Assembly: GCA_050246315.1 (NCBI GenBank)
Contig: JBFWWG010000004.1
Span: 32,001-96,000, forward strand
Reading direction: 5' to 3'
DNA from: Nitrospiraceae bacterium
GTDB taxonomy: Bacteria; Nitrospirota; Nitrospiria; Nitrospirales; Nitrospiraceae
DNA: 64,000 bases
This document shows positions 1 to 64,000 of this stretch, piece after piece. Below the pieces are notes generated by a model. It saw only the letters and a list, made by a program, of their open reading frames with translations. It had not been told where the DNA came from and did no database searches. A program made the position numbers and the translations under genes. The first letter of the stretch is position 1. Each line of letters starts with the position of its first letter.

Positions 1-557
1 CGGTGTCGATCAGGTAGGGATGATTCATCACGATGCCTCGTCTGTCGATTCACCCTAGGGTCTAGGCAGCGGCGCACCAGGCTTGCGTGTCAGCACCCGA
101 TACCGCGCGGAGCAGACAGGGCAAATCGTCGGTTAAGGATAATGCCTGCTCCTCGATCACGAATGAAACGAGGTCGGCGGCGGCCAACCCATGCATGCGC
201 GAAAATAACTGATACTCCTCGTCAGTACGACTAGGGCATCGTATGTGATGCTTCTCCGTCGGCCGCTCCCGCCCGCCAGAGCATGGCTGCCAGGGAAGGT
301 CAATCCGTCTCACTGGCAGCGATGACGGTATCGTACAACTCTACGCCGGTCGGTTGCCACAAGATCATGCGCGCCATCGTGTTGCCTGACCTTGAGGGTC
401 CAGCCCGGCCGGCACCGTTCAGTAGGCCATGGGGTCGGCATCCTCCTCGCGAAGACCATTGCTCATGAGCGGCTTGATTTCCGGATCGTCCAGGTTCGTC
501 AGACCGGCAACGTCCGGCTCCGGCAGTCGTCCGGCCGTCTGATTTCCATCCAGCGAG

Positions 558-1502
558 TCAGGCGGCCAGCAGCGCAAGAAGATGCGCTTCGACGGAGGCC
601 GCCAGGGCCGCGAGATGATAGCCACCTTCCAAGCAGGACAGAATTCGTTTCCGCGCATGTCGTGCGCCGATCTCGGCCACAATGCCGGTCAATGAGGCAT
701 ACCCTTGTTCCGTCAGCCCCATGCCGGCCAGCGGATCGTCGCGATGCGCATCAAACCCCGCGGAGATGATGACGAACTCCGGCCTGAACCGATCGGCCGC
801 GGGGACCAACACCTCTCGAAACACCGCTTCGTATTCCTCATCTCCCTCTCCCGCCGAGAGGGGCACATTGATCGTGTAGCCGGTCCCCGCTCCGGCTCCG
901 GACTCGCTTGCGCGGCCGGTCCCCGGGTAATGCGGATACTGGTGTGTGCTGAAAAACAAGATCGACTCGTCCTCATAAAAACTATGCTGCGTGCCGTTTC
1001 CATGATGCACGTCCCAGTCCACAATCAAGACCCGTCTGATGCCGTGCCGTTGCTGAAGATATCGGGCGGCCACCGCAACATTGTTGAACAGGCAGAACCC
1101 CATGGCACGGTTGTGCTCCGCATGGTGGCCGGGAGGTCGGACAGCGCAAAACGCGTGCTCGATCCGGCTGTCCATAATGGCATCACAGGCGGCCAAGGCC
1201 CCGCCCGCCGCCAGGTAGGCGGCCTGGAGCGACCCGGACGAAATGGATGTATCAGGATCGAGCTGCACACGGCCGGAGGAGGGCGACTTTTTCTTGAGTC
1301 CCGCTACATAGGCTGGGGAGTGGATCTGTGTGATCCACTGATCCTCCGCCGACCTCGGCTGAATGGAGATCAGCCGGCCCATGATCCCGGTCGCTTCCAG
1401 TTGCCGCGTGATGGCGCGAAGTCTTTCGGGAGATTCCGGATGACCGTACCCCATGTCGTGTTCGAGGTATTGTGGATCGGACACGAAACCGGTTCGCGCC
1501 AT
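558..1502 (-). CDS. Histone deacetylase family (AcuC/AphA-like) Zn-dependent deacetylase
   Basis: Motifs HPESPERL, RPPGHHA, GFCLFNN, DWDVHHGNGTQ, SAGFDAH and LEGGY. Confidence 0.95.
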   Translation of the reverse strand: MARTGFVSDPQYLEHDMGYGHPESPERLRAITRQLEATGIMGRLISIQPRSAEDQWITQIHSPAYVAGLKKKSPSSGRVQLDPDTSISSGSLQAAYLAAGGALAACDAIMDSRIEHAFCAVRPPGHHAEHNRAMGFCLFNNVAVAARYLQQRHGIRRVLIVDWDVHHGNGTQHSFYEDESILFFSTHQYPHYPGTGRASESGAGAGTGYTINVPLSAGEGDEEYEAVFREVLVPAADRFRPEFVIISAGFDAHRDDPLAGMGLTEQGYASLTGIVAEIGARHARKRILSCLEGGYHLAALAASVEAHLLALLAA

Positions 1503-1653
1503 GCTTACCCTACATGAGGATGGACTCGATCAAGGAATGGACGATCGATCGTAGCATGTGCCGCAAGCGGTAGACAATGTGGGGCGTGCGTGCTACGGTC
1601 ACCCTCTGTTCAAGAGAGCGGTGTCGGGAGAGATATGATCGTTACAGCGGAAG

Positions 1654-1980
1654 ATGGAGGACTGCGTGCCCAATCCCCGGATTGAACCTTTGAGAAAAGT
1701 GCTGTCGATCGATCCCAATGACGAGGTAGCCTGGTTCGGGCTTGGAAAGGCTTATATGGACGACGGCAACTGGGACGCAGCGGTCGAGGCGCTGGAGAAT
1801 TGTGTCCGCGTCAAACCGGTTTATTCTGCGGCCTACCTCGCGTTGGCCCAATCGCTTCAGAAACTCGCACGACTGGATCACTGCCGTGAAGTCTGCCGGG
1901 CAGGTATCGACGTGTCCACCAAAAACGGCGATGCCATGGTAACGAAGAACCTCGAGGCGTTGGTGCAGACGATCGGATAA
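1654..1980 (+). CDS. Small tetratricopeptide-repeat protein
   Basis: TPR-like helices (DPNDEVAWFGLGKAY; PVYSAAYLALAQSL). Confidence 0.85.
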   Translation: MEDCVPNPRIEPLRKVLSIDPNDEVAWFGLGKAYMDDGNWDAAVEALENCVRVKPVYSAAYLALAQSLQKLARLDHCREVCRAGIDVSTKNGDAMVTKNLEALVQTIG

Positions 1981-1981
1981 G

Positions 1982-2893
1982 CTACCCAGACTGCGACAGC
2001 AAGGCGCGGAGGGTGTGCCGTCCCCACTCACCCGGCTGAAACCGGCTCTCCGGATTGAGCACACAGACCCGATGAATCGGATGCCGGGCATCGCCGCCGG
2101 CTCGCTCGACGATCTCGACATTGGCCAGCCGCACACTCGATCGCGCCGGCAGGGCTTCCACATCCCACAGAGCCAGCAGCACACCGCTCAAATGGCGTAA
2201 GGGCAGCAACAGGCTGGTCATCGCCCCGGCTAATCGTCTCAGATCCAAGGGGACCGGACGAGGGCTCCGATTTCCCCGCTCCAAACCTCCCGGCCGACCT
2301 GGCTCGCGGTCGTGCAGACCCTGTCGAACATGGACGGCTAGGAACACTGGCTCGCAGTAATCGGACAACTGGCGAGCCTTCTGCCCGATCCGGGCTAAAA
2401 TCCGGTTGATCAGCAGATCACCGACGGTGAAATCACCCTCCGGCTCATGCTGAAACGCCGCGCGGTGACGAGCCACACCGTGCGGCCGCTTGGAACCGCC
2501 GATCATGGTGGTGACTTCGATGAAGAGCCGCTCGCTGCCGAACCGACATTCCAAATCAGCCGTCCGCGCGACGGATTCCGGAAGGAACCGCACCGAGCCT
2601 CCGGTCCGGTGAATCTTAGCGGCCACCTCGAGCTCGGCGATCGCCGACTCGCGCGCACCGGCATGCGATCCAGCCAATCGCCTTTGGAGATGTTGCAAGC
2701 GTCGCTGACTGGCCCGATCATGGCAGGCCATGTAGAGATACTCCCAATCGCTCGCGACTTGCCGCCAGAACCCCTTGCTTCGCGAGAACCAGTCCCGCCC
2801 GCACAGGCTTGACTCCAGCACGCCAGGCCCGACGACCTCATGGAGTTCGCTCAACCGCACCATCACTCCCTCGCACGATCCGCTAGCCCACAT
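1982..2893 (-). CDS. Hypothetical protein, possible PD-(D/E)XK-like fold (start uncertain)
   Basis: 303-aa ORF filling the space between genes; RTADL...LFIEVT segment. Confidence 0.6.
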   Translation of the reverse strand: MWASGSCEGVMVRLSELHEVVGPGVLESSLCGRDWFSRSKGFWRQVASDWEYLYMACHDRASQRRLQHLQRRLAGSHAGARESAIAELEVAAKIHRTGGSVRFLPESVARTADLECRFGSERLFIEVTTMIGGSKRPHGVARHRAAFQHEPEGDFTVGDLLINRILARIGQKARQLSDYCEPVFLAVHVRQGLHDREPGRPGGLERGNRSPRPVPLDLRRLAGAMTSLLLPLRHLSGVLLALWDVEALPARSSVRLANVEIVERAGGDARHPIHRVCVLNPESRFQPGEWGRHTLRALLSQSG

Positions 2894-3076
2894 CCTTCAT
2901 GACGGTTCGTCGCGACATCGTGGAGTCGCGTGGCAAGACGGGCAAGCGCAGCGGCGAGGATGGGAGACGTACTGGATCCAGTACGCTGACCGACTGAGCG
3001 GCGAGCACGCACGCCGACAGGCTTGTCGCAGCAGGACATCCGAGATTGCACCAGAAGCGCTCAAGAATCATGCGGG

Positions 3077-3406
3077 CTAGACCTGCGTCAATCCGCTTCC
3101 TTCTTCACCCGACGGCCTGACCGGTTCCGGATGTCGCTTGACCATCTCATCATATACTTCGTCCAGCCAGCGCCCCGCACACCCCAAGACTTCCCGCACC
3201 AGCGGTTCGTCCTGACCCGTCCGTGTTATCGTCCAACGACAAACGTATTCGAGGAGCGAATCTCGACCGCACGACAGGGTCTCGCTGGTCGTCAGGGACA
3301 CCAGCTCCTGCAACCCCGTCCGGACGATTCCCTCGACGATCGCGCGGTCATAGGAGGTTGCCGCGGTTACATATTGCACGGCTCGGTTGATTTCCTGCTC
3401 GGTCAC
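3077..3406 (-). CDS. Hypothetical protein
   Basis: 109-aa ORF with protein-like composition, divergent from pepF. Confidence 0.65.
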   Translation of the reverse strand: MTEQEINRAVQYVTAATSYDRAIVEGIVRTGLQELVSLTTSETLSCGRDSLLEYVCRWTITRTGQDEPLVREVLGCAGRWLDEVYDEMVKRHPEPVRPSGEEGSGLTQV

Positions 3407-3510
3407 GGATGGATTCTAACATCCGTGCAATCTCAGTCAACGCTCCAGAAACTGGTCCGATTGTGATACAAGTAGCCCCCGGTCTTTTTCCGAGAGAGGA
3501 GAACCGACTG

Positions 3511-5319
3511 ATGCCCACACGTTCCTCGTCGCAACCCCCAGTCAGATCCCGAGCATCGCTTCCCTATCAAGATCAATGGAATCTCGCCCACCTGTTTCCC
3601 CAGGGAGAACAGGATGTCGGCCGGTCGCTGCGCAGGCTGGAAGAGCTGGTGGGGCAATTCGAATCCTTCCGAGACACCTTGTCTCCCGACCTATCCACGA
3701 CCTCGTTTCGCAAAGTCCTCGACCTGAGCGAGCAGATCGTTACAATCTCGACGACAATCGGAGCCCATGCGTACCTGTGGTATTCCGAGAACACCAAGGA
3801 TGCCAAGGCCCGCTCCCATAAAGCCACAGTCGAACAACGCCTCGCCTCGCTGAGAAACCGCCTCCTGTTCTTCGACCTCTGGTGGCAAGGTCTGGACGAA
3901 ACTAATGCCGCGCGCCTCCGCGAGACGGCGGGCGATCTTCGGTATCACCTCGACACGATTCGTCGCTTTAGCCCTCACACGTTGTCGGAGCGCGAGGAAC
4001 AGGTGATCAACCTGAAGAACACGACCGGTCGCACAGCCTTGACCACGCTCTACGAGATCGTGACGAACGGGTTTTCATTCACGCTGAGCGTGAAGGGAAC
4101 ACGACGCACGCTCAACCGGGAGCACCTCTCGGCCTTTGTACGCAATCCGCACGCTCGCCTTCGCGAGGCGGCCTACCGTGAGTTGTACAGGGTGTTCGAG
4201 TCTCAACGCGATCTCCTGGGCGAAACCTACAAGATGCTGGTCAACGATTGGAAATCCGAGCAGTTGGATCTTCGAAAGTTCGTTACGCCGCTGAGCGTCC
4301 GCAATCTTCAGAACGACGTCCCCGATGAGGCGGTGACGGCCCTGCTCGCCGTATGCGCCAAGAACGCACCAGTGTTTCAGCACTATTTCAAACTCAAGGC
4401 CCGCCTCTGCGGGCTACCGCGGCTGAATCGCTACCACATCTACGCGCCCGCGCGCACCACGCAGAAACGGTTCCGTTACCGCGACGCGGCCCGGTTGGTC
4501 CTGGACTCTTACCGTTCGTTCTCACCGCATCTGGCCGACCTGGCACAACAGGTCTTCCAGGAAGGTCATGTCCATGCCCGTACACAGCCCGGCAAGATGG
4601 GCGGCGCCTATTGCTACAGCATCGCGCCCGGCATGACGCCCTACGTCCTCCTGAACTTCACCGGGGAAGCCCGTGAGATCGCAACCATGGCCCATGAGCT
4701 CGGACACGCGGTCCACGGAATGATGGCGGCCAAGCATTCCATCTTTACGTTTCACTCCACGTTGCCGCTGGCAGAGACGGCGTCCGTATTCGGCGAGCGC
4801 ATCCTTTCCGATGCGCTCCTCCAGCAGGAACAGAATCGGTCAGTGAAACAAGGGCTGCTGATGACCCAACTCGACGACGCTTACGCCACCATCATGCGAC
4901 AGGCCTACTTCGTACAGTTCGAGCGTTCGGCACACGATCTGATCGCCAATGGAGCGACCGTTCAAGAAGTGGCAGCCGAATATCTACGACTCTTACGGGA
5001 ACAATTGGGGACGGGCGTCCCGGTTTCCAAAGAATTCCAGTGGGAATGGCTGACGATTCCCCACATCTACGCCAGCCCCTTTTATTGCTATGCGTACAGC
5101 TTTGGGAACCTGCTCGTGCTGGCGCTCTATCGGATGTACAAGCAGGAGGGGCAAGCCTTTGTCCCGCGCTATCTTACCTTGCTCGCCACGGGAGGCTCTG
5201 AATCGCCGGAACACATCCTTCGCTCTGTTGGAGTCGATATGTGCTCAGAAGCCTTTTGGCAGTCTGGATTCGACGCTCTCAAGGAAATGGTGAGAGACCT
5301 CGAAAAGACGATCTCGTAA
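3511..5319 (+). CDS. pepF: M3B oligoendopeptidase F
   Basis: QWNLAHLF N-terminus, GKMGGAYC, HELGH zincin motif, LAETASVF, HIYASPFYCYAYSFG; GAGGAG RBS before ATG 3511. Confidence 0.93.
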   Translation: MPTRSSSQPPVRSRASLPYQDQWNLAHLFPQGEQDVGRSLRRLEELVGQFESFRDTLSPDLSTTSFRKVLDLSEQIVTISTTIGAHAYLWYSENTKDAKARSHKATVEQRLASLRNRLLFFDLWWQGLDETNAARLRETAGDLRYHLDTIRRFSPHTLSEREEQVINLKNTTGRTALTTLYEIVTNGFSFTLSVKGTRRTLNREHLSAFVRNPHARLREAAYRELYRVFESQRDLLGETYKMLVNDWKSEQLDLRKFVTPLSVRNLQNDVPDEAVTALLAVCAKNAPVFQHYFKLKARLCGLPRLNRYHIYAPARTTQKRFRYRDAARLVLDSYRSFSPHLADLAQQVFQEGHVHARTQPGKMGGAYCYSIAPGMTPYVLLNFTGEAREIATMAHELGHAVHGMMAAKHSIFTFHSTLPLAETASVFGERILSDALLQQEQNRSVKQGLLMTQLDDAYATIMRQAYFVQFERSAHDLIANGATVQEVAAEYLRLLREQLGTGVPVSKEFQWEWLTIPHIYASPFYCYAYSFGNLLVLALYRMYKQEGQAFVPRYLTLLATGGSESPEHILRSVGVDMCSEAFWQSGFDALKEMVRDLEKTIS

Positions 5320-5379
5320 CCTATGGATATCAATCTTCTTTTCCTGGCCTAGCCAGAAAACAAAATTTTCGTCCGGCAC

Positions 5380-5425
5380 TTGACTCAAATGGTCTGCGGC
5401 GGTACCATATTGATAACGGTTCTCA
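5380..5425 (+). promoter_or_regulatory. Sigma70 promoter followed by a Fur-box-like operator upstream of bfd
   Basis: TTGACT(5380-85)-N17-TACCAT(5403-08), then near-palindrome TGATAAC-G-GTTCTCA (5411-25). Confidence 0.7.
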
Positions 5426-5474
5426 TAGTCGGAGCTTGAGAAGACCACGTCGCATCAGAGAAAGGACGAGCATC

Positions 5475-5666
5475 ATGTATGTCTGTCTCTGTAAAGGTCT
5501 AACCGAGGGTGATGTGCAGCAGGCCGGACGGTGCGGCCAGATCACCGGCGCGAGGTTGATCGCCTCATTCGGATTGAATGACGAAGGCTGCTGCGGCCGC
5601 TGCGCTGAAAACATCGACGACTTGGTTCAGTTAGCTGCGGGACAGTGCTCTCCTTCCCCTCATTGA
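5475..5666 (+). CDS. bfd: Bacterioferritin-associated ferredoxin-like [2Fe-2S] protein
   Basis: MYVCLCKGLTE...CCGRC pattern, 63 aa, AAAGGA RBS. Confidence 0.85.
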   Translation: MYVCLCKGLTEGDVQQAGRCGQITGARLIASFGLNDEGCCGRCAENIDDLVQLAAGQCSPSPH

Positions 5667-5909
5667 TTTCCCCACTGGATTCTCCCCGCTGGACACCTCA
5701 ATACTCCCCTCCGGTTCGTCCGTTACCCTTTTCCGGCTCGTCTTCTCCATGATTGAGTGAAACTACATTCCCACCTAACGAGATAGGGGGTGACGCCTGT
5801 CGCAAGAGAGACGCCCCAGGGGATACGTGGTGCCCCATACGACGATAGAGACGAGGCTGGCTGCTGCAGGGAAAATACCGGAATAGAGAGAGATGGAGGG
5901 TTTTGACGG

Positions 5910-6566
5910 TTATGGTTCGGATCGCCCGCGGACGACGAGGTGCGTCACCTCCGCGACTCGCCGCCCCAGTTCCTTGGCGGCAGCCAGTTCGTTTTCGTCG
6001 ATTCCCGGACTCTCACCCTCGGTCGTGGCCGACGCACCGAAGGCCCCGCCTCCGCTGACGACGATCATTTGATTCCCCAGCATGGCAGCGAGAATAGCGA
6101 GCATCGTTAATTCTTTTCCACTCGACACCTGTCCACCGGTGGCGAAGGCCGCTCCGACTTTGTTCTTCAGTTTGAGATCGGGCCAAACGCCGAACTTGAA
6201 CTGCCAATTGTCGATGAAGGTCTTGACGGGGCCGGCCATATTGGACCAATAGACCGGCGATCCCACGACGAGCGCGTCCGCAGAGAAAAGATCGTCAGCC
6301 GTCACCCTCTCGACCTGTTGCACAATCACCATCGTGTCGGCCACGCTCTTGGCCCCCTCCACGACGCCTCGGGCCATTTTCTCGGTGTGCCCGGTTCCAG
6401 AATGGTAAGTCACGAGAATGGTGACGGGAGGTCCGCCCTCATCGGCTCGGGCGGCGAGCGGCAAGAGAATGGCCTCGATTAGGAAACAAGCGGCCAGGCT
6501 GGATATCAACAAACCGGCAGCGCGGGCGGACCTCCCCAACGAATCATTGGTGAGGTTTCGAATCAA
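5910..6566 (-). CDS. Flavodoxin-like NAD(P)H:quinone oxidoreductase (WrbA family) with N-terminal signal-like segment; start uncertain
   Basis: YHSGTGHTEKMA, GSPVYWSNM, KVGAAFAT and GGAFGA motifs. Confidence 0.85.
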   Translation of the reverse strand: MIRNLTNDSLGRSARAAGLLISSLAACFLIEAILLPLAARADEGGPPVTILVTYHSGTGHTEKMARGVVEGAKSVADTMVIVQQVERVTADDLFSADALVVGSPVYWSNMAGPVKTFIDNWQFKFGVWPDLKLKNKVGAAFATGGQVSSGKELTMLAILAAMLGNQMIVVSGGGAFGASATTEGESPGIDENELAAAKELGRRVAEVTHLVVRGRSEP

Positions 6567-6571
6567 ACGGC

Positions 6572-6757
6572 TTAGCGGCGGATGGTTTCTTCGTCGAGAT
6601 GTTCCTCGACGGAAACCTCCGTGAGAGTGCCCCGGTAATCGCATTTGTGGCACCGGATCCGCCATTCTTCCATCCACTTGTCCTGCACGTAGGATTGACG
6701 GCACTTGGGACAAACAAAGACGCCTTTCTTATAGAGAACCCGACGCTTTTCTTTCAT
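6572..6757 (-). CDS. Small zinc-ribbon protein (CxxC...CxxC)
   Basis: CPKC and CHKC in 61 aa; GGAGG RBS. Confidence 0.7.
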   Translation of the reverse strand: MKEKRRVLYKKGVFVCPKCRQSYVQDKWMEEWRIRCHKCDYRGTLTEVSVEEHLDEETIRR

Positions 6758-6829
6758 CGACCCGCCTCCTGGAAGACAGCCGAGAATCGCACATCCAACG
6801 GCGGCATTGCAAGGAGGCGCGGGTCAGAC

Positions 6830-6858
6830 TTGACAGGCTGGCCGCCACCCCCTAGGCT
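6830..6858 (+). promoter_or_regulatory. Sigma70-like promoter of the DUF192 gene
   Basis: TTGACA-N17-TAGGCT. Confidence 0.45.
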
Positions 6859-6869
6859 CCCATCAGGCC

Positions 6870-7349
6870 ATGCTGCCATTCCCCCGAGGTCGATTCGCCC
6901 GTCTGGTTTCTACGCTTGCGCTCTCCTTGGTCGTTTCGCCGTTCCTCGACATGGGCAAGACCGCGGCCGGCGCAGAGTTCCTCCTGCCTATTCGGACGCC
7001 TTCGGGAACGACCATTCATGCCGAACTGGCCGACACGCCGCAGAAGCGGGCCATGGGCTTGATGTACCGAGAGTCGCTTCCCGAAAACCACGGCATGTTG
7101 TTTATTTTCGGAGAGGCGCAACCCTGGACATTTTGGATGAAAAACACCCGGATGCCGCTTGACATCATTTGGCTGAATGAACAAAAAACCATTGTGCACA
7201 TCGAGGCCAACACGCCGATCTGCACAAGGACCGACAACGGCTGTCCCCAGTACCAGTCCAACGAACCGGCGATGTACGTCTTAGAACTCGCAGGAGGGCG
7301 CGCACAGACGCTGAAGCTGAGAAAGGGGATGAAGCTCCAGTTTCCCTGA
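6870..7349 (+). CDS. DUF192 family exported protein
   Basis: ELADTPQKRAMGLMYRESL, GMLFIF, FWMKNT..PLDIIW, YVLELAGG. Confidence 0.92.
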   Translation: MLPFPRGRFARLVSTLALSLVVSPFLDMGKTAAGAEFLLPIRTPSGTTIHAELADTPQKRAMGLMYRESLPENHGMLFIFGEAQPWTFWMKNTRMPLDIIWLNEQKTIVHIEANTPICTRTDNGCPQYQSNEPAMYVLELAGGRAQTLKLRKGMKLQFP

Positions 7350-7367
7350 GAGACCACACCGGCGGTT

Positions 7368-9560
7368 CTATGTCGATGATCGGTGATCTTGCCAAGCGCG
7401 TAGCCGCTTGGCGGAAATCACGCCTTCCACCCGCTCGACCGCCTGTAGTACCTTGCCCAGATGGTCCGTGTCCGTCACCTCGACGACGAAATTCAACACG
7501 GCCTTTCGATCTTCCCTGGTCGTAATCTCCGCTCGACTGATGTTGGCGTTGCACCCGGCAATGGAGGAGGAGACGTTCGCCAATACTCCCGGCCGGTCCA
7601 CCGCCATGACGGACATCTTGACATCGTGGGTGCTCGGCACCGACGTGTCCCAATCCACCTCGACGAGCCGGTCGCGGTCATAATCCAATGCATCCAGATT
7701 CGGGCAGCCGACGGCGTGGATGGTTAAGCCGCGCCCCCTGGTGATGTATCCAAGAATCCGGTCGCCCGGCACAGGATTGCAGCAACGCGACAACTGCATG
7801 AGCAGATCTCTGGCGCCCTTGACCTTGACACCCTTTTCGTCGGTTCTCGGATCGCCGGCCCTCTGAAGGGCAACCGGCTCTTGCGCCACCCGCTGCGGCT
7901 CGTCCGTACCCACAGAAAGCAGGCGACTGACGATTTGCGAACTCGCGACACGTCCGTAACCGATTGCCGCCACCAGATCGTCGGCCGAATCGTACCCGGA
8001 TGCCCGTGCAACCTCGAAGAATTGCTCGGACTTGAGCATCTGCGCCGGCGTCACGTTGTGCTTCTTCAGCTCCACTTCCAGCAACCGCCGGCCAATTTCC
8101 GCGCTGCGCCGATCCTCCTCGACCTTGATCCAGTGCTTGATCTTGGCCTTCGCCCGAGAGGTCCGCACAAACTTGAGCCAGTCCTTGTGCGGCACCTGCG
8201 TCGACGAAGTCAGAATTTCCACTGCATCGCCGCTTTGCAATTGATACTTGAGCGGCACAATCTTGCCGTTCACTTTGGCGCCGATACAGTGATTGCCGAC
8301 CTCGGTATGGATCGCGTACGCAAAATCCACCGGCGTGGACCCACGGGGCAATTCCTTGACCATGCCTTTGGGCGTGAACACATAGACCACGTCGTGAAAG
8401 AGGTCGAGTTTGACGGAATCCATGAACTGCCGGTTGTCTGGCAGGTCTCGATGCCACTCAACGAACTGGCGCAGCCAACTGAATACCTTTCCGTCCTTCT
8501 CATCGACCTGTCCCTGCTCCTTGTACTTCCAATGGGCGGCGATGCCCTGTTCCGCAACCCGATGCATTTCTTCCGTACGGATCTGGAATTCGACGTGCTC
8601 CCCCTTCGGCCCGACGACGGTCGTGTGAAGCGATTGGTACAGGTTCGATTTCGGAATGGCGATGTAATCCTTGAAGCGGCCCGGCACGGGGCGCCAGAGG
8701 GAATGAATCATCCCCAGGATGCCGTAGCAATTCATCTTGGTATCGGTCAGGATCCGAATGCCGGTCAGATCGTAGACTTCCTCGAACGAAATACTCTGCT
8801 TCTGCATCTTCTGGTAGATGCCGTAAAGATGCTTGGGCCGTCCGTGCACCTCGCCCGGAAGCGCGGCCTCGTCCAGAGCCTGCTTCACCACCTGGACCAC
8901 TTCCCGAGTGTACTGCTGGCGGTCTTCGTCCCGCTTGGCCACCTTCTGCACGAGCATTTCGAAGACATCGGGTTTCAGATAGCGGAGGCAGAGATCTTCC
9001 AACTCGTTCTTCAGCCATCCAATCCCCAGGCGATTCGCGAGCGGCGCATAAATTTCAAGTGTTTCCTGCGCGATTTCCTGCTGTTTGGTTGTCCGGTGAT
9101 GCTGGAGGGTCCGCATGTTGTGCAGGCGATCGGCGAGCTTCACGAGAACGACTCGGATGTCGTCCGCCATGGAGAGCACCATTTTGCGGAAATTCTCCGC
9201 CTGCTTCTCCTCATAATTCTTGAACGGGATCTTCCCGATCTTGGTCACCCCTTCGACCAAACGCACGATGTCCTTGCCGAACTGGCGTTCCAGTTCCTGA
9301 TGCGTCGCGAGGGTGTCTTCAAGCGTATCGTGCAGCAGACCGGCGATGATGGCATGCTCGTCGCTCTTCAAGGCGGTGAGAATGCCCGCCACGGCGAGCG
9401 GATGATGCAGATAGGGTTCTCCGGACTTGCGCGTCTGGCCTTCGTGTGCCTTGGCCGAGTAGTCGTAGGCCTTGCGAATCAACGCCACGTCCGCATCGGC
9501 ATAGTAGCTCTGCAGCCGGGCGATCAGCGCGTCGATGTTCGTGATGGTCTCGTTCGGCAT
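7368..9560 (-). CDS. relA: Bifunctional (p)ppGpp synthetase/hydrolase (RelA/SpoT, HD-SYNTH-TGS-ACT)
   Basis: RKSGEPYLHHP, LLHDTLED, KLADRLHNMRTL, FKDYIAIPKSNLYQSLHT, TGS and ACT domains; start at MPNETIT. Confidence 0.97.
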   Translation of the reverse strand: MPNETITNIDALIARLQSYYADADVALIRKAYDYSAKAHEGQTRKSGEPYLHHPLAVAGILTALKSDEHAIIAGLLHDTLEDTLATHQELERQFGKDIVRLVEGVTKIGKIPFKNYEEKQAENFRKMVLSMADDIRVVLVKLADRLHNMRTLQHHRTTKQQEIAQETLEIYAPLANRLGIGWLKNELEDLCLRYLKPDVFEMLVQKVAKRDEDRQQYTREVVQVVKQALDEAALPGEVHGRPKHLYGIYQKMQKQSISFEEVYDLTGIRILTDTKMNCYGILGMIHSLWRPVPGRFKDYIAIPKSNLYQSLHTTVVGPKGEHVEFQIRTEEMHRVAEQGIAAHWKYKEQGQVDEKDGKVFSWLRQFVEWHRDLPDNRQFMDSVKLDLFHDVVYVFTPKGMVKELPRGSTPVDFAYAIHTEVGNHCIGAKVNGKIVPLKYQLQSGDAVEILTSSTQVPHKDWLKFVRTSRAKAKIKHWIKVEEDRRSAEIGRRLLEVELKKHNVTPAQMLKSEQFFEVARASGYDSADDLVAAIGYGRVASSQIVSRLLSVGTDEPQRVAQEPVALQRAGDPRTDEKGVKVKGARDLLMQLSRCCNPVPGDRILGYITRGRGLTIHAVGCPNLDALDYDRDRLVEVDWDTSVPSTHDVKMSVMAVDRPGVLANVSSSIAGCNANISRAEITTREDRKAVLNFVVEVTDTDHLGKVLQAVERVEGVISAKRLRAWQDHRSST

Positions 9561-9570
9561 GACCTGTCCC

Positions 9571-11271
9571 CTACGACGGAGGTGTCGGCCGTATATCCCG
9601 GATTCGTAGTTGAACCTGCTCCAATCCTCCCCACCGATTGACTTCGGGCACGAAAGCCAGGTCCACTGGTTGATGGGCAGGAATTCCCCTCTCCGCCAGC
9701 GATCCCATGCGAAAGCCAATGCTGGAAAACGGAAACGAATGCCCCTGTCTGACCGTCAGTTTCAAATGGTTCTCTCCGACGACTCTCGCGTCCAGCACTT
9801 TCAGACTCCGCACGGCGAGAAGCGGCTCCGGATTTCCTTCGCCGAAGGGATTCAGGCCGTCAAGCTCCCGGATCAACTTGAGGGTGACGTCGGCTAATTG
9901 TACCTCAGCATCAAGACGCAACGTAGGGATCTGCCTCACCGCCTCATGCCGGCCGGCCAGGCCCTGAAACCGCTCGCGGAACGCCGGCAACCGTGCCTCT
10001 TGGATCGTCAGGCCGGCGGCCCCAGGATGGCCGCCGAATCCGTCAAGCAGATCACGGCAGGCGTCCAGCGCATCATAGGCGTCGAACCCCGGCACACTGC
10101 GTACGGAGCCCTTGCCGATCCCCTGATCGTTGACCGTCAGAACGACGGCGGGCCGATGGTAGCGTTCGACCAGACGCGCGGCCGCGATGCCGACCACGCC
10201 CAGGTGCCACTCCCGAGACCATTCGACAATCGCCGACAGATCCGCAGTGGACGCCAGCCTCGCCGCCAACTCAGCCACCACTCCTTCCTCGATCTGCTGG
10301 CGCTCCCGGTTGAGCCCATCGAGGCGTTGTGCCAGAGCGCGCGCCTGTTGCTCAGAATCTGTCGTCAGGAGTTCGACCCCCAGCTTCGCGTGGTCCAAAC
10401 GTCCGGAGGCATTGAGACGAGGGACGAGCTTAAAGGCCAGCGCTCCGGTATTACAGGGTCGTGTCAGCCCTGCCACCTCCTTGAGCGCGCGGATCCCCGG
10501 TCGGGTCCCCTTGTTGATCTGCGCCAGACCGCGCCGCACAAACAAGCGGTTCTCGTCCACCAGCGGAACGACATCCGCCACCGTCGAAAGCGCGACCAGA
10601 TCGTCCTGGTAAGCCAAGATATCCGGCGCCCCTCGATATTTCATCGAGTGGGCCTGTGAAACTTTGTAGGCCAAGGCGCCCGAACAAAGCGCGGGAAACG
10701 GGTACCGGGCATCTCGGCGGTGGGGATTCACAACCCCCAGGGCCGGCGGCATGGCCTGGTCCGTTCGGTGATGGTCCGTCACAATCACATCCATACCCAG
10801 CGCGTTCGCGACCGCGATTTCGCGGTGCGAAGTGGTCCCGCAATCGGACGTCACGAGCACCCTCACGCCCTGTGCATGGAGCCGCCGCACCGCGGCCTCA
10901 TTAAGCCCATAGCCTTCCTCGATTCGATGCGGGATGTAGACGCAGGGCCGAAGCCCGCAGGCCGTGAAGTAGGTCACATAGAGGCTCGTCGCCGACATCC
11001 CGTCCACGTCATAGTCGCCGTAGAAACAGACCAGCTCGCGGGCGATACGAGCCTGTTCCAGTCGGTCGATCACCGGTTCCATATCCGGCAGGAGAAACGG
11101 GTCGTGCGGAGAGACCGCATCGGCGCCCAGCCATCGAGAAGCTTCGATCTGGTTCGTGATTCCGCGCGCGAGCAGCACCGACGCGGTCACGGGCGAAATG
11201 GTCAGGGTCTGCGAAAGCCCTCTCTGACGATCCTGATCGATGGTCGGAAAAATCCAAAGTCGAGAACGCAT
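9571..11271 (-). CDS. recJ: Single-stranded-DNA-specific exonuclease RecJ
   Basis: GDYDVDG, EGYGLN, TDHH, STVADVVPL, PRLNASGRL, GGHPGAAG. Confidence 0.96.
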   Translation of the reverse strand: MRSRLWIFPTIDQDRQRGLSQTLTISPVTASVLLARGITNQIEASRWLGADAVSPHDPFLLPDMEPVIDRLEQARIARELVCFYGDYDVDGMSATSLYVTYFTACGLRPCVYIPHRIEEGYGLNEAAVRRLHAQGVRVLVTSDCGTTSHREIAVANALGMDVIVTDHHRTDQAMPPALGVVNPHRRDARYPFPALCSGALAYKVSQAHSMKYRGAPDILAYQDDLVALSTVADVVPLVDENRLFVRRGLAQINKGTRPGIRALKEVAGLTRPCNTGALAFKLVPRLNASGRLDHAKLGVELLTTDSEQQARALAQRLDGLNRERQQIEEGVVAELAARLASTADLSAIVEWSREWHLGVVGIAAARLVERYHRPAVVLTVNDQGIGKGSVRSVPGFDAYDALDACRDLLDGFGGHPGAAGLTIQEARLPAFRERFQGLAGRHEAVRQIPTLRLDAEVQLADVTLKLIRELDGLNPFGEGNPEPLLAVRSLKVLDARVVGENHLKLTVRQGHSFPFSSIGFRMGSLAERGIPAHQPVDLAFVPEVNRWGGLEQVQLRIRDIRPTPPS

Positions 11272-11499
11272 GGCCACATGAAGAGGAACGGTGCGAGGAC
11301 GATTGCGTAGGTCGTTGAACGATTGGTGCGCGAGTCTAGCGGTCCAGCCAGCCCATGTCAAATGACTCGGCGGCCGATGCGATCGACGGGTCGGCAAGCA
11401 GGCCGCTGGTTTCGAACGACAAGGTCGGAGACTGATGGGCGATGGAGAGACGAGAAGCGCGATCGGGAGTGCGGCAACGTGCGTGACTCGGGTCTCGAG

Positions 11500-11703
11500 T
11501 CACTCACCACCTTTTTGCACGTAGTTTTTCACGAACTCTTCGGCATTCTTTTCGAGCACGTCGTCGATCTCATCGACGAGCTTATCGATGTCTTCTTTCA
11601 GCTTCTTCCCGGTCTCCACGACCTTGGGATTGGCTTTGACCTCATCTTTGTCCTTCCCTTGCGGCTCTTTCCTGGTTTCCGGCCTCCGTTCCTGTTTTTC
11701 CAT
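11500..11703 (-). CDS. pup: Prokaryotic ubiquitin-like protein Pup
   Basis: C-terminus DEIDDVLEKNAEEFVKNYVQKGGE matches the Pup signature; GGGAGG RBS. Confidence 0.93.
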   Translation of the reverse strand: MEKQERRPETRKEPQGKDKDEVKANPKVVETGKKLKEDIDKLVDEIDDVLEKNAEEFVKNYVQKGGE

Positions 11704-11865
11704 GGAGCACCTCCCAGCCACAGCCAGGGACCGGCTCTGTCCCCGTGTTGAATCGTCTACCGGTCACCTTACTCTAGGGAGATTCTGCCCGTCAAGCCGC
11801 CGAAGATTCGCGGCCATTACCGTTGCCGATTCTGTCGATTCATTCGATCCGAGTGCTCCAACGCC

Positions 11866-13899
<2,034 letters not shown>

Positions 13900-14060
13900 T
13901 GTCCTGTCCTCCTGCCATGGGTGAGACGCTCCGTCTGTTCATGCCGCTCCCTATGCCTCCAGCCCATCGACAGAACGTTGCAACAGGAGTCTGCGAAGGG
14001 ACAACCACGGATGGAGCGGGTTGGATCTGCGCGGATAACTACGTGAGAAATCGAGCCATT

Positions 14061-17000
14061 TTATATGGACGGCTTTCGGGGATCAAGCCGAAAGGTGGGG
14101 GGCCGAAGGCCCCTCGGAGCCGTGGATTCTGTAAGGATACGCGCAATATCGCTCACGCGTTTTGCGCAGGAATATGCCCACCAGCCATAGGTCCCGTCTG
14201 CATTCAGCGCCGCGACCCACCGCTCTGCCGCAGCCCGTTTCACCTCTTCGAGCGGGTCGAATCCCTTGGTTTCCAGAATGAGGTGGCATGGAGACTCGGC
14301 GCTCAGTCGAATGATGAAATCCGGCACATAGTCGTGCATCTGGCCGTTGTGCAGGTAGGGAACTGCGAAGCCGAGCCCGGCATTCTTGACGAACGCCAAA
14401 ACCGCGGGATGCCGGTCGATAAAATAGGCCGACGACTGTTCCCACTGTTTGGTGTCCGCCACGACATAGTTGAGATGGCTTTTCACGACTTCCCGCACGT
14501 CGCGACTCGTCCAGAAATCCACCTCAGCCGTCGAGCCCGGACCACGTGTTGCTTCGTAGCGAGGCACTTCCGGCGCTTCCCCTTGAGACGTGTCGGGACG
14601 GATCGCCTCCAACAGCCGTTCAACGACCCAGCCGTAGTACGGGGCAAGAAAGAGATCTTTCTTATCGGCTGGGGGTCGCGCTTCTACCTTCTTATCCAGA
14701 TATAGCTGAATGATGCCGGCGAGTTGCGGAAACAATTTGTGTGTTGGAATCGTGCATTGTTTCTGAGCCACATAGTCCTGCGCCAACGTCTTCGCGAGAT
14801 CGAAGACCAGTTCCTGCATCCGCCGCTTCGCGCGAAACTCTTCAAGGTTAACTTCATCCACTCGACCAGGCCCGCCGAGTGTGAGTTTACCTTTCGTGGT
14901 GACATGAAGACCCTTGACCTCGACCTCTGGCGGGATTCGACCAGGCTCCAACACGAGCGAGGGAACACTTCGCCAATCCACCGACACCTTGTTGCGAATC
15001 GCTTGGGTGTAGCCTTCAACGCGAGGAAATCTGATCTCGAATTCCGATTTCGCCGGGATCGCATGGACATGGTACCGCTTCACGCGAGGCTGCGGCTGCC
15101 CCTGAGGATTCGCCTTGAACGGGATCACTTCAAACGGCACGCCGAACACCTTCGCGACTTCCTCCGTCAGCTTGCCATCGGCGCCGACTTCATAATTGGC
15201 CCTCCGCAATCCTCGCCCGACCACCTGCTCGCAGAGCAGCTGTGACATGAACGGTCTCAGGCCGATGATGTGCGTTACGGTGTTGCAGTCCCAGCCTTCG
15301 GTCAGCATGCCCACGCTGACGATGCAACGGACGTCGCGACCAGGCGGATGGTCCGGACGTGTAAGTTTATCGGCCAATTCCTTGAAGCCTTCCGGATAGA
15401 GAGGCCGGCCGACCCGATCGGTCGGCCAGGCCGTCTTCCCAACCGTATCGAGTGTGAATCGCATCCAGCGGACTTCGTCGTTCTTCGCCTCGCCGGAATC
15501 CGACTCGTGGACCACCTTGGAATCCACTCGGATCGTGTTCTGCCGGCCGCTATTTTTGAACCCTTCGATCTTCACCGGCGGAATCCCGGTCGGCGCCTTG
15601 TCTTCCGCCAGCCACTCGTAGAGCACCTTGGCAATCTGCGTATTCTTGCAGACCAAGATAAAAACAGGCGGCCGCGGATCATCGCGATGCGTGGCCCATT
15701 CTTCGCGATCCTTCTCCCACAGACCGCCCAGCATCGCGATGGGATGATGCGCGTACTTCAAAATGGCCTCGGGTTTGGGGTTCGCCTTCTTGCCCCCACG
15801 CTCAGCCGGAGTGAGTTGAGGAAGAATCCAGTGCCAGATGTTGAAGTAGCCGGGAATGTCACGGCCCGTCGTGTCCCGCACGGCGAGTTGGGGAATTTTC
15901 ACCAGACCGGACTCGATCGCATCGATCAACCCGAAGTCGCTCACGACCCAGGGAAACGGCCGATTGGTATCCTGGCCGACTCGACCGAGAAAGTAGGGCG
16001 TGGCAGACAGATCAAGGCAGAAGTTGATACCACGCAGTTTCTGAATCCGATCCAGGCCGTCGACCCAGACCGTCGCTTCTTTGAAGAAGTCCTCGGCCTC
16101 TTCGTCCTCGCCGAAGAGATCGCCTTCCTCCTCGTCGCTGTCTTCACGCACGATGCGATAGGCATGGTGTGCCTCGTCGTTCATGACGAGAATGTTCTGC
16201 TTCCCTCCCACTTCGCGCCCAAGAATGCGGTTGGCCAGCGCGGTATCGCTTTCCACATAACGCTTTGATTCCACCGTGACCTTCTTCAGCGTGCCGTCTT
16301 TCTCGCGCTCCTCGCCCAGTATGGTCAACAGGCCGGCGGCAACCTGTCGTTCAAGATCTTCGAGCGTGAGGTACCGAGTACCGCGCGCTGTCGTCGTCTT
16401 CGATCTGATCGTAATGGTATCCTTCGCGCGGACTTCGACCCCGGCCCTGGTCACTTTCGCCCCGACCCCGCCGGTTTGCATGGCTTGCGGCTCGAAGACA
16501 TGCCAGTTCGTCACCAGCACTCGTCCTTGCGTCAACGACGGCATCAAGTGAGAGGGAACGAGATCTCGCGTTCTGTACAGACTCGCTTCTCCAGCTTCAG
16601 GGTCCAGTTCACGGAGCCGGTTCTTGATCGTCACGTTGGGACAGACGATCAGCACCACATCGGAGAATCTGGCGTCGCTCCGGTCGTTGACCTTGTTAAG
16701 AATGCTCCAGGCGGCCAGCATCCCCATCACCGTGGTCTTGCCGGAACCGGTCGCCATCTTGCTCGCATACCGCCGAAATCCGGCAAAGCCGTCTTTCCGC
16801 TTGTCTTCGCTGAGTTCCTCTTGAGGAATCTCAATGCCCTGCCGGAAGTCGGTACGGGCCTCGGTCAGAAAAATAATTGTCTCCGCCGCATCGAGCTGGG
16901 CGAAAAAGAGCTGCTGTGCCCGTCCATCCCGCCGCCACCAGTGCAGGAGTTCGAGGGTCGTGCGCGTCACGCCGGGATAGCCCTCCAGCCGCCACTTCCT

Positions 17001-17222
17001 CACCTGCGCGCGAATGCGGTTGACCAGCTTCAGTTCGATCGCCGTGCCGACGACGCGACCGGCTTCGGTGTCCGGCTTGGCTTTCGGATCGCGATAGAAA
17101 TACATCGCCGGACGGCGACCAGGCCGCCGCTCCGGCAGCGCTCCTTCCACGATATGCCAATATTTGGTGGGTTCGTCGAACGGGGAATTGAGAATGGGTT
17201 CCGGGACTTCGTAGCCGCTCAT
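14061..17222 (-). CDS. res: Type III restriction enzyme Res subunit (SF2 helicase plus C-terminal PD-(D/E)XK nuclease; BPTD_3080-like)
   Basis: PILNSPFDEP, MATGSGKT, DEAHH, LSATP, MLTEGWD, EQVVGRGLR, YVPDFII...LETKG. Confidence 0.93.
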   Translation of the reverse strand: MSGYEVPEPILNSPFDEPTKYWHIVEGALPERRPGRRPAMYFYRDPKAKPDTEAGRVVGTAIELKLVNRIRAQVRKWRLEGYPGVTRTTLELLHWWRRDGRAQQLFFAQLDAAETIIFLTEARTDFRQGIEIPQEELSEDKRKDGFAGFRRYASKMATGSGKTTVMGMLAAWSILNKVNDRSDARFSDVVLIVCPNVTIKNRLRELDPEAGEASLYRTRDLVPSHLMPSLTQGRVLVTNWHVFEPQAMQTGGVGAKVTRAGVEVRAKDTITIRSKTTTARGTRYLTLEDLERQVAAGLLTILGEEREKDGTLKKVTVESKRYVESDTALANRILGREVGGKQNILVMNDEAHHAYRIVREDSDEEEGDLFGEDEEAEDFFKEATVWVDGLDRIQKLRGINFCLDLSATPYFLGRVGQDTNRPFPWVVSDFGLIDAIESGLVKIPQLAVRDTTGRDIPGYFNIWHWILPQLTPAERGGKKANPKPEAILKYAHHPIAMLGGLWEKDREEWATHRDDPRPPVFILVCKNTQIAKVLYEWLAEDKAPTGIPPVKIEGFKNSGRQNTIRVDSKVVHESDSGEAKNDEVRWMRFTLDTVGKTAWPTDRVGRPLYPEGFKELADKLTRPDHPPGRDVRCIVSVGMLTEGWDCNTVTHIIGLRPFMSQLLCEQVVGRGLRRANYEVGADGKLTEEVAKVFGVPFEVIPFKANPQGQPQPRVKRYHVHAIPAKSEFEIRFPRVEGYTQAIRNKVSVDWRSVPSLVLEPGRIPPEVEVKGLHVTTKGKLTLGGPGRVDEVNLEEFRAKRRMQELVFDLAKTLAQDYVAQKQCTIPTHKLFPQLAGIIQLYLDKKVEARPPADKKDLFLAPYYGWVVERLLEAIRPDTSQGEAPEVPRYEATRGPGSTAEVDFWTSRDVREVVKSHLNYVVADTKQWEQSSAYFIDRHPAVLAFVKNAGLGFAVPYLHNGQMHDYVPDFIIRLSAESPCHLILETKGFDPLEEVKRAAAERWVAALNADGTYGWWAYSCAKRVSDIARILTESTAPRGLRPPTFRLDPRKPSI

Positions 17223-17246
17223 GGTCAAAAAGAGACGGCCTCTTGC

Positions 17247-17468
17247 TTAGGCAGCATATTTGACCACGCTCAACTCAGCAGCGTCATCCGCCGCATCGAG
17301 AATCTGCTCGACGGTCGCCATGACAGCATCCTCGATGGAATATTCCGTGCAGTTTTCACAGAGCAGGACGGGAAGGTTCTTGATCACGACAATCGACTGA
17401 TCGCTCAGCTTAAACGGCAAGTCCGTCGTCGCCCGGTTCATGGACCCACCGCAGACTCGGCATCTCAT
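17247..17468 (-). CDS. YgiT-type zinc-finger protein (MqsA N-terminal-like putative antitoxin)
   Basis: MRCRVCGG...IKNLPVLLCENCTE; ATGA overlap with the upstream gene. Confidence 0.85.
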   Translation of the reverse strand: MRCRVCGGSMNRATTDLPFKLSDQSIVVIKNLPVLLCENCTEYSIEDAVMATVEQILDAADDAAELSVVKYAA

Positions 17469-17809
17469 AGGTTCTTCCTCCTGGTTCTACAATCCTGTTC
17501 CCACTCGCGAGGACTCGGACGATACACAGTCACGATCCGTACATTGTCTCCCGATACATCGGTCGCAATGTGTATGTGCGCAACCCCTTCGTCCGACCGA
17601 CACAGAACCAAATAGCTCGGCAAATATTTATCATCCGGATACGGCTCGATAATCTCGTAGGTGCCGACCGCTCGCAAAAGCGTCTCGCGGGACAGCGTAC
17701 GTCCCTTCAACCGCATCTGCACATGATAGGTCCAAAAAATCTTTCTCTCACGGACGCACCGTTGAATAAACGCGAGCGGATTGTCTGGAATGATACGCTC
17801 GCTGACCAT
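17465..17809 (-). CDS. DUF4258 family putative toxin (RelE/BrnT-like)
   Basis: IFWTYHVQMRL, IIEPYPDDKYLPSYLVL, HIHIA, IVTVYRPSPREW. Confidence 0.85.
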   Translation of the reverse strand: MVSERIIPDNPLAFIQRCVRERKIFWTYHVQMRLKGRTLSRETLLRAVGTYEIIEPYPDDKYLPSYLVLCRSDEGVAHIHIATDVSGDNVRIVTVYRPSPREWEQDCRTRRKNL

Positions 17810-17835
17810 TTAGAAACCAGGCCTTACTGGGCGCA

Positions 17836-17895
17836 TCATGCCAGTTTCTTCACCACCAGCAATTCGTTGCCCCGGTCGTCGATCACCTTCACGGC
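17836..17895 (-). pseudogene. C-terminal remnant of type III Mod methyltransferase (AVKVIDDRGNELLVVKKLA*)
   Basis: Translated by hand. Resembles the typical IAVKVIDDRGNE C-terminus of this Mod family. An in-frame TAG lies 7 codons upstream (17914-16) and there is no convincing start. Confidence 0.8.
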
Positions 17896-17993
17896 GCTGA
17901 GAGGAGAGGAAGACTATCCTCTCGAAAGTCTCCGGAGTTCAAACTCCAAGCGAGTGTGTTTCCTATTGGTCTCGCAGCTATCTGGCTCCACGA

Positions 17994-18341
17994 TTAGTAT
18001 TCGTCATACTTTCTCGAGTTTCCGTAGGCCTTGTCCACGGGATATTTGGTCTCATTCTTTTCAAGCTTTGACCGGACGGCGGAATCTAAGTCTATACCGA
18101 GATCATGGATTAGATACGAAAGCACGATCGCAACGTCTGCGACCTCATCTTGGATCCGATCCTTCAACTTGCTCGCGATCATGGTTGCAACTTCCTCGTT
18201 GGTCTTCCACTGAAAAACCTCGAGCAATTCCCCCGCTTCTATTGAAAGAGAGATAGCCAGCTCCTTAGGCCTGTGAAACTGTTCCCAGTCTCGCTTCTGC
18301 CTAAACGCAAGAAGCTCTGTGAGCAAGTCGTTGCTGATCAT
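17994..18341 (-). CDS. MazG-like nucleotide pyrophosphohydrolase (dCTP pyrophosphatase-like)
   Basis: RDWEQFHRPKELAISLSIEAGELLEVFQW, EVADV, KLEKNETKYP; GGAG RBS. Confidence 0.92.
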   Translation of the reverse strand: MISNDLLTELLAFRQKRDWEQFHRPKELAISLSIEAGELLEVFQWKTNEEVATMIASKLKDRIQDEVADVAIVLSYLIHDLGIDLDSAVRSKLEKNETKYPVDKAYGNSRKYDEY

Positions 18342-18360
18342 CAGCCTCGTCTCCTTGTGA

Positions 18361-19305
18361 CTAGCCGAGATACACGTTCTGATTGTGCCACTTGAGAAAC
18401 TGGTCTGAAGGTCGATCTCTTGGAGCCGCGGGGATCACGGCCAGTTGTCTGCCGTGCAAGGCATAATAGTCTCGACCGTTCTCATATTCTTCTTTAATTT
18501 TCCGACTAACCTCGACGTGCAGTTGCGGAGTGACAGAGATATAGCCAAGGTCGAACAGCTTGTGAAGATCAGATCTCATCAACAAGCCGTTTACTGTCAG
18601 ATTGGGGCCTGACTTCGAGAATGGCTTGATATGAGCCGCCTCCAGTGCTGGCAGAGTTCGTTCTCCTGTAACCGCACAGCGACGAACATAGGCTTCCGTG
18701 ACTAGAACTCGAAAGGCACCTTGCCCTAACCTTGCTCTGGTCAAAAATTGAGCTCCATACATTGCTTCATCTTCAGCCACCAATGGTGTTGTGTCCATCC
18801 TGACACTCTGCTGCTGAACATGAGTGACCTGAATCCGCTCCTGAATCCTAATCCATACATCTCTCCCGACCTCTTGATCGGTGTCATAAGTCTTACCTTG
18901 GACAATGCTTGACGCCCAATCCGAGGGAGCGGGAATCCAGTCTTTCCTCTCAAAGAAAAACGGATTTCCCAGGATGGTGCAACCAATCACCGGATCGTGG
19001 GTTTTTGATTTACTAGCTCTGAATCTCTCAATCCGTAAACGTAACTCCTCTAGCGACGCTGCCCCATTTTTCTCTCCAAATGCCTCCCAGGCCAACGAAA
19101 GAGGCAGGTTCGAATGCCTGATGAAGAAACCTCCTCCAGCAATGAAATTATAGGGACTGTGGAGTTTGAATAAGAATGGTGAGTCGGTCGGTATCGCTTG
19201 AAATGATCCGAATCCGCTTGGACGCCAGAAATTCACCTCTTCCGGCGATCGTGAGGATAGAAATTCAAACCATTTGTTGTCTGTTACGCCGATCCAAAAC
19301 TTCAT
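18361..19305 (-). CDS. HNH endonuclease with uncharacterised N-terminal domain
   Basis: Start MKFWIGVTD at 19305; RLGQGAFR..V..AY..RCAVTG, LEAAHIKP, NGLLMRSDLHKLFDLG, FLKWH. Confidence 0.9.
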   Translation of the reverse strand: MKFWIGVTDNKWFEFLSSRSPEEVNFWRPSGFGSFQAIPTDSPFLFKLHSPYNFIAGGGFFIRHSNLPLSLAWEAFGEKNGAASLEELRLRIERFRASKSKTHDPVIGCTILGNPFFFERKDWIPAPSDWASSIVQGKTYDTDQEVGRDVWIRIQERIQVTHVQQQSVRMDTTPLVAEDEAMYGAQFLTRARLGQGAFRVLVTEAYVRRCAVTGERTLPALEAAHIKPFSKSGPNLTVNGLLMRSDLHKLFDLGYISVTPQLHVEVSRKIKEEYENGRDYYALHGRQLAVIPAAPRDRPSDQFLKWHNQNVYLG

Positions 19306-19898
19306 GGCTTCAGCACCTGATCCGTGATCGAATGCTGGGGATCGCCGAAGAGGGCGAACATATCCTCTTGCTTGTCGGTCTTGTGCCCGGCCAGCGTTTC
19401 GATGATGGCTTTGGTGGAGAGCCGTTCGTGGATGAACAGCGGCAAGGTCGGGACATCGAACGAGAGCCGTTCGGCCTTGCCTGCCCAATTGAGAAACGGC
19501 TTACTGAGGGCTTTCAGCTTGCGTAACGTCTCGTCCGCTTCGCGGAGAAGTTTGGCTGACTCACCCTCACCCTCGCCCTCTCCCTTGAAGGGAGAGGGGA
19601 CAGGTGGGACACTCTCTCCCGCAGAGGGAGAGGAGGCCATCGAGGCTCGCAGATCGGCAATCTTGGTTTCCAGGCTGGCGATCAGTGCCTCACCCTGCTC
19701 GCGGGCGGGATTCGTGGCGTCCCAATCGAGCGCGGGCGAGAGCGACGAATCATAGCGGTAGGTCTTCGGCGGTTTCTTCTTTTTGAACTGCGCCTGCGTG
19801 CCGACCTCCGGCCGCATGAGGCTCTTGGCGTCGGGGTGCTGATAGGGCGCCGTCGCTTTGTTCTTAACAGCAGGCTTGCGTGGGGAACGTTTCGCCAC
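19302..19898 (-). pseudogene. N-terminal fragment (198 aa) of type III site-specific DNA methyltransferase (Mod)
   Basis: RPEVGTQAQF..KKPPKTYRYDSSLSPALDWD, PFLNWAGKAERLSFDVPTLPLFIHERLS, FGDP. Ends before the catalytic DPPY and FxGxG motifs. Confidence 0.8.
19563..19634 (+). repeat. REP/RPE-like palindromic repeat pair read in frame within the Mod fragment
   Basis: CCCTCACCCTCGCCCTCTCCC-TTGAA-GGGAGAGGG, plus a second hairpin CTCTCCC-GCAGA-GGGAGAG; translates as SPSAGE...PSPFKGEGEGEG. Confidence 0.75.
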
Positions 19899-19916
19899 CG
19901 AATCGCTCCAGCTTAG

Positions 19917-20117
19917 CAGGGTGTTGAAAACGTCCGCCAGCTTTGTTCTCGCATCGCTCAGAGGCTCAACGTACCGAAAAGCGTACGCTTCGCCTCCTCA
20001 CTCGCTGCGGCCGCGCTGGACGGCCTTTTTGAACACCCTGGGTGGTATTCCGACATCATCCGAGATCGCGTTGCATGGTCCTTTTCGAGAGCGCTCACCA
20101 TGTTTTTCAACAGCCTG
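19917..20117. mobile_element. MITE (201 bp) with terminal inverted repeats and TTAG target-site duplication
   Basis: Left end CAGGGTGTTGAAAA, right end TTTTCAACAGCCTG, TTAG at 19913-16 and 20118-21, internal third IR copy at 20026-40; no transposase. Confidence 0.8.
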
Positions 20118-20226
20118 TTAGAGGAAACACGTGTCGGCGGCAAAGTAAAGCAGAACCGGTTCAAAAGGTCCAGCGCTACTGCCGATCCCGGGCTTGCGGA
20201 GTGGGGAACCGGATCGAGAGTCCGGT

Positions 20227-20255
20227 TTGCGCCGATGAAACCGGTTTGTTATAGT
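20227..20255 (+). promoter_or_regulatory. Sigma70-like promoter
   Basis: TTGCGC-N17-TATAGT with extended -10 TG. Confidence 0.5.
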
Positions 20256-20280
20256 CCGCGGATCACGGAGGGAGGACTCG

Positions 20281-20535
20281 ATGGGAATGGCCCCGGAGTA
20301 TATCGTGGTAGAAGGGCAGGAGTTCAGCAAGGCCAAGCTGACCTTGGACAGCCACGTCTATAAGAACTGCACGCTCGACGATTGCGACATCTACTACTGC
20401 GGCGGCGCCTATGAGTTGATCGACACGCGCGTGACCAATTGCCGCCTGATCCTGAATCACCCCGCCAAAGGCATGTACGCGGCTATTCAGATTTTCAAGA
20501 TGAAGTCCCCCGGTTCGACGATCGTCTCCGATTGA
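20281..20535 (+). CDS. Hypothetical 84-aa protein, beta-rich
   Basis: GGAGGA RBS, upstream promoter motif, protein-like sequence. Confidence 0.7.
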   Translation: MGMAPEYIVVEGQEFSKAKLTLDSHVYKNCTLDDCDIYYCGGAYELIDTRVTNCRLILNHPAKGMYAAIQIFKMKSPGSTIVSD

Positions 20536-20586
20536 CCACGCCTGTCCGTCCCTATCTTACCGCTGCTTCAACCACGGCGACCGTGG

Positions 20587-21828
20587 TTATTTGTTGATCG
20601 GGACGTTCTCGGCATATTTGGTGATGGGAACGGCTTCAAACGCAGGGTCTTGCGCTCCCTTCGGGGATTCCGCCTCAATGCGCTGAAGAAATGTGCTCGG
20701 CCCGGCCACAGGGGCGTAGTTGAGCGACAGCTCCACGTCGAAGCTCTTGGTATCTTTCGGGGTCGGGAACTCGAAGGTTTCGACCCGCGTTTCCTCCGGC
20801 TTGAGCACGGTATCTTCCGCGACCTTGACCGCTTCGAAATCGAACACCGTGGGCTGGCCCTTGGCATCCAGGTACTTTCTGCCGTACACCCGCCTGTCGC
20901 TGTGAACCGTCCGGAGGTTCTTGCCCTTGATCGCCAAGTCCAGCGCCACGCTCGCCCAGCCCGGGTGGGTGGTCGGCAGGCTGTGAGGCACCAGGCTGTG
21001 GACCTTGACCGTGACCTTGGTCTTGTCTCCCTGCACCTCGCTCGTCACCTCCAGCTTCGCAGCCTCCTGCCGCAGTTTCCCAACTCGTCCGGGGAAGGTG
21101 TGGTTCGCGACCTTCCGCTTGTTCTCTCCGTTGGCGGATTCGCCGAGTTGCTCCGGCATGTGACAGGTCTGGCATTCCTTGCCGGACTTCACCGCCTTGC
21201 TGGTCTCCCACGATCCCAACAGGTCGTTGCTCGTCCCCAAGTTGCCCGCGGTCGGCACGGTCACGTGGCAATTCAAGCAGAGGGCCGACTTGCGGAACAG
21301 GTCCAGGTCCGCGGATTGGTGAGCCAGGTTCGCAGCCGCGTCCTTATACGGCCCATAGAGCGTCTTGCTGCCGAAATCGTACTTCGGCATCGGGGGATGC
21401 GCCGTGCGATCCACCTCTTTAATCAAGTGGCATTGCGCGCAGGCAACCCCATCGATCGAGGGCTCGCCCGATTGCACCTGCTTGATGAAGGATTCGGCGA
21501 GTTCCGGATACTCCTTGATGTGCGGCGCATGGCAGCGCAGGCAGAGGGCCTTGTCCTTTCCGCCCGAGAAGGTCAGATATTGATCGATGGCGGCACGAAA
21601 CGCCGGCGAATGCAGCGAACGGGACATGGGCGAGGTTTCCCATTCTTCATAGACCCGCTCGTGACACCGCTTGCATTTGGCGGCGAGGGGAAAGGCCTTC
21701 TCCAACGGCAATTTGGCCTTGGCCGCCTCCTCCGCCCGGCTTGATTCCAGCGCCAGGCCGAGGAGCAGGACCACGAGTCCAACCGCTCCGACGATCACGC
21801 CCCGTCTCCACATCGTGTTTGCATTCAC
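20587..21828 (-). CDS. Exported pentaheme cytochrome c (c554/c-552-like)
   Basis: Signal peptide; five CxxCH motifs (CKRCH, CLRCH, CAQCH, CLNCH, CQTCH). Confidence 0.92.
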   Translation of the reverse strand: MNANTMWRRGVIVGAVGLVVLLLGLALESSRAEEAAKAKLPLEKAFPLAAKCKRCHERVYEEWETSPMSRSLHSPAFRAAIDQYLTFSGGKDKALCLRCHAPHIKEYPELAESFIKQVQSGEPSIDGVACAQCHLIKEVDRTAHPPMPKYDFGSKTLYGPYKDAAANLAHQSADLDLFRKSALCLNCHVTVPTAGNLGTSNDLLGSWETSKAVKSGKECQTCHMPEQLGESANGENKRKVANHTFPGRVGKLRQEAAKLEVTSEVQGDKTKVTVKVHSLVPHSLPTTHPGWASVALDLAIKGKNLRTVHSDRRVYGRKYLDAKGQPTVFDFEAVKVAEDTVLKPEETRVETFEFPTPKDTKSFDVELSLNYAPVAGPSTFLQRIEAESPKGAQDPAFEAVPITKYAENVPINK

Positions 21829-21881
21829 AGCAGACCCCCTTCAACCAGCCAGCCGAGGTGCGCGTTCCTGGCAGGACGACG

Positions 21882-23234
21882 CTACAGGGTTTTCACTCGA
21901 TAGGTCAGGACCCGCGGCTGAATGTACTCGTCGATGATGGTCCCGGCTCGCTTCCGCTCCTCATCATTCGGCAGCGTTGCCAGGTACTGATCGCGGAGCG
22001 CCGGCGAGGGTTCGGGGATGAGTTGATAGCTCAGGACAGCTTCGATGGATGCCGGGACCGCCGCGCCTTGCCAGGTGTGTGAGAACGGGACTTTTCTGGT
22101 CGTCCCTCCCTTGATGAAGGGGTCAGGGATCGGCCCCCTGAGAATCTGCTCGTAGGGCAGGCCGAAGCGCTTCTCTTCTGTGGCCAGGACATTCCCTTTC
22201 GCATCCTTGACGGTGATCGTCAGCAGGAACTGCTTGAGAACCGGGTCTCCGTCCGGGAAGCTGTGAGGCAGGCTGCCGACCCTGACGAGCGCCGTGCCGA
22301 CGACGGAGTCGGCTGATTTCGTCGCCTCGATATCGACCCGCGGCATCCATTCCGCTTGCAGGTTTCGGTTCTTGAGCAGCGTCCCCGGAATGACCACCCC
22401 GCGAAACCAGTGACGTCCGATCTGCCGCGTGAGCGAACCGCGTTTGGAGGTGGAACTGCCGGTGGAGGGCTCCATATGGCAATCCTGACAGATGGTCCCC
22501 TGCAGGATCTCGCCCGGAAGGTCCCGCTTCGTGACGTCCTTCACCTTGTCGAAGTGGCAGGACGCGCAGAAATTGGCGCCGCGATACAAGTCGGACTGTT
22601 CGGCCGTATGGACCAGGTTCTCCTCCGGATCACTGTAGGGTCCATAGAGCGTGGCTCCGGGTTTGAGCCTGAAGGTCGGCGGGGATCCGCCATTGGGCTC
22701 GATGGCATGGATCAGGTGACAGGAGGCGCATCCGATGCCCTCCACCGTCACCTTTCCGTTCAGCACCTGGTCGGCGATTTTTCCCGCATATTGCGGATAG
22801 ACGGTCGCGGCCGGCACGTGACAGGAGAGACACTTGGCCTGCTGTTCCGCGGTTGGTTTCGTCTGCATCCACAGGCCGAGGACGGTCTTGAAAACCGGCG
22901 ACTCCAGCGCGGTCCCGTGGAGCAGCGCCGCGTCCACCCGCCCGAAGGTCTTGAGGTCGGGCGTCTGCTCGCGCATGCCTTTCCATTCTTCGTAATGGCG
23001 GTCATGGCACTGCTTGCAATCCTCCGACCGAATGAAGGTCTTCTCGATTTCAGCGACCCATCCTTCCACTCCATCGGAGGATGCCTGGCCGCCCGGCTTG
23101 TCCGCACCGGCTCCGGTTGGCTCGTCCGCTTTCTGCGCACCCGCCCCATCGTAGAGTGCAACTGCCGCGACGAGACTCGCGACCAGGCACAGGCTGCCTG
23201 CCTTGATCCATCGCCACCTCCGCAACGTCGTCAT
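21882..23234 (-). CDS. Exported pentaheme cytochrome c, paralogue of the downstream gene
   Basis: Signal peptide; CKQCH, CLSCH, CASCH, CASCH, CQDCH. Confidence 0.92.
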   Translation of the reverse strand: MTTLRRWRWIKAGSLCLVASLVAAVALYDGAGAQKADEPTGAGADKPGGQASSDGVEGWVAEIEKTFIRSEDCKQCHDRHYEEWKGMREQTPDLKTFGRVDAALLHGTALESPVFKTVLGLWMQTKPTAEQQAKCLSCHVPAATVYPQYAGKIADQVLNGKVTVEGIGCASCHLIHAIEPNGGSPPTFRLKPGATLYGPYSDPEENLVHTAEQSDLYRGANFCASCHFDKVKDVTKRDLPGEILQGTICQDCHMEPSTGSSTSKRGSLTRQIGRHWFRGVVIPGTLLKNRNLQAEWMPRVDIEATKSADSVVGTALVRVGSLPHSFPDGDPVLKQFLLTITVKDAKGNVLATEEKRFGLPYEQILRGPIPDPFIKGGTTRKVPFSHTWQGAAVPASIEAVLSYQLIPEPSPALRDQYLATLPNDEERKRAGTIIDEYIQPRVLTYRVKTL

Positions 23235-23252
23235 GCCGCCCTCATGGTCGGA

Positions 23253-23744
23253 TCAATCCTTCAGAATGCGCACGAAATGAAAATTCACGCCCCAGCCCAC
23301 CGGATCTCCCGGATCGGCGGTCTCGTAGGTGCCGACCGTGAAATTCTCTGTCTTCATGGCCCGCTGGAGCGCACAGCCGAAATCACTCATGGTTTTGATG
23401 TCGATCTTGTCGATTTCTTTGACGACCCCGCCGACCTTGATCCCAGCCAGATCCGCAGGGGTGCCGCCGATCACCTCGAACACCACCACCCCTTCGGGCC
23501 GCTGCAACTTGAGCTGTTTTTGAATCTCCTCGTCCACGGGCCCGACAGCGATCCCGAACTGTTCGCCCAAGGCGGCCGCTTCCTCTTCCTTCATCTCGCA
23601 GCCCTTGATGGAGGCTTGAGCGAAGGCATCGGGTCGGACCCCCAATACCGTCCAGAGCAAGACTCCGGCAACAAAAAAAGCCCGACCGGACGGCAGGGCT
23701 TCTTGACTGGCAGCCTTACCAGGAACGCTCGGCACTAGTTCCAT
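23253..23744 (-). CDS. Exported PDZ-domain protein
   Basis: GVVVFEVIGGTPADLAGIKVGGVVKEID; signal-like segment. Confidence 0.85.
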   Translation of the reverse strand: MELVPSVPGKAASQEALPSGRAFFVAGVLLWTVLGVRPDAFAQASIKGCEMKEEEAAALGEQFGIAVGPVDEEIQKQLKLQRPEGVVVFEVIGGTPADLAGIKVGGVVKEIDKIDIKTMSDFGCALQRAMKTENFTVGTYETADPGDPVGWGVNFHFVRILKD

Positions 23745-23821
23745 CCTTTTCTTCGTCGTCTCGCCCTCTCACTCACTCTCCCGGCAGGCCGCATCAACTC
23801 ACTCCGTCCGGTCGAACCGGC

Positions 23822-24646
23822 TCAGACGGTCGGATCGATCGAGAGCAGAAACCAGGGCGCCACGGCCTTCTGACCGTTTCGTTCCTTGTTCTCTCCGTTC
23901 CAGACCGCAAACGAGATCGTCTGGACCCGTCCCGGCACCAGCTTGGCTTCGTTTTCCTGATCGGTGGAAACCAGCGGACGCCTCATCACCACGCGCCACA
24001 CGCCGTCCTTCCAGATCGCCTTGCCTTGAATGCGCCCCTGGCTCTGTTTGCTGGTCAAGGTGCTAAATCCTCCTCCGACCAAATCCTCCACCGAAGAGGC
24101 GCGCCGGGGAATCACCTCGAACGTCCGCACGCCGCCTTTCTGTCGCTCGCCGGCCTTGGCCGCCCGACGATCGACGTCGCTCTGCCAATCCGCTTTCCAG
24201 TGCCAGATATTGATGTAGTGATCAAGCTGACCCATGCAGAAAAAGGCCGGGGCATCTCCCAGCGGTAAGCCGATCGCCACCCCGTCTCGGAATGTCCCCG
24301 GTGTGAGGCGATCATTTTTCGTGTTGTCCTGCCATTCCAGCAGAAAGGCAATATCGCTGCCGTTGTGCACGGACCGAACCGCCAGCGCGCGCGCCGTGGG
24401 CTCCGGCCACACGGGCCTGGTTACCACCTGCCCGCTCAGCGGAAGCGTCATGACCGGGATGGCTTCCCAGGCCGCATCATCGGGACTGCTGGGGACCTCG
24501 CCCGTGACCAACTTGGCGCGGATGACCATGCCTTCCGAGCCGACCAACGGGACACCCAACCACCCAAGGACTATCGCGCAGAGAAGACACGAGAGGAGGA
24601 TCGAGGCAGGAACACGGAGCGATCGACGAGATGGAGGTAATGGCAC
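23822..24646 (-). CDS. Ethylbenzene dehydrogenase gamma-like heme-b-binding protein (NxrC candidate); start approximate
   Basis: VRSVHNGSDIAFLLEWQD, FRDGVAI, CMGQ...INIWHWKADWQ, SSVEDL.GGGFSTLT, FAVWNGENKERNGQK. Confidence 0.88.
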   Translation of the reverse strand: MPLPPSRRSLRVPASILLSCLLCAIVLGWLGVPLVGSEGMVIRAKLVTGEVPSSPDDAAWEAIPVMTLPLSGQVVTRPVWPEPTARALAVRSVHNGSDIAFLLEWQDNTKNDRLTPGTFRDGVAIGLPLGDAPAFFCMGQLDHYINIWHWKADWQSDVDRRAAKAGERQKGGVRTFEVIPRRASSVEDLVGGGFSTLTSKQSQGRIQGKAIWKDGVWRVVMRRPLVSTDQENEAKLVPGRVQTISFAVWNGENKERNGQKAVAPWFLLSIDPTV

Positions 24647-24733
24647 CGGATCTGACCTTTCACGATGGTACGCCCCACACATTCGCTCACAATCGCGTAC
24701 CAAACTGGTGCGCTGTCATCTGTCTGAGGCCGG

Positions 24734-26029
24734 TTACCAGAGCCGGACTCGCCGGACCCGATTCTCTCCCCGCTCGCACACATAGAGATGACCATGGCGA
24801 TCCAATGCCAGGCCGACGGGGGAATTGACCACCGCCTCGGTCGCGACCGGAGCTTCGCCGATCTTGGCCTGAAGCACATCGTCTTTGGCCACGAAGCGGG
24901 CCGCGCCGCAGCCGCCCATGTGCTTGTCCTCGTAGCCGCTGTCCCCATTTCCCGCGATCGTGGCGATCATCCCTGTTTGGGCATCGACCTTGCGGACGCG
25001 GTGATTCATGGTGTCGGAGATATAGAGATGGCCCTGCTGATCGAACGTGACCGCTTCCGGTGCATGGAGCATGGCCTTGACGGCCGGTTTTCCGTCTCCG
25101 TCAAAACCGTAAAAGCACTTGCCGGCCGCCGTCGAGATGGTCCCCGTATGGCGATCGATCTTCCGGACACGGTTGCTGCCCTTGTCCACGACGTAGACAT
25201 GGCCATCCGGCCCCACCGCGATGCCGACCAGATCGTATAGCCGAGACTCCAGGGCCGGCTTCCCGTCGTCCAGGTACAAGGACAGGTCAACGCCCTCGGC
25301 GCACCCGGGGCGTAGCCATTCATCATCACCCGTAAAGTCGATACCGATCGCGTCGCCGGATAGCACGACCAGATTCTTGGCCACCAACGGCTGCTCGCGC
25401 TCATCGTCATCGCTCGTCCAGAAACCGGCGATGGTCTCAATGAGCCCGCGTTTCATATCGAACCGCCGCACGCGATGGGCTTGGGTGTCGGCGATGTACA
25501 TGACGTCGTCTCGGTCGATCGCGATGGCGGCGGGGTAGGTCAAATTGACTTCGAGGGCGGGACCGTCTCCGTTGAAGCCGAACTGCCCGGTGCCGGCCAC
25601 CGTGGTGATGACGCCGGTTTCCGCATCGATCCTCCGAATCCGATTGCTGCCGCTGTCGCAGACGTACAGATTGTTTTGTGAATCGACAGCCACATCCAGC
25701 GGAAGGTACAGACCCGCCTCACCGCAGGGTCCCTCGTCGCCGCTGTAGCAGGTTTCGCCGATCCCGGCAAAGTTGTGCAACGTCCCTTCGCGGAGATTGA
25801 CCCGGCGGATTCGATCCGACCCGGACTCGGCAATGTAGAGCCACGTCTCGTCACGATCAAGCGTGACATGATGCGGCAGCGGAATACCGGCCTTGACGGC
25901 TAATTTGCCGTCGCCCGTGCTCCGCGCCTTACCGTTACCTGCAAACCGCTCGATGCATCCGACCGGCAACTGGACCTGGGTTTCCATGACGAAGGGTTCC
26001 TTCTCGCGCGTCGGCTCAACCTGTGACAA
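24734..26029 (-). CDS. NHL-repeat beta-propeller protein
   Basis: Repeated P..VAVD..NLYVCDSGSNRIRRID units. Confidence 0.92.
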   Translation of the reverse strand: MSQVEPTREKEPFVMETQVQLPVGCIERFAGNGKARSTGDGKLAVKAGIPLPHHVTLDRDETWLYIAESGSDRIRRVNLREGTLHNFAGIGETCYSGDEGPCGEAGLYLPLDVAVDSQNNLYVCDSGSNRIRRIDAETGVITTVAGTGQFGFNGDGPALEVNLTYPAAIAIDRDDVMYIADTQAHRVRRFDMKRGLIETIAGFWTSDDDEREQPLVAKNLVVLSGDAIGIDFTGDDEWLRPGCAEGVDLSLYLDDGKPALESRLYDLVGIAVGPDGHVYVVDKGSNRVRKIDRHTGTISTAAGKCFYGFDGDGKPAVKAMLHAPEAVTFDQQGHLYISDTMNHRVRKVDAQTGMIATIAGNGDSGYEDKHMGGCGAARFVAKDDVLQAKIGEAPVATEAVVNSPVGLALDRHGHLYVCERGENRVRRVRLW

Positions 26030-26032
26030 TCG

Positions 26033-26320
26033 TTACGCCCGCGGGGCCTGTGGTGCCGGGGTCCCCTGGACCTCCGCCACCGTCGCACCGGCCGGTTGGG
26101 CAGGCGCCTGTTGCGGCACTGACGTCGCCTGTGTCTGTTGGGCCGCCGCGATTTGCTGAGCCTCGGCCTCAATGGCCTCCGCCTCATGCACCGACTTCTT
26201 GAACCCCTTGATGGCTTTGCCCAACCCTTCGCCGAGCTGCGGCAATTTGCCTGCCCCGAAGATGATGAGCACGATCACCAGGATGAGAATGAGCTCTGTG
26301 AATCCCAGACTTCCAAACAT
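26033..26320 (-). CDS. tatA: Twin-arginine translocase TatA/TatE subunit
   Basis: [37 protein letters not shown]. Confidence 0.96.
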
Positions 26321-26351
26321 GGTCGGGGTACTCCTTCGCTAGGGTGTATCG

Positions 26352-27164
26352 TTACGGTGCGCTCGCTTCCCGGGCTCGTTTCGAGAACCGCTCCTTCAGA
26401 CGCTTCCTGGCTTCCTCGGCTTGTTCGAACATCTTACACTTATCATAGACGTTGATCAGATTGTAGTGGGCCAGCGGCTCATCGGGATTGTGCTCGACCG
26501 CGCTCTCCATCACCCGGATCGCCAGATCGACTTTGTTGTGCACCAGTGCGACTTCCATGAGCTTGAAGCTTGATTCCAAATGCTTCGGATCGAGCTCGAG
26601 TGTCCGCATGTAGCACTGCATCGCCATGTCGATCGTGTTGTAATCCGACACCTGAGGATTGTCGAGCTCGACATACACCCCCGCCAGGTTGTACCAGGCG
26701 ATCGGGTCTTCCGGCGTGATCTCCACCAACCGCTCGAAATGCTCCTTGGCCTGGAGGAAGTTCTTCCGATCGGCGAACAGCCGCCCGAGGTTGAACAAAC
26801 TCAACACATCGCCCGAGTACACGGTCAAGGCCTGCTTGAACTGCGCCTCCGCTTCATCCACCATGCCTTTGGTGGCATAGATCGTCCCTAAATTGGAATA
26901 GTACATCGCCAGCGACCGGTTCATTTCCGACCGTAGGCCCTCGGCCATATCGATCGCTTTCTTGACTTCGGTCAGGGCGTCATCCAATCGACCTTTGCTG
27001 AAATACAACTCCCCCAGCCGGCAGCGGGCCTGAAAGTCTTCCGGCTCCTCCGCCAGCAATTTCTCAAGTTCGGCGATTTCCTCGTCCGGCGAGAGCGGGT
27101 GTTCTTCGGACGCCACGCCGGCACCGCCTGACTCTGGAGATGGTGATGTGGTCTGCTGTTCCAT
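26352..27164 (-). CDS. Tetratricopeptide-repeat protein
   Basis: Multiple TPR units (YYSNLGTIY, LFNLGRLF, AWYNLAGVY, AHYNLINVY). Confidence 0.9.
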   Translation of the reverse strand: MEQQTTSPSPESGGAGVASEEHPLSPDEEIAELEKLLAEEPEDFQARCRLGELYFSKGRLDDALTEVKKAIDMAEGLRSEMNRSLAMYYSNLGTIYATKGMVDEAEAQFKQALTVYSGDVLSLFNLGRLFADRKNFLQAKEHFERLVEITPEDPIAWYNLAGVYVELDNPQVSDYNTIDMAMQCYMRTLELDPKHLESSFKLMEVALVHNKVDLAIRVMESAVEHNPDEPLAHYNLINVYDKCKMFEQAEEARKRLKERFSKRAREASAP

Positions 27165-27181
27165 AGTGCTCCTGTTCCTCT

Positions 27182-28333
27182 CTATGAATGACTCCCAACC
27201 AACGGGGTCGATGACGGTACAAGCGACTCCTGCGTCGCGGCTTTCGGATCGGCCGTCGCCAACTTCAACCGGTCCAAGCCCAGAAGGATGAGGCCGAGCA
27301 CCACCATGAGGGTCAAATGTGACAACTGCAAGGCATAGCCAGCGGTAAACATCAATCCGATCCCATAGCCGGCCAACCGACCCATGCGGACGAGTTTAAT
27401 CACGGTATAGGACCAGCACAACAGACCGACCAGATACAACGCAAACGGCAGGTAGAAGGTATAGCCCATCCCCATTTGGAAAATCCAACTGATCCCTTCC
27501 CCGGCTTTCCGCATCCGAAAGGCCGCCTCCGGATCATAAGCGCCGAGCAGGAAATCGATGAAAAAGAGTGCGAGGAAGATGCTGCCGCCCACGACACTGA
27601 ACCAGAGCACTCGGCGACGCTGCCGGCGATTTCGGCTCCAGAACCCCTCCGCACCGAATGCGACGAAGCTCAACATGCTGGCCAGCACCATCAAGGCTTC
27701 CCCCGCCCGGCTGATCTCATGCACGAATGGAACGGGAGTGGCGATCCCCAGGAGGCCATAGGTCGTGGACATGACTTGGAAATAGAGCCAGCCGGAAATT
27801 CCAAGGAAAAAGGTCAGTGCGAACATCCGCTGGCTCCACGTCGGATGAGTCCGGAGATAATGGATCACCAGCAGCGCGATCGCCAGAAACGCGATCGCAT
27901 TGTAGGCCACGGACGCCAGCATGCCCATCTCGACCTGGGCGATCACCAAGACCACGTAGGCCAGCGTCAACAGCAACAGCAGCGCCACAGGCGGCCAGAT
28001 GATCCGCTCGGACCAGGCGGCGGTGGCGGCGTGGGCGGCGCGCATCAACAGGAGCCCCAACGCGAGGAAGACCAGAAGCGCCACCACGTTCAAGAGGACG
28101 AAGCCGACCGAAGCCAGTCCCTTAAAGAGCCATCGCACCGCCTCGTGTTCCTGGGCGACTTTGCTGAAATGCATGCCGAGACGGGACGTGAGCCGATAGA
28201 GAATCAGCTCCAAAAGGCCGGCGACCAGGGTGAGCTTGATCGTGTACTCGAACAGCAGCCCCTGCTCGGCGACCCGACCGATCGTCCTCTCGGCGGCCAT
28301 CGGGGTCGTCATGAATTCACCCTCGCTCCGCAC
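27182..28333 (-). CDS. Polytopic membrane protein of unknown function
   Basis: About nine hydrophobic segments; tightly packed in the operon. Confidence 0.8.
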   Translation of the reverse strand: MRSEGEFMTTPMAAERTIGRVAEQGLLFEYTIKLTLVAGLLELILYRLTSRLGMHFSKVAQEHEAVRWLFKGLASVGFVLLNVVALLVFLALGLLLMRAAHAATAAWSERIIWPPVALLLLLTLAYVVLVIAQVEMGMLASVAYNAIAFLAIALLVIHYLRTHPTWSQRMFALTFFLGISGWLYFQVMSTTYGLLGIATPVPFVHEISRAGEALMVLASMLSFVAFGAEGFWSRNRRQRRRVLWFSVVGGSIFLALFFIDFLLGAYDPEAAFRMRKAGEGISWIFQMGMGYTFYLPFALYLVGLLCWSYTVIKLVRMGRLAGYGIGLMFTAGYALQLSHLTLMVVLGLILLGLDRLKLATADPKAATQESLVPSSTPLVGSHS

Positions 28334-28336
28334 CCG

Positions 28337-30103
28337 CTATGGCGCCGACGGCACGGTCGCCTTGGCCCGAGCGATATATAACAGGCCGTCGGCCATGGAA
28401 TAGTTAAATGGCAGCTCGCACACCACCTCGCTGATCTTCTCGTAGACGTGTTGATAGACTCGCTCCGCCTCATCCGGAGTCATGCCTTCCTGGACTTCGT
28501 AAAAATATCCGAGACTGAGATCCTCCGAGGATGGCCGCATGATCCGCCGGATGCCGTACCCGCCCGGATCACTCATGATCGGGGCTTCCTTTTCCAGATC
28601 GAACAGACAGGGTTGACAGGAAAACCCGTAGGAGTCATGAAGTCTGGAATTCTGCACGACGAAGTTCATGGTCTCCAGGGCTTCTTCCTCCTTTTCCGTC
28701 GGGAAGCCCACGATCACATAACAATGCACGGCGATGCCCAGGTCGATGCAATCGTTCGTGATCCGCCGCACGCTGTCCTGTTTGATCCCCTTCTTCATGA
28801 AATCCATCATGCGCTGGTTGAACGTCTCCAGCCCGAAGACGATCTTGAGACAGCCCGCGTCCCGCATCTGTTCCAGCAACTCGCGGCTGAGATTCTTTTC
28901 GAAGCGCATTTCGGCCGTCCACTGAAGGTTCAAGCGGCGCTCGTTCAACATTTGGCAGAGCCGTTTGGTTGGGGACAGGGCCAGGCATTCGTCGGTAAAA
29001 AAGAAATACGGCGTGTCGTATTTTTCCTGCATCATCGCCAGTTCGTCCACCGTCTTGGCCGGATCCTTTTGCCGGAAGTTCTGATGGTCGAGCGTCAAGG
29101 CGCAAAACGCGCAATCCTTGTAATAACAGCCGCGCGAGAACTGCACCGGCAAGACGGTTTCCGGAGCCAGATAGAGATCCAGCGGGAAGCCGTCATAGTC
29201 CGGGGCCGGAAGCTGCCCGATATTTTCGGAATAAAACGGTTGATTGACCGTGATCTTGCCGTGCTGGCGATAAATCAGGTTGGGGACCTTGCTGTAATCC
29301 CGCTTTCCGCTGAGCTGATTCACCAGCTCCAGGAGCGCGGTCTCACCCTCGAACACGATGAAATCGTCCGTCAGGTCAAACAGGCTTGGGCAGCGCCTGA
29401 GATTGTCCACCAAACGCGTAAAAATGCTGCCACCGATCGTCACATGAAGGTCAGGAGCGGTTTCCTTGATCAACCGGCAGAGGGTCAGGCCGGGAACGAT
29501 CTGGGAGGTGGCGGTAATCGAGACACCGACCAGGTCCGGTGATTCGGCCAGAATGGAGGGAAGAAACCGCTGCCGGAAGAAATCGATATAGGGATTCTGG
29601 GCCTCATCGCGAATGACTTTCATCAAGTCTTTGGATGAGTAGAGGGAATAACTGTTGAATTGATTGTCCACCACCGTCAACCGAGTTGGAAAGTAGAGAG
29701 TCGAGATCAGCTCCAACCACTTGTCGACGAGAAAAAGGCTCTCTCGGTACCGTTCCAGATCGTAAAATCCCTCCCCACGCAATGTCTCTTTGGCCGTTTC
29801 AATTCGATCGATCAGGTACGGAAACCGATCCAACGACTCCACCACACGAGCATAGTGCTCGGCGCTGCCCGGACCCGACTCCCCCTGCGCCTGCCGCTCC
29901 AGATGCTTGGCCTTGTCATTCAAACGCTCGTACACCTCGACACCGTAATCGCGCGTGAGCAGCCAATCGAGCAATTCGATACCGATGTCCCGCTGTCCCA
30001 CCTGCTGCACCCCGTGATGCCGCAAAAATCCGGTCAAGGACGGCAGGCTGAGGTACGGTTGGGAGGGATGCCAGGTTGGAGGAAAAACCAGAGATATCTT
30101 CAT
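28337..30103 (-). CDS. B12-binding-domain radical SAM protein
   Basis: PYLSLPSL, SRGCYYKDCAFC (CxxxCxxC), FTDE, GLET, IVGFPTE. Confidence 0.93.
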   Translation of the reverse strand: MKISLVFPPTWHPSQPYLSLPSLTGFLRHHGVQQVGQRDIGIELLDWLLTRDYGVEVYERLNDKAKHLERQAQGESGPGSAEHYARVVESLDRFPYLIDRIETAKETLRGEGFYDLERYRESLFLVDKWLELISTLYFPTRLTVVDNQFNSYSLYSSKDLMKVIRDEAQNPYIDFFRQRFLPSILAESPDLVGVSITATSQIVPGLTLCRLIKETAPDLHVTIGGSIFTRLVDNLRRCPSLFDLTDDFIVFEGETALLELVNQLSGKRDYSKVPNLIYRQHGKITVNQPFYSENIGQLPAPDYDGFPLDLYLAPETVLPVQFSRGCYYKDCAFCALTLDHQNFRQKDPAKTVDELAMMQEKYDTPYFFFTDECLALSPTKRLCQMLNERRLNLQWTAEMRFEKNLSRELLEQMRDAGCLKIVFGLETFNQRMMDFMKKGIKQDSVRRITNDCIDLGIAVHCYVIVGFPTEKEEEALETMNFVVQNSRLHDSYGFSCQPCLFDLEKEAPIMSDPGGYGIRRIMRPSSEDLSLGYFYEVQEGMTPDEAERVYQHVYEKISEVVCELPFNYSMADGLLYIARAKATVPSAP

Positions 30104-30281
30104 GTGCCTCAATTGATCACGTTTGGACCCAAGGCCCCTGAATTGTGGAAGAATCTCGAATTTTTATACACCCCGCCTTCACGCAATTGCAACCCTGGTG
30201 GAGCACCGCCCCCAGAGTCAGCCTTCCGACTCAGCCGGAGCCCTGCGCCGCCAGATTCCTCGGCGTCGAATCTCCTCGCCT

Positions 30282-30327
30282 AAAAAGGAAAAGCCCCGAC
30301 AGGTCTTTCAACCCTCGGGGCCTTTCT
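30282..30327 (-). terminator. Intrinsic terminator downstream of the nxrC-like gene
   Basis: GCCCCGA/TCGGGGC stem followed by a U-rich tract on the minus strand. Confidence 0.7.
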
Positions 30328-30389
30328 CGACTCATGGAACGACCGATGTCGCTAGCGTGGACTTCGACCGCTCCGTTACCTAGCCTTCC

Positions 30390-31343
30390 TCACTGAAGCT
30401 TGAGGGTATACCAGGTGGAAATACCCTTCATGCCGTTACGTTCAACGTTGCTGCCGTCCCAGGCCGCAAACGCGATCGGCACAGAGGCGCCCGCCTTGAA
30501 CTGCACATCGTTCGGGTCGCCGTTTTCCATGGTCCGCTTGATGACCACGCGCCAGGTCGGACCGGTGAATCCACCGCCCTTGACGGAACCAGCCGGTTCC
30601 CACACGCCGTTACCGATCACATCCTGATGGGCCTGCGTCGTCAGGGTGCTGAAGCCGTTGGCATTGAGGTCCTCAACCGAACTCACCCGAAGGGTCGGAT
30701 CGGACATGATGTTGCCCGACCAAATGCCAGGGTTGAACGGACCTAGGCTTCGGCCGATCCGATCCGGATAGGTCACACCGCCAGCCGGCTCTTCAAAGTA
30801 GTAATCCCAGAAAATCCCAGGATACTGGTCGTCCACATCCCAGAGACCGGCACTGTCCTTTCCAATGTCCTTCTGCCACTCGGCGTTCCACCGCCAGATG
30901 TTCACGGTTCCGCCGGATTGCCCCATACACTGAAATGGAGGCGCACCGGACGTATTCACCGGGAACTGGAGGGCCGCCTGATCACGGAAGTCCTGTGGTC
31001 CGATCGTCGTATCGTTCTTCGTCTGATCGTTCCACTCCACCCGGAAACCGATATCCTTCCCGTTCGACACGGCCTTGACGAAGACCGTCTTGACGGCGAA
31101 GTTCGGGTGCATCGGCGTCGTAATGGTTTGCCCGCTGAGCGGGATCATCACGCCCGGCACCCCTTCCCACTGAGGATTCGCTCCATCCATCGGGATGGGC
31201 CCCTTGATCGCCTTGACCGGAATTGTCACCGGTTGGCTGACCGCCAGAGGGATCTGCCCGATCGTCAACATGACGCCGACGACCAGAGCAGAGACGAGAA
31301 TGCCAAACACTAGGCTTTTGCTGCGTGTCTGCACGAGCCTCAT
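30390..31343 (-). CDS. nxrC: Putative nitrite oxidoreductase gamma subunit (NxrC/EbdC-like)
   Basis: Signal/anchor segment, FRDQAALQFP, CMGQSGGTVNIWRWNAEWQ, SSVEDLNANGFSTLT, FAAWDGSNVERNGMK; next to a TorD-like chaperone. Confidence 0.8.
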   Translation of the reverse strand: MRLVQTRSKSLVFGILVSALVVGVMLTIGQIPLAVSQPVTIPVKAIKGPIPMDGANPQWEGVPGVMIPLSGQTITTPMHPNFAVKTVFVKAVSNGKDIGFRVEWNDQTKNDTTIGPQDFRDQAALQFPVNTSGAPPFQCMGQSGGTVNIWRWNAEWQKDIGKDSAGLWDVDDQYPGIFWDYYFEEPAGGVTYPDRIGRSLGPFNPGIWSGNIMSDPTLRVSSVEDLNANGFSTLTTQAHQDVIGNGVWEPAGSVKGGGFTGPTWRVVIKRTMENGDPNDVQFKAGASVPIAFAAWDGSNVERNGMKGISTWYTLKLQ

Positions 31344-31411
31344 GAATATGCCCTCCTCTCGATAAGTAGGATTAAGAACTCAAAAACCGTTCACCCAAAC
31401 TCCGCAATAAG

Positions 31412-31427
31412 TGCAAGGAACGCCCCA
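31412..31427 (-). promoter_or_regulatory. Putative sigma54 (-24/-12) promoter of the nxrC-like gene
   Basis: Minus strand TGGGGCGTTCCTTGCA; GG-N10-GC spacing as in TGGCACG-N4-TTGCW. Confidence 0.55.
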
Positions 31428-31457
31428 CATGAAAAAGCACGACGGCGATCGTGAGTC

Positions 31458-32411
31458 TTACGCCGTCCCAAACGGCCCCTTCTCCTCCTTTTCCTCTTGC
31501 TTGTCCATAAAGGACTGCGCCCCGACCTCGCTCAAGAGCATGCTCAACTCGTTACCACGATCCTGAGCCCCGCATTCATAGGACTGCCCCTCCGGGGCAT
31601 TGAAGGTGGCGGGACGATAGTCGGTCTCAGAATAGGGTTGCGGACTGACTCCGAGATACAGGGATTCGAGATCCATCCAGGCCCCGCAGATATCGGCAAT
31701 AAACCGGAAGAGGCCCGAGTCTGACTTCTTGGAGAGCATTCGGGAAAAGAGGGGAACCCATCGCCCAATATGATTCTTGACGAACTTCTTTTGCGCATCC
31801 ACCACGATTTGCGTTTTCTCAGGCCCGTCATGGCACAGTGCGTACGATTCCTTGTAGGCGAGAAAATGCATGAACTCGAGCTCGACGCTCAGGTGGTCGA
31901 GACGCTCATGGATATCCTTGGACAGCTCCACTCCGAATGCCTTGTAGAATCCAGCGATGTCCCCCATCACGTGCGATTGGGCAAACACGTGGTCGTTGCC
32001 GAACAACGTCTCGTAAGGAGGACAATCCAGCGTGATCACATTACTAAAGACCCGGCGGTGCTCAGCTTGCAAATCCTCCAATTTCCAATTGGAACATTCT
32101 GCTGCCACCCACCGTTCGACATCGTCGAGGAGTTGACTGATGGTCTGCAACCGTTGGGCGGCCCGCTCTCCACCCGCTCCGGCGAGAGCCTTATCAAGCC
32201 CTTGGATCGCTGCACGCCCGTCCTCGACGAATTCCCCGGACTGGAGATAGTCAAGAAATTCATCATCCTCGGGGAACAACAGACCCCACGAGATCAACAA
32301 ATAGATTTTGCTCCGATTGAGAGCTCGCTCGACTGCAGGAGAATCCTTCGCTGCTGCTGTGGCGGGAACGACCGCGGCGGAACCGCTGGTGGCACTCTGT
32401 TTCCCAGTCAT
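31458..32411 (-). CDS. TorD/DmsD-family molybdoenzyme maturation chaperone
   Basis: CPPYET, DIAGFYKAFG, ERLDHLSVELEFMHFL, FVKNHIGRW. Confidence 0.92.
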   Translation of the reverse strand: MTGKQSATSGSAAVVPATAAAKDSPAVERALNRSKIYLLISWGLLFPEDDEFLDYLQSGEFVEDGRAAIQGLDKALAGAGGERAAQRLQTISQLLDDVERWVAAECSNWKLEDLQAEHRRVFSNVITLDCPPYETLFGNDHVFAQSHVMGDIAGFYKAFGVELSKDIHERLDHLSVELEFMHFLAYKESYALCHDGPEKTQIVVDAQKKFVKNHIGRWVPLFSRMLSKKSDSGLFRFIADICGAWMDLESLYLGVSPQPYSETDYRPATFNAPEGQSYECGAQDRGNELSMLLSEVGAQSFMDKQEEKEEKGPFGTA

Positions 32412-32506
32412 TCTTTTTCACCCCCTCGGCTTCACACTCGATGGAAACGTGTTTGAGTCTGTCGATAATCTACATCGAGCGCACAAACCTGTGGCCAGGC
32501 TGGCGT

Positions 32507-32535
32507 ATCATAGGTAAAGGTTAAAACTGTGTCAA
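32507..32535 (-). promoter_or_regulatory. Strong sigma70 promoter of the chaperone gene
   Basis: Minus strand TTGACA-N17-TATGAT. Confidence 0.7.
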
Positions 32536-32683
32536 GCAAGAACCATAGGACGCCTCCTCCCTTTCAAAAATTCCTGGCGCCTCCCCGGCACCGTGAAATC
32601 CAGCTTGACTTCTTCTGAGTTTTCCTTCTGGTCCATCCGGCCGCTCACGGAGGCCTTCAGGAGTGCCGCCCGGTCCGCCCGCA

Positions 32684-33280
32684 CTAGGCGGCAGAGACCC
32701 GAGGCGGATAGACCTTGATGGCCAACGCATCATTGACAGATTTGCAAATATGCTCGCAGATTCCGCAGCCTACACACCGGTCATCAAGCACCTGCAGTCG
32801 CATTGTTCCGAAGTTCATCTCCAATGCATGCATCGGGCATTGCGACACACAGGCATGACAGCCCTGACCGGCCGTACAGACTCGATGGGACACCGTAGCC
32901 AGCCCCATCCGGACCTCCGCACGATCGACCACAGGGAGCAGGGCGTCGGTCGCGCAGGATTGGATGCAGGGGGTATCCTCGCAGAGATAGCACGGCACCT
33001 GATCGGGATAGACGACAGGAGTACCGTCTCCGGCATGGAAGCTGATACTGTCGTGGGGGCAGGCTTTGGCGCAATCCTGGCAGCGCGTGCATCGTTCCAC
33101 AAAGAGCGCGTCCTCTACGGCTCCGGGCGGGCGAAGAAAATCCGGCCGAGCCGGGGCGGGGGCCACTACAGGCTGCGGCTTAGCATCGCGCTGCTGCTGA
33201 AACTCGTACGCCGCCCGAGCAATCGAGACGACCGAGTCCTTGAAAAATTGTCGGCGTCCGTATTCGTCTTTGGTGGTCAT
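32684..33280 (-). CDS. NapG/MauM/NapF-type multi-[4Fe-4S] ferredoxin
   Basis: GRRQFFK, LRPPGA, CTRCQDCAKACP, CYLCEDTPCIQSC, CHACVSQCP, CVGCGICEHIC. Confidence 0.92.
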   Translation of the reverse strand: MTTKDEYGRRQFFKDSVVSIARAAYEFQQQRDAKPQPVVAPAPARPDFLRPPGAVEDALFVERCTRCQDCAKACPHDSISFHAGDGTPVVYPDQVPCYLCEDTPCIQSCATDALLPVVDRAEVRMGLATVSHRVCTAGQGCHACVSQCPMHALEMNFGTMRLQVLDDRCVGCGICEHICKSVNDALAIKVYPPRVSAA

Positions 33281-33302
33281 GACGCTTGCCGCGCCCCTTC
33301 GC

Positions 33303-34301
33303 CTACATCACGCCGTCGGCACGAAGCTTGTACACCTCGACGCACCGGTCACAGGCACCGTATTGCACATCCCAGCCGGGATGGTTCTCGCGAATGAAAT
33401 CCAGTACGTAGTTTTCGACTTTCGCATCGAGGTCCTCAACCCACGAATAGGTCGGAAACCGACAGAGCGGACAAGGGAACCCCGGCATGAGCATGACCTT
33501 GTTCTGGGTCTCCGGGACTTCCCCACCTTCCACATCGATCGCTCGATCCATCACCCGAAGCGTATCGGTGGCCATTTCCACGAGTTCGGAATGGTTAAAC
33601 GTATCGGTCTGCCAGAGCCCTTCAAACACCGACTTCAATTGGGGCGGGGGGATCTTTCGATACCAGGACCGGAATTCCTTGAACCGATCCTGCTTGGTCA
33701 GCATCATTTCCTTGCCGGCCCGATCGAGTCGGCTGTCCACATAGAGCGACCAGAGCACCCGGTAGCGCTGGAGGATCAAGGTTTCCTCTCCCGGATTCTG
33801 GCCGACTTTGGTGTCGGGATCGTAACCGAACTCCGGTTCCAGCATGTCCGCAATGTGCATCAGCTCATGACGGCAATACCGTGACAGCGCGGGATCGTAG
33901 AACCGTCTCGGAATCAGCTTGATGCCGACCCCCTTCAATCCCTTTTGCTCAAATTGCTTGGCCAGGTCCTGCTCGACCGCACCCCACTTGCGAAGAATAT
34001 CGACGCCCTCTTCCGCCTCCTTCAACACCCCCTTCACCAGCACGATGCCGACGCGCTCTTTCAGGATCGGGTACTCGTCGAACGCCGAGTTGATGATGTC
34101 GGAAAATCCCCAGGTGCCGAAGAGGTACTGGTAGAGCTTCTTGAATTCCGGTTCCCGGTCTTCCAGCGTGTACTTTTCATATATGGGGTCCGCCAACTCA
34201 TGGAACTCTTTATAATAGGTGGGGTCCCCCTCTCGTTCTGTTTTTTCGATGAAGGAGTCAATGACTTCTTGCAGCAACGCCGGTTGGAATCGGATATCCA
34301 T
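33303..34301 (-). CDS. Hypothetical protein with HExxH motif and C-terminal Cys4 finger
   Basis: RHELMHIAD; CPLC...CDRC; 332 aa with RBS. Confidence 0.8.
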   Translation of the reverse strand: MDIRFQPALLQEVIDSFIEKTEREGDPTYYKEFHELADPIYEKYTLEDREPEFKKLYQYLFGTWGFSDIINSAFDEYPILKERVGIVLVKGVLKEAEEGVDILRKWGAVEQDLAKQFEQKGLKGVGIKLIPRRFYDPALSRYCRHELMHIADMLEPEFGYDPDTKVGQNPGEETLILQRYRVLWSLYVDSRLDRAGKEMMLTKQDRFKEFRSWYRKIPPPQLKSVFEGLWQTDTFNHSELVEMATDTLRVMDRAIDVEGGEVPETQNKVMLMPGFPCPLCRFPTYSWVEDLDAKVENYVLDFIRENHPGWDVQYGACDRCVEVYKLRADGVM

Positions 34302-34525
34302 TCGTCCCTCTTTCTAGTAGAGCCCACACGCGGCGGGAGAACGACTCATCGCGCGCTGGCTGCGCAGAACCGCTGCTCGCCGGCTTGACTTGGCTTTCAA
34401 CCATTCCCTATGATTTGAGCTTCTGCGATTATACCGATCGGTTTTCGTCCAATGCAAACCGGTCCGGGGTCTGGACGGGCTACCACGCATGTTCCAGACG
34501 ACCAACCGACAACAAGGATGACGGC

Positions 34526-35632
34526 ATGAGCGAGCACACGAGCCACACCCCGACCGTTCCTTCCCCGTCCATGACCACAACGGAGCCGCCGTCCCCGCCA
34601 AAGGAACCGATCAATCTATTGGACTATTGGAAGGCCGGATGCCGAGAAGTCCGCACCTTCCGCGGACATACCCATGGCATCTGGTCCGTCGCCTACTCGC
34701 CGGACGCGCAAACCCTGGCCAGCGGAGGCGTCGACCGCCTCGTCAGAATCTGGGATATCGAAACCGGGCGTCTTCTGCGCTCCCTGCGCGGGCACACACA
34801 GGATATCCGCGTAGCACTGTTCACGCCGGATGGCCAAGCGCTCGCAACCGGGAGCGACGACCGCACCATCCGCCTGTGGAATCCCCAGACCGGCGAACCC
34901 AGGAAGCTGCTTTTCACCCGCTACGATCACAATGTCGTCAGCCTCTCGATTTCTCCCGACGGCCTGATGATGGCTCGCGGCGCCTATAACAAGGACATCA
35001 AGATCTGGGAGGTCACTACGGGCACCGAGTTGATGACCCTCCTCGGGAAGGACCAGTACGACAACCACTGGTCGGTCTGCGTCGCCTTCTCCCCCGACGG
35101 CATCCACATGGCCAGCGGCAACGACATCGGCAAAATCAAATTGTGGGAGGTGTTGCCGAGCGGGGAAGAAAAACTCACGATCGCCGGCCATTGGAAAGAC
35201 GACGAAGAGGATACGACCGAGACTCGTGGGTACTTCGTGATCGACGAGGGGAGCTTCCAGAAGCCGATGGATTACTGGATCGGCGCGTTGATCTTCACGC
35301 CGGACGGAAAATACTTGATCTCCGGCAGCCGCGACACCACCATCAAATTCTTCGAGATGCCCACGCTCCAAGAAGTTCGCATGTTGAAGGGCCATGCGGC
35401 CTGGGTCCGCGCGTTGGCCATCTCGCCGGACGGCCGAATCTTGGTTAGCGCCAGCGACGATAACACGATCAAGATGTGGGATCTCGCCACTGGGCGTCCG
35501 GTACGGACCTTGACCGGTCACACCGGCCCCATCCGCAGTATCGCCTTCTCGCCGGACGGCCGCCGGCTGGCCAGCGGGTCCTGGGACCGTACCGTGAAGT
35601 TGTGGGAGGGTGGGACCGAGACCGAGAGCTGA
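34526..35632 (+). CDS. WD40-repeat protein
   Basis: Repeated GH...SVAFSPDG..LASG..D.T..WD units. Confidence 0.93.
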   Translation: MSEHTSHTPTVPSPSMTTTEPPSPPKEPINLLDYWKAGCREVRTFRGHTHGIWSVAYSPDAQTLASGGVDRLVRIWDIETGRLLRSLRGHTQDIRVALFTPDGQALATGSDDRTIRLWNPQTGEPRKLLFTRYDHNVVSLSISPDGLMMARGAYNKDIKIWEVTTGTELMTLLGKDQYDNHWSVCVAFSPDGIHMASGNDIGKIKLWEVLPSGEEKLTIAGHWKDDEEDTTETRGYFVIDEGSFQKPMDYWIGALIFTPDGKYLISGSRDTTIKFFEMPTLQEVRMLKGHAAWVRALAISPDGRILVSASDDNTIKMWDLATGRPVRTLTGHTGPIRSIAFSPDGRRLASGSWDRTVKLWEGGTETES

Positions 35633-35635
35633 CGA

Positions 35636-37075
35636 TCAGTCTTCCTCCGGTTCCGTCGCACCGACCGCGATCCCATAGCGTTTGCACTTCTCCCAAAGCC
35701 CCTTTCGGGAGAGGCCCAGAATCTTCGCCGCCATCGTCTTGCTGCCTTCGGTCTGAGTCAGCACCGAGAGGATGTATTCGCGCTCGAACCGTTCTCGCGC
35801 CGTCGCTAACGATTCGTTCGCATCTTTCCGCTCGGTCCGCCCGACGAGCCCCTCGCTGCAGAATCCGCAGGTGTCCTGGGGAACCCCGCCAAGGAACGGA
35901 CACGTCGGATAGCCGCATAGGTCCCAGGGCTGAATCTCCTCGCGTTCCCGTCCGAGCGCGACGGCCCGCTCGATCATATTTTCCAACTCGCGCACATTGC
36001 CTGGGAAAGAATACCGCAACAGAAGTTCCTCCGCCGGGGACGACAGACCTTTGATCACCTTCTTGACGTGCTCCGAACGGTTGCTCAGGACATGTTCCGC
36101 CAGCATCAGCACATCTTCCCTCCGCTCTCGCAGCGGCGGCAACATGATCGGCACGACGTTCAGCCGATAATACAGGTCTTCTCGAAACCGTCCCTGCATC
36201 ACTTCCTTTTTCAAGTCCTTCTGGGTCGCACAAATCAACCGCACATCGACCTCGATGGTCTGATTGCCTCCGACCCGCTCAAACTGGCGTTCTTGCAACA
36301 CCCGCAGTAACTTGACCTGGACGACCAGGGAAATCTCTCCGATTTCATCCAGAAACAGCGTGCCCCGGTGGGCCAACTCGAATCGACCCTTCCGCTGGCG
36401 CAAGGCTCCCGTAAACGCACCCTTCTCGTGTCCGAACAACTCGGCTTCCAGCAGCGTTTCAGGAAGGGCCGCGCAACTCACCTTGATGAACGCCTGATCT
36501 TTACGAGGACTGTGATGGTGGATTGCATTGGCGACCAATTCCTTGCCGGTGCCACTCTCGCCGACCACGAGGACCGTGGAATCCGTCCCGGCCACGAGCT
36601 TGACCTTCTCCAACAACGCCCGCATCCGCTCGTTGCGTCCCAGAATGCCCTGAAAGTTGAACTTGCCTTCCAATTGCTGGCGCAACTGCTGATTCTCCCG
36701 TTTCAGGGCTTGGACCTTGGACAGACGTTCCACCACCAACAGCAGCTCGTCCATCTGAAACGGTTTGGTGATATAGTCGTAGGCCCCGGCCTTCATGGCG
36801 TTCACCGCTGTCTCGACCGATCCATGCGCCGTAATCATGATCGCTTCGGTCCGTCGGGTCGGTTCCTTGCAGAGCTGCATCAGGCCGAGACCGTCAATGC
36901 CCGGCAATTGGAGGTCCGTGATGAGGATGTCGAACTGGCCTGTGAGCAACAGGTCTTTGCCCTCATGTCCGGTCGCCGCAGCCTGGACGTCGTAACCGAC
37001 GGCCTTGAGAGCGTCGAGCATCGACAGCCTCATCAGGGGCTCATCGTCAACAAGGAGAATCGAGGTCGGACTCAT
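35636..37075 (-). CDS. Sigma54-dependent NtrC/AtoC-family response regulator
   Basis: REC domain (LLVDDE, TDLQLP), GESGTGKE, GAFTGA, LDEIGE, PGNVRELEN, Fis-type HTH. Confidence 0.96.
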   Translation of the reverse strand: MSPTSILLVDDEPLMRLSMLDALKAVGYDVQAAATGHEGKDLLLTGQFDILITDLQLPGIDGLGLMQLCKEPTRRTEAIMITAHGSVETAVNAMKAGAYDYITKPFQMDELLLVVERLSKVQALKRENQQLRQQLEGKFNFQGILGRNERMRALLEKVKLVAGTDSTVLVVGESGTGKELVANAIHHHSPRKDQAFIKVSCAALPETLLEAELFGHEKGAFTGALRQRKGRFELAHRGTLFLDEIGEISLVVQVKLLRVLQERQFERVGGNQTIEVDVRLICATQKDLKKEVMQGRFREDLYYRLNVVPIMLPPLRERREDVLMLAEHVLSNRSEHVKKVIKGLSSPAEELLLRYSFPGNVRELENMIERAVALGREREEIQPWDLCGYPTCPFLGGVPQDTCGFCSEGLVGRTERKDANESLATARERFEREYILSVLTQTEGSKTMAAKILGLSRKGLWEKCKRYGIAVGATEPEED

Positions 37076-40000
37076 CGCGCTTTCTCGATGGGATAGGCGT
37101 CACGCACGACAGGCAGACAGAGGGTAAACGTCGAGCCCCGACCAACCTCGCTGTCCACCAACAGCCGGCCGCCGTGGCGCTCGACAATCCCAAGGCTCAC
37201 GGACAATCCCAATCCGGTCCCCTCTCCGGTCGCCTTCGTCGTAAAGAATGGATCAAAAATGCGAGGGAGGATATGCGGTGGAATACCGCAACCCGAATCC
37301 TGGACTTGAACCTGGCAGACGCCTTCGATCACGCGTGTGCTGATCGAGACCTTGCCTCCACCCCGCAGTGCCTGTACGGCATTCAGCACCAGGTTCATGA
37401 GGACTTGTTCGATCATGTGACGATCGATCATTAAGGCCGGCAGGTCCCGACCGAACTGCGTATCGAGTGCAATCTGGTTGGCGACGAAAATATGATTCGT
37501 CAGCACCAGAACCCGATCGACCACGCTGTTGATGTCCGTCGGCGCCAACTCCGGTTCGTGTTGTTGTGAGAAGTCCAACAATTGCCGGACGATCTTCTGG
37601 ACTCGTCGCAGGCCGTCTTCGATCGCGGAAAGATACTCCTCTTGCCGAGCCGGGGGCAGCGTACCCTTGCGGAAGTTGTAGAGGCAATTGAGGATGCCGC
37701 CCAACGGGTTGTTGATCTCATGCGCCACACCCGCCGCCAGCTTGCCGACCGACGCCAGCTTTTCCGAGTTTCTCACGTATTGCTCGAACCGCTTCATATC
37801 CGTCATGTCGCGCGCGATGCCCAACACGCCGGTGACGCGGCCGTCGGAATCACAGAGCGGCGAGACACTGACCATGACCGAGCGCGGCTCCCCGGACTTG
37901 CTGACGACCTCGACCTCATACACTTGCTTCGCGCCGATATCCAAGGTGTTCTTGAGTCGCCGACCGCGGTGCCGCTTGGAGAGCAGCGAGAGATAGGGCC
38001 TCCCGATGAGGTCGCCCTTGCGGTATCCCCAGGACTCGACCTGTCCGTTTACGTAAGTGAAGCGCTGGTCCACGTCCAACGTGTAAATGACGTCGTTCGC
38101 ATTTTCGAGCAGGTTTTCGAGATAGTGTTTGGTCTCCTCGATCTCACGCGTCCGCTCCCCGACCTTCGCTTCCAGCTCATCGCGGTGGCTTTGCAACTCC
38201 TGCTCCAGGCGCTTCCGCTCCGTAATGTCCCGGACCTGAACCATCACGGTGGGGAGTTCTCCGGTTTCCACGCGAATGAGGTCGATTTCGGCGTGTCGCT
38301 CGTCTCCCTCGGAGGTGAGCACCACCATTTCTTGCGTCGGCACACGACGTTGCCCTTGCACCAGCGTCCCGATCATGCACACCAGATCCTCATGATACCG
38401 GACCGGGACAACGTCCAGGATCCGGCGTCCCACCATCTCCTGTTCGCGGTAGCCCAACGCTTGCTCCTCCCGCTTGTTGAGCGCCACCACGATGCCGTTG
38501 TGGTCTACCATGAAGACGGAATCCGCCACGAAATCGAACAGGGCCTTGTACCGCGCTTGCGACGATGACAATTCGTGGGTCCGCTCAGCCACGTCCTGCT
38601 CAAGCTGCAAGGTATAGCGTTGCAGCTTCTGCTCCAGGAGCTTGCGTTCGGACACATCGCGCACGAACGCCCGCGAATAGACGAGGCCGCGGCTTTCGGG
38701 GTCGAACAGCGCGGTCGTGTGAATCTCTACGTCGATGGGCTGCCCCGTCTTCGTGAGGAACACCGTTTCGATGCGACTGTGTCCCTTGGCGAGGAGCTGC
38801 TCCAGGTAGGCGAGAATTTCAGCCTCCCGGCCTTTGGGGACCACCTGCCATAACCGCATCGTCAGCATTTCGTCCAGGCTATAGCCCAGCTTTTCCAGCT
38901 CGGTCTTGTTGACGTGCACGAACTGGCCGGTGCGGTCGAGCTGGTGAATCATTTCCGGGGAGTTTTCGATCAGGTCGCGATAGCGTTCCTGCAGTCCGCG
39001 CATGTCGGACATGGTCTGTTGCAGGCGGCCGAACGAATCCTTCAGATTGGCAGCCATATGGTTGAACGCCAGTGCCAATTCTTCGATCTCATCCCCGGTC
39101 TTGAGCTCGAGGCGATGGTCGAGTTCCCCGCTACCGAGGCGCTGGGCTCCTTCCCTCAGGGTGCGAATCGGCTTCACGATGCGCCGCGCCACAGCGACTC
39201 CCGTCCCCCACAGCACGGCAAATACGACGAGTCCGTACACCGTCACCTTCAGCAGCAGGCGGCTCAACGAGGCATACGTTTCCTCCGGGCTCTGTCGAAC
39301 GAAGGTGATCCACCGCCGCCCACCGAGGCTACCGGGCATCAAGTCCTCACCCAGCCGAACCGGCGCAAACCCCACGATCCCTTGCCGTCCACCGTGCGTG
39401 TCGTTTTCAACTTCCGCCCACCCGCCATGGACCGTTGCCAGGGCAGCCACCACATCTGGCCCAACGCTATGTTCTTCCAATGCCAGCACCGGGCACATCA
39501 GCACGGCACCATCCGTGCCCAACAGCATGGCATGGCCGGTCTGCCCGACCACGACCTCGGAAATGGCATGGAACAGGGCATCGCGGCGCAATAGCACGGT
39601 CACGGCTCCAATCAGCGCCTTGCGCTGATCGTCGATGATCGGCACCGACACACTCAGCACGTGGGTGCCGTAGGAGGGGTCGAAATAGAGGTCGCTGACA
39701 TAGACGCGCCCGCCCTCGTCCTTTCTCAGACCTTGCCACCAGGGCGCTGTGCCATAATCATACTCGACCTGGGGAATGGAACTCACCACCAGCGCGCCGC
39801 GCTCATCCGTGACGAGGATGCCGACGTAATCCGACTTGCGGACGTCGTGCCACCGGATCAGATAGTTGGTCACGATCCGGTTGATGAAGAGCGGGAACTC
39901 GTTGCCTCTGGCCCGGTTCTTCCATCGCTGTTGCCAATCCTTGATGAAAGCGCGAATCTGCTCCTCGCTCTTGCCTTCATAACTGCGATTGGCTTCAGAG

Positions 40001-40251
40001 ACCGCCGTGCGCAGAAACGGCACCACCGCCAACTGCTGCGCCTCGTTGATGCCGCGGGTGACCTGCATTTCGACTCGTTGGGCCGCATCCAAGGCAATTT
40101 CCTTGAAGTTGACCCCGATCACCTCACGCAGGGCTCGGCGTTGTTCGAAATAGGTCAGGACCAGAGAAAGCGAGAGGGGCAACAGGCCGACCATCACAAT
40201 GGCCGTGATAATCCTGCGCTGCAAACTATGCGACCGGCTCCAGACTGCCAT
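37072..40251 (-). CDS. Sensor histidine kinase (Cache-HAMP-3xPAS-HisKA-HATPase)
   Basis: Two TM segments, HAMP (GDEIEELALAFNHM), three PAS domains ending RDVSER/RDITER/RDMTD, AHEINNPL, DPFFTTK, GTGLGL. Confidence 0.95.
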   Translation of the reverse strand: MAVWSRSHSLQRRIITAIVMVGLLPLSLSLVLTYFEQRRALREVIGVNFKEIALDAAQRVEMQVTRGINEAQQLAVVPFLRTAVSEANRSYEGKSEEQIRAFIKDWQQRWKNRARGNEFPLFINRIVTNYLIRWHDVRKSDYVGILVTDERGALVVSSIPQVEYDYGTAPWWQGLRKDEGGRVYVSDLYFDPSYGTHVLSVSVPIIDDQRKALIGAVTVLLRRDALFHAISEVVVGQTGHAMLLGTDGAVLMCPVLALEEHSVGPDVVAALATVHGGWAEVENDTHGGRQGIVGFAPVRLGEDLMPGSLGGRRWITFVRQSPEETYASLSRLLLKVTVYGLVVFAVLWGTGVAVARRIVKPIRTLREGAQRLGSGELDHRLELKTGDEIEELALAFNHMAANLKDSFGRLQQTMSDMRGLQERYRDLIENSPEMIHQLDRTGQFVHVNKTELEKLGYSLDEMLTMRLWQVVPKGREAEILAYLEQLLAKGHSRIETVFLTKTGQPIDVEIHTTALFDPESRGLVYSRAFVRDVSERKLLEQKLQRYTLQLEQDVAERTHELSSSQARYKALFDFVADSVFMVDHNGIVVALNKREEQALGYREQEMVGRRILDVVPVRYHEDLVCMIGTLVQGQRRVPTQEMVVLTSEGDERHAEIDLIRVETGELPTVMVQVRDITERKRLEQELQSHRDELEAKVGERTREIEETKHYLENLLENANDVIYTLDVDQRFTYVNGQVESWGYRKGDLIGRPYLSLLSKRHRGRRLKNTLDIGAKQVYEVEVVSKSGEPRSVMVSVSPLCDSDGRVTGVLGIARDMTDMKRFEQYVRNSEKLASVGKLAAGVAHEINNPLGGILNCLYNFRKGTLPPARQEEYLSAIEDGLRRVQKIVRQLLDFSQQHEPELAPTDINSVVDRVLVLTNHIFVANQIALDTQFGRDLPALMIDRHMIEQVLMNLVLNAVQALRGGGKVSISTRVIEGVCQVQVQDSGCGIPPHILPRIFDPFFTTKATGEGTGLGLSVSLGIVERHGGRLLVDSEVGRGSTFTLCLPVVRDAYPIEKAR

Positions 40252-40686
40252 GACGCGACCCCTTGCTGGACGACCGGCGACCCTCCGCGTATCGTCAGCC
40301 CGGCGCGACGTTAGAGCGTCTCTTTCATGCCGCCTCGTCGCGCTGCATCCGTTGCATGCCGAAGCGCAACGAATACCCGGAAGTCGCCGCGCGCTGGCTC
40401 CATGGCAGGTTCGCTCCGTTGCATGAAGCGACCTGCAACGGGTGTCCCGGTAATGAGTGCCCTCGCGGGGAGTCCCGAGGACAGACGCCCTTCACCAGGT
40501 CCGCGCATGGTGCCTGGGCTCGTTCGAACCGGGACAGGCAACGCCGTGGACGACGGGATCACTCCTCCGGCAGCACGTTGCGGCCGCAGGGGCAAGCCCA
40601 CCGGCCAGCCTACCGTTCAGCAACATTCCAGGTTGTCGCAGCAGCGAATCCACGATTGCAGCCGAAGCGCTCGTGAGTGATGCGCG

Positions 40687-41604
40687 TTAGGTCCGTCTGG
40701 CCAATTGAGTCTCGCCGCCCGGCCAGGCCAGCAACAACGAACTGGCCACAAACACCGATGAATAAGTGCCGATCACGACGCCTCCGAGGAGGGCCAACGA
40801 AAAATCATGGAGGACCTCCCCTCCGGCAAACGTCAGGGGAAGCAAAACCAGGATGACAGTCAGGCTGGTCACGATGGTTCGGCTGAGCACCTGATTCATC
40901 GCTCCGTTGATCACCTGCGGCATCGGTTCACGACGACGTTGACGGAGGTTCTCTCGAATGCGATCGAACACCACCACGGTATCGGTGAGCGAATACCCGG
41001 CCAAGGTCAGTAACGCCGTGATGACGAGTAACGTGATCTCCTTGTCGAGCAGGTAAAAAATTCCCAACACCGCCAAGACATCATGAAACGTGGCGAGAGC
41101 GGCAGCCACCCCGAAGACCCACTGAAATCGAGCGGCGATATACGCGACGATGCCCATAAAGGAGATCAACACGGCGATCATCGCATCCTGCTGCAATTTT
41201 TTCCCGATCGTCGGCCCGATCTCCGTGGTCGATTCCACGACAAACTTGTTATCGGGAAACTCCTTGCTGAACACGGCCATGATGCGCTCCGCGACCTTCT
41301 CTTCGATAGTCGTGGACGCCTTCACGCGGATCAGCAGCTTGTTCTCGGCGACAAACTCCTGCAACTCAGCCTCTCCGAGACCGTTGACCTCCAACGTGCG
41401 ACGCGCCGCCTCGATAGTCATCGCCTTTTCGAATTTTAGCTGCACGGCCGTCCCGCCCGCAAAGTCGATCCCCAGATTGGCCTGTCCCCGGGCGATTTGA
41501 ATCAACGCGATCAACCCAAGAAGCGCCAGGATGCCGGAACATGTAAAGGCGATGCGGCGCTTTCCCATGAAATCTACATTGGTTTTTCCCAGAATCTCAA
41601 ACAT
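40687..41604 (-). CDS. secF: Protein translocase subunit SecF
   Basis: LGIDFAGGT, IGPTIG, FHDV, GYSLTDTVVVFDRIREN. Confidence 0.97.
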   Translation of the reverse strand: MFEILGKTNVDFMGKRRIAFTCSGILALLGLIALIQIARGQANLGIDFAGGTAVQLKFEKAMTIEAARRTLEVNGLGEAELQEFVAENKLLIRVKASTTIEEKVAERIMAVFSKEFPDNKFVVESTTEIGPTIGKKLQQDAMIAVLISFMGIVAYIAARFQWVFGVAAALATFHDVLAVLGIFYLLDKEITLLVITALLTLAGYSLTDTVVVFDRIRENLRQRRREPMPQVINGAMNQVLSRTIVTSLTVILVLLPLTFAGGEVLHDFSLALLGGVVIGTYSSVFVASSLLLAWPGGETQLARRT

Positions 41605-41639
41605 GCGACTCCTTTGTCCTTCTCTTGCTGACTCGACGC

Positions 41640-43283
41640 TTAGATGCTGAGGTGCTCGACTTTCGACCGGCGGTTCATCAAATCGAAGACGACTTTGGTA
41701 CCCACCAAGGCCGTGAACAAATTGATGATGATGCCGATGCAGAGGGTGACGGCAAATCCTTTGATGGGGCCGGTCCCGAACAGGAACAGGGCAAACCCCG
41801 TGATGAGGGTCGTGACGTGCGAATCGATGATCGTCAGCAATGCCTTGTCATAGCCTCCGTCCACCGCCAACCGAATGGGCTTGCCCAAGCGGAGTTCCTC
41901 TCTGATCCGCTCGAAAATCAGCACGTTCGAATCGACGCCCATGCCGATGGTCAGAATGATACCGGCAATGCCCGGGAGCGTCAGCGTCGCATTCAACGCC
42001 GCCAGCGCGCCGATGAGGCATATCAGGTTCAAGGCCAGAGCAAAATCCGCGATCACCCCGGAGAGACGATAGTACGTGGCCATGAAGACGATCACGAGAA
42101 TTCCGGCGAAAATCGTGGACTTGACCCCCTTCTCGATCGAGTCCTGTCCGAGCGACGGCCCCACCGTCAGATCTTGAATGATCTTCAGGGGAGCCGGCAG
42201 GGCGCCGGCCCGAAGCACGATCGCCAGATCGTTGGCCTCCTGGGTCGTGAAGGTCCCGCTGATCTGTGCGCGCCCGCCGCTGATCCTCTCCTGAATCACC
42301 GGCGCCGAATAAATGGTGTTGTCCAGGACGATGGCCATACGCTTTTTGACGTTTTCGGCGGTGATCCGTTCGAATTCTCGCGCCCCTTTGGTATCAAACG
42401 TGACGGATACGTAGGGATCGTTGAACTGGCCGATCGACACCCGCGCATCGCTCAACACGTCGCCCGTCAACATCACCCGCTTCCTGACCAGGTAGGGGAT
42501 GCGATATTCTCGGCCCTGGTCCTTGTCGATAACCCGTTCAAACAGCACTTCATCGCCATCCGGCAGCTTGTCCTTGATCTTGGCCAGCACCTCCTCCTCT
42601 TTGCCCTTATCCACGCGTGCCGGCAGATCGAGCGCCATCTTGCTGCCGTCATCCAGCATCTTGAACTCGAGGATGGCCGTCTCCTTAATCAGGTCCTTGG
42701 CCCGTTTGGGGTCTTCGATGCCGGGCAACTGCACGACCAACTGTTTGAGTCCTTGACGTTGAATCAAGGGCTCCGCCACTCCGAACTGATCCACCCGATT
42801 GCGGATCGTCTCCAGCGCCTGATTGACGGCTGTTTCCTTAATGCGTTTGATCTCCGCCTCGCGCAGCTCCCAGACCAGGCTGTTTCCGCCGCCTTTTCCT
42901 TCCACTTCAAAAAAGCTCGGAAACTCATCGATCACCTTTTGGATCTGACTCTTTCCCTCCGCGTTCTGCGCCGTGATCGCGATCTGCATAGGACCGGTCC
43001 GCGAGATCGAATCCGCCGCGAGCTTCTTGTCCGCCAACGCGTCTTGAAGCGAGGTCATGGCTCGATCAACGGCGATTTCAACCGCGCGATCTTCCTCGAC
43101 TTCCAAGACCAGGTGAATACCGCCTTGCAGATCCAACCCCAGTGAGATGCCTTTGCTGGGCAACACTTTCTTCAGCCAATCGGGCAATTCACGATAGACC
43201 GCCGGATAGGACGGCAGGAAACAGATGACCGACACGACCACCACGACCAACAACAACATCAACCGACCACCGACTTTTTTCAT
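41640..43283 (-). CDS. secD: Protein translocase subunit SecD
   Basis: LGLDLQGG, RVDQFGVAEP, LRAGALPAP, GMGVDSNVLIFERIREE. Confidence 0.97.
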   Translation of the reverse strand: MKKVGGRLMLLLVVVVVSVICFLPSYPAVYRELPDWLKKVLPSKGISLGLDLQGGIHLVLEVEEDRAVEIAVDRAMTSLQDALADKKLAADSISRTGPMQIAITAQNAEGKSQIQKVIDEFPSFFEVEGKGGGNSLVWELREAEIKRIKETAVNQALETIRNRVDQFGVAEPLIQRQGLKQLVVQLPGIEDPKRAKDLIKETAILEFKMLDDGSKMALDLPARVDKGKEEEVLAKIKDKLPDGDEVLFERVIDKDQGREYRIPYLVRKRVMLTGDVLSDARVSIGQFNDPYVSVTFDTKGAREFERITAENVKKRMAIVLDNTIYSAPVIQERISGGRAQISGTFTTQEANDLAIVLRAGALPAPLKIIQDLTVGPSLGQDSIEKGVKSTIFAGILVIVFMATYYRLSGVIADFALALNLICLIGALAALNATLTLPGIAGIILTIGMGVDSNVLIFERIREELRLGKPIRLAVDGGYDKALLTIIDSHVTTLITGFALFLFGTGPIKGFAVTLCIGIIINLFTALVGTKVVFDLMNRRSKVEHLSI

Positions 43284-43323
43284 GCTCGCTCCACAGGCTT
43301 CAGATCCATCAACGTCTCAGGAT

Positions 43324-44843
<1,520 letters not shown>

Positions 44844-46640
44844 TTACATTCGCTCCGGAGCGGACACGCCTAGGAGGCCCAACCCGTTGTGAATCACTTG
44901 GCGAATTTGCCGCATGAGGGCCAACCGCGCGCCCGTCAATTCAGGTGTGAGTGTCTCACGATGACAGGAGGAGAGGGCCGCGGCCTCCGTGCCTGTCGTG
45001 CCGGCTCTTGCGTCCAATGGACGGGGCATCGTCTCGGGTTCCGACTCGGCATCCGCCACTGGGGGGAGAATGCGGTGTCGAAAGTAAAACGCATGGAGCT
45101 GGCTCGCCAGCTCTTGCAGATAGACGGCGACCCGATGTGGCTCCATCGCGGTCACGGCACCTTCGACAATCGTCGGATAGATCGATAACTTCCGTATCAA
45201 GGCAAATTCATCCGAATTGGTGAGAGCGGACAGATCCGCCTGGCTAGGATTGGGGACCATGATGCCGCGCGATTCCGCGACCCGACAAAGACTCGCCACC
45301 CTCGCATGCGCATATTGCACGTAGTAGACGGGGTTGTCGGCAGACTGTTGTTTGACCAGCTCCAGATCGAAATCCAAATGCGTATCGGAACGCCGCATGA
45401 GAAAGGAAAATTTCGCCGCGTCCGCGCCCACTTCGTCGATCACCTCGCGGAGCGTGATGAATTCCCCTGCGCGCTTCGACATTTCCACCTTCTTCCCTCC
45501 GCGAAGAAGGCTGACCATCTGGACCAGGACGACTCCCAGGTGAGTCCGCGGATATCCGAAGGCTTCCACGACCGCTTGCATCCGCGGGATATAGCCGTGA
45601 TGGTCGGCGCCCCAGACATTGATGAGCCGGTCGTAGCCCCGGAGCAGTTTGTCTCGATGGTACGCAATGTCGGAGGCCAGATAGGTAAAATCGCCATCCT
45701 GCTTTTGCACCACCCGATCCTTTTCGTCGCCGTAGGCTGAAGAACGAAACCAGACGGCCCCATCCTGCTCTACAATCAGCCCGCGGCTCTTCAGTTCCTG
45801 GATGACACGGAGAACGGCACCCGACTGTTGCAACGACGCCTCGCTGAACCATGACTGAAACGTCACACCAAAACGAGCGAGATCGGCGCGGATCTCGTCC
45901 ACCAGGTGCTCATAGGCCAAGAGCAGGCAGCGTCGTTCCGCCTCCTCTCTCGGCAGTTGAAGCAACGTCGTGCCGGCCTGTGCGAGGACCAGCGCCGCAA
46001 CATCCTCGATATACTGTCCTTGATAGCCGTCTTCAGGCACAGGCGACTCACGGCCGTTGAGCTGCTCATAGCGCGCCAGAACCGACGCTCCGAGCAGCCT
46101 CATCTGCCGGCCGGCGTCGTTGATATAATATTCCCGCACTACCTCGGCGCCGGCCGCCTCAAACAAATTGCCCAGCACCTGACCGACCGCAGCTCCCCGC
46201 CCGTGCCCGACATGAAGGGGGCCGGTCGGATTGGCGCTCACAAACTCAATCAGCAGACGTTGCCCTTGCGCCAGTTTATTGGTCCCGTAACGAGCTCCCT
46301 GCCGTTCGATCTCGCGCAAGACCTCCAGCCACACCTCGCGTTTGACGGTCATATTGAGAAATCCAGGCTGCATAATCTCGACACGATCGAGCCATCGTTC
46401 ACGCTCGGCCATATTGCTGACGATGATGCGGGCGATCTCATGAGGAGCTCGCTGTTCACGGGCAGCCAACACCATCGCAACCGTCGAGGCAAGATCTCCC
46501 CATTCCGGCCGCTTGGGAGCGTCGAGTGTGATGGGAGGGAGGGGATCCACCTTGAGTTCCCCTCGTTTCCTGGCTTGAAGGAGTGCCTGGTGCAGCATCT
46601 GCTCGATTTTGTCCCGGACAATTCCGCGCGACATGACCAC
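44844..46640 (-). CDS. argS: Arginine--tRNA ligase
   Basis: EFVSANPTGPLHVGHGR, WGADHHGY, MSKRAG, NPVYYVQYAHAR, APERM. Confidence 0.97.
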   Translation of the reverse strand: MVMSRGIVRDKIEQMLHQALLQARKRGELKVDPLPPITLDAPKRPEWGDLASTVAMVLAAREQRAPHEIARIIVSNMAERERWLDRVEIMQPGFLNMTVKREVWLEVLREIERQGARYGTNKLAQGQRLLIEFVSANPTGPLHVGHGRGAAVGQVLGNLFEAAGAEVVREYYINDAGRQMRLLGASVLARYEQLNGRESPVPEDGYQGQYIEDVAALVLAQAGTTLLQLPREEAERRCLLLAYEHLVDEIRADLARFGVTFQSWFSEASLQQSGAVLRVIQELKSRGLIVEQDGAVWFRSSAYGDEKDRVVQKQDGDFTYLASDIAYHRDKLLRGYDRLINVWGADHHGYIPRMQAVVEAFGYPRTHLGVVLVQMVSLLRGGKKVEMSKRAGEFITLREVIDEVGADAAKFSFLMRRSDTHLDFDLELVKQQSADNPVYYVQYAHARVASLCRVAESRGIMVPNPSQADLSALTNSDEFALIRKLSIYPTIVEGAVTAMEPHRVAVYLQELASQLHAFYFRHRILPPVADAESEPETMPRPLDARAGTTGTEAAALSSCHRETLTPELTGARLALMRQIRQVIHNGLGLLGVSAPERM

Positions 46641-46745
46641 CCTAACCCGTCATTTTCAAAGGAGAAAATTAACTTGTTACTTTAGCATATCCGGAACATG
46701 AGGCACAAGGGCGGTTCATGTCATCTGTCGTTCAGACTGGTGAAT

Positions 46746-47750
46746 TTACGTGCTTGCGACACGGTGGCAGACAGAGAGGAGCGTCGGCAAATCGATGCGG
46801 AGACACGGTCGCATCCCGCAACCCCGTACACGCGACCAGTCCGAACGGCAGTCACAAGAGTCGCCCTGCAGGACTCGCACATGCGGACCGATCGGTCCCC
46901 AACGAGCGGGATCGGTTGGTCCGAACAGCGTCACGGTCGGGGCTCCAACCGAGGCGGCAAGATGCGTCACTCCAGAGTCATTGCCAACGAACAGAGAGGT
47001 CTGCGCCAGTACGGATGCCAGGGTGGTCAGATCGCAGGCCTTGAGGATTGGGACCTGATCTGGGGCAAGAAGCCCGGTGACCGCCGACACCGCCGCCCCA
47101 TCGGCCGGACCGGCAATCATGACAGCTTGGTCGCCTCTATCCCACGCCCAGTTGATCACTCCTGCGAAAAGTCGAGGGTCGGCGCATTTATACAGGCTCC
47201 CGCTCCCGGGGTGAACCGCCACAAGTCCCTCGACCGACACATTCACTCCCATTCGCTGCAAGGTTTCACGCGCCCTTGTCCGCCGACCAGGAGAAATCTG
47301 CAGCGGAGGATCGAGGCCCACTTGCCTCGGGGCCATCCCTTCAACAATTTCGACGAAACGAGCGGACTGGTGAATAGCCCGCAGCTCACGGTCGAAGGGA
47401 GACCTAAGTATGACGTCAGCGCTCAGGAAACGACCCAATGTGGCGCTGAGCGTTCCCTGAGGATCGGAGAAGAACCCGATCACCCGATCGCACCTTCCAA
47501 ACCAATCACACCGCTGGGAGGTCGGGGTTGGTTCACTACTGAACAACGTGCAGCCGAATGCTCTCTCCAGACTGAACGCCTCAGCCACTTCACCGGCCTC
47601 CTTGAGTAAGTCTCCCACTCCAGCGCTAGCCAGTAATGCAACCCGGTGACAGGGAAATCGTTCCCTCATCATCCGAAAGCACGGAAGCGCCAACAATACA
47701 TCTCCGAGTGCTCCGGGATGAATGACCATCACCATGTCGGACTTACCCAC
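46746..47750 (-). CDS. Glycosyltransferase family 9 (heptosyltransferase-like)
   Basis: GALGDVLL, HPGSGS..K, FVGNDSGVTHLAA, LFGPTDPARWGP. Confidence 0.92.
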   Translation of the reverse strand: MGKSDMVMVIHPGALGDVLLALPCFRMMRERFPCHRVALLASAGVGDLLKEAGEVAEAFSLERAFGCTLFSSEPTPTSQRCDWFGRCDRVIGFFSDPQGTLSATLGRFLSADVILRSPFDRELRAIHQSARFVEIVEGMAPRQVGLDPPLQISPGRRTRARETLQRMGVNVSVEGLVAVHPGSGSLYKCADPRLFAGVINWAWDRGDQAVMIAGPADGAAVSAVTGLLAPDQVPILKACDLTTLASVLAQTSLFVGNDSGVTHLAASVGAPTVTLFGPTDPARWGPIGPHVRVLQGDSCDCRSDWSRVRGCGMRPCLRIDLPTLLSVCHRVAST

Positions 47751-47926
47751 CGGTTTGGCCTTTGCGCTCTAGGGAGAACTCACCGTGAGGATCGACCTCT
47801 CGTGAAAGCCGCCGGCTACTCCAAACTGGTGATATCGCGGTGCTGGCCAACCACGACCGGGCATGAGGACAGGTGTGTCATGGAAGGCTCTGGTTCGATT
47901 GAAGACTCGTACCGGAAAAAGAGTAT

Positions 47927-48547
47927 TTACTCACGTTCGAGCAACTCTCGGGCGAGAGCGAGATCCGTTGGCGTATTCACGTTTAAGAACGACAGGGCTT
48001 CCTCGGCACTTTGAATCACTTCCGAGTCCGTCAACACAAGGCCCTGTAGCATCTGATTGGAGACCAGCCCTTGCAATCGAAAATCTCCGCCCCGTGCCAT
48101 CTCGGCCAATACAGGCAGGCAGGTCTTCCGGTAAAAAGCATGCATGGGTTGGAGCCGTGATTTCACTCGGGCCATCACAAAATCGACATCATCTCGTGCA
48201 TCCGCCAGCCTGCGGATCACCGAGAGATTCACAAGTGGCATGTCACACGCAACGGCAAAGATCCAGTCCCGAATGGATGCCTCCAAACTGCTATACACAC
48301 CTCCCAACGTGGCGCAGTTTGGCATGGCATCAGCCACAACCCGGTGCCCTCTGGTCGGCAATCCATTGGGTTCCGAGGCGACCGAAATGATCACTTCTTC
48401 AAAGAGCGATTCCACGCAATCGACTACCCGATCAAAGAGCGTCTGTTCGCCTATCTTGATGAACCGCTTATCCTCCCCCATGCGAACGCTCCGTCCCCCC
48501 GCAAGGACCACGGCGGTCGCATTGCTGATCTTCATCAATTGGGTCAT
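47927..48547 (-). CDS. mobA: Molybdenum cofactor guanylyltransferase
   Basis: VLAGGRSVRMGEDK, ACDMPL, NVNTPTDL. Confidence 0.93.
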   Translation of the reverse strand: MTQLMKISNATAVVLAGGRSVRMGEDKRFIKIGEQTLFDRVVDCVESLFEEVIISVASEPNGLPTRGHRVVADAMPNCATLGGVYSSLEASIRDWIFAVACDMPLVNLSVIRRLADARDDVDFVMARVKSRLQPMHAFYRKTCLPVLAEMARGGDFRLQGLVSNQMLQGLVLTDSEVIQSAEEALSFLNVNTPTDLALARELLERE

Positions 48548-48595
48548 GTCGGTCACATTCTCGTACAATCCACAATCGAGCGCGCGATGAGTCAC

Positions 48596-48635
48596 AAAAA
48601 AAGAGAGGGGGTGAGGTTATCCCCCACCCCCTCTC
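48596..48635 (-). terminator. Intrinsic terminator ending the bd-like/cytochrome operon
   Basis: GAGAGGGGGTG/CACCCCCTCTC stem followed by a U-tract on the minus strand. Confidence 0.8.
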
Positions 48636-48657
48636 CCCGCAAGACACGATCACGAAG

Positions 48658-50430
48658 CTAGAAGCTCTTGCCCTTCTTTCTATTCGCCCGCCGAGCCAGA
48701 ACCCACCCTTCCAGCACTACGACGCCGAGTCCGATCAACACCGGATAGATGTACGTTTCTTTCGGAATCGGCGGCTCGAGAATCGTATAATAGAAGGCCG
48801 ACACCGACATCTTCCTTCCGGCATCGCCGTTGTGCCCATCCCACGTGAAGAAGACAGTCGGAATATACTTACCAGCCTCAACATAGGCATATTCCTCGTA
48901 ATCATCCTTCCGCGGACGCTGCACCATCACTGTCCAGCGCCCATCCTTCCATTCCGACTTCAGAACCTTGAGCTTTTCCTCAAAATCATCCCGCTCTTCA
49001 AAATCCTGATCCCACCCGGTACCCTTGAAAGACCGGACAATGCCATCCGCTTCCCATTTCACGATATCCACCGGGTACTTGTTGTCACCCCAGAGATAGC
49101 GCGGCTTGGCGGGAGGCGGCAACTCTTGCCACTTGATGGGGAATTGGAAAGCAAACGCATCATTGAACGCCCGATAATTATTCTGGGCAGCGGCAATCGA
49201 ACCAGGCTCACCGGTCTTGGGAGCCTGCTCCTTCACCCCATAGGTATCGAGGTTCACCTCGGTCGGGTCCCACTCCGGTTTCTCCTGAGCCACGCTTTTC
49301 GTACGATCATCCCACTGGAACAAGAACACGATATTGTCGTTGTTGTACAGCGACTTGACCCAGACATCATCGATCCGGGTCACGAAATTCCGTGGCTTGT
49401 GAGTAATTTGACCACCAAGCGCCACAATCCGCCGCTCCCGGTTGGTCCACATTTCGCTTTCAGGATCATCCGAAATGTCTCCCTCCACCGGACCGGAGCG
49501 CACCACGAAATTGATCTTCGGCTTGTCCGTCAAGGGATCAATTTCAAGAGGATTGCCGTCCTTGTCTCGCTCACAGAGCGATTGGACAAAATTGGCGATA
49601 TCCCAGCGCTCCTCCAAGGTGGTGCTGTCTGCGAAGGAGGGCATTGGAGTCCCGTTGACCCCCGTCGAGAAGGTCCTAAAAATGTTCTTCACATTGTAAG
49701 GATCCTGGCGACTCCCGCGGAAATTCCAACACTTGTGCCAGTTGGCCGGTTGGATCGAAAATCCCCAGTCATCCTTCAGGTTGAAGGCGTTGCCATCGCC
49801 CCGACCGGTCACGCCATGGCACTCGATACACTTCTTATCGACCACCAACTGGGCGCCCTTCTCAATACTTTCCTTTGTTGAAGGGACCTGTTTGATCTCA
49901 CCCAATTGGAGAACGGTCTGCGTTTCAGTATCCTTATCCGTAAACTTCCGATCTTTGACCAATTGAGTCGTCACGAACGACAACACTTGCAGCCGTTGCT
50001 CCTCGGTCAAAATTCCTTCCCACGGAGGCATTGCGGATCCGGGCAATCCATGGGTCACAGTCTCGAACAGGTCGTTCTTGCCCGAGGCTTGCTCCTTGTA
50101 ATTGAACAGGGGTAACTCGCCGCTGGCCGTATGGCGAATCTTGAAGGTGCCCTGGTTGAAATTCCGCGGCCGAGGCCACAACCGATCCGCACCAGGGCCG
50201 TCCCCGGCACCGTCAACGCCATGGCACCAGACACATTTGGTAAAATAGACGCGCTTTCCAGCCTCAATCATCTCCGCTGGAGGCTCCGGAGCAAGCGCCT
50301 GGTTCTTGAACCCTTCAGGCGCAGCCTGCTCGGCATAGGCCGTTGTCACCGCGCTGCCGGAAAGCAGCACGAGTCCTGCCGTAGCGAGGCCGAGAAGGGC
50401 TTTGGAACGAGATCCATTCTGCATTGTCAT
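48658..50430 (-). CDS. Diheme cytochrome c fused to an EbdC-like domain with C-terminal anchor (alternative NxrC candidate)
   Basis: CVWCH, CIECH, then SLYNNDNIVFLFQWDD, DAFAFQFP, WDGHNGD; C-terminal TM. Confidence 0.88.
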   Translation of the reverse strand: MTMQNGSRSKALLGLATAGLVLLSGSAVTTAYAEQAAPEGFKNQALAPEPPAEMIEAGKRVYFTKCVWCHGVDGAGDGPGADRLWPRPRNFNQGTFKIRHTASGELPLFNYKEQASGKNDLFETVTHGLPGSAMPPWEGILTEEQRLQVLSFVTTQLVKDRKFTDKDTETQTVLQLGEIKQVPSTKESIEKGAQLVVDKKCIECHGVTGRGDGNAFNLKDDWGFSIQPANWHKCWNFRGSRQDPYNVKNIFRTFSTGVNGTPMPSFADSTTLEERWDIANFVQSLCERDKDGNPLEIDPLTDKPKINFVVRSGPVEGDISDDPESEMWTNRERRIVALGGQITHKPRNFVTRIDDVWVKSLYNNDNIVFLFQWDDRTKSVAQEKPEWDPTEVNLDTYGVKEQAPKTGEPGSIAAAQNNYRAFNDAFAFQFPIKWQELPPPAKPRYLWGDNKYPVDIVKWEADGIVRSFKGTGWDQDFEERDDFEEKLKVLKSEWKDGRWTVMVQRPRKDDYEEYAYVEAGKYIPTVFFTWDGHNGDAGRKMSVSAFYYTILEPPIPKETYIYPVLIGLGVVVLEGWVLARRANRKKGKSF

Positions 50431-50462
50431 GGTTTGTCCCTCTTCGCCTTGCTCGTGAATAA

Positions 50463-51422
50463 TTAGTCCCACGTACGGGGGTAGTAACCCGTATGCCAGT
50501 ATTCAAACAGAATGACCTTCCAGATCTCATCCGTGGTCAAATGCTGCTCCCACGGCGGCATCACGGACGCCCACGGAAACCCCTCCGGTGGAAGACCAAT
50601 GCCACCCTTCGCCACGCGCCAGAATACGAAGGTTTCTTGAAGCTGTGCCAATGTCCCAGGATCGGTGAAATTGGCCGGAATGGGATTAAACGCGAAGGCA
50701 TGAAGGCCCCGCCCGTTCAAATTGTCACCGTGACAGAAATGACAATTCTGGAAGAAAATTTCACCGCCCTCGCGAACGTACTTGATGTAGCCTTGGGCAT
50801 TTGGATCCCACGGATTGGCCTCCGGCTTCTGCTGCATCAGCCGCCCCATGCTCTGCTCAGTGATGAGCTTTCTGGCAAACTCCTCATCAAACTTGCCATC
50901 GGTATTCACACGATACGGATTGTAGGCAGTTTGGAGTGTAAATGTCTTGCCATGAACCTTCGTATTCTGAGGCGGAGCCGGATGCACAGTCCGTAATTCA
51001 ATCGGCTCGTCCAGACTGGGGAGGAACGAATTATAGGCAAACCCACCGATAATAAGCGGCAAGGCCACCAGCCAGGCAGTGCGCAGAAGCTTGTGTAGAC
51101 CGGTGTTCGCATCCAACACGTTGAGAATCGGTTGCTTGAACTTTTTCCAATCCTCTTCGTTGCTGGACAGCCACATGAAAACCGCTACAAGTGCCGCGGT
51201 TCCATACATGGCCCTGACGCTGAACGGAATCGGCGGATAGATCCTGTACTTCAGGTACATCAGAAGGAAGACCCAAAACAGGATGCCCTGCCAAAACCGG
51301 GACATGGCGAGCCCGCTCTTGTTCAGCATGTAACTGAGAAGGGCAAACACGCCGACGCAGAAGGCGAGCTCAAAGATCATCTGCATCGGCATATACCCCT
51401 CGACCAACTTTAGCCAGGTCAT
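50463..51422 (-). CDS. Membrane-bound monoheme cytochrome c
   Basis: About four N-terminal TM segments, CHFCH, VMPPWE. Confidence 0.9.
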   Translation of the reverse strand: MTWLKLVEGYMPMQMIFELAFCVGVFALLSYMLNKSGLAMSRFWQGILFWVFLLMYLKYRIYPPIPFSVRAMYGTAALVAVFMWLSSNEEDWKKFKQPILNVLDANTGLHKLLRTAWLVALPLIIGGFAYNSFLPSLDEPIELRTVHPAPPQNTKVHGKTFTLQTAYNPYRVNTDGKFDEEFARKLITEQSMGRLMQQKPEANPWDPNAQGYIKYVREGGEIFFQNCHFCHGDNLNGRGLHAFAFNPIPANFTDPGTLAQLQETFVFWRVAKGGIGLPPEGFPWASVMPPWEQHLTTDEIWKVILFEYWHTGYYPRTWD

Positions 51423-51455
51423 GATTCCACTCTCCTTCTTGGGCTCAAATGTTCC

Positions 51456-52766
51456 CTAGTTGATCTTCGGCGGCTCTTTTCCCGTCTGCACTTGCGAGAG
51501 GTAGTCGATGATCTTATTAATCGCTCCCGCGCTCAGCTTCTGGCCGAAAATCTTGGGCATCACGCCGTCTGCAAATGGCTTCACGACATAGGCGCTCGGG
51601 TTGATGACCGACTCCATGATGTATTCACGAGTCGTCTTTGCCCCTCCCTTGTAATCTGCGGACTTGATTCGAAGAGGAGCGTTGGTTCCCTCCTCAAGCT
51701 TCGGCCCTACGGCACCGGTCGCTCCTGGGATACCAGGAATTGTGTGGCACACGATGCACTGCCCCTTCGCAAAGATCTGGTCGACCGGCTCAGACCCATC
51801 GGCCAACAATCCACCCCCGCCCGCATCCTTCTTCTCTTCCTGCTGCGCGGGACGATCCGACTCCGGAATGAACTTTTCGTACGACTTCGCGATCTCATCG
51901 TACGAGGGTGCGTCCTTACCCTCCCGCACATACATCCAGGTATCGACGGCCGCCAACTCTCCGATCGAAAGTGAAATCGGCGGCTTATGAATCTTGGGCA
52001 TCGGGCTTTCCTTATCATTCGTACCCTTGACACCAAAGCCAGCCACTACAAAGCAGTTTGGACAAGCATGCGATTCAGCGATGTACTCTTGGCCTACTTC
52101 AGCAGTACCCGAGCCAGGGAAGGACTCCTTCTCGACCGTGTCTCTTTCAGCCGGCTTCCCCTTGTGATAACGCGGATCGTTCATGCGCTCGTCGAGCCGC
52201 CCCGGCAACCCCCACAAGTTCGGAGCACGCTCGCTGAGAAATCCTTGATTGAATCCATGACACAGAGGACACTGTCCTTTCCCGATCGCGCCTTGGACTT
52301 GGCTTTGTCCCACTCCGCCGAAAATGATCTTCTCTCCCTCATCTGCCAACTGCTGCGGACTCATCGAATTGAAATCCAACTTGACCTCGGGGGGAGGAAA
52401 CCCACCCTCGACTTGCGGGAGCCAATTGCCGTAGCCGGACAAGAACGCCGCCACAAAGAACATCATGCCGCCGATCTTGAACAACGCACTGAGATTGGCG
52501 AAATACAAACCCATCATCAGCGTCATGGCGGTAATCATCGCCAACGACACGGGGAGCAGTCGGCTTTCCGCGAAGAAATTGATCTTATAATTCGCGATTG
52601 CGAAAAAGAGCATCACGCTGGCAATCATGCCGATAAAGGTCTTAAACATTGCTCGCTTTTTCGCTTCAGGATCCGGGATAGCGACCTGGAAATACACCAG
52701 CAGGCCCACGAGCAATGCAAAGACTGGCCATCCCATGTCCAACGCAGCAGAAAATAAATTCCCCAC
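51456..52766 (-). CDS. Membrane-bound diheme cytochrome c
   Basis: N-terminal TM segments, CPLCH, CIVCH, distal Met motifs SPMPK and GVMPK. Confidence 0.9.
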   Translation of the reverse strand: MGNLFSAALDMGWPVFALLVGLLVYFQVAIPDPEAKKRAMFKTFIGMIASVMLFFAIANYKINFFAESRLLPVSLAMITAMTLMMGLYFANLSALFKIGGMMFFVAAFLSGYGNWLPQVEGGFPPPEVKLDFNSMSPQQLADEGEKIIFGGVGQSQVQGAIGKGQCPLCHGFNQGFLSERAPNLWGLPGRLDERMNDPRYHKGKPAERDTVEKESFPGSGTAEVGQEYIAESHACPNCFVVAGFGVKGTNDKESPMPKIHKPPISLSIGELAAVDTWMYVREGKDAPSYDEIAKSYEKFIPESDRPAQQEEKKDAGGGGLLADGSEPVDQIFAKGQCIVCHTIPGIPGATGAVGPKLEEGTNAPLRIKSADYKGGAKTTREYIMESVINPSAYVVKPFADGVMPKIFGQKLSAGAINKIIDYLSQVQTGKEPPKIN

Positions 52767-52790
52767 AGCTCAATCCTCCTCAGGATAGCA

Positions 52791-52827
52791 TAGAGGGCCC
52801 CACTCCCTGATGGGTCGGGGCCCTCTA
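52791..52827. other. Intergenic 11-bp perfect hairpin without a U-tract
   Basis: TAGAGGGCCCC...GGGGCCCTCTA. Confidence 0.7.
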
Positions 52828-52844
52828 GAATGAGACAGCAAGTC

Positions 52845-54791
52845 TTAGTGGCCACCCACTGGCTGCGGGGCTCCTCCTGGAGCCGGGGCCTTTGCCTCAA
52901 CCGGCGCAGCCTTCTTTGTCAGTGACCCGACCCAAAAGACGAAAAGAATACTGATCCAGAAGAACAACACGTTGGCGGAGATCATGTTGGCACCAAACCC
53001 GACCGTATGCGTATAGGCCCACGGGGAGTTGTCACGCATGACCTCATTGACGTGCCAGAACAACCGGACGGACGAGCGGATATAACCCATCAGTCCCATC
53101 ATCCAGGTAAACGCTGTCGCCAACATGATCAGGGCATACTGAGAGCGCGCCGAGATCTTGCCCCACTCCACAGCCCCCATCTGCTTGGCCCCCTTAAGCA
53201 TGACGAGGTTGAGCGCCCCCATCATGAACAGACAGGACAGTGTCGTTGCGACCTGAGGAACTGATAGGCCGACTCGGACGTTGGCGGGAATGTAGTAACC
53301 GTACACGGCTAGCCAGACGATGTTGAAGTAGGCGAAGAAGAAAAACACCCCCATGAAGATGTTCCCGAACTTCGACCATGACACCGTGGAAACCTTGTTC
53401 CCCCGCTGGTACCAGATGAAACTCAGAACAGTAGTCGTAATAATGACGTTAATTCCCCCGTTCTTTGCGGACATGACCCCGTAGTTTCCCAATACGGGAT
53501 GCTGCTGACCGCCCATGGCCTTCAGCTCCGCGGGAGTCATCACCATGGTATGAGGGGTAATGAAAACGGTAAATCCCACGATCAGGAGAAACACCAAGTA
53601 TTTAATGTAGCGGAAGTACTTCTCGGCACCCCTCATCCGTCCCAGCGCCTGCCAGAGATAGTAATTGGTGCTCAAGAATAGGATCCCGATCATGGTTGCC
53701 TGGATGATGAACAACCAAGCCAGAAGACCTCCCATGAGTGTAATTCCCATCTGCTGCCGGTAGGCATACACTTCTCGCATCAGCCAATATCCAGCGAACG
53801 GCAACGGAATCAAGAACGCCACGCCGATCGCCATCGCGACATAGCCCATCCAGTCATAATGCGCACGGTCCTCGTCGGTCTTCGAAGAAAGGAATCGGTA
53901 AGCAGCATACGCCGCTACTACGCCTCCACCGAATGCCATATTGCCGAGGATACGGTGCAGATTGAGCGGGTTCCACAAAGCGGTGTGCAGGACGTGCCAG
54001 ATGTTCCCCAGGAACCGACCCTGCTCGTCAACTCCGGCCGGCGACATCATGAATCCGATCCACGAGTTGGCGAGGAACATAAGCACGGTCCCGATGACGT
54101 TCAAAATGACGGACATACTGAGGTGAATCCACTTGAGGAAACCCGTCTTCATCTTGTCCCAACCGTAGTAATAGATGTAGAGGGTTCCGCTCTCCGCCAC
54201 AAACATCAACGCATAGATATGCATGACGGGACGGAAAATGCTCGAAAGGTAACCAAAAAATGAAGGATAGAGTGTAAGAAATGTAAAGATCAGAATCCCA
54301 CCCAGGATGGCGGTCAGTGAGTAGGCGGTCAAACTGATCTTGATAAAGTCATAGGCCAATTGATCATACTTCTTGGCCATCGCCTTATCTTTCGATACCA
54401 CCCCCACGAACTCGATGATCATGCAGAAGATCGGCACCGCCAGCACGAAGCTGCCGTAGTAGAGATGTTGCTGATTCGCGAACCAGATCAACACCCGACT
54501 CTCAAAGTTGTACCGAGGGTAATCTTTCTCTCCATCAGTCGTCTTGGGCGCGGGAGGACCCGACACAATGCCCTCGACCTTGTAATAAACGTCACGACCC
54601 TTCTCAACCTTTGCCTCCTCCTTCTTATCGCCATCTTTCTTCGCCGCCACCTCGGGCGGAGGACCACCCGCCGCAGGTCCACCACCTCCGGCAAGAGCAG
54701 GAATCGAAGAGATGAGTGGCAGAAGAAGGAGGCCAACCATGGCGCCCAGCGCCATGATCGACAGAATTTTTTTTCGCACTACACTGCCCAT
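52845..54791 (-). CDS. Cytochrome bd-like oxidase subunit I (CydA-like)
   Basis: QQHLYYGSFVLAVP, FVAESG.LYIYYYGWD, ANSWIGFMMSPAG, LNLHRILGN, MGYIRSSVRLFWHV; AAGGAGG RBS before ATG 54791. Confidence 0.9.
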   Translation of the reverse strand: MGSVVRKKILSIMALGAMVGLLLLPLISSIPALAGGGGPAAGGPPPEVAAKKDGDKKEEAKVEKGRDVYYKVEGIVSGPPAPKTTDGEKDYPRYNFESRVLIWFANQQHLYYGSFVLAVPIFCMIIEFVGVVSKDKAMAKKYDQLAYDFIKISLTAYSLTAILGGILIFTFLTLYPSFFGYLSSIFRPVMHIYALMFVAESGTLYIYYYGWDKMKTGFLKWIHLSMSVILNVIGTVLMFLANSWIGFMMSPAGVDEQGRFLGNIWHVLHTALWNPLNLHRILGNMAFGGGVVAAYAAYRFLSSKTDEDRAHYDWMGYVAMAIGVAFLIPLPFAGYWLMREVYAYRQQMGITLMGGLLAWLFIIQATMIGILFLSTNYYLWQALGRMRGAEKYFRYIKYLVFLLIVGFTVFITPHTMVMTPAELKAMGGQQHPVLGNYGVMSAKNGGINVIITTTVLSFIWYQRGNKVSTVSWSKFGNIFMGVFFFFAYFNIVWLAVYGYYIPANVRVGLSVPQVATTLSCLFMMGALNLVMLKGAKQMGAVEWGKISARSQYALIMLATAFTWMMGLMGYIRSSVRLFWHVNEVMRDNSPWAYTHTVGFGANMISANVLFFWISILFVFWVGSLTKKAAPVEAKAPAPGGAPQPVGGH

Positions 54792-54861
54792 GGCTAACCT
54801 CCTTGAAAAAAATCCAATGTGCACGAATCCCGGAGATCCTCTCATGACACTAATACTTAAT

Positions 54862-55065
54862 TTAGTTGCGGAAGAGGTACCAGTAATCCAACCCCTGCAT
54901 GTCCATGAGATAGTGATCCACCAATGTGAAATAGGAGAGCGCAATGAGCACGGACACCACAACGGCGAAGACCGTATTGTTCAACAGTGCTTTGGACTTG
55001 GCTCCTACGAACAGAAGCACAAACCCCGCGATCAACGTCGCAAGCCAAAAGTATGGACTTGTCAT
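54862..55065 (-). CDS. Small two-TM membrane protein (67 aa)
   Basis: AGGAGG RBS; two hydrophobic helices. Confidence 0.8.
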   Translation of the reverse strand: MTSPYFWLATLIAGFVLLFVGAKSKALLNNTVFAVVVSVLIALSYFTLVDHYLMDMQGLDYWYLFRN

Positions 55066-55156
55066 CGCCCGATCCTCCTAAAATCTGGATAATAGAAACG
55101 TAAAATGGCCATGTCGCTCGTTCACTCATCCGCCATTCGAATCGGATCAACTGGAC

Positions 55157-55279
55157 CTAACAGGGACATTGAATTCCGGCGAACCAATAAAAGAACCACA
55201 GACCTACGGCCATCGTGACATAGAAAATCATCTTCCCAAGCTTTATTTTCCACTCTGGATCTTGAGCAACTTCGGCCAT
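55157..55279 (-). CDS. Unannotated 40-aa single-TM peptide MAEVAQDPEWKIKLGKMIFYVTMAVGLWFFYWFAGIQCPC
   Basis: Translated by hand; GAGGAG RBS; first ORF downstream of a perfect sigma70 promoter. Confidence 0.75.
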   Translation of the reverse strand: MAEVAQDPEWKIKLGKMIFYVTMAVGLWFFYWFAGIQCPC

Positions 55280-55398
55280 GGTTCACATCTCCTCTTCAAG
55301 TGATGGCTAACAGCTTTTCATCCTAAGGTTTTGCCTTGACACACCACGAGGCAAGTGCTAAGGGAATCACGCGATATTCATTCGGTAAGGGGAAACAA

Positions 55399-55506
55399 AT
55401 GGGTGAAAAAAGTTCAAAATTGTTTGACATTATAGTTTTGGCCGGCATGGTTGTCAATATCATTTTGGCCGTGTTTCTCATCCTCTACTACTTTGATATT
55501 CTGTGA
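55399..55506 (+). CDS. Possible 35-aa single-TM peptide MGEKSSKLFDIIVLAGMVVNIILAVFLILYYFDIL
   Basis: AAGGGGA RBS; upstream TTGACA(55336)-N17-TAAGGG; overlaps an opposite-strand promoter and gene tail. Confidence 0.4.
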   Translation: MGEKSSKLFDIIVLAGMVVNIILAVFLILYYFDIL

Positions 55507-56412
55507 TTTTTCTACGCCTTTCCTTTCTTGATCGCCACCCCATTTTCCGTTGACGGCGCACCGAAATCCGATGGTCTCGTCCCTAAAGTCAGGGACCATT
55601 TTGTTCCGGCTCGTCAGCCTCAAGTCTCCCCCTGTCGTCGTATAACTACCCCCTCTGAGAACGCGGAACATGCCATACTCCGGGCTGGGAGGATTCTTCT
55701 CCTGCGAATCCTTGTAGGCGGTTTCCAGATACCAATCCGACACCCATTCCATCACATTGCCGGCTCCATCCATCACCCCATAGGGGCTACGATCTTCCTG
55801 AAATGATCCTGCCGGAGCCGTTACTTCAGCCCCATCCTGTATCCGAGCCCAATTGGCGCTTCCAGGTCGTTCGTCGTCCCCCCAGGGCCACAGCCGCCCG
55901 TCAGATCCACGCATGGCCTTTTCCCATTCCGCTTCGCTTGGGAGACGCTGACCTTTCCAGGCGCAATAGGCTTGTGCGTCGTCATAGGATACATAGACCA
56001 CCGGTTGGTTCGCGGAACGCATCCGCCCCATATTCTTGGCATAGCGGGAAGGCGGCCCAGCTTTTCGATGTCCGGCGGCTGCGACGAAAGCCTCGTATTG
56101 ATGGTTGGTGACTTCATATCGATCGATCGAGAAACCGTCCAGGAAGATTTCTCGCTGCGGCGCCTCATCAAAACCACCGTGATCATATCCACGAATGAAC
56201 GGGCCGGGAGGAATGTAGACCATGTCTTCCTTGATAGGTATCTCTCCCTGTCCCATGTCCTGAGAGGACCGTACTGAGGAAGAATGATCCGAGGGGCCTT
56301 CGACAGTTTCAAAAGGGGTCAAGGAAGTGCCGCGGAGAATCCCCATGATCGGAAGCCCGGCAAATACGAGAACCGCGATGAGTATCGCGACCTTGAATCT
56401 CGTTTCGAGCAT
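55414..56412 (-). CDS. Membrane-anchored FGE-sulfatase (SUMF1/NirV-like) domain protein
   Basis: IDRYEVTN, RLPSEAEWEKA, SPYGVMDGAGNVMEW, RGGSY, GFRCA. Confidence 0.9.
   Translation of the reverse strand: MLETRFKVAILIAVLVFAGLPIMGILRGTSLTPFETVEGPSDHSSSVRSSQDMGQGEIPIKEDMVYIPPGPFIRGYDHGGFDEAPQREIFLDGFSIDRYEVTNHQYEAFVAAAGHRKAGPPSRYAKNMGRMRSANQPVVYVSYDDAQAYCAWKGQRLPSEAEWEKAMRGSDGRLWPWGDDERPGSANWARIQDGAEVTAPAGSFQEDRSPYGVMDGAGNVMEWVSDWYLETAYKDSQEKNPPSPEYGMFRVLRGGSYTTTGGDLRLTSRNKMVPDFRDETIGFRCAVNGKWGGDQERKGVEKSQNIKVVEDEKHGQNDIDNHAGQNYNVKQF
55429..55457 (-). promoter_or_regulatory. Perfect-consensus sigma70 promoter driving the bd-like operon
   Basis: Minus strand TTGACA-accatgccggccaaaac-TATAAT (17-nt spacer). 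Confidence 0.85.
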
Positions 56413-56442
56413 GATTCCACCCGAAGCGAAGTCGCCTCGGCC

Positions 56443-57366
56443 TTACGACTTCTGAGAACCGGCCGCTGACTTTTCTCCATCCTGCGCGCAGCGGAATCCG
56501 ATTGAACTGTCCGTTCTCCACATTTTGGCCTGAAAGCGTTTCGCAATCCGCGCTCCATGTGCCGTCTCTCTCCAAGACCCGCCGCGAATCACCTTATGCT
56601 CCCCTTCAGCAGGTCCTTGAGGATCTCGAAAGGGAGATTTTCCGTAGTAGTGTTCGTCATAGGTATCGGCCACCCACTCGGCCACGTTGCCGGTCATGTC
56701 GTAAAGCCCGTATGGACTTCGGCCCGCCTCAAATGAACCAGGAGGCGCAAGATACTTGAAGCCATCTTCGACTCCATCCAGATTGGCGCGGTGAGACCCA
56801 AATTCATCTCCCCATGGGTACCGGCGACGCCCTTCACCGCGAGCAGCCTTCTCCCACTCCGCTTCTGTCGGGAGACGCTTCCCCGCCCATTTGCAATAGG
56901 CGGCCGCATCTGGCCAGGACATTCCGATGGCCGGCAATTCCGGCTTGGTGATCTTCGCAATATCGTCCTCAAACACCGGAATGAAAGGTTTCCCGCGTTT
57001 CGTCATCTTGACGTATTGCTCGTACTCCCTTTGGGTGATCTCTTTTTGGTCGATGTAATAGGTACTCAGGTAGATCTGATGCTCCGGCCCCTCGTCCGGG
57101 TCGCCATCCATACTACCCATTCGGAACGGGCCTTCGGGGATTTGCACCATCTCGCGCCCATCTTCGCCGACCATTGTCTTGTACATCGAATAGTCCTGCG
57201 TGGAGACGGTCGGTACGACTTGCGCCTCCTCCTTCTTGAGCTGAGCCAGCGCTTCCTCGCGCGCTTTCTTGTTGTCATACGATTGACTCATCAGACCGAT
57301 AATCATCAGAAAGAATGACCCGAAGACAAAGATAATCGATCCGATCAGGACCTTGTTATTATCCAT
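56443..57366 (-). CDS. Membrane-anchored FGE-sulfatase (SUMF1/NirV-like) domain protein
   Basis: RLPTEAEWEKAARG, SPYGLYDMTGNVAEW, RGGSW, GFRCA. Confidence 0.92.
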   Translation of the reverse strand: MDNNKVLIGSIIFVFGSFFLMIIGLMSQSYDNKKAREEALAQLKKEEAQVVPTVSTQDYSMYKTMVGEDGREMVQIPEGPFRMGSMDGDPDEGPEHQIYLSTYYIDQKEITQREYEQYVKMTKRGKPFIPVFEDDIAKITKPELPAIGMSWPDAAAYCKWAGKRLPTEAEWEKAARGEGRRRYPWGDEFGSHRANLDGVEDGFKYLAPPGSFEAGRSPYGLYDMTGNVAEWVADTYDEHYYGKSPFRDPQGPAEGEHKVIRGGSWRETAHGARIAKRFQAKMWRTDSSIGFRCAQDGEKSAAGSQKS

Positions 57367-57424
57367 CGCAATTGCCCTTCAACCGTCACGCCTTCGTACC
57401 TGGAGCAGCTCTCTCGGAAGGCAA

Positions 57425-57784
57425 TCATCCATTCGGCGCCGGCGGCTCTGTTGAGGCCGCCTCTCGCTTCCGTTCAGCCCAGGCATCCAACAACATGGAA
57501 ATCTGCACACCCAGGAAACCGCCCATCGCGGCTCCCGCACCGGCCCCGACAGACATGCGGTCCGCACCGGCAACCAGCCACGCGAGAAGCCCGCCCAGCA
57601 GGCTACCGATCAGAATGCTCACGAGAAACCGCCGCCCGCCAAGCAGCCCCACAACAGTGCCCAACGCTACGCCGAGGCCGGCAGCGACCGGGAGGGACAC
57701 GTCTCCCATGTTGAGCCCGATCAGCACCCCCACCGTTCCCATCACGGTGATGCCCAGAACCACATCGATGATCTTTCCGCTCAC
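57425..57784 (-). CDS. Gly-rich small membrane protein
   Basis: Four Gly-rich hydrophobic segments; located within the operon. Confidence 0.75.
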   Translation of the reverse strand: MSGKIIDVVLGITVMGTVGVLIGLNMGDVSLPVAAGLGVALGTVVGLLGGRRFLVSILIGSLLGGLLAWLVAGADRMSVGAGAGAAMGGFLGVQISMLLDAWAERKREAASTEPPAPNG

Positions 57785-57829
57785 CGGGGACTCGCTTATT
57801 CACATTCGGTCGGCCACAGCCGAAGCCCC

Positions 57830-58504
57830 CTATCGGGCCTTGGCCACAATCGAGCCAAAATCAATCTCCACACCAGGACCGCTCAAAATCGAAATGCCCC
57901 AGGCCTTCGAGGCGGGCTCGTGTTCGTGAATCCGCTTGAAATCCTCGTAAACATTTACGGTTTCCTCGACCCATTCGCCGATGGGCTTCATTCCCGATTG
58001 GACCACGATCTCCGCGCCGCTGAACATGCTCCCTTCGCTCAGCATACCCTCCGCCTTGGTGGCGCTCCAGATATACTTTGTGAAGACGGGGATGAAAAAG
58101 AAATCGGTATCCAAAGACACGTACAATGTGGCGATGGACTCGGCCGTCGCCGGTGCCTTAACCAACCGCCAGCGCCAGGTCAACAGGGGATAGGCCTTGG
58201 GATCCCAATCGATTTTCTTCTTCTTGATACGCTGATCGGCGTCACGGGCGGCGAGAAATCCGGCGCCCTGTTCATCGTAGACCTTATACGCGCTTCTCGC
58301 TCGCGATTCACTGCGCTGACTCTCGTTTTCCCATAAGCTGGGGAACCCGTCTGCCTCCTTGGCCTGAAACGCTTCCAGAACCAGTTGATCGGCCGCGCGA
58401 CTCTCTCCGCCGGACACCAACCAGCCGACCATCCCTCCCAACAGGACCGCACTGAACAAGAGCGCGGGCTGCGGCCAAGCACATTCTGGCTTCATGTGTA
58501 CCAT
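57830..58504 (-). CDS. DUF3047 family exported protein
   Basis: YPLLTWRWR, KYIWS, VVQSG...GEWVEETVNVYEDFK. Confidence 0.8.
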   Translation of the reverse strand: MVHMKPECAWPQPALLFSAVLLGGMVGWLVSGGESRAADQLVLEAFQAKEADGFPSLWENESQRSESRARSAYKVYDEQGAGFLAARDADQRIKKKKIDWDPKAYPLLTWRWRLVKAPATAESIATLYVSLDTDFFFIPVFTKYIWSATKAEGMLSEGSMFSGAEIVVQSGMKPIGEWVEETVNVYEDFKRIHEHEPASKAWGISILSGPGVEIDFGSIVAKAR

Positions 58505-58526
58505 GACACCTCTATTGTGAGACTCA

Positions 58527-60392
58527 CTATGTTTCCTGAGACGGAGTCGGGACCCAAGCGGGAGACTTTTCGGAGGCCGCTGTTCGGTCCACAACCGCAG
58601 CCCCCCCCTTCTCACTCAACCAAAATACGAACAGCACCGCGGCCCAGAACACGACCATGTTGAGCGTCACGAATTTTGCCGCAAACCCCAGCGAGGGCGT
58701 GAACGCCCATGGCGACACGTCCGGCATCAACTCGCTGACGTGCCAGGCCAGACGGCCTGACGAACGGATGTAGCCCATCAGACCCATAACCCACGTGAAG
58801 GCCGCGGCAATGGCAAATAGCCCGACCATACCGCGATCCGTCATGCGGCCCCATTGAACGGGTCCGTGTGTCACCGCCCCTCGCAACATCGCTCGATTGA
58901 TCAGGGCACCTCCCAGCACAACAGTCAACGTCGTCAACGCCTGTGGACCCGACAAGGCCACCCGGAGACTGGCCGGGAGATAAAATCCATAGATCGACAG
59001 CCAGGTAATGTGTCCCATTCCCAGCAGGTAGAGCACCCCGATCGCCAGATTGCCTTTTCGCACCCAAGACACGGTGATAGTCCGGTTTGCACGGCGATAG
59101 AAGATGTAGCTCAGCCCGGTCAGGCAGATCATCAGATTCACCGCGCCGTTCTTGGCCGACATGACCCCATAGTTGCCGATGACCGGATGCTGGGCCCCAC
59201 CCATCGCCTTCAGCTCACCCGGCGACATCACCACCGTATGCGGCGTCAACCACACCATCACAACGATCATCAAGCCCCACACGAGGAATTGCGTATACTG
59301 CTGATACCGCTCCCCGCCTTTCAATCGCGCAAGACTTTGCCACAGATAGTAGTTGATGCCGAGGAACAGGGCGCCGATCAAGAGCGCCTGCACAACGAAC
59401 AGCCAGGTCAGCAGTCCACCCATCATCGTGACACCCATGCTCTGACGCCAGGCATACACAGACCGCATCAGCCAATACCCGGCAAACGGCATCGGCAACA
59501 ACGCACAGACCGTCACAAACAGAAAGATATAGCCGACCCAATCGTAGTAGGCGCGCTCTTGTGGGTCTTTGGTCGTGAGGAAGCGGTACGACGCATAGGC
59601 CAAAATGACCGCCCCACCCGACATGATGTCGGCCAGGAAGCGGTGGACGTTCAGCGGATTCCACAAAGCGGAATGCAACAGATGCCAGGCATTCCCGAGA
59701 TAGCGACCCTGGGCATCCACACCAGCCGGCGACATCATGAACGCCGCCCAAGAGTTCGCCAGCAATAACAAGGCACCGCCGAACACGTTGGTGACGAGCC
59801 CGATGGTGGCATGGATCCACTTCAACCAGGCCCCGGCGAGATGTTCCCAACTGTAGTAATACACGATCAATAGCAGCGCTTCTCCGGGAAACACGATCGC
59901 GTAGGCCGGCATCAGGGATTTGAAGGTGCCGCCCATGTACTGCATGAAGTGCGGATACAACAGGATGAACAGGGCCAGCATGACGCTCCCGACCAGCGCC
60001 GTTATGGACATCGCCAGCAGCGCGACCCGCGCCAAATCTTTGGCGAGCCGATCATATCTGTCGGACAGTGCCGAATCCCTCACCATCAACCCTAAAAATT
60101 CGATCAACACGCAAAAAATCGGAAGGGCCAGGACGAAGCCGCCAAAGTAGGTGTGTTGTTGCGTGACGAACCAGACGAGTACGCGACTGTCGACCGACGC
60201 GATGGTCGGGTAGGCGATTTCTTCCGCGGCAGGCGCCGGTGGTCCACTGGGCACTCCGGGGGTCTTAAAGAACACGTCTGCGGATTCGGTCGCGGCCGCC
60301 GACGGTTGGAACTCCGCACCGGCGGATGCGACGCCAGCGGCAAGGACGCTCCACAATACGAGTGCGCAGCGGATGAGCCTCGTGCCGTTCAT
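58527..60392 (-). CDS. Second cytochrome bd-like oxidase subunit I (CydA-like)
   Basis: Paralogue of 52845-54791 (QQHTYFGGFVLALP, LNVHRFLAD, GVMSAKNG, MGYIRSSGRLAWHV); ATGA overlap with the upstream gene. Confidence 0.9.
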   Translation of the reverse strand: MNGTRLIRCALVLWSVLAAGVASAGAEFQPSAAATESADVFFKTPGVPSGPPAPAAEEIAYPTIASVDSRVLVWFVTQQHTYFGGFVLALPIFCVLIEFLGLMVRDSALSDRYDRLAKDLARVALLAMSITALVGSVMLALFILLYPHFMQYMGGTFKSLMPAYAIVFPGEALLLIVYYYSWEHLAGAWLKWIHATIGLVTNVFGGALLLLANSWAAFMMSPAGVDAQGRYLGNAWHLLHSALWNPLNVHRFLADIMSGGAVILAYASYRFLTTKDPQERAYYDWVGYIFLFVTVCALLPMPFAGYWLMRSVYAWRQSMGVTMMGGLLTWLFVVQALLIGALFLGINYYLWQSLARLKGGERYQQYTQFLVWGLMIVVMVWLTPHTVVMSPGELKAMGGAQHPVIGNYGVMSAKNGAVNLMICLTGLSYIFYRRANRTITVSWVRKGNLAIGVLYLLGMGHITWLSIYGFYLPASLRVALSGPQALTTLTVVLGGALINRAMLRGAVTHGPVQWGRMTDRGMVGLFAIAAAFTWVMGLMGYIRSSGRLAWHVSELMPDVSPWAFTPSLGFAAKFVTLNMVVFWAAVLFVFWLSEKGGAAVVDRTAASEKSPAWVPTPSQET

Positions 60393-61498
60393 CGGACCTG
60401 CTCCATGGTCACGCCATGCACGGCCTGATGATCCTCCGGAACCTCCAAAGTCTGAGGCGGCAAGACGGCGCCTCCACCCGCGCCCATCTGTTTCGACAGC
60501 AATCCCGTGACAAAGGGGCAACGCAGTACGGCGGCTGGGACCATGCCCTGCACCCTTGTCTCGAATGACCGGCGCGCGCCCAAGAAATAGGAGTACAGCC
60601 CCATGAGGCCACCGACAGACCCAGCGACCATTGCGAACTGCCAGCCGGCATGAATGGGCCATCCCAAGGCGAAGACCGACAGGCCGTAGACCGCCAGAAA
60701 GTAGGTGGCCGCAAAAGCCAACCCCGGCCACCACCAGAATCTGGCCAGTTCCAGCCAGCCAGTGCGCCGCCACTGCGCCATCCAGTCGGATGATTCGTTC
60801 AATCCGGCGAGAAAGGCGGCGAGCGAGATCGAGCCGGCTGCAAGGGTCGCGACGAGCAGATGGACGAGCGCCGCCGAGTCCTCCGAACCTGTCGAGGCCA
60901 CGGCCAGCGCCAGCAGTCCCGTCGCGGCGGCACCGACAGCCGTCCACCCCATGAGCACGGCCGGCCGCTGCCACAACATTCCTCGCAGACTCGCCCCATT
61001 GGGAAACGTGAGAAACGAACGTCCCTGCGATTCCATCCGTCGAAGGTGGCCGATCTCAAACGCGTCACGGGCGACGGCCGTATTGGGGATGATGATCGCC
61101 ATCATAGCCGGCCCCTCCGGGTGAGTCAGGAAATCATAGTGCACCGCCACCTGCAAGAGAGCCAGCACCAGCAATGACAGTTGAACCGCGTACACAAATC
61201 CGATCCATCCAAGCAGCCAGATCCAGCGGCCTGGACGTTCGGCACGGGACAAGTCGGACCAGGCCACCCGCCGCCCGGCGGCATAACAGACTCCGGCGGT
61301 CACGATCCCCAGGCTCCCGCTCGTGGCCAGCAAGGGCACCGCCTCGGATAAGGGAACAACATGCGACAAGGCTCGATAGGCCGCAAAGATGACGAGCCCT
61401 GCCACGAACATCACGATCCGCTTCCTGGAGCGGACGGCCGGTTCCGTCACAGTCAGACTGAGTTGGGGCAGAACACGAAGCGCAAGGCGATGCAACAT
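60389..61498 (-). CDS. Polytopic membrane protein of unknown function
   Basis: Multiple TM segments, HPEGPAMMAIII, C-terminal LRCPFV. Confidence 0.8.
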   Translation of the reverse strand: MLHRLALRVLPQLSLTVTEPAVRSRKRIVMFVAGLVIFAAYRALSHVVPLSEAVPLLATSGSLGIVTAGVCYAAGRRVAWSDLSRAERPGRWIWLLGWIGFVYAVQLSLLVLALLQVAVHYDFLTHPEGPAMMAIIIPNTAVARDAFEIGHLRRMESQGRSFLTFPNGASLRGMLWQRPAVLMGWTAVGAAATGLLALAVASTGSEDSAALVHLLVATLAAGSISLAAFLAGLNESSDWMAQWRRTGWLELARFWWWPGLAFAATYFLAVYGLSVFALGWPIHAGWQFAMVAGSVGGLMGLYSYFLGARRSFETRVQGMVPAAVLRCPFVTGLLSKQMGAGGGAVLPPQTLEVPEDHQAVHGVTMEQVR

Positions 61499-61510
61499 AA
61501 GGAACCCCGC

Positions 61511-62026
61511 TCAGGCTTTCTGCGCCATTCCGAAATACTTGGCCTTCACTTCTTCCATCAAGGCCACCGACACACTGGAAAGACCGCGATCGGCGGCCGT
61601 CCGCTCCAACTCAAGCCGGGCCATGGCGCGTATCGGAGCCGGCACGCGCTCGAGCCGTTGACGGGCCTCCGGATCCCAGGTCACGGCCATTCCCTGTCCG
61701 GCCTCGACGAACACATCATAGGTGACGACACGGTGCTGTGCCGCGCGCGCGTAACGCTCCACCTCCGGCTTCAACAAATCCTGTACGTAAGGTGGGCATC
61801 GATCCAGACGATGTTTCGCATCATCGCTCCAGACCAGCCGATCGATCCATCCGGACAGGTTGCCAGATGTCGGATCGGCTGGAATATCGACCCCGACCCG
61901 CAACCCGCAGCCTACGCATTCGGACCGGACGAACCAAGTCGGTTCGCTTGCCTCGCCGAGCCGCTCCTCGACTCCCTGCGTATGCATCCACCGTCCGCAT
62001 CCGCAGATCAACATGACGTCCTCCAA
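61511..62026 (-). CDS. PCP_red (protochlorophyllide reductase C-terminal-like) repeat protein with N-terminal Cys motif
   Basis: WSDDAKHRLDRCPPYV and WDPEARQRLERVPAPIR repeats; CGCG...CVGC. Confidence 0.85.
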   Translation of the reverse strand: MEDVMLICGCGRWMHTQGVEERLGEASEPTWFVRSECVGCGLRVGVDIPADPTSGNLSGWIDRLVWSDDAKHRLDRCPPYVQDLLKPEVERYARAAQHRVVTYDVFVEAGQGMAVTWDPEARQRLERVPAPIRAMARLELERTAADRGLSSVSVALMEEVKAKYFGMAQKA

Positions 62027-62078
62027 CCAACCCCTTTAATCGGCAATCGGCGTCCTCTAGCCGGTCATGCACCGGGCA

Positions 62079-62795
62079 TTACCCGATCTTCCCGGGATAG
62101 AGAATATAGAGCATGGTGTACGTCACGCTTCCCGTGATGAACAGGAGACAATAGATCACCATCGTGAAGGTGCCGAGTGCCCGATGACGGCGCTCGCCAT
62201 TGGGCCACATCCGCTGGATCAGGATCTCAAGACTGAACACGATCGCGAGTACCACGAGGAATCCAAGATACACTTCCAGCTTGCGAAAGGAAAAGCCCGC
62301 GGTCACAACTCGAGAAAGAAACAAACCAACCACAATGCCCGTGATCGATCCGAAGATCAGCCCGATCTTTTTCCAGGACGTCTGAAGAACCGCATCCTTC
62401 AGGACGCGCCGCTCGCTCACGATCGCCTGTGAACGGAACCCCAGGACGATCATATAGATCGCCATCACAATCCCGATGATCACGAGGATGATGTGGAAGG
62501 TCAACAATGGAATGAACACCCCATGATAGAGTGCCTCGGGCCCGCCAAATCCTTCTTTCCCCTCGAATGCCAACACCCCGAGAGAGCGAAACAGATAGTA
62601 GTTCACAAAGAACACCAGCATCGCGATCATGCCGCCGAGCATGAGCCAATGATGAGCATGGCCTTGTTTCCGCTTGGCTTGCACCCACCCCACGATGAAC
62701 AGCGCCGTGAACAGCGTCGCCATCAATTGGCTCAGGTCCGCACCGACCGTCGCGTGCGTGGCAAAAAACCCCGGTTGTCGAAGCCATTCGGTCAT
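62079..62795 (-). CDS. DUF420 family membrane protein
   Basis: HAHHWLM, FGGPE, LLTFHIIL, RRHRALG, TGSVTYTMLY. Confidence 0.85.
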   Translation of the reverse strand: MTEWLRQPGFFATHATVGADLSQLMATLFTALFIVGWVQAKRKQGHAHHWLMLGGMIAMLVFFVNYYLFRSLGVLAFEGKEGFGGPEALYHGVFIPLLTFHIILVIIGIVMAIYMIVLGFRSQAIVSERRVLKDAVLQTSWKKIGLIFGSITGIVVGLFLSRVVTAGFSFRKLEVYLGFLVVLAIVFSLEILIQRMWPNGERRHRALGTFTMVIYCLLFITGSVTYTMLYILYPGKIG

Positions 62796-63787
62796 GGAGT
62801 GTCTGAGGCCGGACGGCGCCCTTGAACCACGGCGGTGGGTTCGAGTTCCTCGGCCGATTCGAATCCGGCTTGGGCCATCCATCCCAAGGCTTCGCTCGTC
62901 TTGTAGCAACGGCCTTGTGCGGTATTGACCAGGATGTGGACCGCGAACGCGGTCGTCCAGGCAGGGGCGGTCCCGCTCTCGGCCAAAAAGCGGTCTTTGA
63001 TGACCAGCCTGCCGCCTGGCAACAGGTGGTGGAAGCATTTCGCGACCAAGGCGGCATTCATCTCAAAGTCCTGATAGTGGAGAATATCGGACATCAGAAT
63101 AAGATCATACGGACCACCCAGCGAGTCGCGGTTGAAATTTCCTCGCCGCAAACGGATGCGGGATTCCATTCCGGCATCTTTCACGATCCGCTCGGTCAGG
63201 CGCAGAGTTTCGGGCAAGTCGAACACGGTGGCCGCCAGGTCGGGATAGGTCTGACAGAACGCCAGCGCATTCGTCCCAGCCCCACCGCCCAAATCCAGCA
63301 TCGTGCGGGCACGTCCCAAATCAAGACGCTTCGCAAATCCGGGGCCGGACTGTTGACCAATGCGATGGAGCACCGACAGCACGTTCGCGCCGAGCTCCGG
63401 ATCCGTTTCGAACACATGCCGATCGACCGACGATCGTCCGGTTCGAATCGCCGTCTCAAGTCGCCCCCAATTCTCCCATTCGGCGTCATGCAGCACCAGG
63501 AGGTGACCGACGTACTGCGGAGATCGTTTTACCAAATGCTGTTGGGCTGCGGAAGAATTGGCATAGCACTCATCCGGCTGAGCCAGCACTCGCATCGCAA
63601 CCAACGCGTTGAGCAGCAGTGCCAAGGTCCCCTCATGCACCTCCAGCTTGGCGGCCACCTCGCCCGCCGTCCGCGCCTTCCCGTCCAAACAGGAAAACAC
63701 GTCCAGCTTCACGGCGGTCAACAAGATTTTCGTTTCCCAATAATACCCAAGCTGGAAAATTTCAGCCAAAGTCAGGTCGCGAGCCAC
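62792..63787 (-). CDS. SAM-dependent O-methyltransferase (dimerisation domain plus Methyltransf_2)
   Basis: LLTAVKLDVFS, LDLGGGAG, VFDLP, GNF, SDILH; probable GTG start at 63787 with GGAG RBS. Confidence 0.92.
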   Translation of the reverse strand: MARDLTLAEIFQLGYYWETKILLTAVKLDVFSCLDGKARTAGEVAAKLEVHEGTLALLLNALVAMRVLAQPDECYANSSAAQQHLVKRSPQYVGHLLVLHDAEWENWGRLETAIRTGRSSVDRHVFETDPELGANVLSVLHRIGQQSGPGFAKRLDLGRARTMLDLGGGAGTNALAFCQTYPDLAATVFDLPETLRLTERIVKDAGMESRIRLRRGNFNRDSLGGPYDLILMSDILHYQDFEMNAALVAKCFHHLLPGGRLVIKDRFLAESGTAPAWTTAFAVHILVNTAQGRCYKTSEALGWMAQAGFESAEELEPTAVVQGRRPASDTP

Positions 63788-64000
63788 GTGTACTCCATCA
63801 GGACGAATTCGGGCATAATACCGAGTCCGTTTGAGCAAAGGCAAGGTCACCACGAGAGAACGGGCTTGAGTGCCCTCCTGTGAAAAGCAAGAGGGCAGCA
63901 ACTCATCCGAGCTGCTGCCCTCCGTCTGTTTCGCCCCTGTCGCGTACGCGGATCAGCGCACGCGCACGATTACTTCTTCACTTGAAAATCAGCCTTCACG

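Follow-up and report, generated by a model that had tools for sequence, protein, structure and literature searches.

In the Nitrospira-like genome studied here, the central part of a methylase gene belonging to a restriction system has been exchanged for a two-gene cassette coding for a nuclease and a nucleotide hydrolase. The locus lies in a 64,000-nt stretch of DNA (hereafter, the window). We give a probability of about 60 % to our explanation as a whole, namely that this is an ancient hollowed allele of the methylase gene, mod, with an autonomous cassette, in which the N-terminal fragment of Mod (ModN) is kept and the restriction subunit (Res) is inert. Six genes are intact, closely spaced and in the same orientation on the minus strand of the window: those for ModN, an HNH nuclease, a MazG-like protein, the two members of a toxin-antitoxin-like pair, and Res. 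The minus-strand reading frames listed in a first-pass annotation of the sequence were all found, as was the ATGA overlap of the TGA of the ModN gene with the ATG of the HNH gene.

The extent of the replacement was defined by tblastn with full-length Mod homologues. Residues 1-184 of P0002 (916 aa) aligned with positions 19898-19308, and its residues 898-916 with 17895-17839 at 100 % identity; likewise, P0001 (920 aa) aligned over residues 1-197 at 79.7 % and over residues 902-920 at 94.7 %. The two remnants are thus, as had been proposed, the ends of one Mod protein whose core, including the target-recognition part, has been replaced. Both ends fall within the same Mod family, with 77-80 % identity over residues 1-184/197 for ModN and 95-100 % for the last 19 residues. 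Mod residues 185-897 had no significant match within 13001-21000 (best E 0.098). In the methylases of ca. 900 aa from Nitrospira this span holds all the catalytic motifs, and the PF01555 match of intact P0002, at residues 218-538, lies inside it. It has been substituted by 1,409 bases that are, as previously noticed, AT-richer than their flanks (GC content of 0.489 for the HNH gene and 0.480 for the MazG-like gene, versus 0.608 for the ModN gene, 0.590 for the Res gene and 0.584 for the whole window). The statement that the remnants lack DPPY and FxGxG motifs holds in substance: the motif IV pattern [DNS]PP[YFW] is absent from the six frames of 17836-19898, and the sole in-frame F.G.G string is FKGEG, in a Gly/Glu low-complexity stretch of ModN.

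The ModN gene (19302-19898, minus strand) is a stand-alone ORF that starts with GTG. Its 198-aa product corresponds to the N-terminal domain of the type III-like Mod of Nitrospira, the identity being 80 % with P0001 (residues 1-197) and 77 % with P0002. The ORF ends in DQVLKP, with its stop one codon past the junction. ModN had no match in Pfam (including PF01555), NCBIfam or PADLOC, and its ESM Atlas model (pLDDT 0.47) gave no usable match. At the other end, the ModC remnant (17836-17895, minus strand) comprises the last 19 codons of mod plus the stop codon (17836-17838) and has no start codon of its own; its frame (17839-17895) reads AVKVIDDRGNELLVVKKLA before the stop. The orphan frame placed some 100 bp beyond the MazG-like gene is therefore exactly this Mod terminus, found 98 bases past the MazG stop. 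The 3′ junction of the remnant is identical in the five alleles compared. The intervening spacer (17896-17993) consists of 98 non-coding, poorly conserved bases, with an identity to four other alleles of ca. 0.39-0.58, compared with ca. 0.8 for the neighbouring genes.

No full-length mod of this family was found elsewhere in the genome that could complement Res, as the first-pass annotation required; the only candidate was the Mod of another system, on contig C9, with 36 % identity. The genome retains two other N6_N4 methylase genes. PADLOC made no system-level assignment at the locus, with matches only to the generic HNH and REase_III models. A promoter and terminator scan returned sites no more numerous than in shuffled sequence. 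Contigs from six RNA runs contain 0.25-0.45 of the sampled 31-mers of 17200-20100, which is weak evidence of transcription.

Comparison with other genomes indicated that the arrangement is shared. Two same-genus relatives, G070 (with an 889-aa Mod) and G024 (916 aa), carry intact mod and res between the same flanking genes, and their flanks are 90-95 % identical in nucleotide sequence to those of the window. Both junctions recur in nine other Nitrospira contigs (L023, L030, L031, L033, L073, L074, L075, L079, and L080), all from genera other than that of the window; with the near-identical L030, L074, and L080 counted as one, they stand for about seven further lineages. Since nine other contigs share both junctions, the hollowed mod is, judging from these alignments, an old allele that is inherited and spreading, rather than damage confined to one genome or an error of assembly; as the same junctions are found in other genera, the event did not take place in the genome of the window itself. 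That the junctions are an assembly artefact, or the outcome of a recent pseudogenisation private to one genome, is hardly credible. The nine contigs were assembled independently, which, as far as these data go, also disposes of the first-pass proviso that the junctions might be artefactual; 14 DNA runs from six studies, among which the source sample may be included, contain 0.98 or more of the 31-mers sampled from 17200-20100; and a protein cluster of other origin, P0122, shows 93 % identity and has the same ending. The suggested search for the same gene order in other genomes was thus positive for the junctions in nine contigs, with Res broken or deleted in five of the six lineages that could be judged.

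The whole block is ca. 80 % identical in nucleotide sequence between the window and four of the nine contigs, whereas the spacer is only ca. 45 % identical. The first 50 bases of the ModC remnant equal those of the intact mod of G070, and the 5′ part of the ModN gene is 95 % identical to the same gene; the cassette of the window is only ca. 80 % identical to any other copy. Ends from its own genus and a cassette of ca. 80 % identity fit an import by recombination, as far as can be judged from sequence comparison.

The ModN gene appears to be maintained by selection. Its dN/dS among split alleles was 0.017-0.15, and 0.00-0.09 for the last 66 codons. Among six short-form split alleles it was 0.017-0.086 (15 pairs, dS 0.40-1.46), and 0.08-0.14 when these were compared with the window. 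The 66 junction-side codons had a mean dN of 0.020 and a mean dS of 0.76 (28 pairs), with no non-synonymous changes between the window and L023 at a dS of 1.09. Because dN/dS is low among split alleles, we read ModN as a retained gene which, on these values, is under purifying selection and is not decaying debris, contrary to its initial description as a remnant. In the ModN protein tree the split alleles are not monophyletic and the well-supported branches force at least three changes, although the tree is largely open (67 of 85 inner branches) and compatible with one origin as well as with several; in the same tree, the terminal branches of the split ModNs look longer than those of the full-length genes. 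There may have been several origins, or repeated recombination with intact alleles, and either would weaken the argument from dN/dS.

A reading of this kind, which we regard as unlikely, is that ModN is functionless, its low dN/dS having been borrowed, at each move of the allele to a new host, by crossovers inside ModN that exchange most of it for the sequence of the resident intact mod, and its frame being open only as a translated leader for HNH. The 95 % identity of the 5′ part to the mod of G070, the scattering of the split ModNs among full-length Mods in the tree, and a ModN dS that is 1.2-2 times that of the MazG-like gene in most of the same pairs are all expected from such exchange. 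Nevertheless, the 66 junction-side codons are the least prone to exchange, yet show the low mean dN given above at a substantial mean dS. ModN is also frameshifted in only one (L031) of the eight alleles with the full length of ModN on the contig, as opposed to an HNH gene broken in five of eight lineages. Moreover, three of the four other genomes checked (G265, G294, and G177) contain no intact paralogue able to gene-convert ModN, and the fourth (G165) contains only one, 48 % identical. Retention of ModN under selection hence remains our preferred reading. In EcoP15I, the N-terminal domain is part of the Mod dimer interface, according to the accessible part of PMC4490356, and ModN would correspond to the helical arm through which Mod dimerises, maintained as a small protein in its own right. 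A complex prediction from alignments, with ModN as the partner of the HNH and MazG-like proteins, gave a score of 0.00 (mark 0.32), which counts neither way.

A quite unlikely extension of this idea is that the mod locus is a swap site alternating between two states, writing by Mod plus Res and attack by the HNH nuclease, with its PUA-like reader, plus the MazG-like protein, with ModN being active in the second state. The alleles would be exchanged by homologous recombination across the conserved ends of mod, and free ModN would bind and poison an incoming full-length Mod of the same family, keeping the cell free of its mark and so allowing the type IV-like nuclease to go on telling self from non-self. 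Selection on ModN to keep fitting Mod would then account for its very low dN/dS.

The first gene of the cassette (18361-19305, minus strand) codes for a 314-aa protein with a PUA-like (ASCH/EVE-like) reader followed by an HNH_2 domain (Pfam, E 2.5e-12, 46.9 bits, cut-off 21). Sequence similarity to VcaM4I (6yex, E 1.9e-6) is confined to the HNH part, and residues H225, N239, and H248 are invariant in an 11-sequence alignment. An AlphaFold model built from 119 sequences, the search for homologues giving 1,052 representatives at E<=1e-30, reached a pLDDT of 93.4; a previous model from 11 sequences had a pLDDT of 53.5 and Foldseek matches short of E 0.001. With the better model, Foldseek retrieved VcaM4I (1.6e-9) and ZmASCH (3.7e-4), with TM scores by target of 0.60-0.64, as well as TagI (6.3e-4); EVE, YTH, and McrB-N folds scored weaker. 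The model makes this protein a candidate modification-dependent (type IV) restriction endonuclease.

The ATGA overlap with the ModN gene is kept in all five aligned alleles, and translation of the HNH gene is probably coupled to that of ModN through it. The HNH gene is frameshifted or truncated in five of the eight lineages with the hollowed allele and, because of this, we conclude that the cassette nuclease often fails to be maintained in this setting. One shared frameshift is in an A6/A7 run, beyond which the frame stays open with a dN/dS of 0.155.

The position of the cassette inside mod might be explained by incompatibility: the nuclease would attack the mark of this very Mod, so that only acquisitions destroying mod would be viable. 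We consider this highly improbable. PUA-HNH enzymes are modification-dependent and the ScoA3V group is stimulated by 6mA, according to the accessible portion of PMC6765204, and none of seven genomes with an intact HNH homologue (at least 68 % identity) has an intact Mod of the family above 70 %. Nevertheless, with a background of ca. 10 % carriers only ca. 0.7 co-occurrences are expected in seven genomes, so that the zero is underpowered and uninformative, and in genome G044 an intact Mod coexists with an HNH homologue of 47 % identity. A general 6mA/4mC reader would also be toxic to a host with the two other N6_N4 methylase genes, and 5mC or 5hmC is the preferred modification of most PUA-HNH enzymes characterised so far, in the same portion of PMC6765204.

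The second gene of the cassette (17994-18341, minus strand) codes for a 115-aa all-alpha NTP pyrophosphatase of the dCTP pyrophosphatase 1/RS21-C6 type. It matches Pfam PF12643 with 71.6 bits (cut-off 27, E 6.6e-20) and, among PDB entries, 4qgp (2.1e-21) and dCTP pyrophosphatase 1 (6sqw, 4.4e-19). Across 13 cassette copies, residues E35, E38, E41, and E66 do not vary, and D69 is at least 90 % conserved; acidic residues of this kind bind metal in MazG enzymes and may do so here. The dN/dS of this gene is 0.07-0.185.

The HNH and MazG-like genes adjoin in 19 of 20 Nitrospiraceae loci, and 15 of these lack ModN, the pair having other surroundings there, e.g., hsdR, hsdM or toxin-antitoxin genes as neighbours. 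Of three inspected plasmid homologues of the HNH gene, two had no Pfam-detectable MazG-like neighbour. We rejected the idea that the cassette recurrently hollows methylase genes; in L039 the hsdM gene is full-length with frameshifts and the cassette follows it. This HsdM seemed truncated by Pfam, and the reading frames showed its full length. Within the accessible listings and passages, a literature search found no description of an HNH plus MazG-like defence pair or of a hollowed mod allele. Group 23 in the accessible part of PMC5714182 comprises unannotated His-Me proteins beside MazG genes and may or may not be this HNH family.

Downstream of the ModC remnant are genes for a 114-aa DUF4258 protein (17465-17809, minus strand; Pfam PF14076, E 2.8e-15), the toxin-like half of the pair, and for an antitoxin-like, 73-aa YgiT-type (MqsA-like) zinc-finger protein (17247-17468, minus strand; NCBIfam TIGR03831, 34.1 bits, cut-off 20.2), which has a weak match to Pfam MqsA_antitoxin. 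The start of the latter overlaps the DUF4258 stop by four bases. By its domains and this overlap, the pair is a putative type II toxin-antitoxin module. In L073 the ModC remnant is followed by the same pair, and in L023 by a DUF4258 gene and the end of the contig. Relatives carry several interchangeable toxin-antitoxin-like pairs between mod and res, and the pair varies among alleles. From this gene content, the pair is apparently not specific to the hollowed arrangement, against its original inclusion as a part of the system.

Res (14061-17228, minus strand; 1,055 aa) is a full-length type III-like restriction subunit without a cognate methylase. Its description as intact was correct: the frame is complete, has no internal stop, matches NCBIfam NF046055 (BPTD_3080 family) over residues 9-1034 with 1039.5 bits (cut-off 800), and has Pfam ResIII matches. 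The protein is 95.5 % identical to that of G070, with a dN/dS of 0.081, and 87 % identical to that of G024. Non-synonymous and synonymous changes number 18 and 64 on the branch of the window and 23 and 70 on that of G070, with 47 sites ambiguous. This lack of relaxed constraint may mean that Res is still useful or that the replacement is too recent to show.

Two outcomes had been offered in the first-pass annotation, an inert Res or a composite, methylase-free defence system. In the second, ModN, the HNH nuclease, the MazG-like protein, the toxin-antitoxin-like pair, and Res would act jointly, with ModN, for example, as the tether between Res and the HNH reader; a sensor of modified bases would then stand in for Mod in targeting the Res motor-nuclease. 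The six intact, co-oriented and tightly spaced genes, the co-expression suggested by the ATGA overlap, the purifying selection on ModN and the unrelaxed Res are in keeping with such a system. However, Res is deleted, truncated or has a stop in five of the six judgeable lineages with the hollowed allele, being intact in one, and ModN and the MazG-like gene are intact in those five. In addition, the intervening toxin-antitoxin-like pair is variable, and the HNH and MazG-like genes occur together in settings without ModN or Res. The Res of EcoP15I docks on the methylase and C-terminal domains of Mod, not on its N-terminal domain, in the accessible part of PMC4490356; the methylase domain and nearly all of the C-terminal domain are absent from the locus of the window. 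No positive evidence was found for a composite system, which we hold to be very doubtful. Because Res is broken or deleted in five of six judgeable lineages, an inert Res fits better, and Res in the window is most likely an inert leftover.

Our preferred explanation can be summarised as follows. The locus would be a mod-res operon, type III-like and of the Nitrospira Mod/BPTD_3080 Res family, in which a single ancient illegitimate recombination swapped out Mod residues 185-897, which comprise the methylase fold, the part for target recognition and almost the entire C-terminal domain, for a self-contained two-gene cassette. Since then the allele would have passed between Nitrospira lineages, homologous recombination via the conserved ends of mod and the neighbouring genes being the most likely route, and, in the lineage of the window, would have displaced the intact mod that occupied the ancestral site. 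The nuclease, expressed through its coupling to ModN, would cut DNA with modified bases, and the MazG-like pyrophosphatase would destroy the matching modified dNTP, either starving phages that use it or barring recycled modified nucleotides from host DNA. Stripped of the Mod surfaces for docking and site recognition, Res would persist here only since the replacement is recent.

That R-M loci exchange specificity regions and attract other defence genes was already known. Here, through one event, a modification-based system would have come to carry a modification-dependent one, and the resulting allele persisted and spread across genera. The pairing of a PUA-HNH protein with a DCTPP1-like protein may unite a nuclease with a "sanitiser" acting on modified nucleotides that are recycled. 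An N-terminal methylase fragment of 160-198 aa apparently under strong purifying selection after the loss of the enzyme is a testable puzzle, and the locus offers a case for the pace at which an orphaned Res decays. If ModN were an inhibitor or an adaptor, this would add a new form of interaction between type III and type IV restriction; if neither, the locus would be a clean natural case of one allele replacing another at a defence locus, in a group of nitrifiers of environmental importance.

Among known systems, the closest precedent for the exchange is the type III mod of Haemophilus influenzae, whose ends are conserved, along with res, and whose central part is strain-variable and moves horizontally (accessible part of PMC1557822). 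Likewise, conserved ends, here of own-genus sequence, flank an exchangeable middle in the mod of the window. However, in H. influenzae the exchange swaps target recognition and the product is still a methylase, whereas in the window the core gave way to two unrelated genes, splitting mod into an N-terminal ORF and a 19-codon stub and abolishing methylation by this gene.

The HNH protein shares with VcaM4I (EVE-HNH), TagI (SRA-HNH), and ScoA3V a two-domain plan, a similar length (314 versus 309 aa), and a conserved HNH_2 motif, as described in the accessible parts of PMC7897488 and PMC6765204, but its reader is nearest to ASCH folds. In the accessible text of these two sources, Lutz et al. report that PUA-HNH ORFs are seldom near methyltransferase ORFs, unlike the HNH gene of the window, which sits inside a ruined methylase gene; a MazG-like partner of PUA-HNH enzymes was not found described in those same parts. 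The MazG-like protein is homologous over nearly all of its 115 aa to dCTP pyrophosphatase 1/RS21-C6 (6sqw, 2a3q, and 4qgp; E 2e-21 to 4e-19), but it is bacterial, stand-alone, and genetically paired with a type IV-like nuclease. DCTPP1 prefers modified dCTPs.

PrrC resides within the EcoprrI type I locus. PUA-like sensor families, with rare variants having MazG-like effectors, occur in R-M operons with N6-adenine methylases (accessible part of bioRxiv 10.64898/2026.01.15.699771). As in both cases, an R-M operon harbours a second and mechanistically distinct immune module, and as in those sensor families a PUA-like sensor is joined with a nucleotide-targeting enzyme, a likeness that does not imply kinship of the PUA domains. 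In PrrC/EcoprrI and the PUA-sensor operons, however, the R-M genes are intact and the partners may be coupled, whereas the insertion in the window destroys the methylase.

The split mod locus is real and richer than first reported. Six genes in the same orientation occupy the minus strand at positions 14061–19898: the N-terminal remnant of a type III-like Mod methylase (ModN, 19302–19898, 198 aa, GTG start), an HNH_2 protein of 314 aa (18361–19305) whose ATG overlaps the ModN stop codon (ATGA), a MazG-like protein of 115 aa (17994–18341), a DUF4258 protein (17465–17809), a YgiT-type zinc-finger protein (17247–17468) and a BPTD_3080-type restriction subunit, Res, of 1,055 aa (14061–17228). The C-terminal remnant of Mod, the frame AVKVIDDRGNELLVVKKLA closed by a stop, begins 98 bases past the mazG stop codon. 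The inserted genes are AT-richer than their flanks, as first noticed by eye, with GC contents of 0.49 and 0.48 vs. 0.61 for ModN, 0.59 for Res and 0.584 for the whole window. Immediately 5′ of ModN, at 19911–20121, there is a repeat of ca. 127–210 bases that occurs in many copies; a 12-kb DNA query identified at least 10 further sites in the window's own genome (80–91 % identity) and many in relatives, being present at the equivalent site in the same-genus relative G070 and absent from that of G024.

A search of longer proteins with ModN as query returned 4,007 matches at E ≤ 0.001, and the best 120 of these, mostly of ca. 880–960 aa, all contain PF01555. The top matches were the full-length Mod homologues P0001 (920 aa, 80 % identity) and P0002 (916 aa, 77 %), the latter listed at NCBI as a Nitrospira tepida methyltransferase. 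In tblastn, residues 1–184 of P0002 mapped to 19898–19308 and, with 100 % identity, residues 898–916 mapped to 17895–17839, while the residues in between had no match anywhere in 13001–21000. This delimits the deletion and bears out the first-pass annotation, which had read both remnants as the ends of one Mod flanking inserted HNH and MazG-like genes. The PF01555 match of P0002 (residues 218–538) lies inside the missing span. The reported absence of the catalytic motifs DPPY and FxGxG also held, since (D/N/S)PP(Y/F/W) was absent from all frames of the split-mod region and its sole F.G.G string was a low-complexity FKGEG. Residues 186–351 of P0002 align with residues 87–252 of EcoP15I Mod, indicating that ModN corresponds to the N-terminal arm of Mod. 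In a series of in-frame mini-Mods of 215–324 aa (P0148, P0149, P0177, P0204 and G218:C2:17108–17572), ModN is joined to the final ca. 55–130 Mod residues with the methylase core deleted, so core loss with both ends kept has arisen by other routes too.

The 12-kb query found the same flanking genes, with 90–95 % nucleotide identity, in G070 and G024, which carry between these flanks an intact mod (open frames of 922 and 921 aa, respectively) followed by res. G024 encodes a Mod identical to P0002, and the Res proteins are 95.5 % (G070) and 87 % (G024) identical to that of the window. Of 301 genomes sampled from the family, 36, including the window's own, contain a match to the HNH protein at E ≤ 0.001; this tally and that of the 12-kb query take in two unpublished genomes (G006 and G076), on which no specific claim depends. 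Among 20 loci fetched around the best HNH matches, four (L023, L030, L031 and L033, from genera g10 and g19) have ModN directly 5′ of the HNH gene, ending at the same final codon. In their alignment, identity to the window was ca. 80 % at the nucleotide level for ModN plus both cassette genes, about 39–58 % for the spacer and 81–88 % for the 57-base ModC remnant, and mod homology restarts at one residue, (I/A)AVKVIDD, in all five alleles. When two public collections were scanned for a degenerate 34-base motif spanning the 5′ junction, three metagenome and five genome contigs matched; three of these eight were already known, and the rest are new split alleles (L073, L074, L075, L079 and L080). 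The 10 known alleles, window included, represent ca. eight lineages, because L030, L074 and L080 are near-identical. Additionally, among the 120 best clusters of short proteins, 12 terminate precisely one residue after DQVLK and about six others at variants of this string. Most of these clusters have a length of 160 aa, and one, P0122, shares 93 % identity with ModN of the window. Fourteen DNA runs from six studies, some of the runs possibly being the source sample, contain 0.98 or more of the 31-mers sampled from 17200–20100. The recurrence of the junctions in other contigs rules out, as far as the present data go, an assembly artefact or a genome-specific lesion.

Within the 314-aa protein, the HNH portion is alignable with VcaM4I (PDB 6yex, E 1.9e-6), and a profile search retrieved 1,052 representatives at E ≤ 1e-30, nearly all of ca. 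300–320 aa. The best Foldseek match of an AlphaFold model (119-sequence alignment, pLDDT 93.4, pTM 0.88) was the EVE-HNH modification-dependent nuclease VcaM4I (E 1.6e-9); the model also matched a Zymomonas ASCH domain (3.7e-4, TM by target 0.60–0.64) and the SRA-HNH nuclease TagI (6.3e-4) and, more weakly, ScoMcrA, EcoKMcrA and EVE, YTH and McrB-N folds. The matches to VcaM4I, ASCH and TagI indicate that the predicted architecture is that of PUA-superfamily-HNH type IV enzymes (PMC6765204; PMC7897488). Across the eight split-allele lineages, the HNH gene is intact in the window and L023 (dN/dS 0.082 between them), is interrupted by an assembly gap in L033 and carries a frameshift or truncation in the remaining five. 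A frameshift at codon ca. 79 (window ca. 19065–19075) is common to L030, L031, L074 and L080, which have an A6 run vs. A7 in the in-frame alleles, a one-base loss; past this point the frame is still open, with a dN/dS of 0.155 (L030 vs. L031). Judging from these sequences, the A6/A7 frameshift may represent reversible on/off switching and not decay. The frameshift of L075 is possibly an error, given the coverage of 2 in the record name of its contig.

The MazG-like protein matched an archaeal-type pyrophosphatase (4qgp, 2.1e-21) and dCTP pyrophosphatase 1 (DCTPP1)/RS21-C6 (4.4e-19); the acidic residues E35, E38, E41 and E66 do not vary among 13 copies of it, and dN/dS among split alleles is 0.07–0.185. 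DCTPP1 prefers modified dCTPs, suggesting a division of labor in which the HNH nuclease would attack modified DNA and the pyrophosphatase would remove the matching modified dNTP, either starving the phage or keeping recycled modified nucleotides out of host DNA. Both genes adjoin in 19 of the 20 fetched loci, whereas in the remaining locus the contig, of 1,888 bases, stops at the HNH gene. ModN is missing from 15 of the 20 loci, and the pair there lies after (L027, L028) or beside (L038) hsdR, 3′ of an hsdM with frameshifts (L039), among toxin-antitoxin, Fic and PIN genes, or adjoining DCD-NucS, HNH and HIT genes (L036, L037). In L039 the HNH gene 3′ of hsdM is decayed and the MazG-like gene intact; just before hsdM, a stretch (5900–6550) with poly-Lys or poly-Phe low-complexity coding in several frames may be an assembly oddity. 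L036 (8610–11810) and L037 (6825–10350) carry a more distant cassette type, ca. 48 % identical and in the order MazG then HNH, followed by a DCD-domain/NucS-like nuclease, another HNH gene and a HIT hydrolase, forming an apparent cluster of nucleotide hydrolases and readers of modified bases. Four plasmid records have an HNH homologue (at least 80 % query coverage, 47–49 % identical). The pairing was not evident at the three of these that were inspected; one homologue sits after a type ISP R-M gene, and two neighboring ORFs had no MazG match.

By sequence comparison, ModN is kept among split alleles and Res is not. The low-complexity middle of ModN has a long form (window, P0001, P0002) and a short form (G070 and most split alleles). 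Whole-ORF dN/dS was 0.017–0.086 for six short-form split alleles (15 pairs, dS 0.40–1.46) and 0.08–0.14 for split alleles vs. the window, with 0.07–0.19 for the ModN regions of three intact genes. Over the 66 codons abutting the junction, eight alleles had a mean dN of 0.020 and a mean dS of 0.76, and the window and L023 showed zero amino acid differences at a dS of 1.09. No intact paralogue able to convert ModN was found in genomes G265, G294 and G177 or in the window's own, and the sole intact one in G165 is only 48 % identical. In a poorly resolved protein tree, split ModNs are interspersed with full-length genes, with at least three changes required by well-supported branches, and their terminal branches look longer than those of the full-length genes, so exchange with intact alleles and some relaxed constraint are possible. 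As a free protein, for which the ESM Atlas model had low confidence, ModN may serve as a translated leader of the HNH gene, as a dimeric adaptor or as a binder of full-length Mods.

Res could be judged in six split-allele lineages and is intact only in the window. In G265, where it lies on a separate contig, it has a TGG-to-TGA stop; in L030/L074, an internal deletion leaves ca. residues 1–71 and 948–1052; elsewhere it is reduced to an N-terminal stub in L031, to residues 976–1036 in L073 and to residues 3–50, joined directly to the truncated HNH gene, in L079. The ModN/HNH/MazG-like order does recur, without an intact Res in the five other lineages judged. The boldest initial reading, a composite defence system including Res, is not supported. 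The account of EcoP15I in PMC4490356 describes the Mod N-terminal domain as helices intertwining as part of the dimer interface, and Res as touching the methylase and C-terminal domains of one Mod subunit. By analogy, the split mod would have lost everything touched by Res and DNA and retained the ModN arm, so that the window's Res could be neither targeted nor docked and is probably inert, one of the two outcomes initially proposed. Nevertheless, this Res shows no relaxation (dN/dS 0.081 vs. G070, dS 0.30), with 18 non-synonymous and 64 synonymous changes on its branch and 23 and 70 on that of G070 (47 sites ambiguous); its intactness is best explained by recent replacement. In G070, the closest relative, res (L061:4416–7574) has a stop at W586 (TGG-to-TGA) alongside an intact mod, which is the opposite way to disable the same operon. 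The window's genome also encodes a second, distant type III-like system, with a Mod of 783 aa at a contig start (C9:375–2726), 36 % identical to P0002, and a Res-like gene (C27:1–3857 region, 931 aa) scoring 267.6 bits vs. the family cut-off of 800. At such sequence distance, cross-complementation by this system is unlikely. A Fic gene on C27 runs off the contig end, the two contig ends (loci L048 and L050) may join, and a copy of the 19911–20121 repeat lies immediately 5′ of this second Mod gene (C9:140–266).

The first 50 bases of the window's ModC remnant are identical to the 3′ end of the intact G070 mod, whereas 9–12 of 58 positions differ between the window and the other split alleles, and the 5′ part of its ModN is 95 % identical to G070; the cassette is only ca. 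80 % identical to any other copy. We infer that this mosaic, together with the long and short ModN forms, fits import of the split allele via homologous recombination in which the conserved mod ends supplied the shared sequence. The short mod–res interval appears to be a hot spot of small toxin-antitoxin-like pairs, containing DUF4258 and YgiT genes in the window (17247–17809) and L073, a DUF4258 gene before the contig end in L023, nucleotidyltransferase and HEPN genes in G070 (L061), DUF2281 and PIN genes in G024 (L062), and DUF4160 and DUF2442 genes in L030. Since it varies from genome to genome, the pair is a variable passenger of the operon rather than a particular feature of the split allele. 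The locus thus combines known themes, the swapping of central regions among mod alleles and the nesting of defence genes in R-M loci.
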